DNA of 64,000 bases. Source: Gemmatimonadota bacterium (lineage in GTDB: Bacteria > Latescibacterota > UBA2968 > UBA8231). The translations under genes were made by a program, and so were the position numbers. The stretch lies in the NCBI GenBank assembly GCA_038153405.1, contig JAYOYH010000013.1, forward strand, positions 44,334 to 108,333, in the 5' to 3' direction. The notes under the pieces are model-generated. The model was not told the origin of the DNA and searched no databases. It worked only from the letters and a program-made list of their open reading frames with translations. How positions within the stretch are numbered: the stretch's first letter is position 1; each line of letters begins with the position of its first letter. This document shows positions 1 to 64,000 of this stretch, in pieces.

Positions 1-347
1 CAGTTGGTCAATTCCTGCGAGGCATAGCCGCGCAGGGGATCTACGTCGACCTGGCGGTTTTCCGACACGACGAGTTCCAAGAGCGTCTTGCGGTGTTTTT
101 CTAATGCTGTGGTCGCCGTGCGGACGACCATGCCAGCCGTCGCCTTGGTCGTGCAGGAAGCGACGGGATTGCGCACTCCTTCCACCTCAACCACGCACAG
201 CCTGCACGAGCCAAAGGGTTCGAGGCGCGGATCGTAGCACAGCGTCGGGATAGTGCTGTGCGCGCGTTGTGCAATCTCGTAAAGGGTTTCGCCCGGGCTA
301 AAGGCGACCTCTGCGCCGTCCAAGGTAATGGTTGACGTATCGCTCAT
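1..347 (-). CDS. Partial (5' end) NuoG/FdsA-like subunit, probably NAD-dependent formate dehydrogenase alpha subunit or a related molybdopterin oxidoreductase; runs off the window
   Basis: Manual translation from ATG at 347: MSDTSTITLDGAEVAFSPGETLYEIAQRAHSTIPTLCYDPRLEPFGSCRLCVVEVEGVRNPVASC..., a Fer2_4-type [2Fe-2S] motif; lies 8 nt downstream of the NuoEF-like gene. Confidence 0.8.
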   Translation of the reverse strand, partial: MSDTSTITLDGAEVAFSPGETLYEIAQRAHSTIPTLCYDPRLEPFGSCRLCVVEVEGVRNPVASCTTKATAGMVVRTATTALEKHRKTLLELVVSENRQVDVDPLRGYASQELTN

Positions 348-355
348 GACAAAGC

Positions 356-2035
356 CTATGGTTGCGCCAGATGGCGTTTGATCTGCTCGGGAAAGTGCGT
401 TAGCAAGCTGCGGGTTATATGGGGGGCGGCCGCGCCGAGTCCGCAGGCGCTAGTGGCCATCATGGTTGCGCCTATGTCTTCGACCTCATCGCGCCAGGCG
501 GCCAGATCGGTAAGTGGCGCAGTGGGACTGAGGCGTTCGGCAAGGCGCTGCGTGCCAATGCGGCAGGGAAAGCACTTGCCGCACGATTCCTCGGCAAAAA
601 AGTGCATGGCCTGGTGGGCGATCTCGACCATATTGCGGCTGTCGTCAAAGACCATGATGCCGCCAGCACCCAGAAAGGATCCGTGCGCGCGAATGGAGGG
701 ATCGTCCAGCGTGGCGTTGAGGCCGTCGCCGGCTAGGAAACCGCCCGACAATCCGGCCATGGTCACGGCTTGGATGCGCCGTCCCTCGAGCGGACCGCCG
801 GCCCAATCGCACAGCAGCGTTTGCAGCGGCAGGCCCAGCGGCACTTCGTAATTGCCTGGCTGCTGCACGTCGCCCGAGAGGCTGATGAGCTTGGTGCCGG
901 CAAAGTCGCCCAGACCCAGTGACTGGTACCAGGCGGCCCCGTGCACGACAATGGGCGCGACGGCGGCCAGCGTCTCGACGTTGTTTACGGCGGTGGGCTG
1001 GTCGTTAAAGCCGTGCGTGACCGGAAAAGGGGGGCGGTTGCGCGGGTAGGGATGTTTTCCCTCCAGGCTGTTGAGCAGGGAGCCTTCCTCGCCGCATATA
1101 TAGGCGCCGGCGCCGCGGCGCAGGTGGATATCGAAGGGTACGTCGGTTCCGCCGATATGGCGTCCGAGGAAGCCTTCGGCGCGCGCTTCATCCAGCGCCG
1201 TTGCCAATCGCCGTGCCGTTTCTGGATACTCGTAGCGCAGGTAGATAAAGCCGAGTTCCGCGCCCGTGGCGTAGGCGGCCAAGATCATTCCTTCGATAAC
1301 GGCATGGGGGTCGTAGTCGAGCAGCACGCGGTCTTTAAAACAGCCGGGCTCGCCCTCATCGGCATTGCACACGACGACCTTGGGGCCGCCGGGTGCCTCG
1401 GCTACGGCGCGCCACTTTTGCGCGGTGGGAAAGCCGGCTCCGCCGCGTCCGGCTAGTTGACTATCGCCGACGAGTTGGATGAGCGCCTGCGGACTATCTT
1501 GCAGGGCCTTGCCTAAGGCCAGGTAGCCGCCCGTGCGCCGGTAGCCTTCCATGGTATTGCGCTCTCCGTCGCGAATGTGGGCAAATAGACATTCTTCGCG
1601 GCCGCCGGGATTGGCCACGGGCAGGGCCGAGGGTTGGAGGGTGAGTGGGTCACCGGGTGCCGCTGTGTGTAGCCGATGGCCGATGAGCACGGGAATGGGC
1701 TGGTCGCAGCGGCCGGCACAGGGCATCTCGCTGGCCCCCTCCAATTGGGCTAGCAGTTGGTGCGCTCCGCGCTGACAGCAGATGGGGCCCGTGCAAACGC
1801 GCGGGGCCTGCTGGCCGGGGGGCTGTCGCGAGAAGTGATGGTAGAATGTGACCGTGGCATAGAGGTCGGCCAGGGGCGTGCGCAGCGCGCGCGCGATGGT
1901 GCGCAGCGCCTCATCGCTAAGGTAGCCATCTCGGTCGTGGAAGGCGTGCAGGACGCCGAGCAGAGGAGCCGGCTGATCCTTCCATTGGGCGATGAGGGCG
2001 TCGTCGGATATTGCCGGGTTTTGTTCATTGGACAT
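356..2035 (-). CDS. Fused NuoE-NuoF (FdsG/FdsB-like) diaphorase subunit
   Basis: N-terminal NuoE features (TFYHHF, CTGPIC...CAGRC); NuoF motifs GRGGAGFP, NADEGEPG, GAGAYICGEE, NNVETL and the [4Fe-4S] motif CGKCFPC...CGLG. Start set at MSNEQ (2035). Confidence 0.9.
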   Translation of the reverse strand: MSNEQNPAISDDALIAQWKDQPAPLLGVLHAFHDRDGYLSDEALRTIARALRTPLADLYATVTFYHHFSRQPPGQQAPRVCTGPICCQRGAHQLLAQLEGASEMPCAGRCDQPIPVLIGHRLHTAAPGDPLTLQPSALPVANPGGREECLFAHIRDGERNTMEGYRRTGGYLALGKALQDSPQALIQLVGDSQLAGRGGAGFPTAQKWRAVAEAPGGPKVVVCNADEGEPGCFKDRVLLDYDPHAVIEGMILAAYATGAELGFIYLRYEYPETARRLATALDEARAEGFLGRHIGGTDVPFDIHLRRGAGAYICGEEGSLLNSLEGKHPYPRNRPPFPVTHGFNDQPTAVNNVETLAAVAPIVVHGAAWYQSLGLGDFAGTKLISLSGDVQQPGNYEVPLGLPLQTLLCDWAGGPLEGRRIQAVTMAGLSGGFLAGDGLNATLDDPSIRAHGSFLGAGGIMVFDDSRNMVEIAHQAMHFFAEESCGKCFPCRIGTQRLAERLSPTAPLTDLAAWRDEVEDIGATMMATSACGLGAAAPHITRSLLTHFPEQIKRHLAQP

Positions 2036-2140
2036 AGTGTAATTAATATCAACGGGCCGCATCTGGTCAAGTCGTTTGATGGCGCGGCCGTATGATCGTA
2101 GATTGTGCAGTCACCACCGGTCAAATCGCGGAGAGCACGC

Positions 2141-3340
2141 ATGGGCGAGCGCAAAAAAATAGCGGCGATAATCACGACGTACTATCCCTTTTCACATGCA
2201 GATGTAATCGTATCCAAGTTCCTCAAGGGGTTTCCCACCGACGAAGGCCTCGAGGCGCCGCTGGTCGATATCGCATCCTTTTACATGGACCAAGTGCACG
2301 AGCGCGACGTGGGGCTAGCGCTGGCCGAAGAATACGGCATTCCGCGCTACGGCAGCATTGTGGCGGCGCTGTGTCTGGGGGGGAAGGAACTGGCCGTCGA
2401 CGGTGTATTGGTCATCGGCGAGCACGGCGATTACGCTTGGAATGAAAAGGAGCAACACCTCTACCCGCGCCGCTACTTTTTCGAGCAGATTTGCGGCGTA
2501 TTCGCCGCGTCGGGTCGTTCGGTGCCGGTTTTTTCTGACAAGCACCTGTCGTGGAACTGGGAGCATGCGCGTTGGATGTACGACCGCGCGCGCCATTTAG
2601 ACGTGCCTTTTATGGCCGGATCCTCGCTGCCGCTGTGCTACCGCCGTCCCTGGCTCGAACACGCGCTCGAAACGCCAATGGAAGAGGCCCTCTCCATCGC
2701 CTATGGTGGACTCGACTCGTACGGCTTTCACGGGCTTGAAACGCTGCAGTGCATGGTCGAGCGCCGCGCTGGCGGCGAAACGGGAATCGCCGCCGTGCAG
2801 TGTCTGGAAGGGGATGCCGTGTGGCAGGCCTGTGACGATGGGCTGTGGTCGGGGGAACTGGCCGAGGCCGCCCTGGCCCACATCGAGCCAAAGGGAGAGG
2901 GCGGTCTGCGTGAGAACAGCGATCGCGCCGCCGTTTTCCTGCTCGAATACGCCGATGGGTTTAAGGCTGCAACGCTGATGGCCAATGGCTTTAGCGGTTG
3001 GCTCAGGGGATGGGGATACGCCGCTCGCGTGCAGGGACAGGTGCACTCGTGTGAGTTCTATCTGCACGGCGACCCGCATCCGCACTTTACCTTTTTGGGC
3101 TTGAACGCGCAGGACTTATTTATCACCGGCGAGCCGACCTATCCGGTTGAGCGCACGCTGTTGGTCAGCGGCGCGCTCGATGCGCTGCTCGACTCGCGCC
3201 ACCGGGGACACGTGCGGGTCGAGACGCCTCATCTCGACGTGGCCTATCGCTCGTACGAGCGACTGCCGCGCCGGGCGATGATTGAGCGGCCAACCGGGCC
3301 TGCTACTGTGCCGTGGCGACCGGAATTGGCCAAGAAATAG
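2141..3340 (+). CDS. Conserved hypothetical protein, possibly a divergent Gfo/Idh/MocA-like oxidoreductase
   Basis: Long ORF with protein-like composition; DGVLVIGEHGDY, VFSDKHLS, MAGSSLP and YGFHGLE segments resemble a family I recall from Planctomycetes/Poribacteria-type genomes; ATG at 2141 after GGAGAG. Confidence 0.6.
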   Translation: MGERKKIAAIITTYYPFSHADVIVSKFLKGFPTDEGLEAPLVDIASFYMDQVHERDVGLALAEEYGIPRYGSIVAALCLGGKELAVDGVLVIGEHGDYAWNEKEQHLYPRRYFFEQICGVFAASGRSVPVFSDKHLSWNWEHARWMYDRARHLDVPFMAGSSLPLCYRRPWLEHALETPMEEALSIAYGGLDSYGFHGLETLQCMVERRAGGETGIAAVQCLEGDAVWQACDDGLWSGELAEAALAHIEPKGEGGLRENSDRAAVFLLEYADGFKAATLMANGFSGWLRGWGYAARVQGQVHSCEFYLHGDPHPHFTFLGLNAQDLFITGEPTYPVERTLLVSGALDALLDSRHRGHVRVETPHLDVAYRSYERLPRRAMIERPTGPATVPWRPELAKK

Positions 3341-3391
3341 AGGGATGTGAACCACGTCGTTTGGCAACGACACTAACTCGGGAGCAACGAT

Positions 3392-3937
3392 ATGGCAGAC
3401 GTATTAATTGTGGGCGATGGCCCGGCCGGTTTAAGCGCGGCGCTCTTCTTGGCCAAGAACGAGATGAGCGTTAAAGTGTTTGGCCTAGACAAGACCTTGA
3501 TGCACAAGGCGATGGTCTTCAACTATCTGGGCATCCCGGAGATCACCGGCAGCCAGTTCCAGAAGATTGGTCGGCAGCAGGTGCAGCACTTCGGTGGGGC
3601 GTTGCTCGATGTCGAAGTGGATAGCGTGGAAAAAGTCGATGGGGGCTTCACCCTGCGTGCGGCGGACGGAACGGAGCACGAGGGGGCTTATTTGATTCTG
3701 GCCACGGGTCCGAGCAATCCGCTGGCCGAAAGCCTCGGCATCGAAAAGGGCGCAGAGGGCATGGTATCGGATCGCAATGGCCGCACCGCCATTGATGGAC
3801 TCTATGTAGTAGGGTGGAGCTCGCGCCTGAAGAAAATACAGGCCGTGATTTCGGCCGGCGATGGCGCCTGCGCCGCGCTAGATATTCTATCGGCCCGCGC
3901 TGGCGAAGATATGCATGATTTTGACGTGATCGAATAA
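3392..3937 (+). CDS. Short FAD-dependent oxidoreductase (thioredoxin-reductase-like, FAD domain only)
   Basis: VLIVGDGPAGLSAA dinucleotide motif, LILATG, T-x-I-D-G-L-Y-V-V-G, QAVISAGDG; no NADPH domain or CxxC. Confidence 0.8.
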   Translation: MADVLIVGDGPAGLSAALFLAKNEMSVKVFGLDKTLMHKAMVFNYLGIPEITGSQFQKIGRQQVQHFGGALLDVEVDSVEKVDGGFTLRAADGTEHEGAYLILATGPSNPLAESLGIEKGAEGMVSDRNGRTAIDGLYVVGWSSRLKKIQAVISAGDGACAALDILSARAGEDMHDFDVIE

Positions 3938-3994
3938 AAAATGGCATTCCTCCACGGACTCGGCCTTTTGGGCTTTGGCCGCGAAGGAATGCCA
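3936..3994 (-). terminator. Intrinsic terminator hairpin (minus strand)
   Basis: UGGCAUUCCUUCGCGG / CCGUGGAGGAAUGCCA followed by UUUUUU on the minus strand. Confidence 0.7.
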
Positions 3995-4015
3995 AGCGGG
4001 TAACACTCAGAGTTG
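3936..4015 (-). ncRNA. Candidate sigma54-dependent small RNA (~80 nt)
   Basis: Starts ~12 nt downstream of the -24/-12 promoter (4026-4042); ~21-nt single-stranded 5' part, 16-bp stem (3942-3957/3979-3994; two G-U pairs form only on the minus strand) and a U6 tail; no credible ORF. Confidence 0.6.
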
Positions 4016-4025
4016 CCTGTGAATT

Positions 4026-4042
4026 AGCAAGGCTCGTGCCAG
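4026..4042 (-). promoter_or_regulatory. sigma54 (-24/-12) promoter
   Basis: Minus strand CTGGCACGAGCCTTGCT matches the consensus YTGGCACG-N4-TTGCW. Confidence 0.8.
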
Positions 4043-4069
4043 CGCATAGAGCCGGCGTTGTGAATTTCC

Positions 4070-4082
4070 TAAATTCTTGATT
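4070..4082 (-). promoter_or_regulatory. IHF binding site
   Basis: Minus strand AATCAAGAATTTA matches WATCAANNNNTTR, with an adjacent A/T tract; typical position between a sigma54 promoter and its enhancer. Confidence 0.6.
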
Positions 4083-4095
4083 TTATTTGTTTTAT

Positions 4096-4141
4096 AAAAA
4101 TAGCGACGTTCTCTTTGCGCATGGAGAACGTCGCTATTTTT
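4096..4141. repeat. 18-bp perfect inverted repeat (bidirectional terminator-like hairpin or enhancer-protein site)
   Basis: AAAAATAGCGACGTTCTC-N10-GAGAACGTCGCTATTTTT. Confidence 0.75.
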
Positions 4142-4173
4142 TCTCTATGCGGTTGAATGTAGGGAGAATTTAT

Positions 4174-4207
4174 CCCCATTGCCTGCGCTGCCGTAGAGGC
4201 AATGGGG
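4174..4207. repeat. 11-bp inverted repeat
   Basis: CCCCATTGCCT-N12-AGGCAATGGGG. Confidence 0.65.
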
Positions 4208-4242
4208 CGGGGACGGACGATTGCCGAATGCCTCGTAAGTTG

Positions 4243-4272
4243 TTGACTTTTTAGAGTCGTAAGCATTATATT
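4243..4272 (+). promoter_or_regulatory. Putative sigma70 promoter
   Basis: TTGACT-N18-TATATT upstream of the ATG at 4310. Confidence 0.4.
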
Positions 4273-4309
4273 GCGATCAGTTCCTGTTCTTTCAGATGGG
4301 TGTGCAGCT

Positions 4310-4627
4310 ATGATCTGGACGATGTTAGCCATGCTCTGCGTGGTGGCTACGAAATTCCTCACCTCCGTGCGTCTGCGCGGGCTGCGGGCTAAGTTCGAAT
4401 CGATTCAACCTGAGATCGATGATCTGCGCCTTAAAGTGTCCCAGACCGAAGAGGAAATGGAAGCGCTGCGGTTGAAGGTTGAAGAACGAGAACAACTGCT
4501 CACCAACTTGGGCGATGTGGTGCGTGTTCTCGAAGATAGTTTGAAGCGGCCCATCACCGATGTCGACACGCAGGATCGCGTGCAACTTGTGGAGTCTACC
4601 GTCGTTGAAGAAGGGGCCGGTGTCTGA
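4310..4627 (+). CDS. Small membrane-anchored coiled-coil hypothetical protein
   Basis: Hydrophobic N-terminus (MIWTMLAMLCVVA) followed by an E/L-rich heptad pattern; ends before a terminator. Confidence 0.65.
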   Translation: MIWTMLAMLCVVATKFLTSVRLRGLRAKFESIQPEIDDLRLKVSQTEEEMEALRLKVEEREQLLTNLGDVVRVLEDSLKRPITDVDTQDRVQLVESTVVEEGAGV

Positions 4628-4653
4628 GCAGCCCGTTGTCGTCTCCATTAATC

Positions 4654-4687
4654 GCCTGTTCGCCGTGTAGCGAGCAGGTTTTTTTTT
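4654..4687 (+). terminator. Rho-independent terminator
   Basis: GCCTGTTCGC-N6-GCGAGCAGGT followed by a T run. Confidence 0.75.
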
Positions 4688-4706
4688 ACGCGTTTTCAAA
4701 CGATAT

Positions 4707-5459
4707 ATGGCAGAACAGCATACCAGCGCCATGGGTAGACTGCGCGACTACAAATCGCATTATGCAGCGGATGCCGAAGCGATTGTCGATCCGCAGGCGC
4801 TCAATCCCCACTGGCACGCCTCCGAACGGCGGCGCTTACAGCTGCTGGTTCGCCTAGCGCGCCTAGAAGCAGGACAGCGCCTACTGGATATCGGTTGTGG
4901 TTCGGGTTGGCTGGCCGATCAATTTCGCTGCGCTGGGGCCGCCGTTACCGCCGTGGACATCGGCCTAAAAGGCGTGCGCGGTGCTAGGGCGCGCTTTCCG
5001 CAGAGCGCTGTCTATCACGTGGGCGATCTGTATCACCTGCCCTATGCCAACGGGCACTTTGACGCGCTCGTATTATCGGAGGTCGTCGAACACCTCGAGG
5101 ACATACCGGCCGCCCTTGGCGAAGCGGCGCGCGTGCTCAGGCCAGGCGGTCGCATGCTCATCAGCGTGCCCTATCGCGAAAAGGTCGTCGAACATCTGTG
5201 TATACACTGCAATCAGCTGACGCCGGCCAATGCCCATCTGCATAGCTTTGATCGCGAGGTGCTGACTTCGCTGTGTCGCGGTGCGGGCTTCGACGTGGTC
5301 GAGACCCGCCTGTTGGCCAACAAGCTGTCGGAGTTGGCGGGATTTCCGCTCCTTAGCGCGCGCTGGCCCTATGCCGGCTGGCGCGCTGTCGACGCCCTGC
5401 TCAATCGCCTGTTACCCAAGCCCTCCTTTATGGCGATGCTGGCGCATAAGCAATCCTAG
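4707..5459 (+). CDS. Class I SAM-dependent methyltransferase
   Basis: LLDIGCGSGW motif I, FDALVLSEVVEHL, RVLRPGG; extra CIHC...HLH segment. Confidence 0.9.
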   Translation: MAEQHTSAMGRLRDYKSHYAADAEAIVDPQALNPHWHASERRRLQLLVRLARLEAGQRLLDIGCGSGWLADQFRCAGAAVTAVDIGLKGVRGARARFPQSAVYHVGDLYHLPYANGHFDALVLSEVVEHLEDIPAALGEAARVLRPGGRMLISVPYREKVVEHLCIHCNQLTPANAHLHSFDREVLTSLCRGAGFDVVETRLLANKLSELAGFPLLSARWPYAGWRAVDALLNRLLPKPSFMAMLAHKQS

Positions 5460-5460
5460 C

Positions 5461-6954
5461 ATGGGGCGGCTGACCCGCAAGGTGGGTATCGTCGCGCTGG
5501 GCAGGGCGGCCAATGCCTTGGCCATGTATGCCATGTATGCGCTGGCGGCGCGCACGTGGGACAAGGCCCAGTGCGAGGTCTTCGCGGCTATGTGGGTGTT
5601 GAGCAACGCGCTCGTGCCCATTTTTTCGCTGGGTTTGCCCACTGCCGTTCTCTATTTCTTTCCCCGACGAGAGGATGTGCGCAGATTGGCGCTGCAGGGA
5701 GGGAGCATCGCCCTGCTGTCGGCGCTGGTTCTGGGAGGAGTCCTCTATGCGCTAGGCCTGTCGCTGCTGTCGGTTCTGCACGGCGAGGACGGCTTGCCAG
5801 CGGGCATGGAGGAGCCGCTGACGGTGTTTATTCCCTACGCGATGGCGCTGGTCGCTACAGGGGTGTGCGATGCGCTGTTGGTGGCCGCTGAGCGGGCCCA
5901 ATGGCAAGCGCTGCTGAGCCTGGGCACGGCGCTGGGGTTGGTTGGCGCCGCGGGGTTGGGCTTGTTGGTGGGCCTGTCGCCCGAGCAGGTCTTGGCGCTG
6001 GTATCGCTGGTGGGCTTGCTGCGTCTGGCAATGGGGTACGTGCTGGTTTACCGGGCGCTGGGCGCTGGGCGCTGGAGCGCGGGCGAGGGGTGGTCCGCGC
6101 TGCTGGCCTACAGTCGTCCTATCGCCCTGAACGATGCGGTCGGCGCGCTATCGCGCTCTGTCGATCGCATGGTCATCCTCTATTTTTTTACCCACGAAAC
6201 CTTTGCTGAATACCATTTTGGCGCCGTAGAAGTGCCGATTAGCCTCCTGCTGGCCGCCGTCGTTTCGGTGCTGGTGCCGGAGGTCAGCCAGCTCTATCAG
6301 CGCGGTCAGATGCAGGCCATCGCGCGGCTGTGGCGCCAGGCTGTTTCGCGCCTAGCGCTGGTGGCGTTGCCGCTGTTCTGCTTTCTCTTCGCCTTTGCCG
6401 ACCTCTTTATCGGCTGGTATCTGCCGGCAGGATACGAAGCCTCGACGTGGGTTTTCCGCATCTTTCTCCTGTCGCTGCCCCTGCGCTGTGCCATCTATAA
6501 TCCGCTGTTGGTGGGCATGGGCAAGGCTTCGTGGGCTCTGTGGGGAAGTTTAGGGGATTTAGTCCTCAACGGCGCGCTGAGCGTTGGGTTGGTCTTCTGG
6601 CTGCAGGGGCACTGGGCGCAGTGGGCGTTTTTAGGGCCGGCGCTGGCCACGGTTATGGCGACGTATCTCCAAGTCATCTTTTTGGTGGGGGCTATTGGAG
6701 TGCACCTGCGCTGGTCCTGGTCTGAACTGCTGCCGTGGTGGGAGCTGTTTCACCTCGCCTTGGCTGGTGCGTTGGCCGCCGCGCTGGCCCGCTGGGTCGT
6801 TCAGGGGAGCGATGTGGCGGCATGGGGCCAGCTGTTCTTGGGCGGTGTTTTGTTCGCGATCTCGCTGAGCGCCGTGCTCTGCTGCAGTCGCACACAGCGG
6901 CAAGCGCTACGCGCCCTATATGTGTCTATTGCCGGTGTGCGAGGGGAGCGATGA
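5461..6954 (+). CDS. Oligosaccharide flippase (Wzx/MOP family)
   Basis: About 12-14 hydrophobic segments, SLGLPTAVLYF, VDRMVI, VLVPEVS pattern; ATG at 5461 immediately after the methyltransferase. Confidence 0.8.
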   Translation: MGRLTRKVGIVALGRAANALAMYAMYALAARTWDKAQCEVFAAMWVLSNALVPIFSLGLPTAVLYFFPRREDVRRLALQGGSIALLSALVLGGVLYALGLSLLSVLHGEDGLPAGMEEPLTVFIPYAMALVATGVCDALLVAAERAQWQALLSLGTALGLVGAAGLGLLVGLSPEQVLALVSLVGLLRLAMGYVLVYRALGAGRWSAGEGWSALLAYSRPIALNDAVGALSRSVDRMVILYFFTHETFAEYHFGAVEVPISLLLAAVVSVLVPEVSQLYQRGQMQAIARLWRQAVSRLALVALPLFCFLFAFADLFIGWYLPAGYEASTWVFRIFLLSLPLRCAIYNPLLVGMGKASWALWGSLGDLVLNGALSVGLVFWLQGHWAQWAFLGPALATVMATYLQVIFLVGAIGVHLRWSWSELLPWWELFHLALAGALAAALARWVVQGSDVAAWGQLFLGGVLFAISLSAVLCCSRTQRQALRALYVSIAGVRGER

Positions 6955-9458
6955 GCGCTCGCTGGCCGGCGGCCCTACTGCTGGCGCTGGCCGTGCTGCT
7001 GGCCTATGGAAACGTGCCGGGCAACAGCTTTCACTACGACGACGAACACTCGATTTTAGAAAACCCCCACCTGCGTTCGCTGGCCAACGCGCCGCGCTTT
7101 TTTAGCGATTCTTCCACCTTTTCCGGGCTTGCCGAAGCGCGCATGTACCGGCCCCTTCTCGTGCTGAGCTATGCCCTCAACTACGCGCTTGGCGGCTACG
7201 CACCTTTGGGATACCATCTGGTAAATATGGGGTTGCATCTGGTCAACGCACTGCTGGTATGGCGGGTGGCGCTGGCACTGGGCGTGCGTGCGGGACCGGC
7301 CCTGGCCGCCGCTTTGCTCTTTGCCGTTCATCCGGTGCTGAGCGAACCGGTCAACTACATCAGCAGCCGTTCCTCGCTGTTGGTCACCTGCTTTGTGGCG
7401 CTGGCGTTTTTGCTGTATGTGCAGGGGCGTGCGGCGGTGTTGGTCTGCGCGTCCTACGCTGCTGCTCTACTGGCCAAATCCAGTGCCATCACCTTTCCCT
7501 TTCTACTGCTCCTCGTACCCCAAAGGGTAGGCGATTCGCGTGGGCGTTCTACGCTCTATATATGCGCCGCACTGAGCGGGCTCTATCTGTGGGGCACGCA
7601 GGCCATCGTCGGCAAGGCCATGCTGGAGCCCGTGCGCACCCACTGGGTGCAATGGGCCACGCAGAGTAAAGCGCTGGTGTTCTACGTCTACAAGGCCTTC
7701 GCGCCGTTTGCGCTAAGCGTAGAGCCGCAGTTTCGCCTATCCCCCTCCTTTGGCGAGGGGGTGGTGCTGGTGGCTCTGGCTGCTGTGCTTTCGCTGGCGT
7801 TTATCGCCCTGCGCAGTGCGCGCGGAGTCCTCTTGCTGGGCACGGGGTGGTTTTTTATCGCTCTGCTGCCGCCGTCCATCGTTCCGCTCAACGTGTTGGT
7901 CAACGAACATCGCCTCTATTTGCCCATGGTCGGCGGGGCGCTGTTCTTAGCCGAACTGGCAGGGCGCACGCGGCGGAGCAAGGTCGTGGCGCTGTGCGCG
8001 CTCGTGGGCATGGCATCGCTCTGCCTGCAGCGCAACAGCGCGTGGCACAGCGCGGAAACCTTGTGGGCCGATGCGGTTGGGAAAGGTCCATATATGGCCA
8101 GGCCCTATGTCAATTGGGCACAGGCCCTGCTCGAAAAGGGGCGAGTAGAGGAATCCATTGAAGCCAGTCGGCGCGCGCTGGAGCTGCAGCCCGGCCTGGC
8201 GCGCGCCCACTACAATTTAGGCACGGCGTATATGTACCAAGAACGCTACGAACTTGCCGAAGCACACCTGCTGCGGGCAGCCGATTTAGACAGCGTTCTC
8301 TTTGCGGCACAAAACAATCTGGGCAACCTCTACCAGCAACTGGGGCGTGCAGACCAAGCCTTGATCCACTACCAAAAGGCCGCCTCGATTGGTGCGTATG
8401 CCTCGCTCCTATACAATATGGGTCAGGCCCATCTGCAGGCGGGTCGACCCGATTCGGCAGCCCGCTATTTTCGCGGCGCGCTCGAGCGCGAACCCAACCT
8501 GCGCGCAGGCTACCGTGGGCTGGCCGAGACACTGCGCGCTCAGGAGCGCTTCAACGATGCCATCGCCGTGCTCGAAGAGGCGCTGTCGGCCTGGCCGCAG
8601 GACGGGGAATTGGCCCGCCTGCTCGCCGCTAGCTACGCCGGATTAGGGCGCGAAGAAGCGGCCCGTGCCGTCTATCGTCGGCTGGGTATGAGCGCTGCGC
8701 AGGGGTGGTCTTTGCTGGCCGGGGAGGCGCTGCGTCGCGGCCGCTGGCAGCGGGCATACGAGTGCGTGCAGGAAGCGCTCAAAACGGAGGAGAGTGCGGC
8801 GCTGTACAACGATCTCGGTGCGGCGCTGGTCGGCTTAGAACGCATAGAGGAGGGACTACAGGCCTTTCGCCAGTCTGCGCGCTTGGATCCGCAAGGTGCC
8901 CGTTCCTATGCCAATATTGGTCGGGTCTACCTCCAGCACGGCCGCTTTGCCGAGGCCGTTGCCGCCCTCGAGCGGGCCGTGGAACTCGATGCAAACAACG
9001 GCGCGTTCTGCGCACTGCTCGGACGGGCTTATGAGGGATCTGGTAAAGAGGACAACGCGCTGCAGTGGTATCGCCGAGCCGTCGATAATGCGCCGGAAAA
9101 CGCTGCTCATCGCACCCTGCTAGCCCGGCGCTATCGGGCCATGGGCCAACTCGGCCAGGCCGAGCGCCTCTACCGCCAAGCGCTGGAGCGCGACGCCGGC
9201 GACGTGGACGCGCTGTGCGATTTGGGCGCGCTCTATCTGCGGGACGGACGCGGCCAAGAGGCGGTAGCGCTGCTTGCCCGCGCCGTGCGTATGGCACCCA
9301 ACCGCGTCGATGCGCACATCGATTTGGTGGATGCCTATTTGGGCGAGGGAAATCGCCAGCGCGCCCGGGCGGCGCTGGGCGCGGCGTTGGAACTCGACCT
9401 CGAAGATGCTCAGCGCGCACGGCTCGAAGCCCGGATGAGCGCGATGAGGCAAGACTAA
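6951..9458 (+). CDS. TMTC-like GT-C fold glycosyltransferase with multiple C-terminal TPR repeats
   Basis: FHYDDEHSILEN (DD motif), YRPL, YHLVN, LFAVHP..SEPVNYIS.R, EHRLYLP, RN..W in the membrane part; then many TPRs (AHYNLG, AQNNLG, LYNDLG). ATG overlaps the flippase stop. Confidence 0.85.
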   Translation: MSARWPAALLLALAVLLAYGNVPGNSFHYDDEHSILENPHLRSLANAPRFFSDSSTFSGLAEARMYRPLLVLSYALNYALGGYAPLGYHLVNMGLHLVNALLVWRVALALGVRAGPALAAALLFAVHPVLSEPVNYISSRSSLLVTCFVALAFLLYVQGRAAVLVCASYAAALLAKSSAITFPFLLLLVPQRVGDSRGRSTLYICAALSGLYLWGTQAIVGKAMLEPVRTHWVQWATQSKALVFYVYKAFAPFALSVEPQFRLSPSFGEGVVLVALAAVLSLAFIALRSARGVLLLGTGWFFIALLPPSIVPLNVLVNEHRLYLPMVGGALFLAELAGRTRRSKVVALCALVGMASLCLQRNSAWHSAETLWADAVGKGPYMARPYVNWAQALLEKGRVEESIEASRRALELQPGLARAHYNLGTAYMYQERYELAEAHLLRAADLDSVLFAAQNNLGNLYQQLGRADQALIHYQKAASIGAYASLLYNMGQAHLQAGRPDSAARYFRGALEREPNLRAGYRGLAETLRAQERFNDAIAVLEEALSAWPQDGELARLLAASYAGLGREEAARAVYRRLGMSAAQGWSLLAGEALRRGRWQRAYECVQEALKTEESAALYNDLGAALVGLERIEEGLQAFRQSARLDPQGARSYANIGRVYLQHGRFAEAVAALERAVELDANNGAFCALLGRAYEGSGKEDNALQWYRRAVDNAPENAAHRTLLARRYRAMGQLGQAERLYRQALERDAGDVDALCDLGALYLRDGRGQEAVALLARAVRMAPNRVDAHIDLVDAYLGEGNRQRARAALGAALELDLEDAQRARLEARMSAMRQD

Positions 9459-9462
9459 GCGA

Positions 9463-9753
9463 TTAGTTTTGCAATAGAGCCGAGGCTATTTCGTCCCACT
9501 CGTCTTGCCGTTGGGCGCGGCTGTGCGCTTTGCCGGCGCGCGCGTACCAGTAGCCGGCGTTGGACTCGTCTCCCTCCACCCGGTGCAGATAGGCATGGAC
9601 CCAAGCTCCTTCGGGGTCGGGCGCGTCCTGCGCCAGCGCGTGTGCAGCATCCCAATTACCCTTGGCGTCTTGCCAGAGCGCCTGCAGTGCACTGCTGATA
9701 TCGCTCGGTGGCGCATCGCCCTCAATCGATGCTTTAAACATCTGTAAATCCAT
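9463..9753 (-). CDS. Conserved small hypothetical protein
   Basis: W..AH...Q...AWVHAYLHRVEGD..NA.YWY motif of a widespread uncharacterised family; ATG at 9753 with GGAG RBS. Confidence 0.75.
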   Translation of the reverse strand: MDLQMFKASIEGDAPPSDISSALQALWQDAKGNWDAAHALAQDAPDPEGAWVHAYLHRVEGDESNAGYWYARAGKAHSRAQRQDEWDEIASALLQN

Positions 9754-9919
9754 ATATAATTCTCCGTTCTGGGTTGGTCCATCCATACTAAGGAGCGGGT
9801 GTTTTTCCAGCAAGTAGGGCCGGGCATATGCTTGCCGAAAAAGGGTTGGTCGCGTACCTTCAACGCCGATAAAAACAGCCTCTTACACGATAAATAGCAG
9901 CTCAAAGGAGCGTTGGCAC

Positions 9920-11221
9920 ATGGCGAGCAGCGCGATTGGCGTCGGCATCATTGGTTTGGGGACGGTGGGCAGTGGCGTGGTGCGTCTATTGGAAGACGCA
10001 CCCACTTCCATGCGACGGCGCAAACACGTTTGCTTTTCTATAGAGCGCGTGGCCGTGCGCGACCTCGACAAGGCGCGCTCCGTGCAGATCGACGCTGCCA
10101 AGTTGACGGACAATGCGTTGGAAGTGCTCGACGATCCCAATGTGCAGCTCGTCGTTGAATTGACCGGCGCCGCTCCCGCCTATGAATGGGTGCGCGGCGC
10201 ATTGGAGCGCGGTAAAGACGTGGTGACCGCCAACAAGGCGCTGCTGGCCGAGCGCGGCGAAGAGCTCTATGCGCTGGCCCTCGAGAAGGGAGCCGACTTG
10301 CTCTTTGAGGCCAGCGTGGCCGGCGGTATACCCATCGTGCGCTCGCTGCGCAGCGGCTTGGTGGCCAACCGCGTCGAGTCCCTCTACGGCATCTTAAACG
10401 GCACGACGAATTACATACTCACGCGCATGACGCGCGGCGAGGGCAGCTACGCCGAAATACTGGCCGATGCGCAACAAATAGGCTATGCCGAACCCGATCC
10501 GACGATGGATGTCAGCGGGCGCGATGCGGCGCAGAAGCTGGCCATACTGAGTCGCATTGCCTTTTGCTGCACGGCAACGGGTAGCGATGTATTTTGCGAA
10601 GGCATTGAGCGCATTGAAACAAGCGATATTGAGTATGCGCGCGAACTCGGCTATGTAATCAAGCTGTTGGCCATTGCCAAGCGCAGCGGCGAAGGGGTGG
10701 AGATGCGCGTGCATCCGGCCATGGTGCCGGCCGATTCGCTGCTGGCCAATATCAACGACGAATTCAACGCGATCGAAGTGGTTGGTTCAGCCGTTGGCAA
10801 CCAGGTCTTTTACGGCAAGGGGGCCGGTCAAATGCCGACGGCCAGCGCCGTGGTAGCGGATATGGTCGAATTGGTCGAGCGCAAAGCCGCCGGTGCTGCC
10901 CCGGCCATCGGCGATATGGTGCTGGGCGACGAGGCCCTGCCTGTAGCCTCCGTCGAGAGCATACAGATGCGCTATTTCCTGCGTATGCAGGTCCGCGATC
11001 AACCCGGTGTGTTGGAGCACATCGCGCACATTTTGGCCGGCGAAAATATTAGCATCGCCTCGGTCTTGCAAAAGGAGCGCGACTTTGAAGGGGGGTCGGT
11101 TCCGTTGATCATCGTTACCCACGAGGCGCGCGAAGAGGCTATGCAGCGGGCCATTGCGGCGATTGGCGCCGTCGAGGCGGTGGGGGGAGCCGTTCGCCTG
11201 ATCCGCATGGAGGACCTCTAA
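9920..11221 (+). CDS. hom: Homoserine dehydrogenase (with C-terminal ACT domain)
   Basis: GLGTVGSG, VVTANKA, EASVAGGIP, GILNGTTNYIL, GYAEPDPT.DVSG.DAAQK; ACT domain DQPGVL. Confidence 0.97.
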   Translation: MASSAIGVGIIGLGTVGSGVVRLLEDAPTSMRRRKHVCFSIERVAVRDLDKARSVQIDAAKLTDNALEVLDDPNVQLVVELTGAAPAYEWVRGALERGKDVVTANKALLAERGEELYALALEKGADLLFEASVAGGIPIVRSLRSGLVANRVESLYGILNGTTNYILTRMTRGEGSYAEILADAQQIGYAEPDPTMDVSGRDAAQKLAILSRIAFCCTATGSDVFCEGIERIETSDIEYARELGYVIKLLAIAKRSGEGVEMRVHPAMVPADSLLANINDEFNAIEVVGSAVGNQVFYGKGAGQMPTASAVVADMVELVERKAAGAAPAIGDMVLGDEALPVASVESIQMRYFLRMQVRDQPGVLEHIAHILAGENISIASVLQKERDFEGGSVPLIIVTHEAREEAMQRAIAAIGAVEAVGGAVRLIRMEDL

Positions 11222-12415
11222 GTGAAGTACCTGGTGTTGGTGCCCGATGGAGCAGCCGATTATCCCCTCGATGTATTGGGAGGTCGAACACCGTTGGAAG
11301 CGGCGCATACTCCGCATATGGATCGCCTGGCGCGCGAAGGGGTCGGTGGGTTAGTGCAGATGATTCCCGCCGAGCGCCATCCGGGCAGCGATATAGGGAA
11401 CTTGGAGATTTTTGGCTACGACACCCGGGTGCACTACACCGGTCGCTCGCCGCTGGAAGCGGCGAGCATGGGCGTCGATTTGGGCGCCGATGGCATCGCT
11501 TTTCGCCTCAATACGATCCATCGCAGCGGCGATACCTTGGTCGACTACAGCGCTGGACATATTTCGACGGAAGAAGCGCGGGAATTGGTCGAGGCTATCG
11601 CTGGTGAGTTGGGGCGGCCCGATCTGCGCTTTTATCCCGGCGTGGGCTATCGCCATTTGCTGGTGTTTGACCACGGGCCAGAGGCGTTGGTTTCCTACCC
11701 ACCGCACGACATCATGGGCCAGTCTATTGCCCAGCACCTGCCCAGCGGTCTGGGCGAGGATGCGATTCGACAGCTGATGGAAGCGGCCGAGCCGATACTG
11801 GCCGAGCATCCGGTAAATGTGGCCCGCGCTGAACGCGGTGAGACGACCGCCAATGCCATCTGGCTGTGGGGTTCGGGGCGGGCGCTGCGGCTCGACTCGC
11901 TCGAGTCCAAGTTTGGTTTTTGCGGCGGCGTTATTTCCGCCGTCGACCTCGTGCGCGGAATTGGTCGCAGTGCCGGGCTTGACGTGATTGAGGTGCCAGG
12001 TATCACGGGCTATCTCGATACCAATTACGAGGGAAAAGCACAGCACGCACTGCAGGTCCTCGAACGAGATAACTTTGTCTACGTGCACGTGGAGGCGCCC
12101 GACGAGGCGGGTCACAACGGCGATCCGCAGGCTAAGGTGCAGGCCATTGAGGACTTTGATGCGCGCGTGGTAGGCCCTATACGGGCCGGTCTGGAGGGCT
12201 TGGGACCGTGCCGAATTCTGATGGCGCCAGACCACCGCACGCCGATCGCACTGCGCACGCACAGCCGCGAGTCGGTGCCCTTTGTACTATGGGGTGAAGG
12301 CGTTGTCGCCGATGCCCTGCAGACCTACAGTGAGGGCGCGGCAGCAGGCGGCAGCTTACAGGTGCAACACGGACACTGGCTTATGGAATACCTGCGGGGC
12401 ACGCGCCCGCTTTAG
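11222..12415 (+). CDS. apgM: Cofactor-independent phosphoglycerate mutase family protein (ApgM-like; proposed homoserine kinase subfamily)
   Basis: DGAAD, TPLEAA.TP.MD, PGSD (catalytic Ser), YTGRSPLEAAS, HVEAPDEAGH, PDHRTP; sits between hom and asd. Confidence 0.9.
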   Translation: MKYLVLVPDGAADYPLDVLGGRTPLEAAHTPHMDRLAREGVGGLVQMIPAERHPGSDIGNLEIFGYDTRVHYTGRSPLEAASMGVDLGADGIAFRLNTIHRSGDTLVDYSAGHISTEEARELVEAIAGELGRPDLRFYPGVGYRHLLVFDHGPEALVSYPPHDIMGQSIAQHLPSGLGEDAIRQLMEAAEPILAEHPVNVARAERGETTANAIWLWGSGRALRLDSLESKFGFCGGVISAVDLVRGIGRSAGLDVIEVPGITGYLDTNYEGKAQHALQVLERDNFVYVHVEAPDEAGHNGDPQAKVQAIEDFDARVVGPIRAGLEGLGPCRILMAPDHRTPIALRTHSRESVPFVLWGEGVVADALQTYSEGAAAGGSLQVQHGHWLMEYLRGTRPL

Positions 12416-12432
12416 TCGAGAGAAAAGGAACC

Positions 12433-13467
12433 ATGGCAGATCAGTTTAACGTAGCAATTATGGGTGCCACAGGCGCCGTTGGGCAGGTCATGATGGAGAT
12501 CTTGGCCGAGCGCAACTTTCCCATCGGGCAGCTGCGCCTGTTGGCCTCGGCGCGCTCGGCCGGGCGCGAATGCGAATTCGCCGGCCAGTCACTCGTCGTT
12601 CAGGAGCTGCGCGAAGATTCTTTTGAAGGGGTCGATATCGTGCTGGCTTCGGCCGGAGGATCGCTGAGCAAGCAGTTCAATCCGCACGCCGTGCAGGCGG
12701 GAGCCATCGTCGTCGACAATACCTCGGCCTATCGCATGGATCCAGAAGTGCCGCTGGTTGTGCCGGAGATTAACCCGGACGACCTCGAATGGCACAAGGG
12801 GATCATCGCCAACCCGAATTGTTCTACGATCATAATGGACGTCGTCGTCTGGCCGCTCTATCAACATCGCAAGATCAAGCGAATTGTCGCATCAACCTAT
12901 CAGGCTGTCAGCGGCGCCGGTGCGCGCGCGATGGAAGAGTTAGAACAGCAGACGCGACAACTGCTGGCCGGCGAAGCTATTGAGCCCAAGGAGCTGCCGC
13001 ATCAGATCGCCTTTAATCTCTTTTCGCACAACTCCGCCGTCGGGGCGGACGGCTATTGCGAAGAAGAGACCAAGATGATCCGCGAAACGAAGAAGATGTT
13101 CCACGACGATGCGATTGGGGTGACGGCGACGACGATCCGCGTGCCGGTGATGCGCGCCCATTCCGAGGCGATCAACCTCGAGTTTTTCGAGCCCTTTGCC
13201 GCGGAGAAAGCGCGCGAGATTCTCGCCCAGGCTCCGGGTGTCTCCATCGTCGATGACCCCACCAACAGCCACTTTCCCATGCCCATTGAGGCATCGGGCA
13301 GAGACGATGTGCTGGTGGGGCGCATCCGCCAGGATATATCTCGCCCCGACCAAACCGGTCTCGATCTATGGGTCAGCGGCGACCAGTTGCGCAAGGGGGC
13401 CGCGCTGAATGCGGTGCAAATCGCCGAGGTGATGATCGAGCGTGGTCTGGTGCGCGGGGGTAACTAA
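12433..13467 (+). CDS. asd: Aspartate-semialdehyde dehydrogenase
   Basis: GATGAVG, DNTSAYRM, VPLVVPEIN, IANPNCST, TYQAVSGAG, RVPVMRAHSE, DQLRKGAALNAVQI. Confidence 0.97.
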   Translation: MADQFNVAIMGATGAVGQVMMEILAERNFPIGQLRLLASARSAGRECEFAGQSLVVQELREDSFEGVDIVLASAGGSLSKQFNPHAVQAGAIVVDNTSAYRMDPEVPLVVPEINPDDLEWHKGIIANPNCSTIIMDVVVWPLYQHRKIKRIVASTYQAVSGAGARAMEELEQQTRQLLAGEAIEPKELPHQIAFNLFSHNSAVGADGYCEEETKMIRETKKMFHDDAIGVTATTIRVPVMRAHSEAINLEFFEPFAAEKAREILAQAPGVSIVDDPTNSHFPMPIEASGRDDVLVGRIRQDISRPDQTGLDLWVSGDQLRKGAALNAVQIAEVMIERGLVRGGN

Positions 13468-13486
13468 CCCCTTACGCAGGCGCGAC

Positions 13487-13524
13487 AACGGGCGGCGGGA
13501 GGCTACTCGCGTCGCCCGTTTTTT
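13487..13524 (+). terminator. Rho-independent terminator after asd
   Basis: AACGGGCGGC...GTCGCCCGTT stem followed by a T run. Confidence 0.65.
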
Positions 13525-13537
13525 GTACTTTCGTTCT

Positions 13538-14695
13538 ATGGCAAAACGCATTCTCATCTTGGCCATGAGCTTTCCGCCGCAGGCGGTGGGTACGGGAGCC
13601 TATGCCTATGCCCTGGGGCGCGGCTTGACGCAGCGCGGCTACGAAGTGCTCGTCTTGGCGCCCGCCGGCGACGGCGATGCGGCCTTTGATGCGCGTGCCG
13701 AGGTGGCTGTCGAGCGACTCAATGTATCGTCCTTTGTCCCCCTGCGCTATTTGCAGGCGCGCGCGCGTCTGCAGCAGCAGATAGATCGCTTTGCCCCCGA
13801 CTGCGTTTGGGCGGCCAATGGCATGGCCACGCGCGTGGCCGGTTTGCTTAACTGCTGGGAGCGCATCCCCCTCATCGCATCAATGCGCGGCTCGGACGTG
13901 ACGGTGCGCCTGAGCGCTCGCGGAATTGGGGCGCAGATTGAGGGCATTCCACAGCGCCGCGCCTACCGCCGCGCTGCCGCCATTGCCGCCGTGAGTCGCT
14001 TTGTGCGCGCGCGCGCCGTTGCGCAGGGAGTGGACGAAGGAGTGATCTTCGTGCACCCACCGGCATTCGACGGGGCGCTTCTGCAGCGCTATCGCTTTGA
14101 CGAGGGAGGTTTTTGGGAGCGCTATCCTGAGCTAAAAGAAAAGCGCATCGTGCTCAGCGTCGCACGCTTGGTAGCGCAAAAGCGCGTCGATCGCGCCCTG
14201 CGCGCCAGCGGACGTTTGCTGAAGGAGTTTCCCGATATGGTGCATGCCGTGGTGGGCGACGGTCCAGAGCGCGCCGCATTGGAGCGCATGGCCGGTGAAT
14301 TAGGCTGGGGCGATCGCGTGGTTTTTGTCGGAAAGCTGGCGCCGCTGTCGAGCGACCTCTTCGATTTTTACAGCGCGGCCGCAGTCTTTTTATTGCCCAG
14401 CGTGCGCGAGGGCATGGGCAACGTATTTATAGAAGCAGGGGCGTTTGCCCTGCCCTGTCTGGCGGCGGCCGACGGCGGCGTCCCCGAATGCATTGACGAC
14501 GGTGCGAGCGGGCTGTTGGCCCGCCCAGACGACGTGGAGGATTTGAGTGCCAAGCTGCGCTTCTTGCTAAAGGATCCGCAGCGCGCGCGGGAAATGGGTG
14601 CGGCGGCGCGCGAAAAGGTGGGACGGGAATACGGCATTGAGGCACTGGTGCAGCGCGGGGCAGAAGCGCTCGAGCAGGTGATGCATCGTGGCTGA
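13538..14695 (+). CDS. Glycosyltransferase family 4
   Basis: FPPQAVG, SVARLVAQKR, VGDGPER, EGMGNVFIEA (EX7E), GGVPE..DG.SG; ATG at 13538. Confidence 0.93.
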   Translation: MAKRILILAMSFPPQAVGTGAYAYALGRGLTQRGYEVLVLAPAGDGDAAFDARAEVAVERLNVSSFVPLRYLQARARLQQQIDRFAPDCVWAANGMATRVAGLLNCWERIPLIASMRGSDVTVRLSARGIGAQIEGIPQRRAYRRAAAIAAVSRFVRARAVAQGVDEGVIFVHPPAFDGALLQRYRFDEGGFWERYPELKEKRIVLSVARLVAQKRVDRALRASGRLLKEFPDMVHAVVGDGPERAALERMAGELGWGDRVVFVGKLAPLSSDLFDFYSAAAVFLLPSVREGMGNVFIEAGAFALPCLAAADGGVPECIDDGASGLLARPDDVEDLSAKLRFLLKDPQRAREMGAAAREKVGREYGIEALVQRGAEALEQVMHRG

Positions 14696-15548
14696 GCGCA
14701 TTGGGTGGAAAAAACGCGTAAAGCAGCAGTGCATGCGCTCTCGCTTTGGTCAGGCCTATGGCGCTTTGCGGGGGCGCGACCTGCAGCCCGAGCGCTGGAT
14801 CTTTATTATAGGGTGCTACAACTCGGGTACGACGCTGCTTAAAGACTTGCTTGCAGAACATCCCGCCATCGGCGTGCTGGCCGGTGAAGGCGTTAAATTT
14901 AGCGATGCCCTACCGCGTCCCGAAGACGCGGGCTGGCAGCGCATGTGGTGCGAGTGTTTGAGCCAGGTGCGGCTCGATCCGAGCGATGCCAACCGCGCTC
15001 TGCGCATCAAACGCCAGTGGTCCATGCTCTACCCGCCGCGCCCTAACCTATTGGAAAAATCGATTGCCAACGCCGTGCAGTTGCCCTTTCTCGAAGCGCA
15101 TTTCGCGCCGGCCTACTTCGTATACATCGTCCGCAACGGCTATGCGGTTGCCGAGGGCATACGCCGCAAAACGGAGCCGGGGAAGCGCGGCAACCCGCAG
15201 TACAAAGACAAATATCCGATTGGTCTGTGTGCGCGCCAGTGGGCTGAATCGGCTCGGATCGTCGATGGGGATCGCATCAACGTCGAGCGCTTTATGAGCC
15301 TGCGCTACGAGGAGTTTGTCGCCGATCCGAGCAGTCAGGTGCGCCGCATAACGGACTTTGTCGGCCTCGAACCGCTCGACGATGTGCTCATGGCGCAGCG
15401 CTGGACGGTGCATGGGGTTGAGTCGCCCATTCGCAATATGAATGACCAGAGCCTTGCGCGGCTGTCGGCCGAGGATATTGAGGCGATCCATTCGGTAGCG
15501 GGCGAGTGGTTGGCTCGATGGGGCTATGAACGCCCGGTGCGGCCCTAG
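14688..15548 (+). CDS. PAPS-dependent sulfotransferase
   Basis: IFIIGCYNSGTTLL (5'-PSB loop), LEKS, IVRNG (3'-PB), RYEEFVADP; overlaps the GT4 gene end. Confidence 0.9.
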   Translation: MAERIGWKKRVKQQCMRSRFGQAYGALRGRDLQPERWIFIIGCYNSGTTLLKDLLAEHPAIGVLAGEGVKFSDALPRPEDAGWQRMWCECLSQVRLDPSDANRALRIKRQWSMLYPPRPNLLEKSIANAVQLPFLEAHFAPAYFVYIVRNGYAVAEGIRRKTEPGKRGNPQYKDKYPIGLCARQWAESARIVDGDRINVERFMSLRYEEFVADPSSQVRRITDFVGLEPLDDVLMAQRWTVHGVESPIRNMNDQSLARLSAEDIEAIHSVAGEWLARWGYERPVRP

Positions 15549-17068
15549 CCAGACCAGCGCCGCCCGCGCGATTTTATATCGACAAAGGTCCAGTCCAGAT
15601 CCCGGTTAAACGTGTGCATACCCAGGCGGTTGCCCTGCGGCAAGTAGCGCCTGTACTCGCGCTCGGCGTAGCGCTGGGTATCCCATTCAACAATTTCCAT
15701 CAGGCGCAGTCCGTAGCCGTATCGGTGCGAGCAATCTTGGGCGGGCCGCAGCAAACACCCTGCAAACTCGGCGATGCGCCCGGCTGGACGGGCGCAGCGC
15801 ACATCGGATACAATCGGATTGAGCGGATGAGGGGTCCAGTTATCCGCCAGCGGCGAGTCGGCATAGTAGAGGAAGAGTTCACTGCGCGCCGGTGATTGGG
15901 GATGGGGCGCCAAACAGGTGAAGAGCCACCAAATGCCTTCGCGGTAGAAAAGCGTTGAGTCAACGGCATAGAGTCCCTCAAAGAGCGTGCAGGCGCGCGT
16001 CCACTGATCGGGGAAGCGAAGGCAGCGATAGATGTCGATGGTGCCGCTGTCGCTGCTCTCCGGCATGAGATATACATTGCCCTCGTGCGCGAATACGAAA
16101 GGGTAGGAAAGGTGGTGATCGGTCTCCAGCACACGCACGGCCTCACCGGAGGGACCGCGCTGGTCAAAGGGCTGTGCGGCGATATGGCCCTTGCCACTTA
16201 GTTGGTCGTATTCCTCGACAAATACGTAGAGCATTCCCTCGTGGCGAAAGGGAAAGGGATCGGCCCAATAGGTATGTGGCGAAGGGGTGCAGGGCGCAAA
16301 GTCGTCAAAGGAAGCGGGAAGGTCGTCGCCCGTTGTCGGACCATAGTAGACGCGCCATTCGGTGCGCTGCAGCAGGTCGGCCAGGCCGCGGCGGGCCGTG
16401 CGCGCGGCGAAGTGGGCCAGTGGGAAGGCCGCTTGCCGGGGCCTGGGTGCGGGAGGTGCGGTTGAGGGCTTGCCATGGCGAGCGTAAAAGGCGTTTGCCC
16501 CCTCGGCGCTCAGCGCCTGCAAGCGACGAGCGACAAAGGTATGTGCCATCCAGTAGAGGCGCTGGTCGCTGCGTCGCGCGGAGAAGGCATGCGTGCCGAT
16601 ATTGGCATGGTAGATGCAATAATCGGTACCCCGGTAGCGGGCAAAGAGCGCAGCGCTGGCCAGGGGGTGGCATTGGCCGACGGCGTTCAATCCGGTCGAA
16701 CCGGCTATGAAAGCGGGGTGAAAGTGCCAGGTGCCGAGCGGTGCCTCGTCCGTGGGAATCGGCTGCGAACTCAGATGGAGGAGCACGTCGATGGGCCCTT
16801 CGGCGGGCAAGAACGTCAAGTGGGGCAGGGTTGAGGACAGTTCAACGCGCTGAAGGGCATCGTCTGCAACGGGGAAGAACATGCGGTCAACGCACTGGTA
16901 AAGCGCGGTGCTAAAGGGTGCGCTGGGCGCGGTCGGCGAGTGGAATGCCAAGCGTTCTATGCGCGCTACGCCGCTCGTTTCGACGCTGTGCAGAAGGGCG
17001 GCAATCCAGGCGGGCACGGCGGCCCCATCGACGGCTACGCCAATGCGCAACGGATGGCTCGAGTCCAC
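15545..17068 (-). CDS. Glucosamine inositolphosphorylceramide transferase (GINT1) N-terminal-like beta-propeller family protein
   Basis: YWADPF, YVFVEEY, KGHI, HLSYPFVF, MPES, HPLNPI, ARPAG, RPAQDC..RYG, HTFN; family commonly found in bacterial EPS loci. Confidence 0.75.
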   Translation of the reverse strand: MDSSHPLRIGVAVDGAAVPAWIAALLHSVETSGVARIERLAFHSPTAPSAPFSTALYQCVDRMFFPVADDALQRVELSSTLPHLTFLPAEGPIDVLLHLSSQPIPTDEAPLGTWHFHPAFIAGSTGLNAVGQCHPLASAALFARYRGTDYCIYHANIGTHAFSARRSDQRLYWMAHTFVARRLQALSAEGANAFYARHGKPSTAPPAPRPRQAAFPLAHFAARTARRGLADLLQRTEWRVYYGPTTGDDLPASFDDFAPCTPSPHTYWADPFPFRHEGMLYVFVEEYDQLSGKGHIAAQPFDQRGPSGEAVRVLETDHHLSYPFVFAHEGNVYLMPESSDSGTIDIYRCLRFPDQWTRACTLFEGLYAVDSTLFYREGIWWLFTCLAPHPQSPARSELFLYYADSPLADNWTPHPLNPIVSDVRCARPAGRIAEFAGCLLRPAQDCSHRYGYGLRLMEIVEWDTQRYAEREYRRYLPQGNRLGMHTFNRDLDWTFVDIKSRGRRWSG

Positions 17069-17074
17069 CCGAAA

Positions 17075-18199
17075 TCAGCTATTGCCCTGGACGCAGACGT
17101 GATCGATAAAGCGCTCGTAGAGGGCAACGCCCTTTTTGAGTTGGTCTATTTCAACCCACTCGTCTACGGTGTGCGCCTGGGCGATGTCGCCGGGGCCGAG
17201 GACGACCATCTGCTTCATCTTCTTGCCAAAGGCCATGCCGTCAGTGCCGTAGGGTACGGTCATAGCGCGGCGCTTGCCCGCGATTTTGAGGGCGGTCTTG
17301 ACGAGGGGTGAATTCGGATCGGTATACACCGGTTCGCCTACGTGCCGGATGTCGCACTGTAGGCCGTGCTTGCGCGCACTGGCGCGCGTGCGGTTGATGA
17401 GCGACTTGACGTCCACGCCCGGCATGGGGCGATAGTTTATGGTGCAGACCGAGCTGACGGGGGAGATATTGGTGGCGATATTGTGGTCGTTGATGCCGAT
17501 GCTCCACTCGGAGTGCGGCGGCTTAAATTCCTCGTTGCGAAAGTGCTCATCGCTCAGGACCATGTCGTAGATTTCGCGCATTTCCTGCAGAAAGGGAATC
17601 ATCTTTATGTTGGCATTGGTGCCCTTCAGCGTGCTGGTGTGGGCGGCGCGCCCCTTGGATGTGATGACGATAGACATCGAGCCCTTGTGCGCGTAGACGA
17701 CGTTGAGTCGCGTCGGTTCGCAGATAATGCCGTAGCCGCTGCTGGCCTGAGCGAAGAGCTTCGACTTCTTTGTCACCATATGCGCGCCGACGGCCTGCAC
17801 TTCCTCGTCGGCCGTCACGACAATGAAGAGGGGTTTCTTTAGATCGGCTTCTCTAAAGCGGGCGGCCGCGCACAGCGTGGCGGCCAGCGGGCCCTTCATA
17901 TCGCACGAGCCGCGGCCGTAGAGCTTGCCCCCGACCCGCTTGGGTTTGTACTGTTCTGGTAGGGCGGGCACCACGTCGTCGTGACTCATCAGCGCTAGGC
18001 CGCCGCTGCCCTTGCCCAGGCGGGCGACAATGGAAACTTTGTCCACGCCGTTCTTATCGACGTAGGGCAAGCGCTCTATTTCGAAATTCAGTTGGGCGAG
18101 CACATCGGCGATGCATTCGGTTACTGCGACGTTGCTGGTTTGGCTCTCCGATGGGAATGACACCAGCTGGCGGGTGAGCTGTACGACGTCTAATTTCAT
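17075..18199 (-). CDS. argE: M20 family metallo-hydrolase, acetylornithine deacetylase-like
   Basis: SHDDVVP, YGRGSCDMKG, TADEE, CEPT, HKG, GRAAHTS, GTDG, GPGDIAQAHT.DEW. Confidence 0.8.
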   Translation of the reverse strand: MKLDVVQLTRQLVSFPSESQTSNVAVTECIADVLAQLNFEIERLPYVDKNGVDKVSIVARLGKGSGGLALMSHDDVVPALPEQYKPKRVGGKLYGRGSCDMKGPLAATLCAAARFREADLKKPLFIVVTADEEVQAVGAHMVTKKSKLFAQASSGYGIICEPTRLNVVYAHKGSMSIVITSKGRAAHTSTLKGTNANIKMIPFLQEMREIYDMVLSDEHFRNEEFKPPHSEWSIGINDHNIATNISPVSSVCTINYRPMPGVDVKSLINRTRASARKHGLQCDIRHVGEPVYTDPNSPLVKTALKIAGKRRAMTVPYGTDGMAFGKKMKQMVVLGPGDIAQAHTVDEWVEIDQLKKGVALYERFIDHVCVQGNS

Positions 18200-18257
18200 G
18201 GCAATTCACTTTCTCTCGTCGGGCGATTCACTGCGGTGGTGCATGGACAACCCGCTT

Positions 18258-18286
18258 AACATATCGAGTTGTGACGGGGTCGGCAA
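18258..18286 (-). promoter_or_regulatory. Putative sigma70 promoter for the argE-like gene
   Basis: Minus strand TTGCCG-N17-TATGTT. Confidence 0.4.
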
Positions 18287-18401
18287 GAGAGCGCAAATAG
18301 TTGCTGGGTAACAACTTATAAAAATTCAAAAAAAAGAATAAGTATGAGTTCGGCGCCGGGCCCTAGGTGCCGTCCATTCCCCGCGTGGGAGAGGAGATCG
18401 T

Positions 18402-19505
18402 ATGGATGCAATTCGCTTTGGCATTGTCGGTGCCGTGGGACGTGGAAACTCCTACGTGCGCGCCCTAACGGCGCATCCGGCCACGCAGCTTGTCGCCCTG
18501 TGCGATATTCGACTTGAAGAAGCCCGAAAGAGCGCTGCTGAGTTGGAGATCGAGGGCGTATTTGACAATATGGAAGCGATGCTGGACGCCGGCGGGGTGG
18601 ACGCCGTGGTCATCGGCACGCCTATGCAATTTCACGCCCCACAGGCCTTGGCCGCGTTAGAGCGCGACGTGCACGTGCTCTGCGAAGTGACGGCCGGCGT
18701 TTCCATCGAAGAATGTCGCGATTTGGTGCGGGCAGCGCGCCGCTCGCGCGCCCAGTATATGATGGCGGAAAACTACACCTATATGAAGGGCAATGTGCTG
18801 GTGCGCGCGCTGGTCGAGCGCGGCCTATTTGGCGAGCTATACTACGGAGAGGGTGCCTATATTCACGAGCTAAAAGGGCTAAATGAGCAAACGCCGTGGC
18901 GCCGCCGCTGGCAGACGGGCGTCAACGGCTCGACCTATCCAACGCATAGCTTGGGCCCGGTCCTGCAGTGGTTTGCGGGCCAGCGGGTGACGGCGGTGTG
19001 CGCGGTGGGTACGGGGCACCACTATGTGGATCCGCGTGGCGAGCAGTATCAGATGGAGGATTCGGTGACGATGATGTGCCGCATGAGCGGCGGGGGTTTG
19101 GTAAATATTCGCGTAGATATGCTATCGGAGCGACCGCATCACATGACGCACTATGCCCTACAGGGCACCGAAGGTTGCTACGAGTCAGGCGATGGCTTTC
19201 GCGGGGAGCCGCGCATCTGGCTGCGCTCGCGTTCGCAAGAACACCGCTGGGAAGCGCTGAGCGAGCTCGAGGAATTTCTGCCCGAATACTGGAGAAACCC
19301 GCCGGAAGAAGCCACGCGCGCAGGGCACGGCGGCGGCGATTGGTGGGAGGTGCAGGACTTCGTCGACGCCATTCGCCAGAACCGTCCGGCGCCCATCGGC
19401 ATTGATCTGGCCATGGACATGACCTTGCCCGGTTTAGCGAGCCAGTCGTCGATTGCCCAAGGGGGGACCTGGGTGGCGGTGCCCGACCCGCGCAACTGGA
19501 CGTGA
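18402..19505 (+). CDS. Gfo/Idh/MocA family oxidoreductase (GH109-like)
   Basis: GIVGAVGRG, HVLCEV, MAENY, YPTHSLGP, GHGGGD. Confidence 0.9.
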   Translation: MDAIRFGIVGAVGRGNSYVRALTAHPATQLVALCDIRLEEARKSAAELEIEGVFDNMEAMLDAGGVDAVVIGTPMQFHAPQALAALERDVHVLCEVTAGVSIEECRDLVRAARRSRAQYMMAENYTYMKGNVLVRALVERGLFGELYYGEGAYIHELKGLNEQTPWRRRWQTGVNGSTYPTHSLGPVLQWFAGQRVTAVCAVGTGHHYVDPRGEQYQMEDSVTMMCRMSGGGLVNIRVDMLSERPHHMTHYALQGTEGCYESGDGFRGEPRIWLRSRSQEHRWEALSELEEFLPEYWRNPPEEATRAGHGGGDWWEVQDFVDAIRQNRPAPIGIDLAMDMTLPGLASQSSIAQGGTWVAVPDPRNWT

Positions 19506-20377
19506 ACAGGTACGGAGTGAGCGCGGTGCTGCACGCTCAGTGGCAAGAGCGGGGATACATCGTCGTGCGCGGTCTGTTGGGCGCCGAGCGCAGTGCGCGC
19601 CTGAGAGCCATTGCCGAATCGGTCCTCGACCAGTGGCGCATCAACAATCCCGAGAACGGCAAGCCGGGAGGAGATGCCAACGCAACGGTTATGCGGCATC
19701 TCAACCACTCGGGCTATTTTTCTGCCCAACAGGGCGAAGATCGGCGCGAAATACTGCGCGCCATTGCCGATCCGCAGGTGCTGTCGGTCGGTCGCGCCAT
19801 TCTTGGTGAGGAAGTGCTGTTCCGCTGCACCAGTCTCTTTATGAATCCGCTGGAACGCAGCCTAGACGGCAATTGGCATCGCGACTCGCAGTTTCACTGC
19901 CCGCTGGAAGAGGACGAGAAGCGCATGATCGCCAACGCTGGTCAGGGCGGCACGAGCATTCAACTACAGGTTGCCCTCGTACCATCCGACGATGTCGAAG
20001 TGGTGCCCGGTTCCCACCGACGTTGGGATACGCCGGCCGAATACGCCATTCGTCGCGCCGACGAGGGCAACAACAATCGCTCCAATGCCATGCCGGGCGC
20101 GCTGCGCGTGGCGCTGCAGGCCGGCGATGCGGTCGCCTTTAATCCCTGCGGTTTGCACCGGGGGCGCTATCATACCGACAAACTGCGGCGCACGCTGATG
20201 TTGACCTATACGAAGGCGAGTGCGCCGTGCTCCGACTATTTTTCCGACCAGCCTTGGTTTCTCAGCGAGGGCTATTTGGACGGGTTGGACGGGGATACCC
20301 AGGCCTTTTTTGGGCGTTTTATAGAGCAGTATCGGGCGGACTGGCTGTGCCCTAAGCGCGATGCATCGCCCGCTTAA
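19502..20377 (+). CDS. Phytanoyl-CoA dioxygenase (PhyH) family Fe/2OG oxygenase
   Basis: WHRD (HxD), VVPGSH, distal LHRG and R. Confidence 0.85.
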   Translation: MNRYGVSAVLHAQWQERGYIVVRGLLGAERSARLRAIAESVLDQWRINNPENGKPGGDANATVMRHLNHSGYFSAQQGEDRREILRAIADPQVLSVGRAILGEEVLFRCTSLFMNPLERSLDGNWHRDSQFHCPLEEDEKRMIANAGQGGTSIQLQVALVPSDDVEVVPGSHRRWDTPAEYAIRRADEGNNNRSNAMPGALRVALQAGDAVAFNPCGLHRGRYHTDKLRRTLMLTYTKASAPCSDYFSDQPWFLSEGYLDGLDGDTQAFFGRFIEQYRADWLCPKRDASPA

Positions 20378-20419
20378 AACAGTATGCACAATCACTTTGG
20401 AAAGGGTTGATATCAAGCT

Positions 20420-22894
20420 ATGCTACGCCGAGTGCAAGCGCACGCTGCGTTCGCTCTTATCGGCCTAGTCGCCAGCACTGCCGGTGCCGGCTACGTCGAG
20501 GGCATGCCGTACTTTCACCAATTTAGCAACCGCATTAATCCGTCGGGTTCCTGTCAAAATACCTGCGTTGCCATGGTGCTCAAATTCTACGGGGCCGAAG
20601 ATATCACGCCCGATATGATTTCGGCCAAATGGGGCACTTCGGTTGCGCAGTCGACGGGCGGTTTGCGCCAGATATTTGACGAGGAGGCCGCCCTGCGCGG
20701 GCTGCGCGTGCGCGATGGGGTTACAGAGCAGGGCACGCTCGCTGAACTGCACGCCGCACTCGATGCAGGCAAGCCGGTCATTGTGCACGGGGGGTTTTCC
20801 ACCGTCGGCCATTTAATCGTTTTGGTGGGGTACGATGCGCGCTATTACTATGCGATGGACCCGGCCAGCAAGTGGAGCCAGATAGTCAATGGCGGATTTA
20901 CCAATACCGACGACGCCGATATCGGCCGCTATACGCGCTACGGTCGTCAGGCCGTAGAGGCCGCCATCGTCTCCAGCGACCACCGCCGCTCTATCCGCAT
21001 GCACGTGCCTTACGTTCAGCCAGGCCCTCTGCGCGGCCAATGGCAGGGGATATGGGCCGATACGCTAATCGCAGGCGAGCCGGTCCGCCTGCGCGCCCGT
21101 TTGGCCGTGGAGGCGGAAGAAATCGGTGCAATCGAGGCGTGGGCAGATCTGGGCGAGTTGGGAGGCAATGTCCGACAGCCCCTGCGCGCGCTGGACGATG
21201 GAGCATTTGAATTGGACGCGGACTTTCAGGCATCGGCACAGACTGGACGACGAACGCTGCGGGTCCTTCTGCGACAGGGCGATGTCGAGGAGGTTCTGAG
21301 CCGAAGGGTCGTGCTCGTGCCGCCGGTAAATGCATCCGTAGCTGGCGATGCGCTGAGCGCAGAGTGGGAGCAGCGCTTAGTGCTCAATGCAGAGGTTAAC
21401 TGGCAAGAGAAAGTGGCATTCGAGGGGATGCGAGCACTGGCGGTAGACGCGCGCTCGTTCACCCTTGAACTCGCCCCATTTGCCCCGCTTGACTTGGCTG
21501 GCTACCGCGCGTTGCGCTTTGCATTCCACCCCGGCGAGGCGACGGCAGGGCTGCGGCCGGCCTTTGCCGTGCAGCTCAATCGCGACGCGCGGAAAATAGA
21601 GCCGCTGCTGGGGGCAGGGGGCATGCCCGGTGTCGCCATCGATCTCGAATCGCCGACTTGGCAGACGGTGGAAATACCGCTGTGGGCATTTTATCCACTG
21701 GAGGATCCGCTCGCGTCGATTACCTTCTTCGGGAATTTGCGCGGCCGTTTTTTCCTCGACGATATTCAACTCGTCAGCGCTCGTTTTCCGGCGCCGCACG
21801 TGCGCGGTGAGTGGGTGGGCGCTCTGCCCGATACGCTGTTGAATGGAACGATATGGGTGCTGGAGCAAGACCTGCGCGTCTACAGCACCGAGGCCGACGG
21901 GGCTGCTCCACAGGTTGTGGCCGATCTCAGCGGGTTGGGTGGAGATCGCGCTCATCCGCTGCAGCAAATGGGCAATGGCCTCTATCGCTTGCGTGCCGAA
22001 CTGCCCGTAGAACTGGTAAATGGTCGACGCGAAATAGCGGTGCACATACGCCAGCAGAGTAACGCCGGTCTGCTGCAGTCGCAGGTGCGCCATGGTTTAG
22101 TGGTGCTACCGCGCCAGGATCAGGTCGTCTTTGACGAAGGCTTTGGCGGCAATTGGGCCTCGGGTTTTGTGTCCAATGCAGAAGTGTATGACGCCAGCGA
22201 AAATGCCTTAGTAGGTGCGCTGTCGCGGGGCATACGCGCCAGCGCATTCACCGTTGAGTTCCTGCCGATCCAGCCCGTCGAAGCGGCCGGCTATCGCGCC
22301 CTGCACTTTGCCTTTCATCCGGGCAGTGCGACCGTCGGCCCGCGCCCCGCCTTTAACGTCATGCTCAACGGCGATGCGCCTTCGCAGGTAATGCTATTCG
22401 ACGGCGAAGGGGCCGAAGTGGACATGGGGCGAGCCGAATGGCAGCGCGTCGAGATTCCACTCGAGCGCTTTTATCGCCTCGATGGACCGATTGCGTCGCT
22501 GCGGATATTGGGCAATTTGCGCGGAACGTTTTACATCGACGACGTGCGCTTGGTAGCCGGTCGACGGGCCGGTATCTACACCGCCGTAATCGAAGAGGAA
22601 GCGGATTGGCAGCCGAGAAACTCGGTCCTGATGCAAAATGCGCCCAATCCATTTAACGGCGAGACCGCTATTGGCTTCGCCCTGTCCGAGGCAGGAGACG
22701 TTCAGCTGAGTGTCTTTAATCTGGCCGGTCAGCGCGTGGCGACGCTGGCTTCGGAGTGGGCGGAAGCGGGCGAGCACCTGCTGCATTGGGACGGTCGCAG
22801 CGACCGCGGCACGGCACTGGCCACGGGACTGTATATTTATCGCTTGCACACACCAACGGGCGCGACGAGCAGGAAAATGCTCATCGTGCGCTAA
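20420..22894 (+). CDS. Secreted C39-like cysteine peptidase with duplicated Ig-like + CBM-like modules and a C-terminal FlgD-Ig/T9SS-type sorting-like domain
   Basis: Signal peptide; YFHQ...SCQNTCVAMVL (Cys), GHLIVLVGYD (His), DP; two ~250-aa internal repeats; QNAPNPFNGET...FNLAGQRV...WDG...GLYIYRL tail. Confidence 0.8.
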   Translation: MLRRVQAHAAFALIGLVASTAGAGYVEGMPYFHQFSNRINPSGSCQNTCVAMVLKFYGAEDITPDMISAKWGTSVAQSTGGLRQIFDEEAALRGLRVRDGVTEQGTLAELHAALDAGKPVIVHGGFSTVGHLIVLVGYDARYYYAMDPASKWSQIVNGGFTNTDDADIGRYTRYGRQAVEAAIVSSDHRRSIRMHVPYVQPGPLRGQWQGIWADTLIAGEPVRLRARLAVEAEEIGAIEAWADLGELGGNVRQPLRALDDGAFELDADFQASAQTGRRTLRVLLRQGDVEEVLSRRVVLVPPVNASVAGDALSAEWEQRLVLNAEVNWQEKVAFEGMRALAVDARSFTLELAPFAPLDLAGYRALRFAFHPGEATAGLRPAFAVQLNRDARKIEPLLGAGGMPGVAIDLESPTWQTVEIPLWAFYPLEDPLASITFFGNLRGRFFLDDIQLVSARFPAPHVRGEWVGALPDTLLNGTIWVLEQDLRVYSTEADGAAPQVVADLSGLGGDRAHPLQQMGNGLYRLRAELPVELVNGRREIAVHIRQQSNAGLLQSQVRHGLVVLPRQDQVVFDEGFGGNWASGFVSNAEVYDASENALVGALSRGIRASAFTVEFLPIQPVEAAGYRALHFAFHPGSATVGPRPAFNVMLNGDAPSQVMLFDGEGAEVDMGRAEWQRVEIPLERFYRLDGPIASLRILGNLRGTFYIDDVRLVAGRRAGIYTAVIEEEADWQPRNSVLMQNAPNPFNGETAIGFALSEAGDVQLSVFNLAGQRVATLASEWAEAGEHLLHWDGRSDRGTALATGLYIYRLHTPTGATSRKMLIVR

Positions 22895-22907
22895 GGGGGA
22901 ATGACCT

Positions 22908-23624
22908 ATGAAACCACTTCGCATCGGGGCCCATCGCGGGGCCATGGGCCATGCGCCAGAAAATACCCTAGCCGCATTTACAACGGCCATTGAGCAAAAT
23001 GCCTATCGAATCGAATTCGATATTCGCCGCACGCGCGATGGCGAATTGGTGGTCATTCACGACGCGACCGTAGACCGCACGACCGACGGCCGCGGCGCCG
23101 TGGCCGATTTGACGCTGGGCGAGTTGAAACGGTTGCGCAGCGGCGATCAGGAAATTCCGACCTTTGCCGAAGCGATAGAGTGCATGCGCGATCGGGCGCG
23201 CCTGTTGGTAGAGTTTAAGGAAGGCGATCTGGCCGAGCAGGCCGTGCGCCAGATCGAGGCGGCCGGCGTAGTCGAGCAGTGCACCCTATCGAGCTTTCAC
23301 GAAGAGGCGCTGCTGGAGTCCCGAGCGCTCAATCCGCGCATAGAAATCGCCTACTTTCTCGTCGAACCCAAGCCTTTTGATGCCGCCGAAGTCGTCGAGC
23401 GTTTGGGCGCTGGTTTGCTCATCGTTTGGCCCGTGGCGGCCCGTCCGGAATTCATAGCCGACGCGCGGGCGCGCGGGCTGGACGTGCGCTGTGGATTTCG
23501 CGACGATCTGAGCTTTGAGGAGACGCGCGAGCGCTTTCGCGCATTGGCGGCCATGGGCGTCGGCGAATTTTCCTGCGGTCGCCCCGACTGGATTGGCGCG
23601 CTCATCGCCGAGTGGGAAGGATAG
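22908..23624 (+). CDS. Glycerophosphodiester phosphodiesterase
   Basis: AHRG....PENT..AF, IEFD, VVIHD.TVDRTT. Confidence 0.92.
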   Translation: MKPLRIGAHRGAMGHAPENTLAAFTTAIEQNAYRIEFDIRRTRDGELVVIHDATVDRTTDGRGAVADLTLGELKRLRSGDQEIPTFAEAIECMRDRARLLVEFKEGDLAEQAVRQIEAAGVVEQCTLSSFHEEALLESRALNPRIEIAYFLVEPKPFDAAEVVERLGAGLLIVWPVAARPEFIADARARGLDVRCGFRDDLSFEETRERFRALAAMGVGEFSCGRPDWIGALIAEWEG

Positions 23625-23650
23625 CGCCAATGGTCGCATTGCCCTCGGGC

Positions 23651-24127
23651 TTATCGCCTTAAGAAATGGGGTACGCTGGCTAGAAAGGGCGCGGCAGCCT
23701 CGCAGATATGATCGACGACGCGTTCGATGTGTTGGTTGCGTGCTGCGGTATTTTGCGCATGGTCCGGCACGGCTTCCCAGGTGTCGAGGACGGCTTCCCG
23801 TTGTCCGAAGGCCACTTCGTTAAACAGCGGGACCGATGTGCCATAGTGTTCTTCAATAAAGGCGGCGTGGTCCAGGCCCATGGCGACGACGAGGTCGGCG
23901 GTAGATAGGAGGTCGAGCGTCAGCTTGCGCTGAATATGGCCGCCGGGATCGATCCCGCGCGCGCTCAGACCCCGGCGCACTAAATCGACCATATCCTGCG
24001 GGGCGGCCTCGGTGCCGGCCGAACTAAATGCGTAAGACGAGCCGGGTCCAGCCGCGTGGCGCAGCGCTTTTTCGGCCAGCGCACTGCGAAAAATGTTGCC
24101 GGTGCAGACGAAGAGCACGTGCGGCAT
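23651..24127 (-). CDS. Low-molecular-weight phosphatase (LMW-PTP/ArsC fold)
   Basis: LFVCTGNIFRS P-loop, SSAGT, ADLVVAM. Confidence 0.85.
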   Translation of the reverse strand: MPHVLFVCTGNIFRSALAEKALRHAAGPGSSYAFSSAGTEAAPQDMVDLVRRGLSARGIDPGGHIQRKLTLDLLSTADLVVAMGLDHAAFIEEHYGTSVPLFNEVAFGQREAVLDTWEAVPDHAQNTAARNQHIERVVDHICEAAAPFLASVPHFLRR

Positions 24128-25377
24128 TAGCGCACCCGAACGCCGGCTTGGAATACGGCGGTTACCGCACTGCAGGCGCGTATGTCGCGCGTTGGGTCGC
24201 CGGCCAGCGCCACGATATCGGCTATGTGCCCTTTTTCCAGCGTGCCCAATTCGTCCTGAAGACCAATGGCTTGCGCCGAAATGCGCGTGGCCGATCGCAG
24301 CGCTTCACCCGGGCTGAATCCCACCTCGACAAGCAGGCGCAGATCGTAGTCTAAGTGGCCGAAGGCCAGCATGCCCACGCCCGAGTCGGTGCCGGGCACG
24401 ATGCGCTCCAATCCGCAGATTTCAATCGTGCGCCGCATGATGTCCAGCCGCGTTGCGGCGCGCTTGCGCAGTGCGGCTAGTTGGCCTTCTTCCTCTGCTG
24501 TGGCCGCACCGGCATCGCGCTTTTCTTCTAGCGCAGCGATGCGCGGATACTGCGTCCATGCCTGCAGCGTTGGGCTGATCCACACCCCACACTCGGCCAT
24601 TTTCTCGGCTAGATCGGGATCAAAGCGCATCACGTCATCTGCATCGAGGAACTCGGCGTGTTCGATTAGGTCGATGCCGGCAGCCACTGCCCGCTGCATA
24701 GATTCTTTTGCGCGGCAGTGGGCCGCCGTCAGGCGATGCAGATGGTGGGCTTCGTGTACGGCGGCGTGCAGCTCTTCCTGCGAATAGGACGCGCGGCCTG
24801 GGATCGTTCCGGCGGTTCCCCCTCCGGAAGCCATGAGCTTTATGTAGTCCGCCCCTTCGTGGACCAGACGGCGGACCGATCGGCGCATCTCTTCGGGGCC
24901 ATCGGCGACCTCGTTGCACATGTGAAAATGGCCGCCGGTACAGGTGATGGGCCGGCCGCATACCTGCATGCGCGGGCCGGGGATATAGCCCTTGCCTAGC
25001 CCTTCTTTAAGGACAAACCCCACCTTGTTGCGTGCGCCGTGTTCGCGGATGGTGGTGATGCCAGCGTCTAAATGGCGGCGCAGGTTCATCGCGCCAGTGA
25101 GCACCATTAGCTCATCCGAATCGCTAAACATCTCGGCGTAGGAGCGTCCATCGCCGCCCAGGCTCAGGTGGGTATGGCTGTCGATAAGACCCGGTATGAG
25201 CGTGGCGTCACCCAGGTCCACGCGCTCGGTTTCGGGTGGGGCCATGCGCTCAATGTCTACACTCGGGCCAACGGCGCCAATGCGCTCTCCGTCGACTAGG
25301 ACGGCTCCCGATGGCATACAGGAGGTAGATAGGCCGTCAAAGAGGCGATCGGCTGTGATAAGCATCGGCATGGGCAA
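24127..25377 (-). CDS. Amidohydrolase family protein (metal-dependent)
   Basis: PGLIDSHTH, GADYIK, AAH, IEHA, GTDSG, G.LE.G..ADIV. Confidence 0.9.
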   Translation of the reverse strand: MPMPMLITADRLFDGLSTSCMPSGAVLVDGERIGAVGPSVDIERMAPPETERVDLGDATLIPGLIDSHTHLSLGGDGRSYAEMFSDSDELMVLTGAMNLRRHLDAGITTIREHGARNKVGFVLKEGLGKGYIPGPRMQVCGRPITCTGGHFHMCNEVADGPEEMRRSVRRLVHEGADYIKLMASGGGTAGTIPGRASYSQEELHAAVHEAHHLHRLTAAHCRAKESMQRAVAAGIDLIEHAEFLDADDVMRFDPDLAEKMAECGVWISPTLQAWTQYPRIAALEEKRDAGAATAEEEGQLAALRKRAATRLDIMRRTIEICGLERIVPGTDSGVGMLAFGHLDYDLRLLVEVGFSPGEALRSATRISAQAIGLQDELGTLEKGHIADIVALAGDPTRDIRACSAVTAVFQAGVRVR

Positions 25378-25383
25378 TACCTC

Positions 25384-26034
25384 TTACCAAGTGATGGGCG
25401 CTTGTTCGTGCGCCGCTAAGTAGGCGTTGGCTTGCGAAAAGTGGCGGCAGCCAAAAAAGCCGCGGTAGGCAGATAGGGGAGATGGATGCGCCGATTCGAG
25501 CACCCGGTGGCGGTCGGCATCGATCAGCGCGCGCTTGGATTGGGCGTGGGCGCCCCACAGTATGAAGACCAGATATCGGCGATGCTGGCTGAGCGTCTCG
25601 ACGATTTGATCGGTTAATGCGTGCCAGCCCAGTTTCTGATGCGAGCCGGCTCGTCCCGCTTCGACGGTCAGAGATGAATTGAGCAGCAGCACCCCTTGGC
25701 GCGCCCATCGCTCGAGATCTGTCGAGAAGGCGGGGGGAGCGCCGCCGTATATGTCGTTGGCAACTTCCTTAAAGATGTTGCGCAGGGAGGGCGGCGCTTT
25801 AACGCCGTCGGGCACTGAAAAGGCCAAACCGTGTGCCTGGCCTTCGCCGTGATAGGGATCTTGGCCGAGGATTACGGCGCGAACGTCGTTAAATGGGGTG
25901 AGCTCCAGCGCGCGAAAAACGCGATCGCCGGGCGGGTAGATGGCGCGTGTCTGCCGCAGCTTTTCGACTCGTTGTATGAGGGCTTCCGCGCGCCCATCGC
26001 GCAGCATGGGTATGGTGTGATTCCAACTGTGCAC
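25384..26034 (-). CDS. ung: Uracil-DNA glycosylase (family 1)
   Basis: ILGQDPYH, AHGLAFSV, PPSLRNIFKE, GVLLLN, HPSPLS; likely GTG start at 26034, since the ORF-track extension overlaps the upstream gene. Confidence 0.95.
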   Translation of the reverse strand: MHSWNHTIPMLRDGRAEALIQRVEKLRQTRAIYPPGDRVFRALELTPFNDVRAVILGQDPYHGEGQAHGLAFSVPDGVKAPPSLRNIFKEVANDIYGGAPPAFSTDLERWARQGVLLLNSSLTVEAGRAGSHQKLGWHALTDQIVETLSQHRRYLVFILWGAHAQSKRALIDADRHRVLESAHPSPLSAYRGFFGCRHFSQANAYLAAHEQAPITW

Positions 26035-26053
26035 GAGATCTCTCAGAAAGCGG

Positions 26054-27013
26054 TCAAAGTTGCGCCCGCGGCGGCAAACCGTCCCAGACGCGCTGTAAGT
26101 TATCGAATACAAAGGCGCCGCGCCGCCCCCAGGTGTCGCGGGTGACGCCGGCCGCATGCGGCGTATACAGGGCATTGGGATGGGCTAAGAGGGGATCGCC
26201 GGCGACAATGGGTTCCGCTTCAAATACGTCGATACCGGCCCCGGCAATGCGCCCCTCGCGCAGGGCATTGGAGAGGGCTTGTTGGTCGACGACGGGGCCG
26301 CGGCAGGTGTTGATGAGCAGGGCATCTTTCTTCATATGTGCCAATTGCGCAGCGCCGATTAAATGGCGCGTATTGGGCAGCAGCGGCACGTGCAGAGAGA
26401 CGATATCGGCGCAGGATAACAGGTGGTCGAGCGGCAGGCGGCCAATGCCTAATGCGCGCTCGGTTTCGGGATCAGCCGCAACTGGATCGCTGTATGCGAG
26501 GTGGGCTCCGAGCGCGGCAAAGAGCTGGGCCACCCGCCGGCCGATGTGGCCTAGACCGACAATGCCCAGCGTCTTGCCGTGTACCGTTCGCGTTTCCGAC
26601 CCCAGCGAGACGGCGCTCCACTGCCCGGCGCGCACGGTGCGGTCGAGGTCGACTAAGCGGCGATAGAGACCTAGTGTTAGGGCCAGTGTGTGTTCGGCCA
26701 CGTCGATGGCGTTGGTTCCTCCGTTATTGGCAACGGGAACACCAAGCTGTTTGCACAGCGATAGGTTCATCTGGTCAAAGCCGGCGCTGACCAATTGGAT
26801 AAGGCGCAAATGAGGAGCCGATGCCAGCACGTCGTCGGCAAGGCGACCGGGGAAGAGAATGAGAAAGTGGGCGTCGCGCAGTAACTCTACCTTGTCACTA
26901 TCGGCTAGGCTGGTAGGATGCGTCTCGATGCGGAAATGGGCGGGAGCGCAGGCGGTGATACACTGCGCTTGCTCTGCGGGTAGGTCGGTGAAGAAGATGG
27001 TTTTGATCATCAA
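26054..27013 (-). CDS. D-2-hydroxyacid dehydrogenase family protein
   Basis: VAEH, GIVGLGHIG, SLHVPL, INTCRG.VVD, DVF..EP, TPH. Confidence 0.93.
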   Translation of the reverse strand: MMIKTIFFTDLPAEQAQCITACAPAHFRIETHPTSLADSDKVELLRDAHFLILFPGRLADDVLASAPHLRLIQLVSAGFDQMNLSLCKQLGVPVANNGGTNAIDVAEHTLALTLGLYRRLVDLDRTVRAGQWSAVSLGSETRTVHGKTLGIVGLGHIGRRVAQLFAALGAHLAYSDPVAADPETERALGIGRLPLDHLLSCADIVSLHVPLLPNTRHLIGAAQLAHMKKDALLINTCRGPVVDQQALSNALREGRIAGAGIDVFEAEPIVAGDPLLAHPNALYTPHAAGVTRDTWGRRGAFVFDNLQRVWDGLPPRAQL

Positions 27014-27100
27014 TAAGGCCAGCTGTTTGAATGGAGCGCTCCGTTTTTTTTATACTATGAGGACAAGATCACGCTGCCGCAAGGGCAGGGGGAAAACAGC

Positions 27101-27898
27101 ATGCATACTACAGGGGACAAACTGACAGACGAGGCGTGGCAGCAATTTCAACGCGATGGGTTCTTGTCGCTTGGCCAGGTGGCCGACCCAGAGGCGTTGT
27201 CTGCGCTGCAGACGCGAATGGACGATATCATGATGGGTCGGGCCGACGTCGACTACGACCGCATGATGATGCAGTTGGACAGCGCAGATGGACCAGGATC
27301 GGGGCCGGGACCGCAGTCCAGGGGATTCAAGGGGCCGACCCTAGCCTATCGCAAGATACAGGATCTCGAATACGACGACGTCTTTCTGCGCTATATGCAG
27401 CATCCGCTCTTCCGCGATATCTGCATGCGCGCCTATGGAGAAGGGGCCGATATCGCCTGCTTTCGCGCCATGTTTATGAACAAACCCGCCGGCGAGGGCA
27501 CCCATCTAGTGTGGCACCAAGACCGCTGGACGCACCTGGACCGCGATCCGCTCGTCACGGTGTGGACGGCTCTGGACGCGGCTACGGTGGCTAACGGCTG
27601 CGTCCACATCCTGCCCGGTTCGCATTCCGCGCTGGTCAACCCGGAGCATGGCTCGGGTTTCCTCACCGATGAGCAGACGCAAAAGCTGCTCGGCCAAAGC
27701 GATCCCGTACCGCTGGAACTGGAGGCTGGCGAGGTCGTTCTCCTGCACAACTGGCTGCTGCACAGCTCGGACGTAAATCGAACCGAAAGGGCCCGTCGCG
27801 CATTTAGCGTATGCTACATGGACGCGGCTACGGTGGCCAGCAACGGCCATAATTACCCCGTTGTTTTTGGCGAGAACGCGCTGGCGCTCAGGGCCTGA
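27101..27898 (+). CDS. Phytanoyl-CoA dioxygenase (PhyH) family protein
   Basis: NKP, WHQD, TVWTALD, NGC..ILPGSH, LHSS..N....RRA. Confidence 0.9.
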   Translation: MHTTGDKLTDEAWQQFQRDGFLSLGQVADPEALSALQTRMDDIMMGRADVDYDRMMMQLDSADGPGSGPGPQSRGFKGPTLAYRKIQDLEYDDVFLRYMQHPLFRDICMRAYGEGADIACFRAMFMNKPAGEGTHLVWHQDRWTHLDRDPLVTVWTALDAATVANGCVHILPGSHSALVNPEHGSGFLTDEQTQKLLGQSDPVPLELEAGEVVLLHNWLLHSSDVNRTERARRAFSVCYMDAATVASNGHNYPVVFGENALALRA

Positions 27899-27946
27899 TG
27901 GCACGTCCATTTTTCTCTGCGCAGGATGGGTAGCGACGGCAGAGCG

Positions 27947-30256
27947 ATGTCGATAAAAGGGGTATTGAGCATCCTCGCGGCGCTGTTGATCTGCTGCCGC
28001 GGGCTCGGGGCCGAGGGCGGGGGCGCTACAATCAGCGGGTTTGTCTATAGCCGCGACGACGGCGAGGCGCTCATTCGGGCCAGCGTATCGATGCGCGGTT
28101 TTCCACTGGGGGCAATGAGCAACGATAGCGGGTATTTTGTCCTTGCCGACGTTCCGGCTGGTCGCTGGTCGCTGGTCGCCTCGTTCATTGGCTTTGAGGA
28201 CGTCGAGCAAATCGTAGAAGTGGCAGCCGGTGGCCACGCTCGAGTCGATTTATTCCTCGCTACCAAAGCACTGCAGGGCGAGGAGATGCTGGTGCGCGAG
28301 GATTCGCTGCGCATGGCTGACAGGTTGTTTGCCCGAACCATTTCCACGGTCCATTTATCTCCGCGACACATCGAACAGGTACCGCCGTTTGCCGAGGCCG
28401 ACCTACTGCGTTCGCTTGCGGCGCTGCCCGGCATCGTCCCGCTGTCCGATTTTTCTTCGGCGCTCTACGTGCGCGGGGGAACCCCCGACCAAAACCTCTA
28501 CCTGATTGACGGGGCAGAGGTTTATAACCCCGAGCACGCGTTTGGCCTTTTCTCCACGTTTAATACCGATGCCATAAAGCGGGTTGAGTTGTCAAAGGGA
28601 GGCTTCGGTGCGGAAATGGGCGGGCGCCTTTCCTCGGTGCTGGACGTAGTCAATGTCGACGGCAATCGCGAGCGCTTTCAGGGCGTTGCGGCGATTAGTT
28701 TACTGTCGGTAAAATCCACGCTGCAGGCCCCGCTAGGCACGCGCGGTTCGCTGTCGGGTTCGCTGCGTCGAACCTATTTCGATCAAACGATTGGCCGCCG
28801 CTCCGACGACATCCCCGATTATTACTTTTACGATGGGCACGTTAAGGCCTTTGTCGACCTGGGCGACGCCGACAAGCTGATGCTGGGCTTCTTCGGCGGG
28901 CGCGATGTCCTCGATGTCACCTTTGATGGAGGCGCTAGGGATGAGAGCGGTTTTGGCGTCGCCTGGCAAAACCAAACGGCTAGTGCGCGCTACGTGCGCG
29001 TATTCACCCCGCGCCTCTTTGGCACCTTTGCACTGACGGCATCGCGCTTTGCCTCGGACTTCGCCTTTTCCGAAGGCTCGTTAGAGGAGCGCAATGTCGT
29101 AACGGATGCCACGCTGAAGGCGCAGATCCAGTATGACCGGAGTCCGGCGCTGCGCGTTGAAGTGGGGTCCGAATTGAAGCGACTGCAGGCGCGCTTTAGT
29201 CAGGATTTTCTCTCGGGTGAGATCGATGTGCGCGACAATCCCACACAGGCGGGTCTCTACGGCTTGCTCAATTGGCGTCCACTTGGCGGAGTGTGGGATG
29301 CGCAGGGGGGGCTTCGCTACAGCCGCTATAGGGGTGCTACATCGCTGCATCATATCGAGCCGCGCATGGCGCTCAAGTATCGCTTGACCGCGGCCTCGAT
29401 GGTAAAAGTGGCCACCGGGCTCTATCACCAGTATGTCCACCGAGTGCCACGCTTTGTCGCCGCTGACATATGGACCACAGCCAACGCCCATCAGGGGGCA
29501 TCGCGCGCCGTGCACTATATCGTTGGCTACCAGCGCGAGTGGCATCGCCTCGGGCAGATCGAGGTCGAGGCATTTCACAAGCGCTATTACGATATATACC
29601 AATTCAACCGCACCTTTCTAACCGATGTGCAGGCGGCCAAATTCGACCAGAGAGACCGGCCGATCATTGCCAGCACCCAGGGCTTATTTCATCCGGGTAG
29701 CGGTCATTCGAGCGGCTTTGAGGTCCTGCTGCGCAAAGAGGCTGGTGCACTCAGTGGATGGGTTGGCTATTCGCTGGCGCGCACGCGCTACGCGTTTGCC
29801 GGGATTAACGGCGGGCGCGCCTTTAGCCCGCGCCACGATCGCACCTCTACGCTCAATGCCGTGGCGCGCATCGATCTATCAAAGGCGCTGCGCGGCGGTA
29901 GTGGGGGCTGGTATTTTGGCGCCAATCTGGTCTATTCGACGGGACAGCCCATCACCGAACCCGGATCGGCCTACTTGGCCTCTATTGCGCCGAGCGACCC
30001 GCAGGTCAGCGTGTTTTACGCGCCGACGCGCATTAACGGGGTGCGCCTACCTGCCTATGTGCGACTTGATCTGAGTTTGGAATGGCGGCGCGATTTCGCT
30101 TCCTGGAGGATGATGCCCTATTTGCAGGTGTTCAATGCGGGCAACCGCCGCAACGCGTGGTTTGTCGAATACGATTTTGCCAACAGCCAGCCCGAGGTCG
30201 GCCAAGTAGGGATGTTTCCCCTCTTGCCTACCTGCGGACTGCGCGTCGAGTTCTGA
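27947..30256 (+). CDS. TonB-dependent receptor with N-terminal carboxypeptidase-regulatory-like domain
   Basis: Signal peptide, TISGFV...GEAL, plug LYVRGG.PDQNL.LIDG, KGGF.A..GGRLSSV, C-terminal Phe (alternative start 27926). Confidence 0.9.
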   Translation: MSIKGVLSILAALLICCRGLGAEGGGATISGFVYSRDDGEALIRASVSMRGFPLGAMSNDSGYFVLADVPAGRWSLVASFIGFEDVEQIVEVAAGGHARVDLFLATKALQGEEMLVREDSLRMADRLFARTISTVHLSPRHIEQVPPFAEADLLRSLAALPGIVPLSDFSSALYVRGGTPDQNLYLIDGAEVYNPEHAFGLFSTFNTDAIKRVELSKGGFGAEMGGRLSSVLDVVNVDGNRERFQGVAAISLLSVKSTLQAPLGTRGSLSGSLRRTYFDQTIGRRSDDIPDYYFYDGHVKAFVDLGDADKLMLGFFGGRDVLDVTFDGGARDESGFGVAWQNQTASARYVRVFTPRLFGTFALTASRFASDFAFSEGSLEERNVVTDATLKAQIQYDRSPALRVEVGSELKRLQARFSQDFLSGEIDVRDNPTQAGLYGLLNWRPLGGVWDAQGGLRYSRYRGATSLHHIEPRMALKYRLTAASMVKVATGLYHQYVHRVPRFVAADIWTTANAHQGASRAVHYIVGYQREWHRLGQIEVEAFHKRYYDIYQFNRTFLTDVQAAKFDQRDRPIIASTQGLFHPGSGHSSGFEVLLRKEAGALSGWVGYSLARTRYAFAGINGGRAFSPRHDRTSTLNAVARIDLSKALRGGSGGWYFGANLVYSTGQPITEPGSAYLASIAPSDPQVSVFYAPTRINGVRLPAYVRLDLSLEWRRDFASWRMMPYLQVFNAGNRRNAWFVEYDFANSQPEVGQVGMFPLLPTCGLRVEF

Positions 30257-30259
30257 TCC

Positions 30260-31162
30260 ATGCGATATCGTGCAGTGGCGATGCTGCTTTGGGTCGGTCT
30301 AGCGGGCTGCGGCGAGGGACGTTTTTCGGTGTCGAATACCAGCTACGAGCCGCGCCTGGTCATCGAGGGCCTGCTGCGGCCAGGGATCGGAGTGGACGGC
30401 ATCCGCATTACGCGCAACGTTCGCGTCGACGAGCGCATACGCACCGACGACCTGATTCCCGCCGATGTGCAGGCTCATTTGACGGACAGATCAAACGGGC
30501 GCTCGTTTGCGCTGACCCTGCGCGATGCCGATCGAGTCGAGGATCGACTTTTTTACTACAGCGGCAGCGACTTGCGGATTGTGCCTGGGGCCTCCTATGC
30601 CCTCGATGTCAGCGCCAGCGTCGAAGGGGCTCTGCTGCGCGCGGGCGCCGTGACGACCGTGCCCGAGGATGGCTTCCGCATTGCCGGCGTCAATCGACAG
30701 GCCATGCCGTATCGGCCACTTGACGAGCGCGGCGATCCGTTAAACTTTGCCCTCTCCATTGAGCGTTCGCCAAGCAGTCGCTTCTATCTGCTCACGCTGC
30801 GTCCGCGCGTGGTTACGAGTGCTAACTTCATCTACGAAAATTCCTTTACCCAGCAAAGCCGTCAGGACGTTGAGGGCCGCCTTGACGACTTTGGCTTTCG
30901 CTGGGATTGGATACAGAATACGCCTCGCGGTGCGGGGGTTTCGACCATCGAAGTGATGTGGTTCGACCTGTGGTTTTACGGCGATTACGATGTATTGGTC
31001 TATGCGGCCGACGATAACTACGCGCGCTTTATACAGACTCACGACCAAGTGCGCGAAGCCGATGGCAATTTTCACGAAGCGGAATTTGCCATTGAAGGGG
31101 ACGGCATTGGCTACTTCGGCTCGGCATTAGTCGATTCCGTGCGCTTGCAGGTGCAGCGCTGA
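30260..31162 (+). CDS. DUF4249-like outer-membrane lipoprotein
   Basis: Lipobox LAGC, PRLVIEG, C-terminal IEGDGIGYFGS; typical partner downstream of this TBDR class. Confidence 0.75.
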   Translation: MRYRAVAMLLWVGLAGCGEGRFSVSNTSYEPRLVIEGLLRPGIGVDGIRITRNVRVDERIRTDDLIPADVQAHLTDRSNGRSFALTLRDADRVEDRLFYYSGSDLRIVPGASYALDVSASVEGALLRAGAVTTVPEDGFRIAGVNRQAMPYRPLDERGDPLNFALSIERSPSSRFYLLTLRPRVVTSANFIYENSFTQQSRQDVEGRLDDFGFRWDWIQNTPRGAGVSTIEVMWFDLWFYGDYDVLVYAADDNYARFIQTHDQVREADGNFHEAEFAIEGDGIGYFGSALVDSVRLQVQR

Positions 31163-31256
31163 GATTGCTCGGATGGTGTGCAATTGATATACTAGCGAAC
31201 ACCGCGCCGGAAAGTGTTGGGTGGCGGCGAAAAATAACACGTTAAACGAGGAAGCA

Positions 31257-32372
31257 ATGGCCAAGAAAAAAGGACCTGTACAAGTGGGAATCATTGGCTG
31301 CGGGGCGATTAGTGCAGCCTATATGCGCATCGGCAAGACCTTTCGCGATATCGAGATTGCAGCCTGTGCCGATCTCGACCGCAAGCGGGCCAAGGAGCGG
31401 GCGGAGGAATTTGAAATACCGCGCGCATGCACGGTAAAACAGCTCTTGGCCGACAAGTCGATCGAGATTGTTGTCAACTTGACGGTGCCCAAAGCACACG
31501 GCAGCGTCGCGCTGCAGGCACTACAGGCCGGCAAGAGCGTCTACAACGAGAAGCCGCTGGCCGTCGAGCGGGCCGATGCACAGGCCATGCTGGAGTTAGC
31601 CGAGAAAAAGGGCCTGCTGGTCGGTGGGGCGCCCGATACCTTTCTCGGCGGTGGACACCAGACCTGTCGCAAGCTCATCGACGACGGGTGGATTGGTCAG
31701 CCGATTGCCGCCAATGCCTTTATGATGAGCCATGGCCACGAGAGCTGGCACCCCGATCCGGAGTTTTACTACGAGCGCGGCGGCGGTCCGATGTTTGATA
31801 TGGGCCCGTACTATCTGACGGCGCTGGTCCATATGATGGGGCCCGTTGCCAAGGTAAGCGGCTGCACGCGCATTACCTTTCCCGAGCGCACGATTACCAG
31901 CGAGAAGAAGTACGGCAAGGTCATACCCGTGGAAACGGCGACGCACATCGTCGGCATTATGGAATTTGCCAGCGGTGCCGTCGGCCAGATCACCACTAGC
32001 TTTGACGTGTGGGGCGCGGAATTGCCGCGCATCGAGGTCTACGGCACGGAAGGCTCGTTGAGCGTGCCCGACCCCAACGGTTTTGGCGGCACCGTTAAGT
32101 ACAAGCGCGGGCGCGACGAGTGGAAAGAAGTCCCCCTGACGCACGGCTATAACGAAAATGCGCGCAGCTTGGGCGTGGCGGATATGGCCAACGCACTGCG
32201 CACGGGGCGTGTGCACCGGGCCAACGGCGCGTTGACCTATCACGTGCTCGATCTTATGCACGCCTTTCACGACGCGGCCGATGCCGGTAAGAGCTTGAAG
32301 ATCAAGAGCACCTGCCAGCGGCCGGCACCGCTGCCGTTGGGTTTGCGCGACGGCGAAGTGAGCCTCTCCTAG
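31257..32372 (+). CDS. Gfo/Idh/MocA family oxidoreductase
   Basis: [33 protein letters not shown]. Confidence 0.92.
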
Positions 32373-32399
32373 TACACACCCTACGCGAGCGAGCCCGCC

Positions 32400-33575
32400 A
32401 TGCGACGAAACCCGGCCGAAGCCGCGCTGGACCATATTGACGAGAAGCGCCTGTTGGCCACGGCCACTGCGCTGGTCGAAGTGCCCAGTCCCACCCTTGA
32501 CGCGGGGGCGGCAGCCGATCGCCTGGCGGAGATCCTCGATGCCGACGGTTTTGCCGTAGAGCGGCCGGTGGCCAACTGGCCGGTAGCTCCGGCGGTGGCT
32601 GTGCGCCATCGCGTGGGGGAGGGGGGGCGCCTGCTGCAGTTCGACGGTCATCTCGATACGGTGCACCTGCCCTTTGTTGGACCGAGCGTCGTTGACGGCT
32701 TTCTCTGTGGTTCGGGCGCTTCCGACATGAAGGGCGGCCTGGCCGCCGCTGTGGAGGCCCTGCGCGCCCTGCGCGACAGCGATGCGCTAGCGGGAGGAGG
32801 CGTGCTGCTGACGGCGCACGACCACCACGAAGGGCCGTGGGGCGATCGGCGGCAGCTGTTGGCCATGATCGACGAGGGCTACGTCGGCGACGGCGTGCTG
32901 CTGCCCGAATATCTAGCCCACCTGCTTCCGCTGGGCGGACGCGGGCAGGCTATATTCGCCGTCGATATACAGCGCGATGGCGAACCCGTGCACGAAGTGC
33001 TGCGCCCGTCGGGCTTGCCCGACGTCATCGGTGCAGGAGCTGAATTCGTGCTGCAGATGCGAGCGCTCGACGGCCGCCTAGCCGAGGAGCAGGTCGAATA
33101 TGTGGGGCGCGAATCGGCTTTTGTCGGGCGGATTGATAGTGGCCAGATATACAACCAGGCGCCGGTCCGCTGTCGCATAGAAGGCACGCGCCGCTGGGTG
33201 CGTCCTGGGACCGGCGCAGCGGTGCGCGCCGAGTTTGACGCCCTGCTCGTCGCACTGGCTGAGCGCAGCGGAGCGCGCGTCACCGTGGCCGAGTGGGACG
33301 TGACGGGCGATGCCTTTCGCATTGGCGAAGACGACCCGCTGGTAGCGGCTCTCCAGGGTGCCCATCGCAGCGTGGTCGGACGGGAGTTGCCGCTCGGTGC
33401 CAAACCCTTTGTCGACGACGGCAACCACTTTTTTGCGCGCGCGGGCATACCGGCGCTGACGCACGGCCCCGCTGGCTTGGGAGCACACACCACGGAGGAG
33501 CGCGTGCCGGTCGACGAGTTGGTGCGGGTGGCGCGGGTCTACGCGCTGACGGCGCTGCGTTTTTGCGCCGCTTGA
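32400..33575 (+). CDS. M20 family metallopeptidase/deacylase
   Basis: GHLDTV, GSGASDMKGG, HGP...AHT.EE; the canonical EE motif appears as HHE. Confidence 0.85.
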   Translation: MRRNPAEAALDHIDEKRLLATATALVEVPSPTLDAGAAADRLAEILDADGFAVERPVANWPVAPAVAVRHRVGEGGRLLQFDGHLDTVHLPFVGPSVVDGFLCGSGASDMKGGLAAAVEALRALRDSDALAGGGVLLTAHDHHEGPWGDRRQLLAMIDEGYVGDGVLLPEYLAHLLPLGGRGQAIFAVDIQRDGEPVHEVLRPSGLPDVIGAGAEFVLQMRALDGRLAEEQVEYVGRESAFVGRIDSGQIYNQAPVRCRIEGTRRWVRPGTGAAVRAEFDALLVALAERSGARVTVAEWDVTGDAFRIGEDDPLVAALQGAHRSVVGRELPLGAKPFVDDGNHFFARAGIPALTHGPAGLGAHTTEERVPVDELVRVARVYALTALRFCAA

Positions 33576-34850
33576 TTAGGGCGCAAAAGCCTGCGCTTCT
33601 CGTTGGCCTTGTTCAAGGTCGACCTTGGACAGTAATAGAGCGCCGGCGATAAAGAGCACAAGGATGGAGAGGATCGAAGCGCGCGGCGAGCCGAGCAGTA
33701 CGCTGGTCCAACCCATGAGAGCGGGGCCCAGGACGGCGGCCGATTTCCCCAGCATATTGTAGAAGCCAAAAAACTCCGCCGACTTGCCGGGGGGGATAAG
33801 GCGGTGGTAAAGCGAGCGGCTCAGCGCCTGCACGCCGCCCTGTACTAGGCCGATGACAACGGCGATGGCGTAAAACTCCCATACCGCAGCGATGAAGTAG
33901 GCCCACACCGTTACGCCGACGTAGACGGCGATCCCGATAAAAAGGCTTCTGCGGGTGCCGATGCGGGTGCCCAGAGTGCCAAAAGCGATAGCCGAGGGAA
34001 AGCCGACCAACTGCGTGACGAGCAGGGCCGTCAGCAGGCTATCGCGGCCAAAACCCAGCGAGAGACCGTAATCAACGGCCATGCGCACGACCGTATCGAC
34101 CCCATCGATATAGAACCAATAGGCAAGTAGAAAGGTCAGCATATGGGGCAGCTGGCGGATATGGGATAGCGTTTCGCGCAGCTGGCGATAGCCTCCCACT
34201 AGAGCGTTCCATCCGCTGGGCTGCCTAGGGTGCACATCATCTTTGACAAAGAGCAAAATGGGCAGGCTGAATAGCATCCACCACAGCGCCACGCTGAGGA
34301 AGGACCAGCGCACCGCTTCGGAGGGGTCGGACAGGCCAACGGCCTGCGGGTGTAAAACCGCGTAGAGGTTGGCGGCAAAGAGCAGGCCGCCGCCCAGATA
34401 GCCCATGCCATAGCCAAGGGCGGAAATTGCGTCGACATTCTCGCGCGGGGCTACAAATCCGAGCAGGGAGTCATAGAAGGTATTGGCTAGTGAGAAGCCG
34501 ATAGTGGCCAATACATAGACGAGTGCGGCCAACGGCCAGTCGCCTTGCTCCACTAAGTACAGGCAGCCGGTCATGAGCGCACCAGTGAAGGCGAATATAG
34601 CCAGAAAGCGCCGGCGCCGGTTGCTGCGGTCTGCTATGGCGCCAAGAAGGGGTGCGACGAGGACGACGACAGCGCTGCTCAGCGAGTTGGCCAAGCCCAG
34701 GTGCAGGGTGCTGAGACTTTCGTCCACACCGCTGCTCCAGTACTGCTTGAAGAACGCGGGAAAGAAACCGGCCATAACGGTGGTGGCAAAGGCCGAATTC
34801 GCCCAGTCGTAGAGCGCCCAGGCATATATGCGTTTGGCGTTCCCTTGCAC
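33576..34850 (-). CDS. MFS transporter (UMF1/ATG22-like)
   Basis: WALYDWANSAF, LGAIAD, FYDSLL, QALSRS, EFFGFY. Confidence 0.9.
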   Translation of the reverse strand: MQGNAKRIYAWALYDWANSAFATTVMAGFFPAFFKQYWSSGVDESLSTLHLGLANSLSSAVVVLVAPLLGAIADRSNRRRRFLAIFAFTGALMTGCLYLVEQGDWPLAALVYVLATIGFSLANTFYDSLLGFVAPRENVDAISALGYGMGYLGGGLLFAANLYAVLHPQAVGLSDPSEAVRWSFLSVALWWMLFSLPILLFVKDDVHPRQPSGWNALVGGYRQLRETLSHIRQLPHMLTFLLAYWFYIDGVDTVVRMAVDYGLSLGFGRDSLLTALLVTQLVGFPSAIAFGTLGTRIGTRRSLFIGIAVYVGVTVWAYFIAAVWEFYAIAVVIGLVQGGVQALSRSLYHRLIPPGKSAEFFGFYNMLGKSAAVLGPALMGWTSVLLGSPRASILSILVLFIAGALLLSKVDLEQGQREAQAFAP

Positions 34851-34889
34851 GGGTGTTCTTCTCGTCCCCTACAGGTCGAATACGTGCGC

Positions 34890-35903
34890 TTAGCTAAGCG
34901 CAATGGCCTCGATCTCTTTCCACTGCCCGCCACTGCGTGCCGACTCCTGCGCACGCAAACAGGCCAGGGCCACTGAGAGCACGTCGCGCTTGTCGATAAG
35001 GGGCTTTTGCCCGTGCTCTATCGCGGTGATCATATCCTCAACGACGCGCTGCCCGCGCCCTTCGGGTAAAGTGGGGGTATGGGCTCCCTTCGCCTCCGAC
35101 ACCACGTGCAGATGGTCCTCGGCGTAGGCGCGCAGGTGTGCCGAACCGCGCGTGCCCATGAGAATAAAGCGCGTATCGCCAAACGATGGGCTTGCCTGAG
35201 GTGTGAGCCAATCGGCCGTTAGCGTAGCCAGCGAGCCGTTGGCGAGTTGAATTGAAGCTTGGACGTGGTCTATCAGTTGAGGGGCATCGGTAAAGCGCTT
35301 GCAAGTCCACAGGGCGTGAACGCCGCTGTATTCGCTGCCCGTCAGCCAGCGTATTTGGTCAACCCCGTGGCAGGCTAGGTCGTGGAAGGTGCCGGCATAT
35401 GCGTCGGGATCGAAATACCAGGGGGTAGCCGTTGCGCGGCGCAGCTTGTGTGGGTGAGTCGAGATGAGGCTGACTATCTCGCCCAATTCGCCTTCGGCGA
35501 CGATGTCGCGCAGGGCGATAAAGGGTGGATAGGAGCGCGAGGTAAACCACATGGAAAGCTCAACGGGGCGCCCGGCCAGCGCCGCGCGCATGCGCTCCCA
35601 TTCTGCAAGCGTGCGGCACAGGGGCTTGTCGAGCAGTAGGTGCACGCCAGCGGCGGCACACTTTTCGACGAGTTCAACTTTTTCGCCGTGTTGCAATCCC
35701 TCGATGATCAGTTCGGGGCGAGCGGTAGCCAACAGTTCGTCGATGCTGTTATAGCGAGGTATGTTCAGGTCGCTCAGATGGCGCTGGCACAGCGCCTCGT
35801 CGGCTTCGACGACGCCGACCCACTCGGCGCTGGGGGCGCTGCGCGCGGAAGATAGCATGCCGGCGATATGTCCGTAGTGCAGTCCTACAATAGCAATGCG
35901 CAT
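34890..35903 (-). CDS. Gfo/Idh/MocA family oxidoreductase
   Basis: MRIAIVGL.YGH, LLDKP, DLACHGVD; start at 35903. Confidence 0.85.
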   Translation of the reverse strand: MRIAIVGLHYGHIAGMLSSARSAPSAEWVGVVEADEALCQRHLSDLNIPRYNSIDELLATARPELIIEGLQHGEKVELVEKCAAAGVHLLLDKPLCRTLAEWERMRAALAGRPVELSMWFTSRSYPPFIALRDIVAEGELGEIVSLISTHPHKLRRATATPWYFDPDAYAGTFHDLACHGVDQIRWLTGSEYSGVHALWTCKRFTDAPQLIDHVQASIQLANGSLATLTADWLTPQASPSFGDTRFILMGTRGSAHLRAYAEDHLHVVSEAKGAHTPTLPEGRGQRVVEDMITAIEHGQKPLIDKRDVLSVALACLRAQESARSGGQWKEIEAIALS

Positions 35904-36028
35904 GGGGGCTCCCGTCGGCGCTGTGAGGAGGGGGCAATGACCCTGATTGAGTAAAAGCTCGGGGAGAAATCGTGTCAATGCTTGACCGCTCGGCGTCTCG
36001 CTTTAGATTGGCTGAGAAAGGGGGTTGG

Positions 36029-37342
36029 ATGATGCAAGCGATGCCGATGGTTTTAGCTTTGATCTCTTGGATTGCAGTTGGCGGCTCGTCATTTGCCCAG
36101 CCACCCGCTGCCGAAGTGGAGCGCGTGCGCAGCGGGCTCGAGCGGATGCTGCGCGACAATATCGTGCCATTCTGGTATCCGCAAGCAATCGACGAGGAAG
36201 GTGGAGGCTATCGGCTCAATCACGACGAGAGCGGAGCCTGGCAGGGCCCAACCGACAAGGCGCTAGTGGGGCAGGCGCGCACGCTGTGGTTTTTTTCGCG
36301 CTTGTACAATGCCGGCTACGGCAGCGAAGCGCACCTGCAGGCGGCCGAGCACGGCTACGCCTTTTTGCGCGACGCGCTGTGGGACGATGCATTTGGCGGA
36401 TTTTTCTGGTCGGTTAGTGCCGATGGCCGGGTCGCCACGCGTCCACACAAACACCTCTACGGCCAGGCCTTCGCCCTCTATGCGTTGGCCGAGTATGCCC
36501 AGGCCAGCGGGCGCAGCGAAGTCCTGCAATGGGCCGATTCGCTGTTTTATCTCATCGAGGAAAAGGCCCACGACGCGGCTTATGGCGGCTATTTAGAGTG
36601 GTTTCGTCGCGACTGGGAGCCTGGTCTTGATAGCGGTCAGTATATGGGCGTGTCGGCCGATGTAAAGCTGATGAATACGCACTTGCACTTGATGGAGGCG
36701 CTGACTACTTACTGGCAGCTAAGCGCTGACGAGCTGGCGCGCGAACGCTTGCTCGAGCTGCTCTTCGTGCAGAGCAATGCCGTGGTGCGCAAGGGGATGG
36801 GAGCCTGCACGGACCAGTATACGCGCGACTGGACGCCTTTACTCAATGCGGGACGCGCGCGCGTTTCCTACGGTCACGATGTCGAAAATACTTGGCTGTT
36901 GGCCGCCGCTTGCCGCGCGGTCGGCGTGCCCAACGGCCCGCTGATCGACCTGTATCGGCTGCTGGTTGACAACGCGCTGCACTTTGGCTTTGACTCGGTT
37001 CGCGGCGGCTTCTATGAAGCCGGTGCATTGGGGGTATCGGCCGATGCCCGCAACAAGGTGTGGTGGGTGCAGGCCGAAGGCTTGGTGGCGCTGCTCTCGC
37101 TCTTCCAACTAACGGGCGATAGGGCGTATTGGAATGCCTTTATCGCTACCTACGACTGGATTGAAGCCCATCAGGTCGATTGGCAAGGGGGAGATTGGCA
37201 CGCTGAAGTGACGGTCGACGGTCGCACATCGGGGGACAAGGCCAATGCTTGGAAGAGCCCCTACCACAATGGGCGCGCCGTCTTGGAGTGTCTAGCCCGC
37301 TTGGAAAACCTATCTTCTGCTGGGCCTGAAGAACGTCGTTAA
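36029..37342 (+). CDS. AGE/cellobiose 2-epimerase family protein with signal peptide
   Basis: QARTLWFFS, YGQAFALY, MNTHLHLMEA, SYGHDVE..WL, WWVQAE, WKSPYHNGRA; hydrophobic N-terminus ending SFA|Q. Confidence 0.88.
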   Translation: MMQAMPMVLALISWIAVGGSSFAQPPAAEVERVRSGLERMLRDNIVPFWYPQAIDEEGGGYRLNHDESGAWQGPTDKALVGQARTLWFFSRLYNAGYGSEAHLQAAEHGYAFLRDALWDDAFGGFFWSVSADGRVATRPHKHLYGQAFALYALAEYAQASGRSEVLQWADSLFYLIEEKAHDAAYGGYLEWFRRDWEPGLDSGQYMGVSADVKLMNTHLHLMEALTTYWQLSADELARERLLELLFVQSNAVVRKGMGACTDQYTRDWTPLLNAGRARVSYGHDVENTWLLAAACRAVGVPNGPLIDLYRLLVDNALHFGFDSVRGGFYEAGALGVSADARNKVWWVQAEGLVALLSLFQLTGDRAYWNAFIATYDWIEAHQVDWQGGDWHAEVTVDGRTSGDKANAWKSPYHNGRAVLECLARLENLSSAGPEERR

Positions 37343-37402
37343 ATGCGGCTTGGCGCGCGCAAAAGGCCTTTCGGTGGGCGCTCTTGCGCCCTTCGGCGCA
37401 GA

Positions 37403-38140
37403 TCAGCGCAGGGCGACCATCTCCTGCAGATCGCGGCGAAATATCCAGGTGCCCTCTTGAACGAAATGCGTTGCAAAAGCGCGGCGTGGCCGGTCGGTTG
37501 AGTGGTTAGCATAGGAGCCGTGCACGGTCATTCCAGTAAAAAACACGCCCGCTCCGCAGGGCACGCTAAGGCGCGTTATTTCCTCCTCGCGCAGGCCCTT
37601 GATATCAAAAGAGTGCATTGTCTCCTCCCACGCCTCGCCCTGTCGGTCGCTCATCGGATAGACCTGTTCCCACGAAGTGTGTTCGCCTGGGTTGCGCACG
37701 CGATCGAAGTCGTAGAGCCCGCTGTGGTTGCTCTTGGGCACAACGCACAGGCCGCCGTTGTCGCCGTCCGTATCGCTGAGGGCGATCCAGCAGGCCATTA
37801 GCGTATTGGGCTCGTTGCGTATGTAGTGGGTATCCTGGTGGAGGGCCACGCCGGTGCCGCCGGAGGGCGCCTTGTTCATGTACATGGTCTGGACGATCTG
37901 CGGGTGGGGGCCGCCCAGTTGGCGCACGATAACAGCAATGCGGGGGTGATGGGCGATATGAGCCCATTGCTCGTCGACTTTGTGCCGCTGTAGGCCGCGC
38001 GGTCCGTCACCGACGGCGCGCGCTTCGTATGCGATGAATTGTTCGACTTCTTCGGCTGTGAGGAGCTGTTCTACCACTAGGAAGCCTTCCCGGTGAAAGG
38101 CTTCGATCTGCTCGGGGTCGAGGGGGTATGGTTCAGTCAT
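37403..38140 (-). CDS. Phytanoyl-CoA dioxygenase (PhyH) family protein
   Basis: LHQD, CWIAL.D.D.DNGGL.VVP, VHGS..N....RRA. Confidence 0.9.
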   Translation of the reverse strand: MTEPYPLDPEQIEAFHREGFLVVEQLLTAEEVEQFIAYEARAVGDGPRGLQRHKVDEQWAHIAHHPRIAVIVRQLGGPHPQIVQTMYMNKAPSGGTGVALHQDTHYIRNEPNTLMACWIALSDTDGDNGGLCVVPKSNHSGLYDFDRVRNPGEHTSWEQVYPMSDRQGEAWEETMHSFDIKGLREEEITRLSVPCGAGVFFTGMTVHGSYANHSTDRPRRAFATHFVQEGTWIFRRDLQEMVALR

Positions 38141-38172
38141 GCGGCGCTCGTTTCTCTTAGCGGTTCAAGGGC

Positions 38173-38202
38173 AAAATAGGGCTTTCTCTCCGGCTGTGTC
38201 AA
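38173..38202 (-). promoter_or_regulatory. Putative sigma70 promoter (PhyH gene)
   Basis: Minus strand TTGACA-N18-TATTTT. Confidence 0.4.
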
Positions 38203-38220
38203 GCGTTGGAGAATTTGTAA

Positions 38221-38249
38221 TAGACACCCATAACTTTTTTATATATATT
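38221..38249 (+). promoter_or_regulatory. Putative sigma70 promoter of the murG-mraY pair
   Basis: TAGACA-N17-TATATT in an AT-rich divergent intergenic region. Confidence 0.5.
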
Positions 38250-38371
38250 TGCTTACGCAATTTTTGTTAGGGGGTAAATCGCGTTTTTTTACACCTAGTT
38301 AAGACCGCGCCGGTCGCCTGAGCACGAGGCCGATAGATGGCGCGTAAACTCTGGTAAAGCGGCGTTGGGCG

Positions 38372-40396
38372 ATGAGATATCTGCTTACAGGAGGGGGAAC
38401 GGGAGGGCACGTCTATCCGGCGTTGGCCATTGCCGAGGAAATTCGCCGTCGGCAGGGCGATGCCCGATTCCTCTACGTGGGGCGACGCGATAAATTGGAG
38501 GCGTGGGCGGTTCCCGCTCGCGATTTTCCGATCCGCTTTGTGCGCGCGCGTCCCTATCCTCGCTCGCGCTCTGTGCGCGCTCTGGCCGCCTTCGCTCTCG
38601 TTCTGGCCTGGGGTATGGTTCAGAGCGCATTCATTTTGCTGCGCTTTCGCCCTCAGGTCATCATTGGCACCGGTGGCTACGTCAGTGCCCCCATCCTCTT
38701 TGCACACGGCCTGCTACAGAAAATCGGGCTGTCGGGGGCCCGCGTTTTCCTCTATGAGCCCAATGCCCATCCCGGCATGCTCAACCAGGTCGTCGGTCGC
38801 TTGGCCCACCGAGTGGGCATCGCCTTTGAACAGGCCGGCCGCTGGTTTGATATGAAGCGCGTCGCCGTGGTTGGCTATCCAGTGCGAAGCGAATTCCTCG
38901 AACTCGACCGGGACGGGGCGCGCGCGGCGCTGGGTTTGGATCCACAAGCACAGGTCGTGCTGGTATTTGGCGGGTCCGGCGGGGCGCGCGTCGTCAACGA
39001 GGCGTTGGTCGCGGCGCTGCCCGCTCTGGCCAGTCTAAGCAACCTGTGCGTGCTGCACATCACCGGCCGCTACCGCGGTCCAGACTACGATGCTGTGGCC
39101 GATACGCAGAATGCCGTGGCCCAATTGGCGTTGGCCAACGACGCGGGGTGGTATCGCCCGCTGGAGTACATGGACGATATCCACTTGGCCTACGCCGCGG
39201 CCGACTTGGTCGTATGCAGAGGCGGTGCCGGCACGCTGACGGAGCTGTGCGTGGCGAGAAAGCCCGCGCTTATCGTGCCGCTGGCCACAGCAGCCGAAGA
39301 TCACCAGGCGGCCAATGCGCGAGAAATGGAAAGGCTGGGCGCTGCTCAGGTCATATACCAGCGCGCGCGCTGGGGCGATGGCGGGATGGAAAGCGCGGTC
39401 GACGGTGGGGAGTTGGGACAGCGGTTGCAGGCCCTACTCGGCGACCCGGAGCGTCTCGGCGCCATGGCGCGCGCTGCCTCCAAGCTGCCGCGGCGCGATA
39501 GTTTGGCGCTGATCATGGACGAGATAGACCACTTGGCTACCGAACGCCGCGGCGCGCCGCTCAATCTGGAGTTCCCGCTGCGCCGCAGCGGTCCGCCGGC
39601 CGATGCCAATGCGCTGCTGCGCTGGGCACGGGCTCAGCTGCGCGAGGCGGGCGGCATCGAGGCGATGGCGCCCGGCGATCTGGCTTATCTGCGCTATCAG
39701 GCCGATCGCTTGCTGGTATCGCGCGCCTGGTACGAAGTGCCGCTGGGAAGGCGCAATGTCGGCATCAAGCTGGTCGGTCTGCTGGGCTACGAGGCGCAGC
39801 GGCCGCTGCTGCTGAAGATCTTGCTGGACCGCCTACCGGTTTCTCGCCTGCAGCGCCTGTGTGGAGGAGACTATCAGCACGGCGGCATTGTGCGGCGCAA
39901 CGTCGTCGAATGGGGCATCGGCCAGCTAGGAGCCGGCGATTCGTCCACGCGGGCAGCGCTGGCCAGAGCGCTCGTGGAAGATCCCTATTTCGAAGTGCGC
40001 GCGGCCTCGGCGCGCATCCTCGGCGAAGCAGGTTTTGCCGAAGATGCGGTAGATGCGGCTCTGATGCAGGCGCTTGACGATCGCTCGCCAGATGTCGTGG
40101 TCGCAGCACTTAACGCACTGGGCCAGGTGGGCACGGACAGCCAACTGCTGTCCCGGCTGCGCGGTTTCTATCTACATCCCAATGGGCAGGTTCGCCAGGG
40201 CGTGGTGGGGGCGCTGGCTCGCGGCGTAGAACGCGGGGTCTTTAGCGCCGACGAGGTGGCGCGCGACCTCGATGAGATCATTGCATCGTCGCCCCACTTT
40301 ACGCCGACTTTTGCGCTCAACGAAGCGCTGAGCGCGCTGTCGCAGCAGGTTGGGGCGGGGCGCGAGGGCGGCAGCCGCGACGTGCGCGTCCTATGA
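38372..40396 (+). CDS. murG: MurG-like GT28 GlcNAc transferase fused to a C-terminal HEAT-repeat domain
   Basis: TGGGTGGHVYPALA, GTGGYVS, EPNA.PG, GYPVR, FGGSGGA, CRGGAGTLTE, DHQ..NA; then ~285 extra aa with D.YFEVR.A.A..LG, D.SPDVV.AA..ALG, HPN.QVR..VV.AL. Confidence 0.88.
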   Translation: MRYLLTGGGTGGHVYPALAIAEEIRRRQGDARFLYVGRRDKLEAWAVPARDFPIRFVRARPYPRSRSVRALAAFALVLAWGMVQSAFILLRFRPQVIIGTGGYVSAPILFAHGLLQKIGLSGARVFLYEPNAHPGMLNQVVGRLAHRVGIAFEQAGRWFDMKRVAVVGYPVRSEFLELDRDGARAALGLDPQAQVVLVFGGSGGARVVNEALVAALPALASLSNLCVLHITGRYRGPDYDAVADTQNAVAQLALANDAGWYRPLEYMDDIHLAYAAADLVVCRGGAGTLTELCVARKPALIVPLATAAEDHQAANAREMERLGAAQVIYQRARWGDGGMESAVDGGELGQRLQALLGDPERLGAMARAASKLPRRDSLALIMDEIDHLATERRGAPLNLEFPLRRSGPPADANALLRWARAQLREAGGIEAMAPGDLAYLRYQADRLLVSRAWYEVPLGRRNVGIKLVGLLGYEAQRPLLLKILLDRLPVSRLQRLCGGDYQHGGIVRRNVVEWGIGQLGAGDSSTRAALARALVEDPYFEVRAASARILGEAGFAEDAVDAALMQALDDRSPDVVVAALNALGQVGTDSQLLSRLRGFYLHPNGQVRQGVVGALARGVERGVFSADEVARDLDEIIASSPHFTPTFALNEALSALSQQVGAGREGGSRDVRVL

Positions 40397-41499
40397 TTTA
40401 CTACGTCGGAATCTACCTACAGGAAGTGTTCGCCGCGCTGTCCTTTCTGCGCCTGGTGGATTCCATCAGCTTTCGCGCCCTCTGCGGAGCCATAACCGCC
40501 CTGCTTTTGACGATTTTCTTTGGCGAGCGCGTCATTCTCTATTTTTACCGCCTCGGGCACCGCGATCGGCCGCGCAACTACCTCAACTATTCCTCTGTCG
40601 GCAATCCTTCCAAAACCTACGGCGGTCCGCTGCTGGTTGCGGTTATTCTGATCAGCGTGGTGCTTTGGTGCAAACTGCACACCGGCTTCGTGCTGCTATG
40701 CCTAGGGGGATTGCTGTTTTTTGCCGGATTGGGCTGGGTCGACGACTACTTGAAAGTGCGTCATCGCAGCAGCGATCACGGCCTCTCCGAAACGGCGAAA
40801 TTGGCCCTGCAGGGAGGATATTGTCTGGCCTTTGGGACCGTATACGCCACAGCTGATTTGACGCCGCTGCCGGCCGAGGTCGCCACGCAGCTGTATGTGC
40901 CTTTCCTCAAATACCCGCTAATCGACCTCTCCTGGTTTTACGTTCCCTTTATCGCGTTCACCATTACGGCAATATCTAACTCGGTAAATATCGCCGACGG
41001 CGTCGATGGGTTGGCGGTTGTCCCCACGGCTTTTGTCGTAGCGGTCTTCGGCGTATTTGCCTACATATCCAGCCACGCGCGCTTTGCCGAGTTCCTCATC
41101 TTTCCCTTTATGCCCGGCGTAGGCGAGGTGGCCATTATTTGCTCGATCGTCTTTGGTGCGTGTTTGGGTTTTCTGTGGTTTAATTCGTATCCGGCCAATG
41201 TGATTATGGGCGATACGGGTTCGATGGCGCTCGGCGGTCTGCTCGGCACGGTGGCCGTGTTAGTCAAGCAGGAGTTTCTCTTTTTAATCGTCGGTGGGAT
41301 CTTTGTCGCCGAAGCCCTTTCGGTCATCATCCAGGACAAGATCGGCGTCAAATGGCTGGGGCGGCGTTTCTTTGCGCGCGCACCCATTCATCACCACTTT
41401 CAGCAGCGGGGTCTGGCCGACACTAAGATCGTCATTCGCTTTTGGATCGTAGCGGGTATATTGGCCCTGTGTGGGTTGGCCACGATTAAGATCCGCTAG
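40393..41499 (+). CDS. mraY: Phospho-N-acetylmuramoyl-pentapeptide transferase (divergent)
   Basis: DDYLK, SNSVNIADGVDGL, FLWFN..PA...MGDTGS.ALGG, E.LSV.IQ, APIHHHFQ, KIVIRFWI; ATGA overlap with murG. Confidence 0.92.
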   Translation: MIYYVGIYLQEVFAALSFLRLVDSISFRALCGAITALLLTIFFGERVILYFYRLGHRDRPRNYLNYSSVGNPSKTYGGPLLVAVILISVVLWCKLHTGFVLLCLGGLLFFAGLGWVDDYLKVRHRSSDHGLSETAKLALQGGYCLAFGTVYATADLTPLPAEVATQLYVPFLKYPLIDLSWFYVPFIAFTITAISNSVNIADGVDGLAVVPTAFVVAVFGVFAYISSHARFAEFLIFPFMPGVGEVAIICSIVFGACLGFLWFNSYPANVIMGDTGSMALGGLLGTVAVLVKQEFLFLIVGGIFVAEALSVIIQDKIGVKWLGRRFFARAPIHHHFQQRGLADTKIVIRFWIVAGILALCGLATIKIR

Positions 41500-41986
41500 G
41501 CTGCGCCCCACCCATGAGTGCGAGGGCAAAGACAAAGAGGGACAAGACGAGTGTCGCGGTGCCCGCCGCGACCCAAGTGGGAAGGGGTGGGGTACCCTCG
41601 GCGCCCGCTTCGCGTTGGTAGAGCCTGTATTCGCGCGCGAAGAGGACGTGGGTCGAAACCAGAGATGCGATAAGGGCCACGGTGAGAAGGGCGGCGCTGG
41701 AAGCGCCTGCAGCGAAGGGCGTCGCCATGCTTGCAGCGTACGAAAAGGCGTTGATGCAGAGGGGATATGCGCGTGCGCGAAGGGCGTAGATGACCAAGCC
41801 GAGAGCAAACGAGGCCACCGCCATCGACGAAAGTAGATACAGCGCATCGAGTTCGGTCAGGAGCAGTCCCAGACCACCGGCTACCAGCCAGTGCAGCCAC
41901 ATGCCGCTATAGGCGTAGAGGAACGGCGGTCTGAGCGAAGTCGCGTGTCCCACCAGATGCTGTGAAAACGACAGGTGAGAAGGCAC
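41486..41986 (-). CDS. Hypothetical membrane protein (4-5 TM)
   Basis: Hydrophobic ORF; GGAG RBS before GTG at 41986; sigma70 promoter upstream. Confidence 0.6.
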   Translation of the reverse strand: MPSHLSFSQHLVGHATSLRPPFLYAYSGMWLHWLVAGGLGLLLTELDALYLLSSMAVASFALGLVIYALRARAYPLCINAFSYAASMATPFAAGASSAALLTVALIASLVSTHVLFAREYRLYQREAGAEGTPPLPTWVAAGTATLVLSLFVFALALMGGAQPSGS

Positions 41987-42024
41987 GCGTCGCTCCAAAA
42001 TGGCCAAGAGAAGGGGGGCGGCAA

Positions 42025-42054
42025 AAGATAACCGCGCAGTCGGCCGCCTGTCAA
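42025..42054 (-). promoter_or_regulatory. Putative sigma70 promoter
   Basis: Minus strand TTGACA-N18-TATCTT. Confidence 0.5.
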
Positions 42055-42058
42055 TCCG

Positions 42059-42628
42059 CTAGGCGGCTACGCGCGGCTGCGGCGCTTCCAATCCGCGCTG
42101 CAGGGCCTGTCGCTCCAGATAGCTAACCAGACGAAAACAGCCCTCGTGGGGGTGGATAAAGGCCAGCGCCAGCGCATGTATGGGGCCGCGTTGGTCGCGC
42201 TTGTAGATGCTGCTTTCGACTATGCGGCATTCGATGTGGTCAAATTCCTTGCGCAGAGCGCGGCGCATGGTCTGCAGCGGATCCGTGCCGAGTGTGCCGG
42301 CGCGCGCGGTGCGGTGCAGGCGTTCGACGCGGCGCAGGACCCATTCTTCTATGAAGGCATCGGGGGCGAATACGTCGATGTGGAGGCGTTCGAACTCGGG
42401 CCGTGCGCGCGTGAACAAACAGGCGCCGCCGCCGCTAATGTTGGTCAGCACGCCCGTGTGCCCTTTTCGTCTGCGCTGGGAGTCTTGCCAGTGCGCCTGG
42501 GCCTTGAGCACCGCGTCTATGCGATGGGCGGCGCGGCGCTGGTCTGCCCGCTGCGGTCGGGCACATCGCAGAGAATCGCCAATGGCTAAGGGGAGAGGCG
42601 GCGCATCTCGCTCGGAAAGGGTATGCAT
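42059..42628 (-). CDS. PilZ-domain (c-di-GMP binding) protein
   Basis: QRRAAHR (RxxxR) and NISGGG (D/NxSxxG) motifs; GAGGA RBS. Confidence 0.7.
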   Translation of the reverse strand: MHTLSERDAPPLPLAIGDSLRCARPQRADQRRAAHRIDAVLKAQAHWQDSQRRRKGHTGVLTNISGGGACLFTRARPEFERLHIDVFAPDAFIEEWVLRRVERLHRTARAGTLGTDPLQTMRRALRKEFDHIECRIVESSIYKRDQRGPIHALALAFIHPHEGCFRLVSYLERQALQRGLEAPQPRVAA

Positions 42629-42696
42629 GGCGAACAGTCCTCGTGGCGGGTAAAAAGGGTCCGTACCCCTTGAGATCGGCGAAAACGAACTTTTCT

Positions 42697-42726
42697 TTAA
42701 TATTACTTAATATCACTTAATATCAA
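42697..42726 (+). repeat. Three tandem 10-bp direct repeats TTAATATYAM abutting the recG start
   Basis: TTAATATTAC TTAATATCAC TTAATATCAA ATG. Confidence 0.8.
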
Positions 42727-44745
42727 ATGTCGAAAGTTATTGATTTACTTATAGATAAGGTCCATGGTATAGGCGCTAAAAGGGCGGCGGTACTCAATGA
42801 AGCGGGCATTTTCTCGCTCGGCGACCTGCTGTGGTATCGACCGCGCCGCTATGTAGACCGCACCCGCATCGTGCCGATCGGCCGGGCGCCCATTGGCGAG
42901 GAGATAACGCTGATAGGGTTGGTGCGCAGCATGCAATTTATCCCCGGGCGTCGTCCGCGTTTTGTACTGGTCGTCGAAGACGAGACGGACGACATCACCT
43001 GCACCTGGTTTTCTGGTGCACGCTATATGCAGCGCAACTTCAACGAGGGAGATGAACTGGCGCTCAGTGGCAAAGTAGATCTGTTTCAGGGTCGGCGGCA
43101 GATTGTCCATCCCGAGTATGAATTTGTCGCCGCAGCCGGCGAGGGCGACCTGCTGCACACCGGTGGCATCATACCGCTTTACACGTCGAGCGCCGATATG
43201 AAAGAGCGCGGGTTGCGCAGTCGCGCATTTCGCCGCTTGATGCGCGGGGCCTTAGAGGAATTTGCCGAGCAAATCGAAGACGGCCTGCCCCATCCCGTGC
43301 GTTCTCGCCAGCAGCTCATGCCGCTGGCTGATGCCCTGCGCGGTCTCCACTTTCCCCGCGATATGGGCGAAGCAGAACGGGCTCGGCAACGCCTGGCGTT
43401 TGATGAGTTTTTTGATTTGCAGCTGCGTCTAGCTCGCCTGCGCGCGCGCCGTCTGGCCGTCCCGTCGGGCATTGCCTTTCGCCCAAGTCAGGAGCGAATA
43501 CCGCAGCTGCTCGCTTCGCTGCCGTTTGCTCTGACGGCCGCGCAGCAGCGCGTAGTGGACGAAATCGCGGCCGATATGCAGCAACCGCACCCGATGAATC
43601 GCCTGGTGCAGGGCGATGTGGGGTCGGGCAAGACGCTGGTCGGCTTGTGCGCCATGCTGACGGCGGTCGAAAATGGCTATCAGTCTGCGCTTATGGCCCC
43701 GACGGAAATTCTCGCCGAGCAGCACTTTCTGACCGTGCGTGGATTGGTCGAACCGCTGGGTTTGCAGGTCGTGCTAGCCAAGGGTAAGCAGCGAGTTAAG
43801 GCGCGGCGTCAGGTGCAGGAAGCGCTGGCAAGTGGTTCGGCGCAAATCGCGGTGGGAACGCATGCGCTCATCCAGACAGAAATCGAGTTTGCCCGGTTGG
43901 GATTGGCCGTCGTCGACGAGCAGCATCGATTCGGGGTCGCTCAGCGCGGCGCTCTGTATAAAAAGGGAGAAAAACCCGACCTGCTCGTCATGACGGCCAC
44001 GCCTATTCCCCGCACGCTGGCGCTGACGCTCTATGGGGATTTGGACGTCTCGCTGATCGACCAACTGCCGCCGGGACGCCAGCCCATTCGCACGGCGCGG
44101 CGGGGCGCCGATCGCCGCGAGGCCATATTTGAATTTGCCGCCGACCAGATGCGTCAGGGGCGCCAGGTCTACGTAGTCTATCCGCTCGTGGAGGAATCGG
44201 AAAAAATGGATCTCAAATCGGCGGTGGAGTCGCACGCGGAATTGGCCGGTGGCATGCTGGGCGAATTTGAAGTAGGACTGTTGCACGGACGCATGGAGGC
44301 CGAGGAGAAAGCCGCCGTAATGGAGGCGTTTAAGGCCAATAGATTACAGGCCCTAGTCAGCACGACGGTTATCGAAGTGGGGGTCGACGTGCCCAATGCC
44401 ACGGTGATGATCGTCGAGCACGCCGAGCGCTTTGGACTGGCGCAGCTGCACCAGCTGCGCGGGCGGGTCGGCCGTGGAACGGCCCAATCGTTCTGCATTC
44501 TAGTCGACTATCACCAGCAGGCGCCAGAGGGTTCCGATGCTGGGGAACGCCTGGAAGCCATGGTGTCGACGCAGGACGGTTTTGTCATTGCCGAAAAGGA
44601 TCTGCAGATTCGCGGCCCCGGCGAGTTCTTTGGCACGCGACAGGCCGGATTGCCGGAGTTTAAGGTCGCCGATATCCTGCGCGACGAAGCGTTGCTCGCG
44701 GCCGCGCGAGTAGAGGCCGAGGCGCTGGTTGGGGAGGAAGCGTGA
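42727..44745 (+). CDS. recG: ATP-dependent DNA helicase RecG
   Basis: Wedge domain (PRRY.D, HPEYE), RLVQGDVGSGKT, APTEILA.QH, DEQHRFG, MTATPIPRTL, QLRGRVGRG, DL.IRGPGE..G.RQ.G. Confidence 0.97.
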   Translation: MSKVIDLLIDKVHGIGAKRAAVLNEAGIFSLGDLLWYRPRRYVDRTRIVPIGRAPIGEEITLIGLVRSMQFIPGRRPRFVLVVEDETDDITCTWFSGARYMQRNFNEGDELALSGKVDLFQGRRQIVHPEYEFVAAAGEGDLLHTGGIIPLYTSSADMKERGLRSRAFRRLMRGALEEFAEQIEDGLPHPVRSRQQLMPLADALRGLHFPRDMGEAERARQRLAFDEFFDLQLRLARLRARRLAVPSGIAFRPSQERIPQLLASLPFALTAAQQRVVDEIAADMQQPHPMNRLVQGDVGSGKTLVGLCAMLTAVENGYQSALMAPTEILAEQHFLTVRGLVEPLGLQVVLAKGKQRVKARRQVQEALASGSAQIAVGTHALIQTEIEFARLGLAVVDEQHRFGVAQRGALYKKGEKPDLLVMTATPIPRTLALTLYGDLDVSLIDQLPPGRQPIRTARRGADRREAIFEFAADQMRQGRQVYVVYPLVEESEKMDLKSAVESHAELAGGMLGEFEVGLLHGRMEAEEKAAVMEAFKANRLQALVSTTVIEVGVDVPNATVMIVEHAERFGLAQLHQLRGRVGRGTAQSFCILVDYHQQAPEGSDAGERLEAMVSTQDGFVIAEKDLQIRGPGEFFGTRQAGLPEFKVADILRDEALLAAARVEAEALVGEEA

Positions 44746-45890
44746 AAGCAAATTCAAAGGTCGTATTGGTCGGTGGTGCAACGGCCTTCTCACTGCTGGG
44801 CGACCAGACCCTCTACGCCGTGTTGCCCACCTACTATCTCGAACTGGGTCTGCTGCCTTGGCACGTGGGCGTGCTGCTTTCGGCCAACCGCTTTGTGCGC
44901 GTCTTTATCAACCACTGGAGCGAGCGCATGGCGCGCCGCTATTCGCCGCGCGTGCTCTTTCTCTCTTCGCTGCTGGGCGGAGCGATCCTGACGGCGGCCT
45001 ATGCTGCATTGTCGTCGTTTGCCTTTCTGCTGATCGCCCGCGTGCTGTGGGGCCTGTGCTGGACCTTTATCCGCCAGATCGGTTTGATGACCGTTTCGGA
45101 AAGTAGCGAAGAGGGACACGTGGGCCGCGCGATGGGGCTCTACAGCGGTCTTTCGCGCCTGGGGTCGGTCTGCGGCAATTTCTTTGGCGCCTTAGGACAT
45201 GACCTGCTGGGTTTTACCGGTGTGCTGTGGCTCCTTTCGGGCTTTTCGTTCCTGGCCCTACCGCTGGGTGCGCTGGCGCGTCCGGCAGGCGTTGAGGAGC
45301 GCGCGGATGCCGGCGCAAATCGCCCGGTCAGGTCAGCGACATTTCGCATCGTATTGGGCGGTTTTGCCGTGGGTTTTGTCGGCCAAGGCGCCATTCTGTC
45401 GACGCTGGGACTCGTCATGGGTGAGTCGCTCGGCAGCGGGGTCGAAGTGGCCGGTCTAGCGATTGGCGTGGCTACGCTGACAGGCGCCCTTATGTCGATG
45501 CGCTGGATTGCCGATCTCTTTGCCCCCCTGCTTGGGGGCGTGAGCGACCGCTGGGGGCGACGCGTGGGAGGCATGGCCTTTTTAGCCATCGGTGCGCTGG
45601 CGCTGGCCGTGGCCTCGCTGGAGGGCATGTTCGAGCTGCGGGTGCTGTGCTTGTTGCTGTTCTTTGTCTGTGCAACCGGATCGAATGTCGCGCTGGTTGC
45701 CGACGCCGGTGTGCGCGGTTCGCGCGCAGTGGCCTCCTACGTGACGGCGGTCGATTTGGGCGCATGCTTAGGGCCGGTCGTCGGGTGGATGATGCCGCAG
45801 TGGCAGCTGCCGACGGGGTGGATCTTCCTCTGCGGAGCGCTGTGTTACGGTCTGGCCGCGCTGGGCCAGATGCGCGAGGACCAGCCCTGA
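44742..45890 (+). CDS. MFS transporter
   Basis: ~12 TM, LLGDQTLYAVLP, LLSANRFVR, G.VSDRWGRR. Confidence 0.85.
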   Translation: MKANSKVVLVGGATAFSLLGDQTLYAVLPTYYLELGLLPWHVGVLLSANRFVRVFINHWSERMARRYSPRVLFLSSLLGGAILTAAYAALSSFAFLLIARVLWGLCWTFIRQIGLMTVSESSEEGHVGRAMGLYSGLSRLGSVCGNFFGALGHDLLGFTGVLWLLSGFSFLALPLGALARPAGVEERADAGANRPVRSATFRIVLGGFAVGFVGQGAILSTLGLVMGESLGSGVEVAGLAIGVATLTGALMSMRWIADLFAPLLGGVSDRWGRRVGGMAFLAIGALALAVASLEGMFELRVLCLLLFFVCATGSNVALVADAGVRGSRAVASYVTAVDLGACLGPVVGWMMPQWQLPTGWIFLCGALCYGLAALGQMREDQP

Positions 45891-45991
45891 CGATGCGGCG
45901 GTAGCGGCCCGGGTAGCGAGGGCCTAGCCGCGCAGGTTCGACGTAGACGCGCGCTGCGGAGCGGCGTAGATTAGAGGCTGCAAAAGGGAGG

Positions 45992-47617
45992 ATGATCATG
46001 CTCTACTTCGATGCGCACGCTTGCATAGGCCAGCGCCCCATGAAGCACAAGCGCACGCGCTGGTCTACGGCGCAATGGCTGGAGGACATGCAGCTGGCCG
46101 AACTGTCGGGCGCCCTCGTCAGCCACGGGCTGGCCCATTCCTACGACCCGCGCTACGGCAATGGGCGACTGGGCGAGGAAATTGCTAAGGCGCCCGATGT
46201 GCTCTTTCCGCTGTGGTGCATTTTGCCGCTGGGTTCGCCGGACTTTTACAAAACCGGGGACGAGCTGCTCGGGGCGATGGAAGCGAGCCGTGTGCAGGCG
46301 GTGCGCCTGGTTGCAGGCAATTACTCGCTGGGTGAAGTGGGGGCCGGCGAAACATTGGCCGTTCTTCAGGAAGCACAGGTTCTTACGCTGTTGTCTATGC
46401 GCTGGGGTGGGGCCGATCCGCTGGCCTTTTTCCACCCGCTGCTCGAGCGCTATCCGCGCTTGCCGGTGCTGTTGACCGATCACACTTGGGCGCAGCAGCG
46501 CTACGTGCACCGCCTGCTGCAGTTGCACGACAATCTGCACATCGAATTTTCAGCCTACCAGATCAACCGCGGTCTCGAGCGCTACGTAGCAGAATTTGGC
46601 GACGAACGCCTGCTCTTCGGCACGGGTGGAACCGAGAAGTCGCCCGGCGCAGCGCGCGCTTTTATCGACTATGCGAATATCCCAATGCAGAGTAAGGAGC
46701 GCATTGCCGGAGGCAACTTGCGCCGTTTGCTAAAGGGCCAGGGACCGCGGGCCGTCGCTCCCGCATTGCGCCCCGACGATGTGTGCGTAGCGGATGCGCG
46801 CGCCGGCCGGCCACAGTCGACCTTTGTATTTGACGCCCACGCCCACGTGCTGCACGAGGGGGGGCAGGGGGCCGGTGCGAACTATATCATGTACGACGGC
46901 GATGCGGCCGGTATGCTGGAGATAAATCGCTGGTGTGGCATCGATCGCATCGCCATGATGAGCTGGCACGGTCCAGTCTGCACCGATGCCGTAGACGGCA
47001 ACAACGTGGTATGGCGCGCCATGCAGCGCTTTGGCGATGAGATTCTCGGCGTCGCTGTTATTGACCCAACTCATATGGATCGGGCCGCAATGGACGCGGA
47101 AATCGATGTGCGCTATCGGCAGCAGGGCTTTGTCGGCCTTAAACCGTACGTGCATATGAATCTCTCCTACGAGGACGAAGACTTTTTGCCGTGGTGGGCC
47201 TTTGGCAATGCCCATCAGCTCTATGCGCTCATGCACGTGGCACCGCATACCGGCGGCGTGGCTGGCATCGGTCGCTTGGCCGCGCGCTTTCCCAATATGA
47301 GCTGGGTCATTGCCCATGCTGGCGGATCGTATGCCTTTGCAGAAGAGGTTGCAGCCTGCATCGTCGAACACCCCAACGTCTATGCCGAACTAACGCTCAC
47401 CCCCGTGACCAATCGCGTCGTCGAATTCTTGGTCGAAGCCACCGACGACGAGCACGTGCTCTTTGGCACCGATGCACCGATGCGCGATCCGCGCCAGCAG
47501 TTGGGCTGGGTGCTGTGGGCTGATCTGCCGCTGGAAAGTAAGCAGAAAGTCCTTGGGTTGAACTTTAAGCGCATCGTCGAACGGGCGATCCGACCTGAGG
47601 TGGCACGTGGCCATTAG
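45992..47617 (+). CDS. Tandem double amidohydrolase_2 domain protein
   Basis: Two DAH(x)H/C starts (FDAHAC, FDAHAH) and two LFGT ends (LLFGTGG, VLFGTDAP). Confidence 0.85.
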   Translation: MIMLYFDAHACIGQRPMKHKRTRWSTAQWLEDMQLAELSGALVSHGLAHSYDPRYGNGRLGEEIAKAPDVLFPLWCILPLGSPDFYKTGDELLGAMEASRVQAVRLVAGNYSLGEVGAGETLAVLQEAQVLTLLSMRWGGADPLAFFHPLLERYPRLPVLLTDHTWAQQRYVHRLLQLHDNLHIEFSAYQINRGLERYVAEFGDERLLFGTGGTEKSPGAARAFIDYANIPMQSKERIAGGNLRRLLKGQGPRAVAPALRPDDVCVADARAGRPQSTFVFDAHAHVLHEGGQGAGANYIMYDGDAAGMLEINRWCGIDRIAMMSWHGPVCTDAVDGNNVVWRAMQRFGDEILGVAVIDPTHMDRAAMDAEIDVRYRQQGFVGLKPYVHMNLSYEDEDFLPWWAFGNAHQLYALMHVAPHTGGVAGIGRLAARFPNMSWVIAHAGGSYAFAEEVAACIVEHPNVYAELTLTPVTNRVVEFLVEATDDEHVLFGTDAPMRDPRQQLGWVLWADLPLESKQKVLGLNFKRIVERAIRPEVARGH

Positions 47618-48740
47618 ACCGCTACTACCTGCCGATCGCTTTGTCGATTTGGGCGATCAAGCCCATCTGTGCACCGGCGGCGAGGCGCCTTGGCTCGTTG
47701 CTCAGGAGGAGGTTTACGCGGAGTTTGCGCGGCTCAAGAGCGGCGGGTACGCGGGTCGCCAACAGGTATACGCCCTTGGCGAAGCGTGCAGAGAAAAGAT
47801 GGGCCAGCTGTGGCACGTGTCGTCTGACCGCGTTGCCTTTATGCCCTCGGCTGCCGAGGGCATGGCATGGCTGGCGCGCGGTTTGGACTGGCGGGCGGGG
47901 GACAACATCGTCACCACCGATCTCGAATTTCCCTCGGTGGCCTACGCTTGGCGCGATCTGCGCGCCCTCGGCGTAGAGGTGCGGATGGTGAAACACCGCG
48001 ATTTCGTCGTCGAAGAGCGCGATCTACTCGCCGCCGTCGATGCGCGCACGCGCGTGCTGGCCGTCAGTCAGGTCAGCTTTTTCTCGGGGCAGAATTTACG
48101 CGTGGAACAGCTAGCTGAGGGGCTAGCCAGCACCGATGCGCTGCTGGCCGTCGATGCTACGCATGCGGCTGGTGCGGTCGACGTGCGGGCCGATCTGAGC
48201 GACCTGTGCGTGTCGTCGGCCTACAAGTGGCTGCTGGCCACGCACGGCGTCGCGCCGTGCTACTTGAGCAGGCGAGCGGAGGAGCGGCTGAGGTCGTCTA
48301 GTTACGGCTGGCACAACCTGGCCGTTTGGCCGGCACAGGGAGCCGAACGCCTGCCCGACGTTGACGAGCAACCCATGCCCGCCCGCTTAGAGCCGGGCAA
48401 TCCCGGCATGGTCTCGGTGCTCTTTTTAAACCGAGCACTGGACGAACTGCTCGCGCTGGGCATTGAGGCCATTGAAGCGCACGTGCTCGACCTGGCCGGC
48501 GAGATATCCGATGGGCTGACCCATCGAGGTCTGCGCGTGATCTCGCCGCGGCTGCGCAGCCGTCAGTCGGGCAATACCTGCTTTGCCGCGCACGATGCGC
48601 GCGCCGTTATGCATGAGCTGGCAGCGCGCGGGGTCTTGGTCTGGGGAGAATACGGCCGCGTGCGGGTTTCCGGTCACCTCTACAACGGCAGCAGCGACGT
48701 GGAGCGACTCTGGCAGGCGCTCGAAGAAATTGCCGTGTAA
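47607..48740 (+). CDS. Aminotransferase class V PLP-dependent enzyme
   Basis: EFPSV, VSQVSF.SG, VDATHA.G, SSAYKWL (PLP Lys), RVS.H.YN. Confidence 0.9.
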   Translation: MAIRPLLPADRFVDLGDQAHLCTGGEAPWLVAQEEVYAEFARLKSGGYAGRQQVYALGEACREKMGQLWHVSSDRVAFMPSAAEGMAWLARGLDWRAGDNIVTTDLEFPSVAYAWRDLRALGVEVRMVKHRDFVVEERDLLAAVDARTRVLAVSQVSFFSGQNLRVEQLAEGLASTDALLAVDATHAAGAVDVRADLSDLCVSSAYKWLLATHGVAPCYLSRRAEERLRSSSYGWHNLAVWPAQGAERLPDVDEQPMPARLEPGNPGMVSVLFLNRALDELLALGIEAIEAHVLDLAGEISDGLTHRGLRVISPRLRSRQSGNTCFAAHDARAVMHELAARGVLVWGEYGRVRVSGHLYNGSSDVERLWQALEEIAV

Positions 48741-48768
48741 GGTAGCCAAGCTGCAGACTACAGGTGCA

Positions 48769-50124
48769 TTAGGTCGTGCCAAAAAACTGGTCGTAGAGGG
48801 CCCGTACGGCCTGCGGTATATCGTTGGCCTTAATGCCAAACATCATGCTCACTTCGCTCGAGCCCTGGTTAATCATTTCGAGGTTGACTCCGGCCGCGGC
48901 AAATGCGGTGCAGGCGCGCGCGGCTAGGCCGATGGTGTGATTCATCCCCTCGCCGACGATCATTACTAAGGCTAGACCGCGGGCAACGCTGACCTCATCG
49001 GCGGCCAATTCGGTGCGCAGCCGCCGCAGCACGCGCTCTTCGGCCGCGCGGTTGAACGTCGACTCGCGGACGATCACGGACATATTGTCTATGCCGGATG
49101 GCGTGTGCTCGAAAGATATGCCTTCGTCTTCAAATATCTGCAACATTCGCCGGCCAAAGCCCACTTCGCGGTTCATCAAGTACTTGCTAATATACACGCT
49201 GCAAAAGCCGTCCGTAGCGGCGATGCCGACGACGGGAAACTTGCCAATTGGACGCGAGGGCAGAATGCGCGTGCCCGGCGCTTGCGGGTTGTTGGTGTTT
49301 TTGACGACGACGGGTATACCCGCGTGGAAAACGGGTTCGAGCGCCTCATCGTGAAATACGGAAAAGCCGGCATAAGCCAATTCGCGCATCTCGCGGTAGG
49401 TAATTTCCTCTACGGCAACAGGGCGGTCTACAAGCGTGGGGTTGGCGACGAAGACCGAGTCCACGTCGGTGAAATTTTCGTATATGTCGGCATCGACAGC
49501 TGCGGCGAGAATGGCTCCCGTGATATCGGAGCCGCCGCGCGGAAAGGTGACCACGCGCCCGCTTTCTGAATAGCCAAAAAAGCCGGGGAAAATCGACGTG
49601 CCCGGTCTGTCGCACAGCGCGCGCAGGCGCCCGTAGGATTGCTTGAGAACGCGCGCATTGCCGGGTTCGTCGGAGAGTATCATGCCGGCATCGCCGGGAT
49701 TGATATAGTGGGCTTCAACGCCCGTGCTGCGCAGGTATTCGGCGACCAAGCGCGCGCTATTGTCTTCGCCGGCCGCCTTCATCGCATCCATGTAGAGCCC
49801 TTCGTCGCGTGCGTCCATGTCGAGTCGGGCGCGCAGATCGCGCTCTATGGGCTCCAGCGAGCCGGACGGTAGCCCTAAGTCGGTGGCAATATCGCGGTAG
49901 CGATTAATGACGCGCTGTATTTCTGCGTGCCCGTCTTGACCTGTAAGGCGGGCGCGGGCGGTCTCAATGAGCAGGTCGGTGACCTTTGTGTCGCTGGAAT
50001 CGCGCTTGCCGGGAGCCGATACGACGATTAGCCGGCGCTGCGGGTCGGCGGCGATAATGGCGCAAATTTTCTTTATCTGCTCGGCCGATGCCAGCGAGGT
50101 ACCGCCGAACTTGGCTACTTTCAT
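48769..50124 (-). CDS. lysC: Aspartate kinase (monofunctional, two ACT domains)
   Basis: KFGGTSLA, VVSAPGK, RGGSDITG, ENFTDVD, YREMREL.Y.GF.VFH, NTNNP..PGT. Confidence 0.95.
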   Translation of the reverse strand: MKVAKFGGTSLASAEQIKKICAIIAADPQRRLIVVSAPGKRDSSDTKVTDLLIETARARLTGQDGHAEIQRVINRYRDIATDLGLPSGSLEPIERDLRARLDMDARDEGLYMDAMKAAGEDNSARLVAEYLRSTGVEAHYINPGDAGMILSDEPGNARVLKQSYGRLRALCDRPGTSIFPGFFGYSESGRVVTFPRGGSDITGAILAAAVDADIYENFTDVDSVFVANPTLVDRPVAVEEITYREMRELAYAGFSVFHDEALEPVFHAGIPVVVKNTNNPQAPGTRILPSRPIGKFPVVGIAATDGFCSVYISKYLMNREVGFGRRMLQIFEDEGISFEHTPSGIDNMSVIVRESTFNRAAEERVLRRLRTELAADEVSVARGLALVMIVGEGMNHTIGLAARACTAFAAAGVNLEMINQGSSEVSMMFGIKANDIPQAVRALYDQFFGTT

Positions 50125-50342
50125 GCCGGTGCACTCCTTGTAGTTGCGGCGTGGTTAGACTAAATAAAAAACGGATAGAACGACGTTTGGCCAAGAGGGG
50201 AGCAGGGCTCTGAAGGGTGTGGTCCCGCAGAAGGGGGCGCCGCCGTCCGGTCTGCTGGTAAGGAGGGGCGTTGGGGCAGCGCGCTGTTGGTGGGTGCCGC
50301 GGCGTTGGCTACATTAGCGGTTATCAGCAAAAGGAGGGGATC

Positions 50343-52076
50343 ATGAGCGATAGACGAGGTGAAGTGCACGCCTGCTCGTTGAGCGAGCTACAGGATAAGG
50401 GGTGTCTGGTAGCCGAAGGCCCTGTGCCCATCGCCATTTTTTATGAAGAGGGCAAGCTATTTGCCGTCGACAACCGCTGCCCACACATGGGCTTTCCTCT
50501 GCACAGAGGCACGGTGAGCAACGGCGTGCTGACCTGCCACTGGCACCACGCGCGTTTTGATGCCAGCAGCGGATGCACGTTCGACTTATTCGCCGACGAC
50601 GTGGCCTCCTACCCCGTTGCGGTGCGCGATGGCCAGGTCTATATCCAAGCGCGGGCAGCGGCGGCCGATCCGGCCGAGGTCGGGCGCAAGCGGCTGCTGG
50701 AAGGTATGCAGCAGAATATTCGCCTCGTCGTAGCCAAGGCGGTAGTCAATTTGGTAAACGCCGGAGTGGATCACGACGATATTGTGCGTCAGGGAGGGCT
50801 TTTCGGCGTGCGCCATCGCCGCGCCGGTTGGGGCCCCGGGCTGACGATCCTCACCGCCATGGCCAAGGTCTGCGATCACCTGGACGCGGCCGACCGCGTT
50901 GCGCCGCTCTATCAGGGACTGATACACGTGGCCAACGACAGTGCCGGCCAGCCGCCCAAGTTTGATTTGCAGCCGCTGGGCGATGGCTCGGTGGAATTGG
51001 CCAGTGTCAAAGAGTGGTTTCGCGATTTAGTCGAAGTGCGCAGCATCGACGGGGCTGAGCGCTGTTTGCTGACGGCCATAGCGGGGGGGGCGGCGCCTGA
51101 GCAGCTGGCCGATATGATGCTGTCGGCAGCTACCGACCACTTCTACTTAGACGGGGGCCACACCGTTGACTTTATCAACAAGGCCTTTGAAATGCTCGAC
51201 CGCATCGGCTGGGATCACGCCGCCCAAGTGCTGCCCTCGCTTGTGCGCCAGCTCTGCCAGGCTCAGCGCAGCGAAGAGCAGAACGCCTGGCGCAATCCGC
51301 TTGATTTGGTGGATGCTCTAAACGGCGTATTCGACGAAATACCCAGCCTACTCGCGCTGGGGCAGGGCAAGGTATGGGAACCGCTCGAGGAGCTACACGA
51401 GCTGCTACTGGCAGACGATCCGCACGCTAGTATCGCAGCGCTGCGCCAGGCGCTGTGCGACGGAGCACAGCCGGTTCAGCTGGCCCAGATAGTCGCCTAT
51501 GCTGCGGCCCTGCGCGTAGCGCGGTTTCACGTGCAAAACGAATTCGCCGATTGGATCGCCGTGTTGCACACGTTCACCTATGGCAATGCGCTGCACCAGC
51601 TGCTGAAGAGGGCGCCGGCGGGCGAAACAGTGCGCGGCGTATTTCACGGAGCGGTGCGAGTCTATTTAGACCGCTTTCTCAATATCCCACCCGCTCGCCT
51701 ACCTAGGGCCGATGGGGGCGCTAGCGGGGGCGATTTCCGCCGCGAGTATCTGGCGCTGCTCAACAACCAGCAACAGGTCGACGAAGCCGGCCGGCGCGTC
51801 TACGCCTATTTGGCCGGTGGTGGAGTGCCGCGCGACCTTTTTGCTACGCTGGCCGAATCGCTGCTGCGCGAGGACGGCGAATTTCACAGCTTCCAAATGT
51901 TGGAGGCGGCGCTGCGCCAATTTGACGAGGAGCGCAGCCCAGAGCAAAAGCGCCTCGTCGCCGTGGCGGCAGCTCGCTATTTGGCCGCTCATGCACCGAC
52001 CCAGCGCCAACTCTTGCAAACGCTGCGCATTGCTCTGCGCCTGCACCGCGGGGAGCCTGTATACGAAGCTGAATAG
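50343..52076 (+). CDS. Rieske [2Fe-2S] domain protein with a large helical C-terminal region
   Basis: CPHMGFPL...CHWHHARFD Rieske motif; AAGGAGG RBS before ATG at 50343. Confidence 0.85.
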   Translation: MSDRRGEVHACSLSELQDKGCLVAEGPVPIAIFYEEGKLFAVDNRCPHMGFPLHRGTVSNGVLTCHWHHARFDASSGCTFDLFADDVASYPVAVRDGQVYIQARAAAADPAEVGRKRLLEGMQQNIRLVVAKAVVNLVNAGVDHDDIVRQGGLFGVRHRRAGWGPGLTILTAMAKVCDHLDAADRVAPLYQGLIHVANDSAGQPPKFDLQPLGDGSVELASVKEWFRDLVEVRSIDGAERCLLTAIAGGAAPEQLADMMLSAATDHFYLDGGHTVDFINKAFEMLDRIGWDHAAQVLPSLVRQLCQAQRSEEQNAWRNPLDLVDALNGVFDEIPSLLALGQGKVWEPLEELHELLLADDPHASIAALRQALCDGAQPVQLAQIVAYAAALRVARFHVQNEFADWIAVLHTFTYGNALHQLLKRAPAGETVRGVFHGAVRVYLDRFLNIPPARLPRADGGASGGDFRREYLALLNNQQQVDEAGRRVYAYLAGGGVPRDLFATLAESLLREDGEFHSFQMLEAALRQFDEERSPEQKRLVAVAAARYLAAHAPTQRQLLQTLRIALRLHRGEPVYEAE

Positions 52077-52100
52077 CAGACTTGCGGCTGCAATAAATGG

Positions 52101-52130
52101 GGGTCGGGACAAGTGCCCGGCCCTTTTTTT
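52101..52130 (+). terminator. Rho-independent terminator
   Basis: GGGTCGGG-N7-CCCGGCCC followed by T7. Confidence 0.75.
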
Positions 52131-52208
52131 ATGTGCCATTTGTCTTTGTGCGACGCAATGCCTAAGTTTTAATGATTAAAAGTTTTTCCGAAATTTTATG
52201 GAGGGTTT

Positions 52209-53177
52209 ATGAAGGCGATACGCTTTCATGCCAATGGCGGTCCCGAGGTGCTCAACTGGGAAGAGGTCGACGACCCGCAGGCCGGTCCCGGTCAGGTGTT
52301 GATCCGCTTGGAAGCCGTTGGTCTAAACTACATCGACACCTATCACAGGGAAGGGCTCTATCCGGTTGGCCTGCCCTGCATTCCGGGTGTTGAAGGCGCT
52401 GGAGAGGTCATTGCGCTGGGCGAAGGCGTCAGCGAAGTGGCCGTGGGCGACCGCGTCGCCTATGCCGGTCCAATGGGTTCCTATGCCCAGGTGGCTGCCG
52501 TGCCGGCCGAGCGCGTGGTGCCGCTGCCGGCAGGCGTTTCGAGCGAGGTGGGCGCTGCGGCGATGATCCAGGGCATTACCGCTCACTACTTGGCCCATGG
52601 TTCCTATCCGCTCAAAGAGACGGATACCGCGCTTATTCACGCTGGCGCCGGCGGCGTCGGCCTGCTGCTCATTCAGATGGCCAAGATGTGCGGGGCGCGG
52701 GTGCTGACCACCGTGTCCACCGCCGACAAAGAGGCGTTGGCGCGCGGGGCCGGTGCCGATGAAGTCATTCGCTACACCGAAGTAGACTTTGCCGATGAGG
52801 TCCTGCGTCTCACCGAGGACAAGGGCGTGGACGTGGTCTACGACTCGGTCGGCAAGACGACCTTTGATCGCGGCCTGGACGTGCTGCGTCCTCTCGGCTA
52901 CATGGTGCTCTTTGGCCAGTCGAGCGGTCCCGTATTGCCGGTTGATCCGGGAATCTTAAACACCAAGGGCTCGCTCTTTCTGACGCGCCCGACCTCGGCC
53001 CACTACACGCAGACGCGCGAAGCGCTGCTGGCGCGCGCCGGCGACGTATTCAACTGGATGGCTGCGGGCAAACTCAATTTGCGCATTGGCCATCGCTTTC
53101 CTCTGGCCGAGGCTGCAGATGCACACCGCGCCATCCAAGGGCGCAAGACCACGGGTAAGGTTCTACTCCTGCCCTAG
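52209..53177 (+). CDS. qor: NADPH:quinone oxidoreductase (zeta-crystallin type)
   Basis: GGPEVL, GLNYID.Y.R.G.Y, HAGAGGVG, YDSVGK.TF, KGSLFLTRP, R.TTGK. Confidence 0.93.
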   Translation: MKAIRFHANGGPEVLNWEEVDDPQAGPGQVLIRLEAVGLNYIDTYHREGLYPVGLPCIPGVEGAGEVIALGEGVSEVAVGDRVAYAGPMGSYAQVAAVPAERVVPLPAGVSSEVGAAAMIQGITAHYLAHGSYPLKETDTALIHAGAGGVGLLLIQMAKMCGARVLTTVSTADKEALARGAGADEVIRYTEVDFADEVLRLTEDKGVDVVYDSVGKTTFDRGLDVLRPLGYMVLFGQSSGPVLPVDPGILNTKGSLFLTRPTSAHYTQTREALLARAGDVFNWMAAGKLNLRIGHRFPLAEAADAHRAIQGRKTTGKVLLLP

Positions 53178-53251
53178 ACAGAGAAACTATCTACGCTACG
53201 CGAGATGCGCGGCACACCACTTGACCGCGCAGAGTGCAAAGGAGTGTTGTA

Positions 53252-54724
53252 ATGGCAGACAATCCTCAGGCCCAAGAGGGGGAAGTTCAAGAGGAGGCTA
53301 AAGAATTAGCTGTTGAGTCACAGGCTGTGGAGAGGGCCGATGCGGGAGAGGCAGAGCCTGCCGTCGAAGAGGTGCCCGCCGCTGCGACGGGTGCGGATGC
53401 TGGCAGCGTTGCTGCCGAGGCCGTAGCCGAACCCACCGCTGAAACGGATGTCGCGGCTGGTGGGATCAACGCTGAGGCGAATGCCGAGGAGGGTGAGGTC
53501 GCCGCTGAGACGGCTGCCGAGGGGGGTGACGACAAACCGGCGGAAACCGGCGATTTTGCACAGCTATTGGCCGAGAGCGAGAAAGATGCCAAAGGCGAGC
53601 TAAAGGTGGGCGATGCGGTAAAGGGCGTCATTGCAAAGATCGACGGCGACAGTGTCTTTGTCGACTACGGCGGTCGCGGCGAGGCGCTTATGCGCACCGG
53701 CGATTTGATGGACAAAGACGGCCAATTGCACGTTAAGGTGGGCGATCCGATCGAGGCGTTTGCCGCCAGTGTTGGCGACGAGGTCGTGCTATCGCGCAGC
53801 GTCAGTCGCACCGAGGGCAATACCGATGCGCTCTACCAAGCCTACAAAGCCGGTATGCCGGTTGAAGGTCAGGTCGATGCCGTCAATAAGTGGGGTATGG
53901 GCGTGATCTTTCAGGGCGGCGTGCGCGGCTTTTGCCCCATTTCCCAAGTCGATACGTCCTTTATCGAAAGTGCCGAGGAATATCGGGGCAAGACGTTTAG
54001 CTTTAAGATTATCGAGTTTCGCCATCAGGGACGCGATATCGTCGTTTCGCGCCGGGCGCTATTAGAAGCCGACAAGAACAAAGAAGCCCAAGCTGTGCGC
54101 GGCAAACTCGATAAGGGTGCACGGCTGCAGGGCACGGTAACGCGGCTGCAGGACTTCGGTGCTTTTGTCGATCTGGGCGCGGGCGTTGAGGGGCTGGTTC
54201 ACGTTTCGGAGATCAGCCACCAGCGCGTTGAGAAGCCGGGCGATGTGCTCAAAGAGGGCCAGCAGATCGAAGTGGCGGTGCTGGGTACCAAGGGGTTGGG
54301 CAACCGCCGCAAAGAGCGCATTTCGCTTTCGATGAAGGCGCTGGAGAAAGACCCTTGGAACGATATTCGCAAGCGGTTTCCCTCCGGCACCGTCGTCGCC
54401 GGCAAAGTAGACAGTTTGGAAGACTACGGGGCCTTTGTCGAACTGGCCGAAGGCGTGCGCGGCATGGTGCACATTTCCGAGGTGGCCGACCGCCGCATTG
54501 GGCATCCGCGCGAAGTGCTGTCGATAGGCGAGGAGGTGCGGGTAGTCGTCCTCGAAGCCGATGCGCGCCGCCAGCGCCTGCGCCTGTCTATTCGCCAGGT
54601 CGAGTCGATGGAGTCGGCGGCCAATCTGCGCGATTTTCAAGAGCGCATGAAAAAAGAGCAAACCGATGAACCCTCGGGTAATGCGCTGACCGATGCACTG
54701 CGCCGCGCTAAACTAGTCGATTGA
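53252..54724 (+). CDS. Ribosomal protein S1-like RNA-binding protein (4 S1 domains, acidic N-terminal extension)
   Basis: Four S1 repeats (e.g. FGAFVDLG.GVEGLVHVSEIS, YGAFVELAEGVRGMVHISE); ~100-aa A/E-rich N-terminus; AAGGAG RBS. Confidence 0.88.
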   Translation: MADNPQAQEGEVQEEAKELAVESQAVERADAGEAEPAVEEVPAAATGADAGSVAAEAVAEPTAETDVAAGGINAEANAEEGEVAAETAAEGGDDKPAETGDFAQLLAESEKDAKGELKVGDAVKGVIAKIDGDSVFVDYGGRGEALMRTGDLMDKDGQLHVKVGDPIEAFAASVGDEVVLSRSVSRTEGNTDALYQAYKAGMPVEGQVDAVNKWGMGVIFQGGVRGFCPISQVDTSFIESAEEYRGKTFSFKIIEFRHQGRDIVVSRRALLEADKNKEAQAVRGKLDKGARLQGTVTRLQDFGAFVDLGAGVEGLVHVSEISHQRVEKPGDVLKEGQQIEVAVLGTKGLGNRRKERISLSMKALEKDPWNDIRKRFPSGTVVAGKVDSLEDYGAFVELAEGVRGMVHISEVADRRIGHPREVLSIGEEVRVVVLEADARRQRLRLSIRQVESMESAANLRDFQERMKKEQTDEPSGNALTDALRRAKLVD

Positions 54725-55977
54725 TGGGTGCGCTGACCGACGCCGTATTCAACCCTCCGCGACAGGGCTACTACGGGGCCTATGGCGGGGCCTTTGTCCC
54801 CGAAATTCTCCGCACCACGCTAGACGAACTGATCGAAGTCTTTGACGCTGCGCGCGCTGACCGCTCGTTCTGGAACGAGTTCCTGCAGGTCATGCAGTCC
54901 TACTCGTGCCGCCCTACCCCGATTACCTACCTAGAAAATCTGAGCCGCGAAGTCGGTGGTGCGCAGATCTATATCAAGCGCGAGGATCTCAACCATACGG
55001 GAGCGCACAAGGCCAACAACGTCATGGGGCAGGGACTGCTGGTCAAGCGCATGGGTAAAAAGCGGGTTATCGCCGAAACCGGTGCCGGACAGCACGGGGT
55101 TGCCACCGCGACGATGGCCGCGCGCTTTGGACTCGATTGCACGATCTATATGGGAGCCGTAGACGTAGAGCGCCAGCGCCCCAATGTATTTTGGATGGAG
55201 CAATTGGGGGCAGAAGTGGTATCGGTCCAAGATGGTTCGGCCACGCTCAAGGACGCCATCAACGAATGCCTGCGCGACTGGGCCTACTCTATGGAAGACA
55301 CCCACTACGCGCTGGGCACGGCCTGTGGTCCCCATCCCTTTCCGCAGATTGTCGCCTATTTTCAGCGCATTATTGGCATCGAGAGCCGCGAGCAAATGCT
55401 GGCTTGCCCGGGGCGCCTACCCGACAAGGTCTACGCCTGTGTCGGCGGCGGGTCGAATGCGACGGGCCTCTTTCTCGGCTTTCTCGACGATGCCGATGTC
55501 GAGTTGATTGGTATAGAAGCGGGCGGACTCGGACTGAGCAGCGGCCAGCACGCCGCGCGTCTGGCCGGTGGGGTTGGCGTGCCCGGCATAGCCCAAGGCT
55601 ACAAAACCTACTTCTTCCAGAACGACGAAGGACAGATGCAGCACACCCACTCCGTGTCGGCTGGTCTAGACTACATTGGCGTCAGTCCGATTCTGGCCCA
55701 TTGGCACGAGATCGGGCGCATGCAGGCCGAGTCGGCGACCGATGTGGAAGTGATCGATGCGCTGAAAATACTGATGCGCACAGAGGGTATCATCGGCGCG
55801 TTGGAAAGTTGCCACGGATTGGCGGGCGGTCTGCGCGCTGCCGCGTCCATGCGCCCTGAGGAAATCGTGCTGATCAACCTGTCGGGTCGCGGCGACAAGG
55901 ATATTTTCACCATCGCCGATGCACTCGGCGACGCCAAGTGGAAGGAATTCCTCCGCCAGAAGGTCGAAAAGCTGTGA
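54724..55977 (+). CDS. trpB: Tryptophan synthase beta chain
   Basis: GYYG.YGG.FVPE, KREDLNHTGAHK.NN, AETGAGQHG, GPHPFP, CVGGGSNA, SAGLDY, NLSGRGDKD. Confidence 0.97.
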   Translation: MGALTDAVFNPPRQGYYGAYGGAFVPEILRTTLDELIEVFDAARADRSFWNEFLQVMQSYSCRPTPITYLENLSREVGGAQIYIKREDLNHTGAHKANNVMGQGLLVKRMGKKRVIAETGAGQHGVATATMAARFGLDCTIYMGAVDVERQRPNVFWMEQLGAEVVSVQDGSATLKDAINECLRDWAYSMEDTHYALGTACGPHPFPQIVAYFQRIIGIESREQMLACPGRLPDKVYACVGGGSNATGLFLGFLDDADVELIGIEAGGLGLSSGQHAARLAGGVGVPGIAQGYKTYFFQNDEGQMQHTHSVSAGLDYIGVSPILAHWHEIGRMQAESATDVEVIDALKILMRTEGIIGALESCHGLAGGLRAAASMRPEEIVLINLSGRGDKDIFTIADALGDAKWKEFLRQKVEKL

Positions 55978-56750
55978 ATCTGCAAGCCTATATTCAGGAG
56001 CGCCTCGGCGAGCGCAAGGTGCTGTTGATGACTCACCTGATCGCCGGATACCCCTCGCTGGAAGAAAACTGGCGGATGCTAGAGATCATGGGCGAGGTCG
56101 GCGTCGACTTAGTCGAGCTGCAAATGCCTTTTAGCGAGCCGGTGGCCGATGGTCCCATCTTTGCGCGCGCCAATCAGCGCGCCCTAGAAAAGGGAATATC
56201 GCTGGCCCAGTACTTTGATCTAATGCAGCGCTCGACCCGCCAATTCACCTTTCCACACCTGATGATGGGCTATTATAATACGGCGTTTCGCCTCGGCCAT
56301 ACCGCCTATTGCGATGCCCTAGTCGAGAGAGGGGCAGTTGGTTATATCCTGCCCGACCTGCCGGTTGAAGAAGGCGAAGAGCTTTTTGCACTGAGCCGCC
56401 AGCGCCAGTTGCACCCGATCCAGTTGATGACGCCGACCAATACCGACGCGCGCCTGGCCTCGATTGGCCAACATGCCGCCGGCTTTGTCTACGTCGTGGC
56501 GCGGCGCGGCGTGACCGGCAGCAAAACGGAGATCGACCAGGGGGTCTTCGCCTTTATCGAGCGCTGTCGGAAGGCGACCGACGTGCCGTTGGCCCTAGGC
56601 TTTGGGCTGAGCAGTGGCGCCGACTTGCAGCGCCTGCAAGGCACCGTGGAGATCGGCATCGTCGGCTCGCAGCTGCTGCGGGTTTGGGAAGAAGACGGCG
56701 AGGCGGCTTACGCCGACCTGCTGCGCGACTTGGCCGCCGGCCGCTCCTAG
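55974..56750 (+). CDS. trpA: Tryptophan synthase alpha chain
   Basis: AGYP, ELQMPFSEPVADGPI, M.YYN, PDLP, GVTG, GFG, VGS; GTG at 55974 overlaps the trpB stop. Confidence 0.95.
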   Translation: MNLQAYIQERLGERKVLLMTHLIAGYPSLEENWRMLEIMGEVGVDLVELQMPFSEPVADGPIFARANQRALEKGISLAQYFDLMQRSTRQFTFPHLMMGYYNTAFRLGHTAYCDALVERGAVGYILPDLPVEEGEELFALSRQRQLHPIQLMTPTNTDARLASIGQHAAGFVYVVARRGVTGSKTEIDQGVFAFIERCRKATDVPLALGFGLSSGADLQRLQGTVEIGIVGSQLLRVWEEDGEAAYADLLRDLAAGRS

Positions 56751-56767
56751 CGTTTCCTCGTAAGTCT

Positions 56768-56952
56768 TTCCTGCATCACCGCCCGTTGGGGCCGTGCGAT
56801 TCCAATCCGCGATCCTCCGTTGGGATGTTTCCCAACCAAATCCACTCCGTTCCCATCCAAGGTACCGCTAAGCCGTCCTGCGGATACGCCGGTTCCACTC
56901 CCGCTGGAGACCTTGCCCACCCGAGTGTTTAGATGGGCATTTGCAGGTGGAA
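56768..56952 (-). ncRNA. Candidate structured non-coding RNA/element between convergent genes
   Basis: Terminal complementarity CCUGCA/UGCAGG plus several internal hairpins; G-U pairs favour the minus strand; no family recognised. Confidence 0.4.
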
Positions 56953-56962
56953 TAGCAACGGC

Positions 56963-57697
56963 TTAGTCCATATACAGCCCGCCGTTCACATCGATGATTT
57001 CGCCCGTTATATGGCGCGCCTCATCAGAGGCCAGAAAGAGTACGCAGTGGGCCACGTCCTCGGGTTGTCCAACGTGGCCAATGGGGATTTGCGCTTTGAG
57101 CGGGGCATGCGCCGCCGAGTCGGTCATCGCCGTATCAATAACGCCGGGGGCAATGGCGTTGACGCGGATGCCATATACAGCGACGGAGCGCGCCAGCCCA
57201 ATGGTCAGTGCGCTGACGCCGGCTTTGGATGCTGCGTAGGGGGGGCCAGCCGCCACGCCGCCCGTTTTGGCGGCTAGCGAGCTCATATTGATGATGGCAC
57301 CTTGGCCGCGCGCCTTCATATGCTGCAGGACGGCCTGACAGCAGAGGAAGGTTCCCTTCATATTGACGTTGACAATCCGATCCCAAACCTCTTCGGTGCA
57401 GTCTTCATAGGTCGTAAAAACTAGGTAGCCGGCGTTGTTGACCAATACATCGAGTTGGCCGAAATGTTCAACGGTCTGTTCCACCCCATTTCGCACCGCC
57501 GCGGCTGAGGTAATATCCATACCGAGGGCTATGCTCTCTGTGGGCAGGTGTGCGGCCAGCCGTTGAACGGAATCTATATCGACATCGGCTGCGGCGATAT
57601 GCGCTCCCTGAGCGGCTAGCGTCTGGGCTATGGCTTGGCCGATGCCGCGCCCGGCGCCGGTGACCAATGCAACTTTTCCGCGCAATCTATCGGTCAT
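56963..57697 (-). CDS. SDR family oxidoreductase (FabG-like)
   Basis: TGAGRGIG, NNAG, YAASK, NAIAPG.IDT, ITGE..DVNGG. Confidence 0.93.
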   Translation of the reverse strand: MTDRLRGKVALVTGAGRGIGQAIAQTLAAQGAHIAAADVDIDSVQRLAAHLPTESIALGMDITSAAAVRNGVEQTVEHFGQLDVLVNNAGYLVFTTYEDCTEEVWDRIVNVNMKGTFLCCQAVLQHMKARGQGAIINMSSLAAKTGGVAAGPPYAASKAGVSALTIGLARSVAVYGIRVNAIAPGVIDTAMTDSAAHAPLKAQIPIGHVGQPEDVAHCVLFLASDEARHITGEIIDVNGGLYMD

Positions 57698-57714
57698 CTA
57701 CATACCTCGTATGG

Positions 57715-58542
57715 TTAGACGATTAAGAGCATGGATACGGCGCCCATTGCTGCTCCCAACAATCCGCTGCGGCCGAGCGGTTCTTTCCAAATATAGTGGG
57801 CAAAAAGGTTGTCTAGGAGAACGACGCCGCAGCCATTAATGGGAAAGAAGATCGTTCCCTGAACGTGCGCCAATGCTGTCAGAGAGACGGAGAGCGCGAC
57901 CAAGTTAAATACGCCGATGCCGAGGCCGGTCAGCACCGCTTCGCGGCGCACGGGCAGGCGGCGCAGAGCAATAAAGGCAACGCCTAGGGTGCCGGCCGTG
58001 GCCGCCGTGACCATCAGCACGTGCAGGCGCTCGGGGTCGAGGCCGGCGTGGTGAACCCAGTGTAAACAGCACATGCTAATACCCTGCAGGACAAAGATCA
58101 GCACAATCAGCTGCGCGCCACCGGATCGGCTCGTTGCGCGCGGACGCCAGCTTAGTAAGAGGAGACTAGCCAAGGCCAAGGCGATGCCGGCGAGTTGGCT
58201 TGGGTTAATTGGTTCATCCCAAAGCAGGGCGCCGACAAAAATTGGTACGATAATGGCTAGGCGAAACGAGGTCAGAGTTGGTCCGGCCTCTATGCGCGTC
58301 AGCGCGTGCGTCATGGCCAGCATAGAGGCGATAAAAAACACCCCGGTAACGGCGCCGATGGACAGGGCCTGCGCGCTGGGTTGCCAGCGGTCGCTGACGA
58401 GAAAATAGACGAATAAGATGAATGCAAGAACGAGGTAATTGGCAGCAATGACGACGGGAGCGCTGTGCCGCTGGCGCTGCGACCATTTAAACAGCTGGCC
58501 AAAGCCAAAGCTGAGCAGAACGACCGGTAGGAGCCATGCCAA
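57715..58542 (-). CDS. DMT/EamA family transporter
   Basis: ~10 TM helices in two repeats ending W(D/K)EP. Confidence 0.8.
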   Translation of the reverse strand: MAWLLPVVLLSFGFGQLFKWSQRQRHSAPVVIAANYLVLAFILFVYFLVSDRWQPSAQALSIGAVTGVFFIASMLAMTHALTRIEAGPTLTSFRLAIIVPIFVGALLWDEPINPSQLAGIALALASLLLLSWRPRATSRSGGAQLIVLIFVLQGISMCCLHWVHHAGLDPERLHVLMVTAATAGTLGVAFIALRRLPVRREAVLTGLGIGVFNLVALSVSLTALAHVQGTIFFPINGCGVVLLDNLFAHYIWKEPLGRSGLLGAAMGAVSMLLIV

Positions 58543-58668
58543 GGGATGCGTTCCTCAACGGGAAAGAGTGGGGAAGAAGGGGGCCAAGGTACGCCCTCCA
58601 GAACGAAGCGGCAAGTGTTATATTGTGTAGCATAATTTATCGCCAAATAACACGGGGAGATAACGCTC

Positions 58669-60057
58669 GTGGAAGATAGGGCCACAGAAGGATGGACAAA
58701 TGCGTCGCTGCACGAGCGCCGCAGCGCGCTGCGCGATACGGTGGCTGAGCTGTATGCACTCGGAGATGAGCGCGCACTGCGCCTGATATTAAACAGCCAG
58801 TTTCCCGCCGACCTAGCCGACCTAATGCGCCATCGCACTGAGGATGAACAGCACTACCTGTTCGAACTGCTCGCCGAGGGCGTGGCCGCCGGCGTGCTGG
58901 CCGAGTTGGATACGCCGACTATGCTCGAAGTGGCCGAAGGCATGGGCGATCACCAGCTTTCCGAACTGGTTGGCGAGATGGCACCGGACGACGCGGCCGA
59001 CGTGCTGGGCGAGCTGCCGGAAGGCCAGAGTGAAAAAGTCCTCGAGCTGATGGAGGACGAAGACGCCGAAGAGGTGCGCGAGCTGCTGGCACACGAGGAG
59101 GATACGGGCGGCGGCATCATGACCTCACGGCTGTTGATCGTGCGCGAGGACATGCGCGTCGAAGAAGCTATACGCTACTTGCGCGAATGGGCCGAGGAAG
59201 AACAAATACTCAATATCTACGTGCTCGATGAGGGCGATGCGCTGTCCGGTACGCTTTCACTGCGCAGCCTGCTGCTGGCCCAGCCCGAAACGCTCGTGCG
59301 CACCATTGCCGAGCGCGATCCCATCGCAATTGGTGCCCATATGGATCAGGAGGAAATTGCCCACCTTTTTCGCGATTACGACCTGCTCGCCCTACCAGTT
59401 GTCGATGGGGAGGGCAAGCTAATTGGCGAGGTCACCATTGACGATATCGTCTCCGTGATGGAAGAGGAAGCCACGGAAGATATGTATGTCATGGCGGCGA
59501 CCAGTTCAGAGGAACGCGAGGAACGCTCGACCCTGGGCGTGGTGCGGCGGCGCATGCCCTGGCTGCTTATTTGCATGCTGGGGACCATGGTAGCCGGCGC
59601 CATGATTCACGCTTTTCAAGAGCGTTTGGCCGATGCGGCGGTGCTGCTGCTCTTCGTGCCGGCTATAATGGCGATGGGAGGCAATACGGGTATCCAGACG
59701 TCGACAGTGACGATACGCAGTCTGGCCACCGGTGAGCTGCGCGGAACCAACGTTCTCAAGACCATTGGGCGCGAAGTGCGCATTGCGCTGGTTATGGGAG
59801 CGCTGTTGGGCAGTGCGGTGCTGTGCATTGCAACTGCGTGGACCGAAATGTGGACGATAGGACTTTGTGTGGGATTGGCGATGTGCTCTGCCGTTGTGTT
59901 TTCAGCGTGTATGGGCGCGCTAATACCGCTGGTCTTTCGCTCCATGGGCATCGATCCAGCGGTGGCTTCAGGGCCGTTGATCACCACGCTAAACGACGGT
60001 ATTTCACTGGGTATATATTTTCTGGTTGCCCGTGCAATGCTCGTCACCTGGGGATAA
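58669..60057 (+). CDS. mgtE: Magnesium transporter MgtE
   Basis: PADLAD, DDAAD, GGIMT, CBS pair, R.PWL, MGGN.GIQT, DPAVASGPLITT.ND. Confidence 0.96.
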   Translation: MEDRATEGWTNASLHERRSALRDTVAELYALGDERALRLILNSQFPADLADLMRHRTEDEQHYLFELLAEGVAAGVLAELDTPTMLEVAEGMGDHQLSELVGEMAPDDAADVLGELPEGQSEKVLELMEDEDAEEVRELLAHEEDTGGGIMTSRLLIVREDMRVEEAIRYLREWAEEEQILNIYVLDEGDALSGTLSLRSLLLAQPETLVRTIAERDPIAIGAHMDQEEIAHLFRDYDLLALPVVDGEGKLIGEVTIDDIVSVMEEEATEDMYVMAATSSEEREERSTLGVVRRRMPWLLICMLGTMVAGAMIHAFQERLADAAVLLLFVPAIMAMGGNTGIQTSTVTIRSLATGELRGTNVLKTIGREVRIALVMGALLGSAVLCIATAWTEMWTIGLCVGLAMCSAVVFSACMGALIPLVFRSMGIDPAVASGPLITTLNDGISLGIYFLVARAMLVTWG

Positions 60058-60059
60058 GT

Positions 60060-61643
60060 TTGCCAAGGAAGTTTGTCAGGCTGCTGGGAGCGCTCTGTCT
60101 GTTGGTTGGCTGTGGGCGCGTCGCTCCATCGCTGGTCGATTGGAGTGAGCAATCGGCCGGGGCGCTGCGGGCGCAGTTGAGGGGAGGCGAGTTTAATATA
60201 GCCGATCAGTGGCTGCCGGCCGCTCCGGGTCTTTCGAGATTTTACCTACAGCGAGGCGACCGCCTTGCCTGGAGTGGGCCTAGCGGGCCGAGCGCACAGG
60301 CGGATGCGTTGCACCGGACCGTCCGACGGGCCAGCGACGACGGACTCATCTCGGCATCCTATCGCGTTGGTGCGATAAGACAGCGCCTGCTGCAATGGCG
60401 CAGCGCCGGCGCTGCGCCGCCGGCGCTGCGCGACCTGATAGAGCTCGACCTATTGTTGAGCAACGCGTTTCTGCTCTATGGCAGCCACCTACTGAACGGT
60501 CGGATTGACCCGCGCACAGTACACGACTTCTGGGATGCACCCCATATTCAGGGTGGCTTAGTCGATTTGCTGCAAACGGCGCTGGACCTCCAGCAGGTGG
60601 GGGATGCGCTGGAAGAGCTGCGTCCGCCGCAGAGGGGTTATGAAAGGCTGAAACAGGTGCTGCTGCGCTACCGTGCCATTGCCGAACAGGGCGGATGGCC
60701 CACCGTGGGACTACAGGGAGAGGGGGTGCGTGCGCGGTTAGAAATGAGCGGTGATTGGTTGCCCGGTGCGACGAGGAGAGACGCTCTGCTGCGCTTTCAA
60801 ATGCGGCGCCATCTGGCGCAAAACGGCCTGCTCGACGAGGAGACGCTGGCGGCTCTCAACCGGCCCATTGCCGAGCAAATCGCCCAGATTGAGATCAATA
60901 TGGAGCGCTGGCGTTGGCTGCCGCACGATGCGGATGCCCGCTACTTACTTGTGCGGCTCGACGACTACGCGGTGGATATAGTTTCCAATGGGCAGCCCGT
61001 GCATACGATGCGCGCCATCGTCGGCAGCGAATATTGGCGCACGCCCATATTTAGCGCGCAGATGACAGAAGTCGTAGTTAACCCATATTGGTACGTGCCG
61101 CGCAGCATTGCCGTAGCAGAAATACTGCCGATGCTACAGCGGGATCCTACCTATGCTGAGCGCAGCGGCATGTTGCTGAGTACGGGTGAGGGGATACAGA
61201 TGCGCTCGGTCGACCCGCTGGGGGTGGATTGGTCACAGATAAGCGCGGCCAATTTTGCCTATCACTTTACCCAAATACCGGGCGGTGCCAACCCGCTGGG
61301 GAAGTTCAAATTTTTCTTTGCCAATCCGTATTCTATTTACGCTCACGATACGCCCAACCAGCAGCTATTCGAGCGCGAGATTCGCGAGTTTAGCCACGGG
61401 TGTATTCGCGTAGAGGACAGCCTCGTGCTGGCCGCTATGGTGCTGGATGGGTGGGGCGAGACGAATCTGGAAGCGCTAGTGAACAGGGGCGAGAATCGCC
61501 GTATTGCCCTGGCCGAGCCCCTCCCTGTTTTCGTGCTCTACTGGACAGCTTGGGTCGACGAAGAGAATCTGCTGCACCTGCGCGATGACGCGTATCAGAG
61601 CGATGCGGCCCTGCGTTCAGCCCTGCGCCAAATCCGATTCTAA
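60060..61643 (+). CDS. L,D-transpeptidase (YcbB/LdtD-like) lipoprotein
   Basis: Lipobox LVGC, NMERWRW, NPYW.VP.SI, NPLG..KF.F.N...IY.HDTP, FSHGCIRV; TTG start at 60060 (the ORF-track extension overlaps mgtE). Confidence 0.92.
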   Translation: MPRKFVRLLGALCLLVGCGRVAPSLVDWSEQSAGALRAQLRGGEFNIADQWLPAAPGLSRFYLQRGDRLAWSGPSGPSAQADALHRTVRRASDDGLISASYRVGAIRQRLLQWRSAGAAPPALRDLIELDLLLSNAFLLYGSHLLNGRIDPRTVHDFWDAPHIQGGLVDLLQTALDLQQVGDALEELRPPQRGYERLKQVLLRYRAIAEQGGWPTVGLQGEGVRARLEMSGDWLPGATRRDALLRFQMRRHLAQNGLLDEETLAALNRPIAEQIAQIEINMERWRWLPHDADARYLLVRLDDYAVDIVSNGQPVHTMRAIVGSEYWRTPIFSAQMTEVVVNPYWYVPRSIAVAEILPMLQRDPTYAERSGMLLSTGEGIQMRSVDPLGVDWSQISAANFAYHFTQIPGGANPLGKFKFFFANPYSIYAHDTPNQQLFEREIREFSHGCIRVEDSLVLAAMVLDGWGETNLEALVNRGENRRIALAEPLPVFVLYWTAWVDEENLLHLRDDAYQSDAALRSALRQIRF

Positions 61644-61724
61644 AACTTGGCTTTATCGAGATTTTACGCATATTCTGGATCAGTATTTATGCGTGTTTTA
61701 GCGCGTTTCACTGGGGGGGTAACT

Positions 61725-63008
61725 ATGTTGGCGAAGGCTAATATGAAGGATGTAGTAGGGCTTATTCTGGGAGGGGGACAGGGGTCGCGCCTGTTTCCCC
61801 TCACCCAGTACCGGTCCAAGCCCGCCGTCCCGATTGGGGGTAAGTATCGGCTCATTGACATTCCTCTAAGCAACTGCATTCACTCCGGCATTAATCGGAT
61901 GTTTGTCCTGACGCAGTTCAACTCGGCGTCGCTCCATCGACACATCAGCCGGACCTATCGCTTTGATCAATTCTCGGATGGCTACGTTGAAATCCTCGCC
62001 GCCGAGCAGACGCAAGAAAGCTCCGATTGGTATCAGGGAACGGCCGATGCCGTGCGTCGGCATCTGCGCCGCATTCTTTCGCGCAGCGCCGAACAAGTGC
62101 TCATACTTTCGGGCGACCATCTCTATCGAATGGACTACGCTCGCTTTGTAGCTGAGCACCGCGCGCGCGGATCTGACGTATCCATCGCCGTCAAGCCCGT
62201 AACCCGGGAGGAAGCTCCCGGACTGGGTATACTCAAGGTCGATGGCGAGGGGCGCATCGTCGACTTTGTCGAAAAGCCGCAGACGGAAGAGCAGCTAGAG
62301 GCGATGCGGCTGCCCGAGTCCCCCAGCGCCAATCCGGACGAGGTCTATATGGCTTCGATGGGCATTTACATCTTTGAGCCACAGGTGCTGATCAGCTTGC
62401 TGGTGGGTGACGATCGCGACGACTTTGGCAAGCATATTATTCCCGATGCCATTAAAAAGGTCAATGTCTTTGCCCATACGTTTACTGGGTATTGGGAAGA
62501 CATCGGGACGATTCCCTCCTTTTACGAAGCGAACCTCGCCCTGACCGACTCGCGTCCGGCCTTTGATTTCTACCAGCCCGATGCGCCGATCTATACGCAC
62601 GCGCGCTTTTTGGCCGGGGTGCGCATCGAGAGCTGCCGTATTAAGCATGGCATTATTGCGGAGGGATCCTACATTACCGATGCGCAAATTCAGCGCTCCA
62701 TCATTGGCATCCGCAGCATAATCGGTCCGGGAGCCAAGATCTTCAACTCAGTAATTATGGGAGCTGATTACTACGAGCGGCCGATCGATATCGAGCGCAA
62801 TCACGTGCGGGGAATGCCCAATGTCGGTATCGGGCCCAATACGTCGATTAACCGCGCCATCATCGATAAAAATGCGCGCGTGGGCGAACGCGTGTTGATC
62901 CAAAACGCCGAGGGGGTGCGCGAGGGGGAGGGAGAGAATTTTTACATTCGCGATGGCATTGTCATCGTGCCCAAAGACGCGGTGATTAAGCCTGGAACGG
63001 TAATATAG
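61725..63008 (+). CDS. glgC: Glucose-1-phosphate adenylyltransferase
   Basis: LGGGQGSRLFPLT..RSKPAVP.GGKYRLID, LTQFNSASL, WYQGTADAVR, LSGDHLYRMDY, FVEKP, SMGIY, MGADYY. Confidence 0.97.
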   Translation: MLAKANMKDVVGLILGGGQGSRLFPLTQYRSKPAVPIGGKYRLIDIPLSNCIHSGINRMFVLTQFNSASLHRHISRTYRFDQFSDGYVEILAAEQTQESSDWYQGTADAVRRHLRRILSRSAEQVLILSGDHLYRMDYARFVAEHRARGSDVSIAVKPVTREEAPGLGILKVDGEGRIVDFVEKPQTEEQLEAMRLPESPSANPDEVYMASMGIYIFEPQVLISLLVGDDRDDFGKHIIPDAIKKVNVFAHTFTGYWEDIGTIPSFYEANLALTDSRPAFDFYQPDAPIYTHARFLAGVRIESCRIKHGIIAEGSYITDAQIQRSIIGIRSIIGPGAKIFNSVIMGADYYERPIDIERNHVRGMPNVGIGPNTSINRAIIDKNARVGERVLIQNAEGVREGEGENFYIRDGIVIVPKDAVIKPGTVI

Positions 63009-63021
63009 ATCGATATCCCTC

Positions 63022-63079
63022 AGGCAAATAAAAAAGGGGGCAGGCCATATATATGGCCTGCCCCCTTTTTTATTTGCCT
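63022..63079. terminator. Perfect 58-bp palindrome; bidirectional terminator-like
   Basis: AGGCAAATAAAAAAGGGGGCAGGCCATAT|ATATGGCCTGCCCCCTTTTTTATTTGCCT: exact reverse complement, no spacer. Confidence 0.8.
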
Positions 63080-63192
63080 CGAATAGAGACTTACTTCATC
63101 AGTGTCATTCTGCGGTTGATTACATTTTGTGGCAATCGATAAGTATGCGTGTATGGATGAGGGGGAGCCCGGTTTTTGGGCATATAGGGTTC

Positions 63193-63246
63193 GTGACACA
63201 ACTGTAACACGTGTGTAACGCACGCGCCTCCAGAGGCTGTTAAAAT
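63193..63246 (+). promoter_or_regulatory. Pho-box/OmpR-type 11-bp-periodic direct repeats plus extended -10
   Basis: GTGACAC (63193), GTAACAC (63204), GTAACGC (63215); TGnTAAAAT at 63238-63246. Confidence 0.55.
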
Positions 63247-63323
63247 CAGGTAAAGAGCACACAGTATACCGATGAAGAGCGCACCTTGAGTGCAGTTACA
63301 CACTAGAGGGGAGAGCGAATCCA

Positions 63324-64000
63324 ATGAAGGGGAAGCTATGGGTTGCTGGTTTAGTGTTGCTTGCAGTGCTGAATGGGAATGGGGTTGCAGATAAAGGGAA
63401 GTTATCCGGCTATATGTTCGGCGATTATTACTATGTCGCTGCGGCGGCTAGCGACTCCAGGGAGGGAGAAAATGCGCTGCAGTTTCGCCGGATGTACCTG
63501 ACCTATGACAAAGGGATTGACGACGGTCTTTCTACACGCCTGCGGCTGGAGGCCAACGATGCCGGTTATGGAAGTGGCGCAAAGATGGTGCCTTTCGTCA
63601 AGCACGCCTACTTAAAGTGGAGTAAGTACTTGGGGAGTGCTGACTTATATCTTGGACTGTCGGGCACGCCAACCTGGGCGCTGGCCGAGAGCGTCTGGGG
63701 GTATCGCTCCATCGAGAAGACCGTGTTGGATTTGAATAAGATTGGCTCTTCTGCCGACCTAGGAGTTGCACTCAAGGGAAAGGCCGGCCGGCTGTCCTAT
63801 TTCACTATGCTCGGTAACGGTCCAGGGCAAAAGTCAGAAGACGACAACGGCAAGAAGGTTTATGCCTCGGTGAGTATGGCACCCGGCGAGGGACTCGTCG
63901 TCGAGGGATATGCCGATTATAACGTGCGTTCGCAAGAGCGTGAAGATCGTACAGAAACGACGCTGAAAATCTTTGCCGGTTACCGCGGCGATGGATTTAA
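63324..64000 (+). CDS. Partial outer-membrane beta-barrel porin (OprO/OprP-like, possibly phosphate-selective); runs off the window
   Basis: Manual translation: MKGKLWVAGLVLLAVLNGNGVA (signal), GKLSGYMFGDYYY, FRRMYLTYD, RLRLE, FVKHAYL.W, WGYRSIEK, SADLG..L.G, GNG; open frame to the window end. Confidence 0.75.
   Translation, partial: MKGKLWVAGLVLLAVLNGNGVADKGKLSGYMFGDYYYVAAAASDSREGENALQFRRMYLTYDKGIDDGLSTRLRLEANDAGYGSGAKMVPFVKHAYLKWSKYLGSADLYLGLSGTPTWALAESVWGYRSIEKTVLDLNKIGSSADLGVALKGKAGRLSYFTMLGNGPGQKSEDDNGKKVYASVSMAPGEGLVVEGYADYNVRSQEREDRTETTLKIFAGYRGDGF

Follow-up and report, generated by a model that had tools for sequence, protein, structure and literature searches.

Background

To our knowledge, flagellar small RNAs (sRNAs) have been described in only a few proteobacteria. 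The sigma28-dependent sRNAs of Escherichia coli are Hfq-dependent. MotR and FliX of this organism are reported as sigma28-dependent, UTR-derived sRNAs that tune flagellum synthesis by base-pairing (PMC10578931). In Campylobacter jejuni, FlmE (CJnc230) and FlmR (CJnc170) base-pair with flagellar mRNAs in the RpoN/FliA cascade; FlmE is reported to be RpoN-dependent, to be processed from the flgE mRNA and to repress flgM and Cj1387c, and FlmR to be FliA-dependent (PMC11187230). The flagella-associated FlaX of Vibrio is described as blocking 30S binding on a flagellar mRNA (PMC11879080), and as being cut from the flaA 3′ UTR, ProQ-associated and directed at flagellin targets (PMC11879080; bioRxiv 10.64898/2026.08.28.747715).

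The window analysed here is a stretch of 64,000 nt (coordinates 1-64,000) from a Latescibacterota genome, G000 in our numbering. A sequence-only reading of it had proposed a stand-alone, sigma54-driven regulatory RNA, a proposal that is supported by the present analysis and to which a flagellar link is added. Sigma54-driven sRNAs such as GlmY, Qrr1-5 and CrcZ run from a -24/-12 promoter to an intrinsic terminator and have an upstream activator site; of these, GlmY and CrcZ act as decoys for proteins, and Qrr depends on Hfq. The predicted RNA described here shares with them the promoter-to-terminator layout and a predicted activator site upstream, but it matches no Rfam family, and while the analogy to GlmY, Qrr and CrcZ drawn by the sequence-only reading holds for the sigma54 layout, the flagellar sRNAs FlmE/FlmR and FlaX are closer. 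Like FlmE and FlmR, it would be wired into the flagellar cascade and is predicted to pair with a flagellar mRNA; unlike them, it has its own sigma54 promoter far from the flagellar clusters, and its predicted target is fliO. Like FlaX, it is flagella-associated and is predicted to act by a 30S block. It differs from FlaX in that ProQ was not found (0/5 genomes), and from MotR and FliX in being sigma54-driven and stand-alone and in that Hfq was not found (0/6 genomes), with the proviso that in these genomes (93-100% complete), as in the five of the same completeness in which Jag_N was not found, divergent homologs could be missed. With its own promoter and with nearest neighbours that are not flagellar genes, it does not belong to the 3′-UTR-derived type of FlaX and FlmE and, by sequence, it is a member of no known flagellar sRNA system with which it was compared.

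Results and discussion

Architecture of the locus

The elements of the locus are collected in Table 1. The promoter claimed for the minus strand is present, and its position places the start at 4015, close to where it had been predicted, if the usual distance of 12 nt from the promoter GC applies, as we assume. The minus-strand sequence contains the 16-bp stem with its two G-U pairs and the U6 run (3941-3936) that overlaps the TAA (3935-3937) of the oxidoreductase, all as the sequence-only reading had it. The minus strand has a folding z-score of -4.58 (0 of 200 shuffles as good), compared with -2.64 for the plus strand, and the view of that reading that the region holds no credible gene agrees with the absence of any Pfam match for the nearby minus-strand open reading frames (4069-4362 and 3648-3995). 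The alternative CGGCC/GGCCG helix that it had drawn in the loop can form in the window, but is unlikely to matter for function, since it is missing even from the closest relative, G001, as well as from the rest of the alignment. A weak hairpin of 4-5 bp is predicted by folding to take in part of the seed. The RNA hairpin was not listed by the terminator scan because its 21-nt loop exceeds the limit of the tool.

Table 1 Features of the sRNA locus (window coordinates)
Feature	Position	Strand	Remarks
Sigma54 -24/-12 promoter	4026..4042	-	17 nt; GG at 4040/4039, GC at 4028/4027
Predicted small RNA	3936..4015	-	80 nt; +1 predicted at 4015; 3′ end in U6
Conserved 5′ seed, type I	3996..4012	-	CUCUGAGUG(U/G)UACCCGC; predicted base-pairing region; flanks vary
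Terminator stem-loop	3942..3994	-	16-bp stem (3994-3979 paired with 3957-3942); variable apical part
U6 tail	3936..3941	-	Overlaps stop codon of convergent gene
IHF-like site	4070..4082	-	-67 to -55; exact consensus match
Predicted activator-binding palindrome	4163..4176	.	Common to flagellar sigma54 promoters; motif score 10.4
Convergent Pyr_redox_2 oxidoreductase	3392..3937	+	Neighbour outside the RNA; assigned by Pfam
Divergent small coiled-coil gene	4271..4627	+	Neighbour outside the RNA; sigma70-like promoter (4243-4272) ahead

The divergent coiled-coil gene is a frequent neighbour of the RNA in family f1 only. Two strong inverted repeats lie upstream of the promoter (4095-4142 and 4175-4207) in a region with a z-score of about -6; the first has runs of A and T on its flanks, resembling a two-way terminator, and its GAGAAAAA edge lies in a motif that 21 of 40 homologs have retained at 85-135 nt upstream. 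Further away, 356-2062 (minus strand) encodes a 568-aa protein with 2Fe-2S thioredoxin-like, Complex1_51K, SLBB and NADH_4Fe-4S domains, a NuoE-NuoF-like fusion.

A new sRNA family

The genome set comprised 132 members of this Latescibacterota class and 36 genomes of the phylum outside it. The RNA was found in 41 of the 132, of which 26 are in the family of the window and 3, 4 and 8 in three others. Built from 31 members, which necessarily match it, a covariance model reached E<1e-6 in these 41 genomes, and the best value in the other 91, among the matches listed, was 0.0017. The 40 complete homologs are 66-90 nt long (median 83). Their promoters read TGGCA..TTGC in 34 of 41 homologs, TGGCA..TTGT in five and TGGTA in one, with a degenerate -24 box in one more. 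The spacing between promoter and seed is fixed, the 17-nt 5′ segment (4012-3996 in the window) is nearly invariant in the alignment of relatives, and DNA similarity of the window to relatives ends exactly at the promoter. A second seed type, in the three other families of the class, has CUCUGAGUGGUACC in common with type I and then continues with GAUUGGUC. The strict sigma54 promoter pattern occurs five times in G000, compared with about two expected by a hand estimate; the motif alone is not rare, and it is raised above chance by its joint conservation with spacing, 5′ segment and terminator in 41 genomes.

Two-sided changes were observed in nine of ten pairs of the basal stem, and 91.6% of cells are paired, compared with 49-66% in slid controls and with none of 500 shuffles as high, a shuffle test that relatedness inflates. 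The U-tract stays on the RNA strand even where the downstream gene is not convergent. Neighbouring genes differ widely across the loci, the oxidoreductase being replaced in most, and some of them lie on the same strand, indicating that the RNA is a stand-alone unit and not the terminator of the oxidoreductase; a cis element of that gene was rejected because the neighbours vary. Thus a conserved -24/-12 promoter stands at a fixed distance, and rpoN and enhancer-binding proteins are encoded in G000, as for sigma54-dependent sRNAs, and a conserved single-stranded seed is combined with a conserved terminator independently of the neighbours, as for trans-acting sRNAs. The apical stem of type II members (L132-L144) has a conserved internal loop, G-UAG-GA-ACC...GGU-GA-C, which is similar to a kink-turn.

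A metagenome scan for promoter plus seed returned 35 matches, 30 of type I and 5 of type II; each runs into a GC-rich hairpin, and 33 end in at least four T. Viral contigs gave 0 matches, so that no phage copy was found there. Pattern searches of the 36 phylum genomes outside the class gave no member, and neither blastn nor the covariance model detected a second copy in G000. Exact matches to the seed in GTDB numbered 34, of which the 13 in other phyla were rejected as family members, being without promoter and terminator. Two promoter-plus-CTCTGA matches outside the class, without seed and terminator, were also rejected; one of them sits in what we take to be the IF3 coding region. No Rfam 15 family matched at gathering level in the window, or on the RNA in 10 relative loci. 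The best overlap with the RNA region was narK, at 13 bits against a threshold of 43.2 (E 8.4), and the RNA reaches the gathering threshold of no Rfam 15 family, GlmY/GlmZ, Qrr, CrcZ, Pxr and T-box included where modelled. Likeness to a T-box, assessed by its motif, was rejected, as many members have U or A in place of the key G and there is no gene downstream. A small protein encoded by the RNA was rejected as well: none of 26 type I members has a Shine-Dalgarno (SD) sequence plus start, and the 11 type II matches lie inside the hairpin.

Judged by these sequence comparisons, the RNA constitutes a real, new sRNA family that is class-restricted in the searches made. The proposal of a stand-alone RNA is borne out by a unit kept beside differing neighbours, with promoter and hairpin conserved in relatives through compensatory changes and with no match to a known family in the Rfam scan; rpoN, for which that reading had called, was found in the genome, and the exposed 5′ seed that it had pointed out has predicted targets whose sites co-vary with it, as described below.

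Probable membership of the RNA in the flagellar regulon

A gene for sigma54, rpoN, was found in 129 of the 132 class genomes, including G000, which also has 17 matches to sigma54 activators (13 at E<1e-65). As rpoN is present nearly everywhere, loss of sigma54 was rejected as the cause of the patchy range of the RNA. Flagellin, by which genomes were classed as flagellated, is encoded in 54 of 132; all 41 RNA genomes are among these 54 and none of the 78 non-flagellated genomes has the RNA (Fisher 4e-23, a value that kinship overstates). RNA and flagellin occur in exactly the same genomes within genus g14 (5 of 31) and within family f4 (4 of 22), and of the ten genomes of genus g18 five are flagellated, four of these with the RNA. 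The 13 of 54 flagellated genomes without it indicate that the RNA is dispensable. With relaxed filters, ten RNA-less flagellated genomes gave a best E of 0.012 and short promoter-like matches only; the absence from G099, G101 and G161 (76-90% complete) may reflect assembly gaps. In two genomes of the same genus, G003 and G007, the RNA is gone together with a 118-aa neighbour gene from an intact syntenic site. These two genomes (loci L010 and L014) are smaller, and keep flagellins; DUF5610 was not found in them.

A 14-bp palindrome motif, learned only from 33 fliO upstream regions, had a mean score of 8.3 over 40 sRNA promoters, compared with 2.8 in shuffled sequences, none of the 30 shuffle sets reaching this level; for its occurrence in the window (4176-4163), 0 of 30 shuffles scored as high. 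In G000 it is also found ahead of flgB, flgF and three flagellin-like genes (scores 9.9-15.3), and it scored low at the sigma54 promoters of a pspA-like (-0.6) and an amtB-like (-0.3) gene, where the names pspA-like, amtB-like and flgB are those that we presume from the protein starts. High scores were also obtained at 2 of 10 other promoters. An IHF-like site with at most one mismatch to what we take to be the consensus, by which the site at 4082-4070 was judged as well, was present in 15 of 41 upstream regions, a modest enrichment (shuffled mean 4.7, maximum 14), and at two mismatches there was no excess over shuffles. By the measure of promoter sequence and genome range, the RNA is a probable member of the flagellar regulon. 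Two very large G000 genes (C46:817 and C9:82417) also have a sigma54 promoter and palindrome scores of 11.4 and 12.7, and are possible unrecognised members of this regulon.

The seed and the fliO leader change together

The first 22 nt of the RNA were scanned for pairing against the start regions of 3984 script-predicted G000 genes. The fliO gene (C53:8560-9147) ranked 2 of 3984, at -25.7 kcal/mol. A sigma54 promoter of its own precedes it, and in its leader of ~25 nt the site starts ~2 nt after the predicted +1; the predicted duplex of 15-18 bp spans positions -24 to -9, the ribosome-binding region, and includes the conserved GAGAG element of the leader. Full-length cofolding, the one pairing energy here that takes account of accessibility, gave a gain of -16.9 kcal/mol.

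Of 37 fliO orthologs, 34 have a usable leader (24 in RNA-bearing and 10 in RNA-less genomes). A leader site was significant (p<0.05) in 20 of the 24 RNA-bearing genomes against G000 start regions, which served as the null for every genome, so that these p-values, with kin also non-independent, overstate significance. In each of the 20 passing genomes, which represent 10 genera, the best fit to the leader is that of the seed class carried by the same genome, indicating that seed and fliO target change together. Opposite UU seeds the leader reads ...GGGUAACACU, and opposite GG seeds ...GGUACCACU; G118, the only genome with a GAUU seed, has GGGAAUCACUC there, and the sequence facing type II seeds is (G)ACCAAUC. 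Three or more changes in the seed are mirrored in this way, and thus, as for a trans-acting sRNA, a distant mRNA site is complementary to the seed and covaries with it. No significant site was present in 4 of 24 RNA-bearing genomes (G078, G079, G119 and G158), and 3 of 10 RNA-less genomes (G154, G156 and G157) passed p<0.05 with the best of five seeds. In G003 and G007, where the RNA is lost, the fliO site has decayed. Among 28 genes of the G000 cluster contig, compared in up to 11 genomes, only fliO pairing is kept (7/11, Fisher 9e-10), the next-best gene reaching 2/10 (Fisher 0.009).

DUF5610, flagellins and other candidate targets

Rank 1 of 3984 was a DUF5610 gene (C14:97887-98474; -26.5 kcal/mol, cofolding gain -15.6 kcal/mol). 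This gene is present in 42 of 132 genomes, all flagellated, and is preceded by a -10 box that we take to be sigma28-like. Among the 28 of 42 orthologs scored (the G159 and G103 rows being left out of the counts for wrong starts), a site over codons 3-9 reached p<0.05 in 5/5 g1 and 5/7 GG-type genomes and in 1/8 RNA-less ones; it was found in 0/4 g14 genomes and in 0/2 type II genomes with a clear start. Another site, at the predicted 5′ end, was found in 5/5 g1 and 2/4 g14 genomes. The codon before the DUF5610 core is AAU or AAC with UU seeds and ACC, ACG, ACA, UCU or UCC with GG seeds. In seven type II genomes (G078, G079, G080, G100, G103, G105 and G106) the gene lies 6-15 kb from the RNA gene, a proximity that suggests an old linkage of regulator and target.

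The flagellin at C1:205822 ranked about 40, rising to 3 when a 13-nt seed was used, with a cofolding gain of -12.0 kcal/mol, and the start of the g1 flagellin ortholog pairs with the seed in G000 (p 0.009) and G001 (p 0.001). By hand count, a mismatch-free seed complement occurs in 8 of 95 flagellin starts of RNA-bearing and 1 of 17 of RNA-less genomes; these rates are not different, which suggests that the MPLRV start largely explains the match. Some flagellins are possible, as yet unproven, additional targets by these sequence matches. As targets, fliF (rank 47 in G000, site kept in 2/10 genomes) and fliA, flhB and other flagellar cluster genes (pairing not conserved) were rejected. G000 has nine flagellin-domain matches (C1:160000-207000, C8:103871, C14:50564 and C59:13106), several of whose leaders carry GGA hairpins beside the SD, consistent with CsrA-FliW control; the leader of the flagellin at C1:182015 has a further hairpin element kept across the family.

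Proposed mechanism and alternative explanations

The anatomy of the RNA, its conservation, its flagellated-only range and the in-step complementarity of seed and target are features of the genomes themselves. The reading that we favour, at a probability of about 0.72, is a stand-alone sRNA predicted to pair with the fliO ribosome-binding region and likely to repress translation, the likely sign of regulation being judged from site position only. The flagellar sigma54 activator would induce the RNA along with fliO, flgB, flgF and some flagellins, as expected from the upstream palindrome common to these promoters. The seed would then pair with the ~25-nt fliO leader without Hfq or ProQ, helped by the length of the duplex (15-18 bp), and this pairing would block 30S loading and lower the amount of FliO. 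FliO is reported to protect FliP and to promote export-apparatus assembly in Salmonella (PMC5542435), and is described as a core component, present almost universally, by which FlhB is stabilised in C. jejuni (PMC12403147). FliO, encoded first in the run fliO-P-Q-R-flhB-flhA, would act as the FliP chaperone here, and less of it would cap or delay assembly of the export gate, making the circuit an incoherent feed-forward loop. In family f1, the RNA would also pair with the start of the sigma28-type DUF5610 gene and so restrain a late gene in the middle phase. More speculatively, lower FliO could also feed back on the RpoN regulon, whose expression is reported to need the export apparatus in Helicobacter pylori and C. 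jejuni (PMC3930126).

The same RNA and the same pairing could instead activate or stabilise, by shielding the 5′ end of the fliO (and DUF5610) mRNA or by opening an inhibitory fold. The fliO site beginning ~2 nt past the predicted +1 would suit such shielding, as would the second DUF5610 site at the predicted 5′ end (g1 5/5, g14 2/4), and FlaX is described as both activating and repressing flagellins (bioRxiv 10.64898/2026.08.28.747715). However, the duplex with fliO reaches -9, covering the conserved GAGAG element inside the 30S footprint, and the main DUF5610 site covers codons 3-9, so that we consider activation unlikely. Slightly less likely is a flagellar sRNA directed mainly at a gene other than fliO (DUF5610, a flagellin or a gene beyond the clusters examined), with the fliO leader as a secondary target or a sponge. 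The first rank of DUF5610 in G000, its position 6-15 kb from the RNA in seven type II genomes and the pairing of the g1 flagellin start (p 0.009 and 0.001 in G000 and G001) are in keeping with this, and the cross-genome comparison covered one gene cluster, but no site other than that in fliO is kept with both types of seed, and each change in the seed is followed there.

A role as a protein-binding decoy, whether a CsrA/RsmA sponge or the ligand of another protein via the apical stem, appears very improbable. CsrA and FliW are encoded in the flagellar cluster, and the type II internal-loop motif is kept with a GGA in it; on the other hand, two unpaired GGA are predicted in only 4 of 40 RNAs, one in 13 and none in 23, so the family does not show the several loop GGA of a CsrB/RsmZ-type sponge. 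No L7Ae-family protein, a possible partner of the type II loop, was found in any of five genomes, and the conserved part of the RNA is a single-stranded seed that covaries with an mRNA. Least probable of all, we would give only a slight chance to there being no RNA gene, the hairpin terminating transcription of the convergent oxidoreductase and the match to a promoter being incidental. Although the hairpin abuts the oxidoreductase stop codon and the strict promoter pattern is found five times in the genome, the U-tract belongs to the minus strand, the promoter, seed and terminator recur as a set next to many different neighbours, same-strand ones included, and the 13 seed matches in other phyla have neither promoter nor terminator.

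Returning to repression of fliO, the RNA is likely, on the comparative evidence, to tune flagellum building via the message of an export-machine assembly protein. In its widest form, to which we give even odds, this would be an ancient, class-wide, Hfq/ProQ-independent checkpoint at the export gate, co-induced with fliO by the flagellar sigma54 activator, throttling the FliP chaperone and a late sigma28 gene, co-evolving with its target base by base in four families, lost whenever flagella are lost and accompanied in some lineages by a longer, hairpin-locked sister released from a 3′ UTR; DUF5610 would then be tied to the flagellar regulon. With its promoter, target, predicted activator site and naturally occurring compensatory variants, the family lends itself to a direct test with heterologous reporters even though its hosts are mostly uncultured. 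It would point to export-gate assembly as a post-transcriptional control point, supply a clear example from nature of a seed and its target coevolving in the absence of Hfq and ProQ, and give a first functional lead for DUF5610. A literature search, by title and start of abstract, found no sRNA regulation of fliO; nor did it find a description of a Latescibacterota sRNA, which subscription papers or the motif tables of comparative screens could hold, or anything on DUF5610.

A longer sister and a further candidate RNA

A longer sister of the type II RNA, without a sigma54 promoter, is present in G028, G026, G030, G102 and G098 of families f2/f3 (L148:1430-1590 and 1616-1745, L149, L147, L150 and L254). 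It sits after the stop codon of a conserved low-complexity gene of 310-360 aa, which has no significant Pfam match, and it has two extra 5′ hairpins, with the seed forming part of a third. G028 and G026 have two copies in tandem, the second of them preceded by a sigma70-like promoter. From this arrangement, the longer sister is possibly a 3′-UTR-derived sibling activated by processing, or a sponge.

Elsewhere in G000, structured sequence of ~160 nt and then a terminator with a U tail lie behind a second strong sigma54 promoter (C61:15743-15930, plus strand; L256:1244-1430). This unit has no clear open reading frame and is a candidate second sigma54 sRNA; a similar unit is found at G018:C97:10035-10167 (L255).

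Follow-up and report, generated by a model that had tools for sequence, protein, structure and literature searches.

We found that the window, i.e., the whole 64,000-nucleotide stretch of DNA analyzed here, codes for a MurG fused in frame to a C-terminal HEAT-repeat domain, with mraY as the next gene. This MurG–HEAT fusion is a real and conserved variant of the machinery for lipid II synthesis, apparently not yet published, and, as judged from gene contexts and sequence comparisons, its HEAT domain follows a distinct subtype of MraY rather than MurG. A literature search, outside of which subscription papers mostly fell, returned no description of a MurG–HEAT fusion, nor of MraY together with a HEAT repeat. 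Natural chimeras of the pathway include MurE–MurF, MurG–MurC, MurC–Ddl, MurC–MurB, MurD–FtsW, and MraY–MurG, as recounted in parts of two surveys (PMC10214165, PMC6420597). These show the same physical linking of peptidoglycan-precursor enzymes; however, they join two pathway enzymes, whereas the present fusion carries a non-enzymatic HEAT repeat domain. The term "HEAT" is absent from the main text and one supplement of PMC10214165, figures aside, and from the main text of PMC6420597. Describing the fusion thus names a conserved domain family that has so far been annotated merely as "HEAT repeat". It also bears on how MraY, MurG, and MurJ hand on scarce lipid-linked precursors, for which the portions of the sources drawn on here present a complex (PMC2170320) versus affinity gradients (PMC9046198): a natural adaptor hard-wiring these steps would make precursor hand-over directly testable.

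Architecture and integrity of the fusion gene

The features of the locus are collected in Table 1. The fusion ORF has no internal stop codons, and Pfam profiles detect the GT28 N-terminal domain at residues 4–149, the GT28 C-terminal domain at 195–331, and HEAT_2 at 529–616 (three stretches). An AF2 model of the full fusion (46-sequence alignment; pLDDT 86.9, pTM 0.83) displays a GT-B fold that runs until roughly residue 389, then a linker of low confidence at 398–404, and a helical solenoid spanning approximately 412–662; the C-terminal part modeled alone reaches a pLDDT of 92.3 and a pTM of 0.90. The first-pass annotation had described a complete MurG with all its G-loops within a 674-aa frame, which is borne out by the two GT28 domains, the aligned glycine-rich motifs, and the GT-B model. 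It had also noted at least three HEAT repeats; the repeats are indeed there, as the three Pfam stretches attest, with the model counting more of them (about five to six).

Table 1. Positions in the window of the murG–HEAT/mraY pair, its domains, and the upstream promoter match.
Feature	Position	Strand	Remarks
sigma-70-like promoter match	38221..38249	+	10/12; AT-rich intergenic, upstream of the murG–HEAT/mraY pair; consensus match only
murG–HEAT fusion gene	38372..40396	+	674 aa; sole murG match in the source genome (G000)
MurG GT-B domain	38372..39538	+	aa 1–389; distinct subfamily with extra segments
linker	39539..39604	+	aa 390–411; pLDDT <50 at 398–404; independent contigs span the junction
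HEAT-repeat solenoid	39605..40357	+	aa 412–662; alphaRep/PBS-lyase-like, ~5–6 repeats
HEAT family signature	39827..39901	+	aa 486–510; basic/hydrophobic hairpin ending in GGD, then G..RRN of repeat 2
mraY, module subtype	40393..41499	+	368 aa; no other mraY in G000 exceeds the family cut-off

The MurG part retains the glycine-rich motifs, the His of the GGH motif, the Glu of the RxG..T..E motif, and HQ..NA, of which the glycine-rich motifs and the RxG..T..E Glu align with the MurGs of E. coli and P. aeruginosa. The best Foldseek matches of the fusion model are solved MurGs, and with the structures from E. coli (1F0K/1NLM), P. aeruginosa (3S2U), and A. baumannii (7D1I) it shares the GT-B fold, about 30% identity, and the motifs. 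The best NCBIfam match is likewise murG (TIGR01133), at 226.9 bits against a cut-off of 250.25. All 33 carriers compared score below this cut-off; this is a trait of the subfamily, which has a MurG-like role outside the curated equivalog. The subfamily is marked by extra segments after the HxxG motif (~aa 232–260) and as a β-hairpin (aa 331–342), and these insertions persist in split murG / HEAT forms. Compared to known MurGs, the fusion has ~285 extra C-terminal residues in addition to the subfamily insertions, and it is encoded outside the division and cell wall (dcw) cluster, adjoining mraY. Like them, it is the sole MurG in a genome equipped with murB, murC, murD, murE, murF, ftsW, ftsA, and ftsZ. 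By analogy with the family, its N-terminal domain would convert lipid I to lipid II, and we infer that the source genome relies on the fusion as its housekeeping lipid II synthase.

The joining of the two domains is no artefact. A contig from a separate study (X7 record 7) covers 38,691–39,807 with no gap and one substitution, which is synonymous; the X5/X6 contigs (identical figures, perhaps one data set) cover the MurG–linker junction (38,200–39,632), and the X9 contig also spans it (39,456–39,775). In all, two variants were found within the fusion ORF across contigs from other studies, both synonymous. The concern that a stop codon had been lost near ~39,540 is thereby answered, with independent contigs crossing the junction gap-free. 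RNA runs yielded only short fragments. When residues 390–674 were used as a query, 127 proteins were found among the 7990 candidates scored; PF04101 and PF13646 co-occur in all 120 of the homologues among the matches listed, and PF03033 is present in 119 of these 120. As to the taxonomic spread that the first-pass annotation had marked for checking, the domain is found in several lineages of uncultured bacteria. That an assembly error or read-through merged two genes is vanishingly improbable: such a merger might seem to be hinted at by the split forms seen in some lineages, but the junction is crossed by independent contigs, the HEAT domain is present in 73 of the 75 other genomes of the source genome's own family (f1), almost always within a long open frame, and in each of the 24 f1 genomes checked first it lies at the murG locus, with a frameshift in one. 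Relatives with separate genes, named in advance as the refuting case, do occur; however, they are natural split forms rather than signs of an artefact. In genome G018 (L041:8868-10896), a frameshift within the HEAT domain leaves frames of 503 and 227 aa and may be an assembly error.

The HEAT solenoid and its association with an MraY subtype

The C-terminal solenoid is of the alphaRep/PBS-lyase type: it consists of tandem two-helix repeats in a D..VR..AA..LG register, with supporting profile matches, and shares this register and fold with the alphaRep/PBS-lyase repeats (4JW2, 4XL5, 7P0H; CpcE 5N3U). Its model superimposes on alphaRep-type HEAT solenoids with a Z-score of 18.5 and an rmsd of 3.0 over 210 aligned positions. 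We found neither a solved natural homologue of the domain nor an NCBIfam match at 1e-30. Overall identity within the family is ~30%. In a conservation alignment of 192 rows (effective number ~50), the near-invariant residues are concentrated in repeats 1–3. Among these, W453, N462, K466, G505, R509, N510, E541, the aromatic residue 540, and W605 sit at alphaRep positions 18/19/22/23/26; W605 is found family-wide, but is a Gly in the fusion copy of the source genome. In alphaRep these positions vary in libraries and make up the concave binding face in complexes, according to the part of PMC3754942 used here, whereas in the HEAT domain under study they are near-invariant. Since near-invariant residues occupy binding-face positions, a fixed binding site on this face is likely. 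A further difference from alphaRep is an additional hairpin (aa 486–505) inserted between the first and second repeats; its basic and hydrophobic character holds throughout the family, and it may be in contact with the membrane. It forms the first part of the family signature (aa 486–510), a basic/hydrophobic insert ending in GGD that is followed by the repeat-2 motif G..RRN.

The start of mraY overlaps the murG–HEAT stop codon by 4 nt, and the two genes, hereafter the module, are likely translationally coupled. The MraY of the source genome matches TIGR00445 at 287.4 bits (cut-off 192.05) and possesses the catalytic DD, MGD, and HHH motifs; DD and MGD are kept in all 171 module MraYs. By TIGR00445 these belong to the same family as the MraYs of E. 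coli (8G01/8TLU) and A. aeolicus (4J72), yet loop I and TM9b/loop V set them apart as a subtype of their own. The module-specific residues there are D58 in the first cytoplasmic loop and D315, G318, R329, and Q337 in TM9b/loop V, with the other signature residues falling outside the cytoplasmic loops. Portions of two sources describe loop I and TM9b/loop V as cytoplasmic (PMC6606608) and, in a review, propose loop I and the loop V region as partner-binding loops (PMC5039524). A 12-residue signature of the subtype, selected on 59 versus 26 rows that are part of the data later scored, is matched at 9–12 positions in 170 of the 171 MraYs beside HEAT and at 1–3 positions in all 53 canonical MraYs, 27 of which were held out.

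Which of the two enzymes the HEAT domain accompanies is most apparent in the sister family f3. In all three of its genomes, a free HEAT gene precedes mraY, the HEAT gene, one unknown gene, and mraY lying between two L,D-transpeptidase genes; a plain murG is found elsewhere, in the dcw cluster between ftsW and murC. This murG is canonical (310.8 bits in G026), and its product lacks the module insertions (two of the three copies aligned) and groups with canonical MurGs. The f3 MraY, on the other hand, is of the module type, with 11 of the 12 signature residues. An AU test rejects joining it to the canonical MraYs of the same phylum (p = 1.2e-5). A point against this contrast is that a tree in which the f3 MurG neighbors the module MurGs also passes the AU test (p = 0.31). 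Because the f3 HEAT gene stays with a module-type mraY while the plain murG sits in the dcw cluster, these comparisons indicate that the HEAT domain follows the MraY subtype rather than MurG.

Residue-level signals were less discriminating. In a MI-APC covariation analysis of 155 triples (Meff 73), clade markers dominate, and the maximal Z-scores of 5.9 for HEAT–MraY, 6.5 for HEAT–MurG, and 6.0 for MurG–MraY are indistinguishable, as are the distance correlations (0.94–0.96). Within f1, the loop-I GTPTMGG motif of MraY is altered in 62/62 rows and the HEAT motif, of the HGG..RRN type, departs from the QVGFIRRN type in 65/65 rows; the f1 label of loci L048–L111 was assigned by match rank, 21 of them lying within the f1 clade in the tree. 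This joint change is one clade-level event, MurG having clade markers too, and offers only a hint.

Distribution, natural forms, and probable displacement of the dcw genes

In the phylum of the source genome, the HEAT family is present in 82 of 168 genomes: 73/75 in f1 plus the source genome itself, 3/3 in f3, 1/1 in f13, and 4/5 in f14. None of the 83 genomes from ten further families of the phylum yielded a member. A scan of GTDB confirmed 210 relatives, including records titled Myxococcota, delta proteobacterium, and Gemmatimonadales. Among the best 80 of these 210 (related carriers, such that the counts are not independent), 79 are fused, one of them frameshifted, and the other runs into a contig end; mraY follows HEAT in 79/80 loci, the remaining one ending at the contig edge. 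In the phylum of G043 ("delta proteobacterium"; Desulfobacterota by inference), 24 of the 401 genomes sampled carry the domain, all fused, with mraY adjoining in 22. The two carriers with an unlinked mraY (G200 and G239) have a module-type MraY elsewhere, with 11/12 signature residues.

Metagenomes scanned with stand-alone homologues as queries brought up a wider range of forms. Among the best 80 of 303 relatives (non-independent, with some duplicate genome loci), 70 are fused, 7 separate, and 3 cut, and mraY comes next in all 75 loci with room for it, 5/80 ending too soon. The separate forms include murG / HEAT in four loci, followed by mraY in the three with room, HEAT / mraY without murG in two, and one 1.3-kb contig. 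Further, MurJ joins the fusion in two domain orders—MurJ–MurG–HEAT (L278, 3052–6654; P0339) and MurG–MurJ–HEAT (L248, 2617–6717; P0363, P0364)—and HEAT is C-terminal in both, as in MurG–HEAT. P0335 is a MurJ–HEAT protein, possibly truncated, and eight more loci have frames of ~1210–1220 aa with domains unassigned. These come in part from a search of all proteins, which was dominated by generic HEAT proteins and informative for extra fusion types only. A canonical MurJ (PF03023) was not found in the source genome or 24 f1 members, all incomplete genomes, where the best match was weak and flippase-like (E 1.8e-16); across the source genome and 40 relatives, strong PF03023 matches occur in only 2/41.

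The module coincides with gaps in the dcw cluster. Canonically, mraY comes after murF, and murG lies between ftsW and murC. This layout is not seen in the source genome (93% complete), where the fusion is the single murG match and the gene after it the single mraY to pass the cut-off. Its dcw cluster (L131:6928-18935) reads ftsI-like PBP, murE, murF, ftsW, murC, ftsQ-like, ftsA, and ftsZ, with mraY, murD, and murG absent. In the carriers G043 and G042 the order is murF–murD–ftsW–murC, with gaps exactly where mraY and murG belong. Of the genomes compared (33 carriers, 26 non-carriers), every one has a single murG match (59/59) and, at the threshold used, no more than one mraY; in all but one of the non-carriers (25/26), mraY is located ~1.4–3.2 kb upstream of murG on one contig. 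Trees of chosen subsets of 90, 87, 40, and 51 rows (unrooted; built with FastTree or as quick LG+G4 trees, with SH values as the sole support and neither mixture model nor bootstrap) place the module MurGs from all lineages on one side of a branch (SH 99–100), and separate the canonical MraYs from two phyla, as one side of a branch, from the module MraYs (SH 100), the module MraY set splitting when the long f2/f4 rows are included. An AU test rejects joining f1 MurG to the MurGs that dcw clusters encode in its own class (p = 6e-7). From these patterns we infer that the two genes probably spread as a module, with loss of the resident dcw mraY and murG; two essential dcw genes would then be replaceable together by an outside module.

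Other features of these loci vary. In the source genome, murD and murB lie ~10 kb apart on contig C11, outside the dcw cluster, and murD is also missing from the dcw clusters of f3, f4, G044, and G045. The families f2 and f4, of the same class and without the module, possess a third, very divergent MraY-like protein (114–127 bits, under the cut-off), whose genes lie outside the dcw cluster (L138:6861-7904, L139:7809-8858); in the f2 genome inspected, murG is outside it as well. A comparison of 83 loci revealed no neighbor other than mraY that recurs across lineages. L,D-transpeptidases, considered as a core part of the module, were rejected, being found only in f3 and a few f1 loci (8/83). Convergent with mraY in the window (41,486–42,007, − strand) is a gene whose hydrophobic product of 173 aa matches no Pfam profile and has homologues in 60/83 loci; it is followed by a PilZ-like gene (42,059–42,628, − strand; weak match, E 0.001) and recG (42,727–44,745, + strand), which holds the same place in 56/83 loci. 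Neither the hydrophobic protein nor recG in this place was found in the distant lineages (0 loci each).

A putative MraY-docking adaptor and its alternatives

The first-pass annotation had pictured a lipid II synthase scaffolded through protein–protein contact. The fold and conservation fit this picture, but the appendage is not MurG-specific, as it also occurs as a free gene and at the ends of MurG–MurJ fusions. As it tracks the MraY subtype instead, its likely partner is MraY, and not a generic localization factor. We therefore lean, with slightly better than even confidence, towards the HEAT domain being an adaptor that docks on MraY and keeps MurG, as well as MurJ in some lineages, tethered for the hand-over of lipid I. 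The conserved face of repeats 1–3 and the basic hairpin would bind MraY loop I and/or TM9b–loop V at the membrane surface, and the tether would raise the local concentration of MurG for passing on lipid I. The same tether would recruit MurJ in the triple fusions, and the co-adapted murG–HEAT/mraY pair would have spread as a two-gene module, displacing the dcw mraY and murG. In E. coli, the relevant parts of the sources report that MurG and MraY co-precipitate (PMC2170320), which speaks for the adaptor, and that lipid I is passed along by affinity gradients with no tether (PMC9046198, native MS), which speaks against it. Further counterpoints are that adjacency and co-transfer alone would make both genes travel together, and that the pTM of the full-fusion model suggests that HEAT packs against MurG. 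Given this pTM of 0.83 and the module MurG's own insertions, kept in split forms, a HEAT contact with MurG is also plausible. More tentatively, and at rather less than even confidence, the module may be a mobile, self-contained lipid II assembly line, in which HEAT clamps MurG, and sometimes MurJ, onto a co-adapted MraY and channels lipid I and II, and which has time and again taken the place of the essential dcw mraY and murG in different phyla.

Other roles of the domain can be weighed against the same evidence. It might bind a small ligand—the pentapeptide/pyrophosphate head of lipid I/II or UDP-MurNAc-pentapeptide—and serve as a membrane shuttle or feedback sensor for MraY/MurG without stable protein–protein contact. 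The richness of the invariant face in Arg, Lys, Asn, and aromatic residues and the basic and hydrophobic hairpin would suit this, as would invariance in the face of such low overall identity, which befits a chemically fixed ligand. Nevertheless, we regard it as unlikely, since ligand binding alone leaves unexplained both the tie to a single MraY subtype, whose cytoplasmic loops are altered, and the joint f1 change in the HEAT motif and MraY loop I, albeit a single clade-level event. That the domain is a structural subunit or chaperone stabilizing module MraY (folding, dimerization) or MurG, its fusion to MurG being incidental to the operon neighborhood, is quite unlikely: the dominance of the fusion among the best-ranked GTDB (79/80 of 210) and metagenome (70/80 of 303) loci and the MurJ fusions in two domain orders, suggestive of selection for tethering, go against it, notwithstanding the free HEAT gene that f3 keeps before mraY without a module MurG, the split murG / HEAT / mraY forms, and the high pTM of the fusion model. 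HEAT solenoids also serve as general scaffolds, and in model bacteria MreB and Mur ligases are among the associates of MurG, as stated in parts of PMC2170320 and PMC6420597; the domain could accordingly localize MurG to the divisome or elongasome via a third protein (FtsZ/FtsA/MreB or Mur ligases). Yet neighbors other than mraY differ between lineages, non-carrier relatives use plain MurG, and HEAT outlives the loss of its MurG link while remaining with mraY, making this role very unlikely.

An MraY-docking adaptor might make three antibiotic targets available in one stable complex, and the assembly line, if true, offers a naturally stable MraY–MurG(–MurJ) complex for structure determination. 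The MraYs of f1 have Ile, in 62/62 rows, at the residue of the PAxVFMGD motif that we take to be the counterpart of A. aeolicus F262. In the part of PMC6606608 consulted for this, F262 belongs to the uracil pocket, and binding of the substrate or of nucleoside inhibitors may differ in f1 MraY. Finally, at L146:8963-10342 (Myxococcota-titled loci L113, L121, and L127), the module MraY has a Cys-rich insertion of ~90 aa after the fourth predicted membrane segment.
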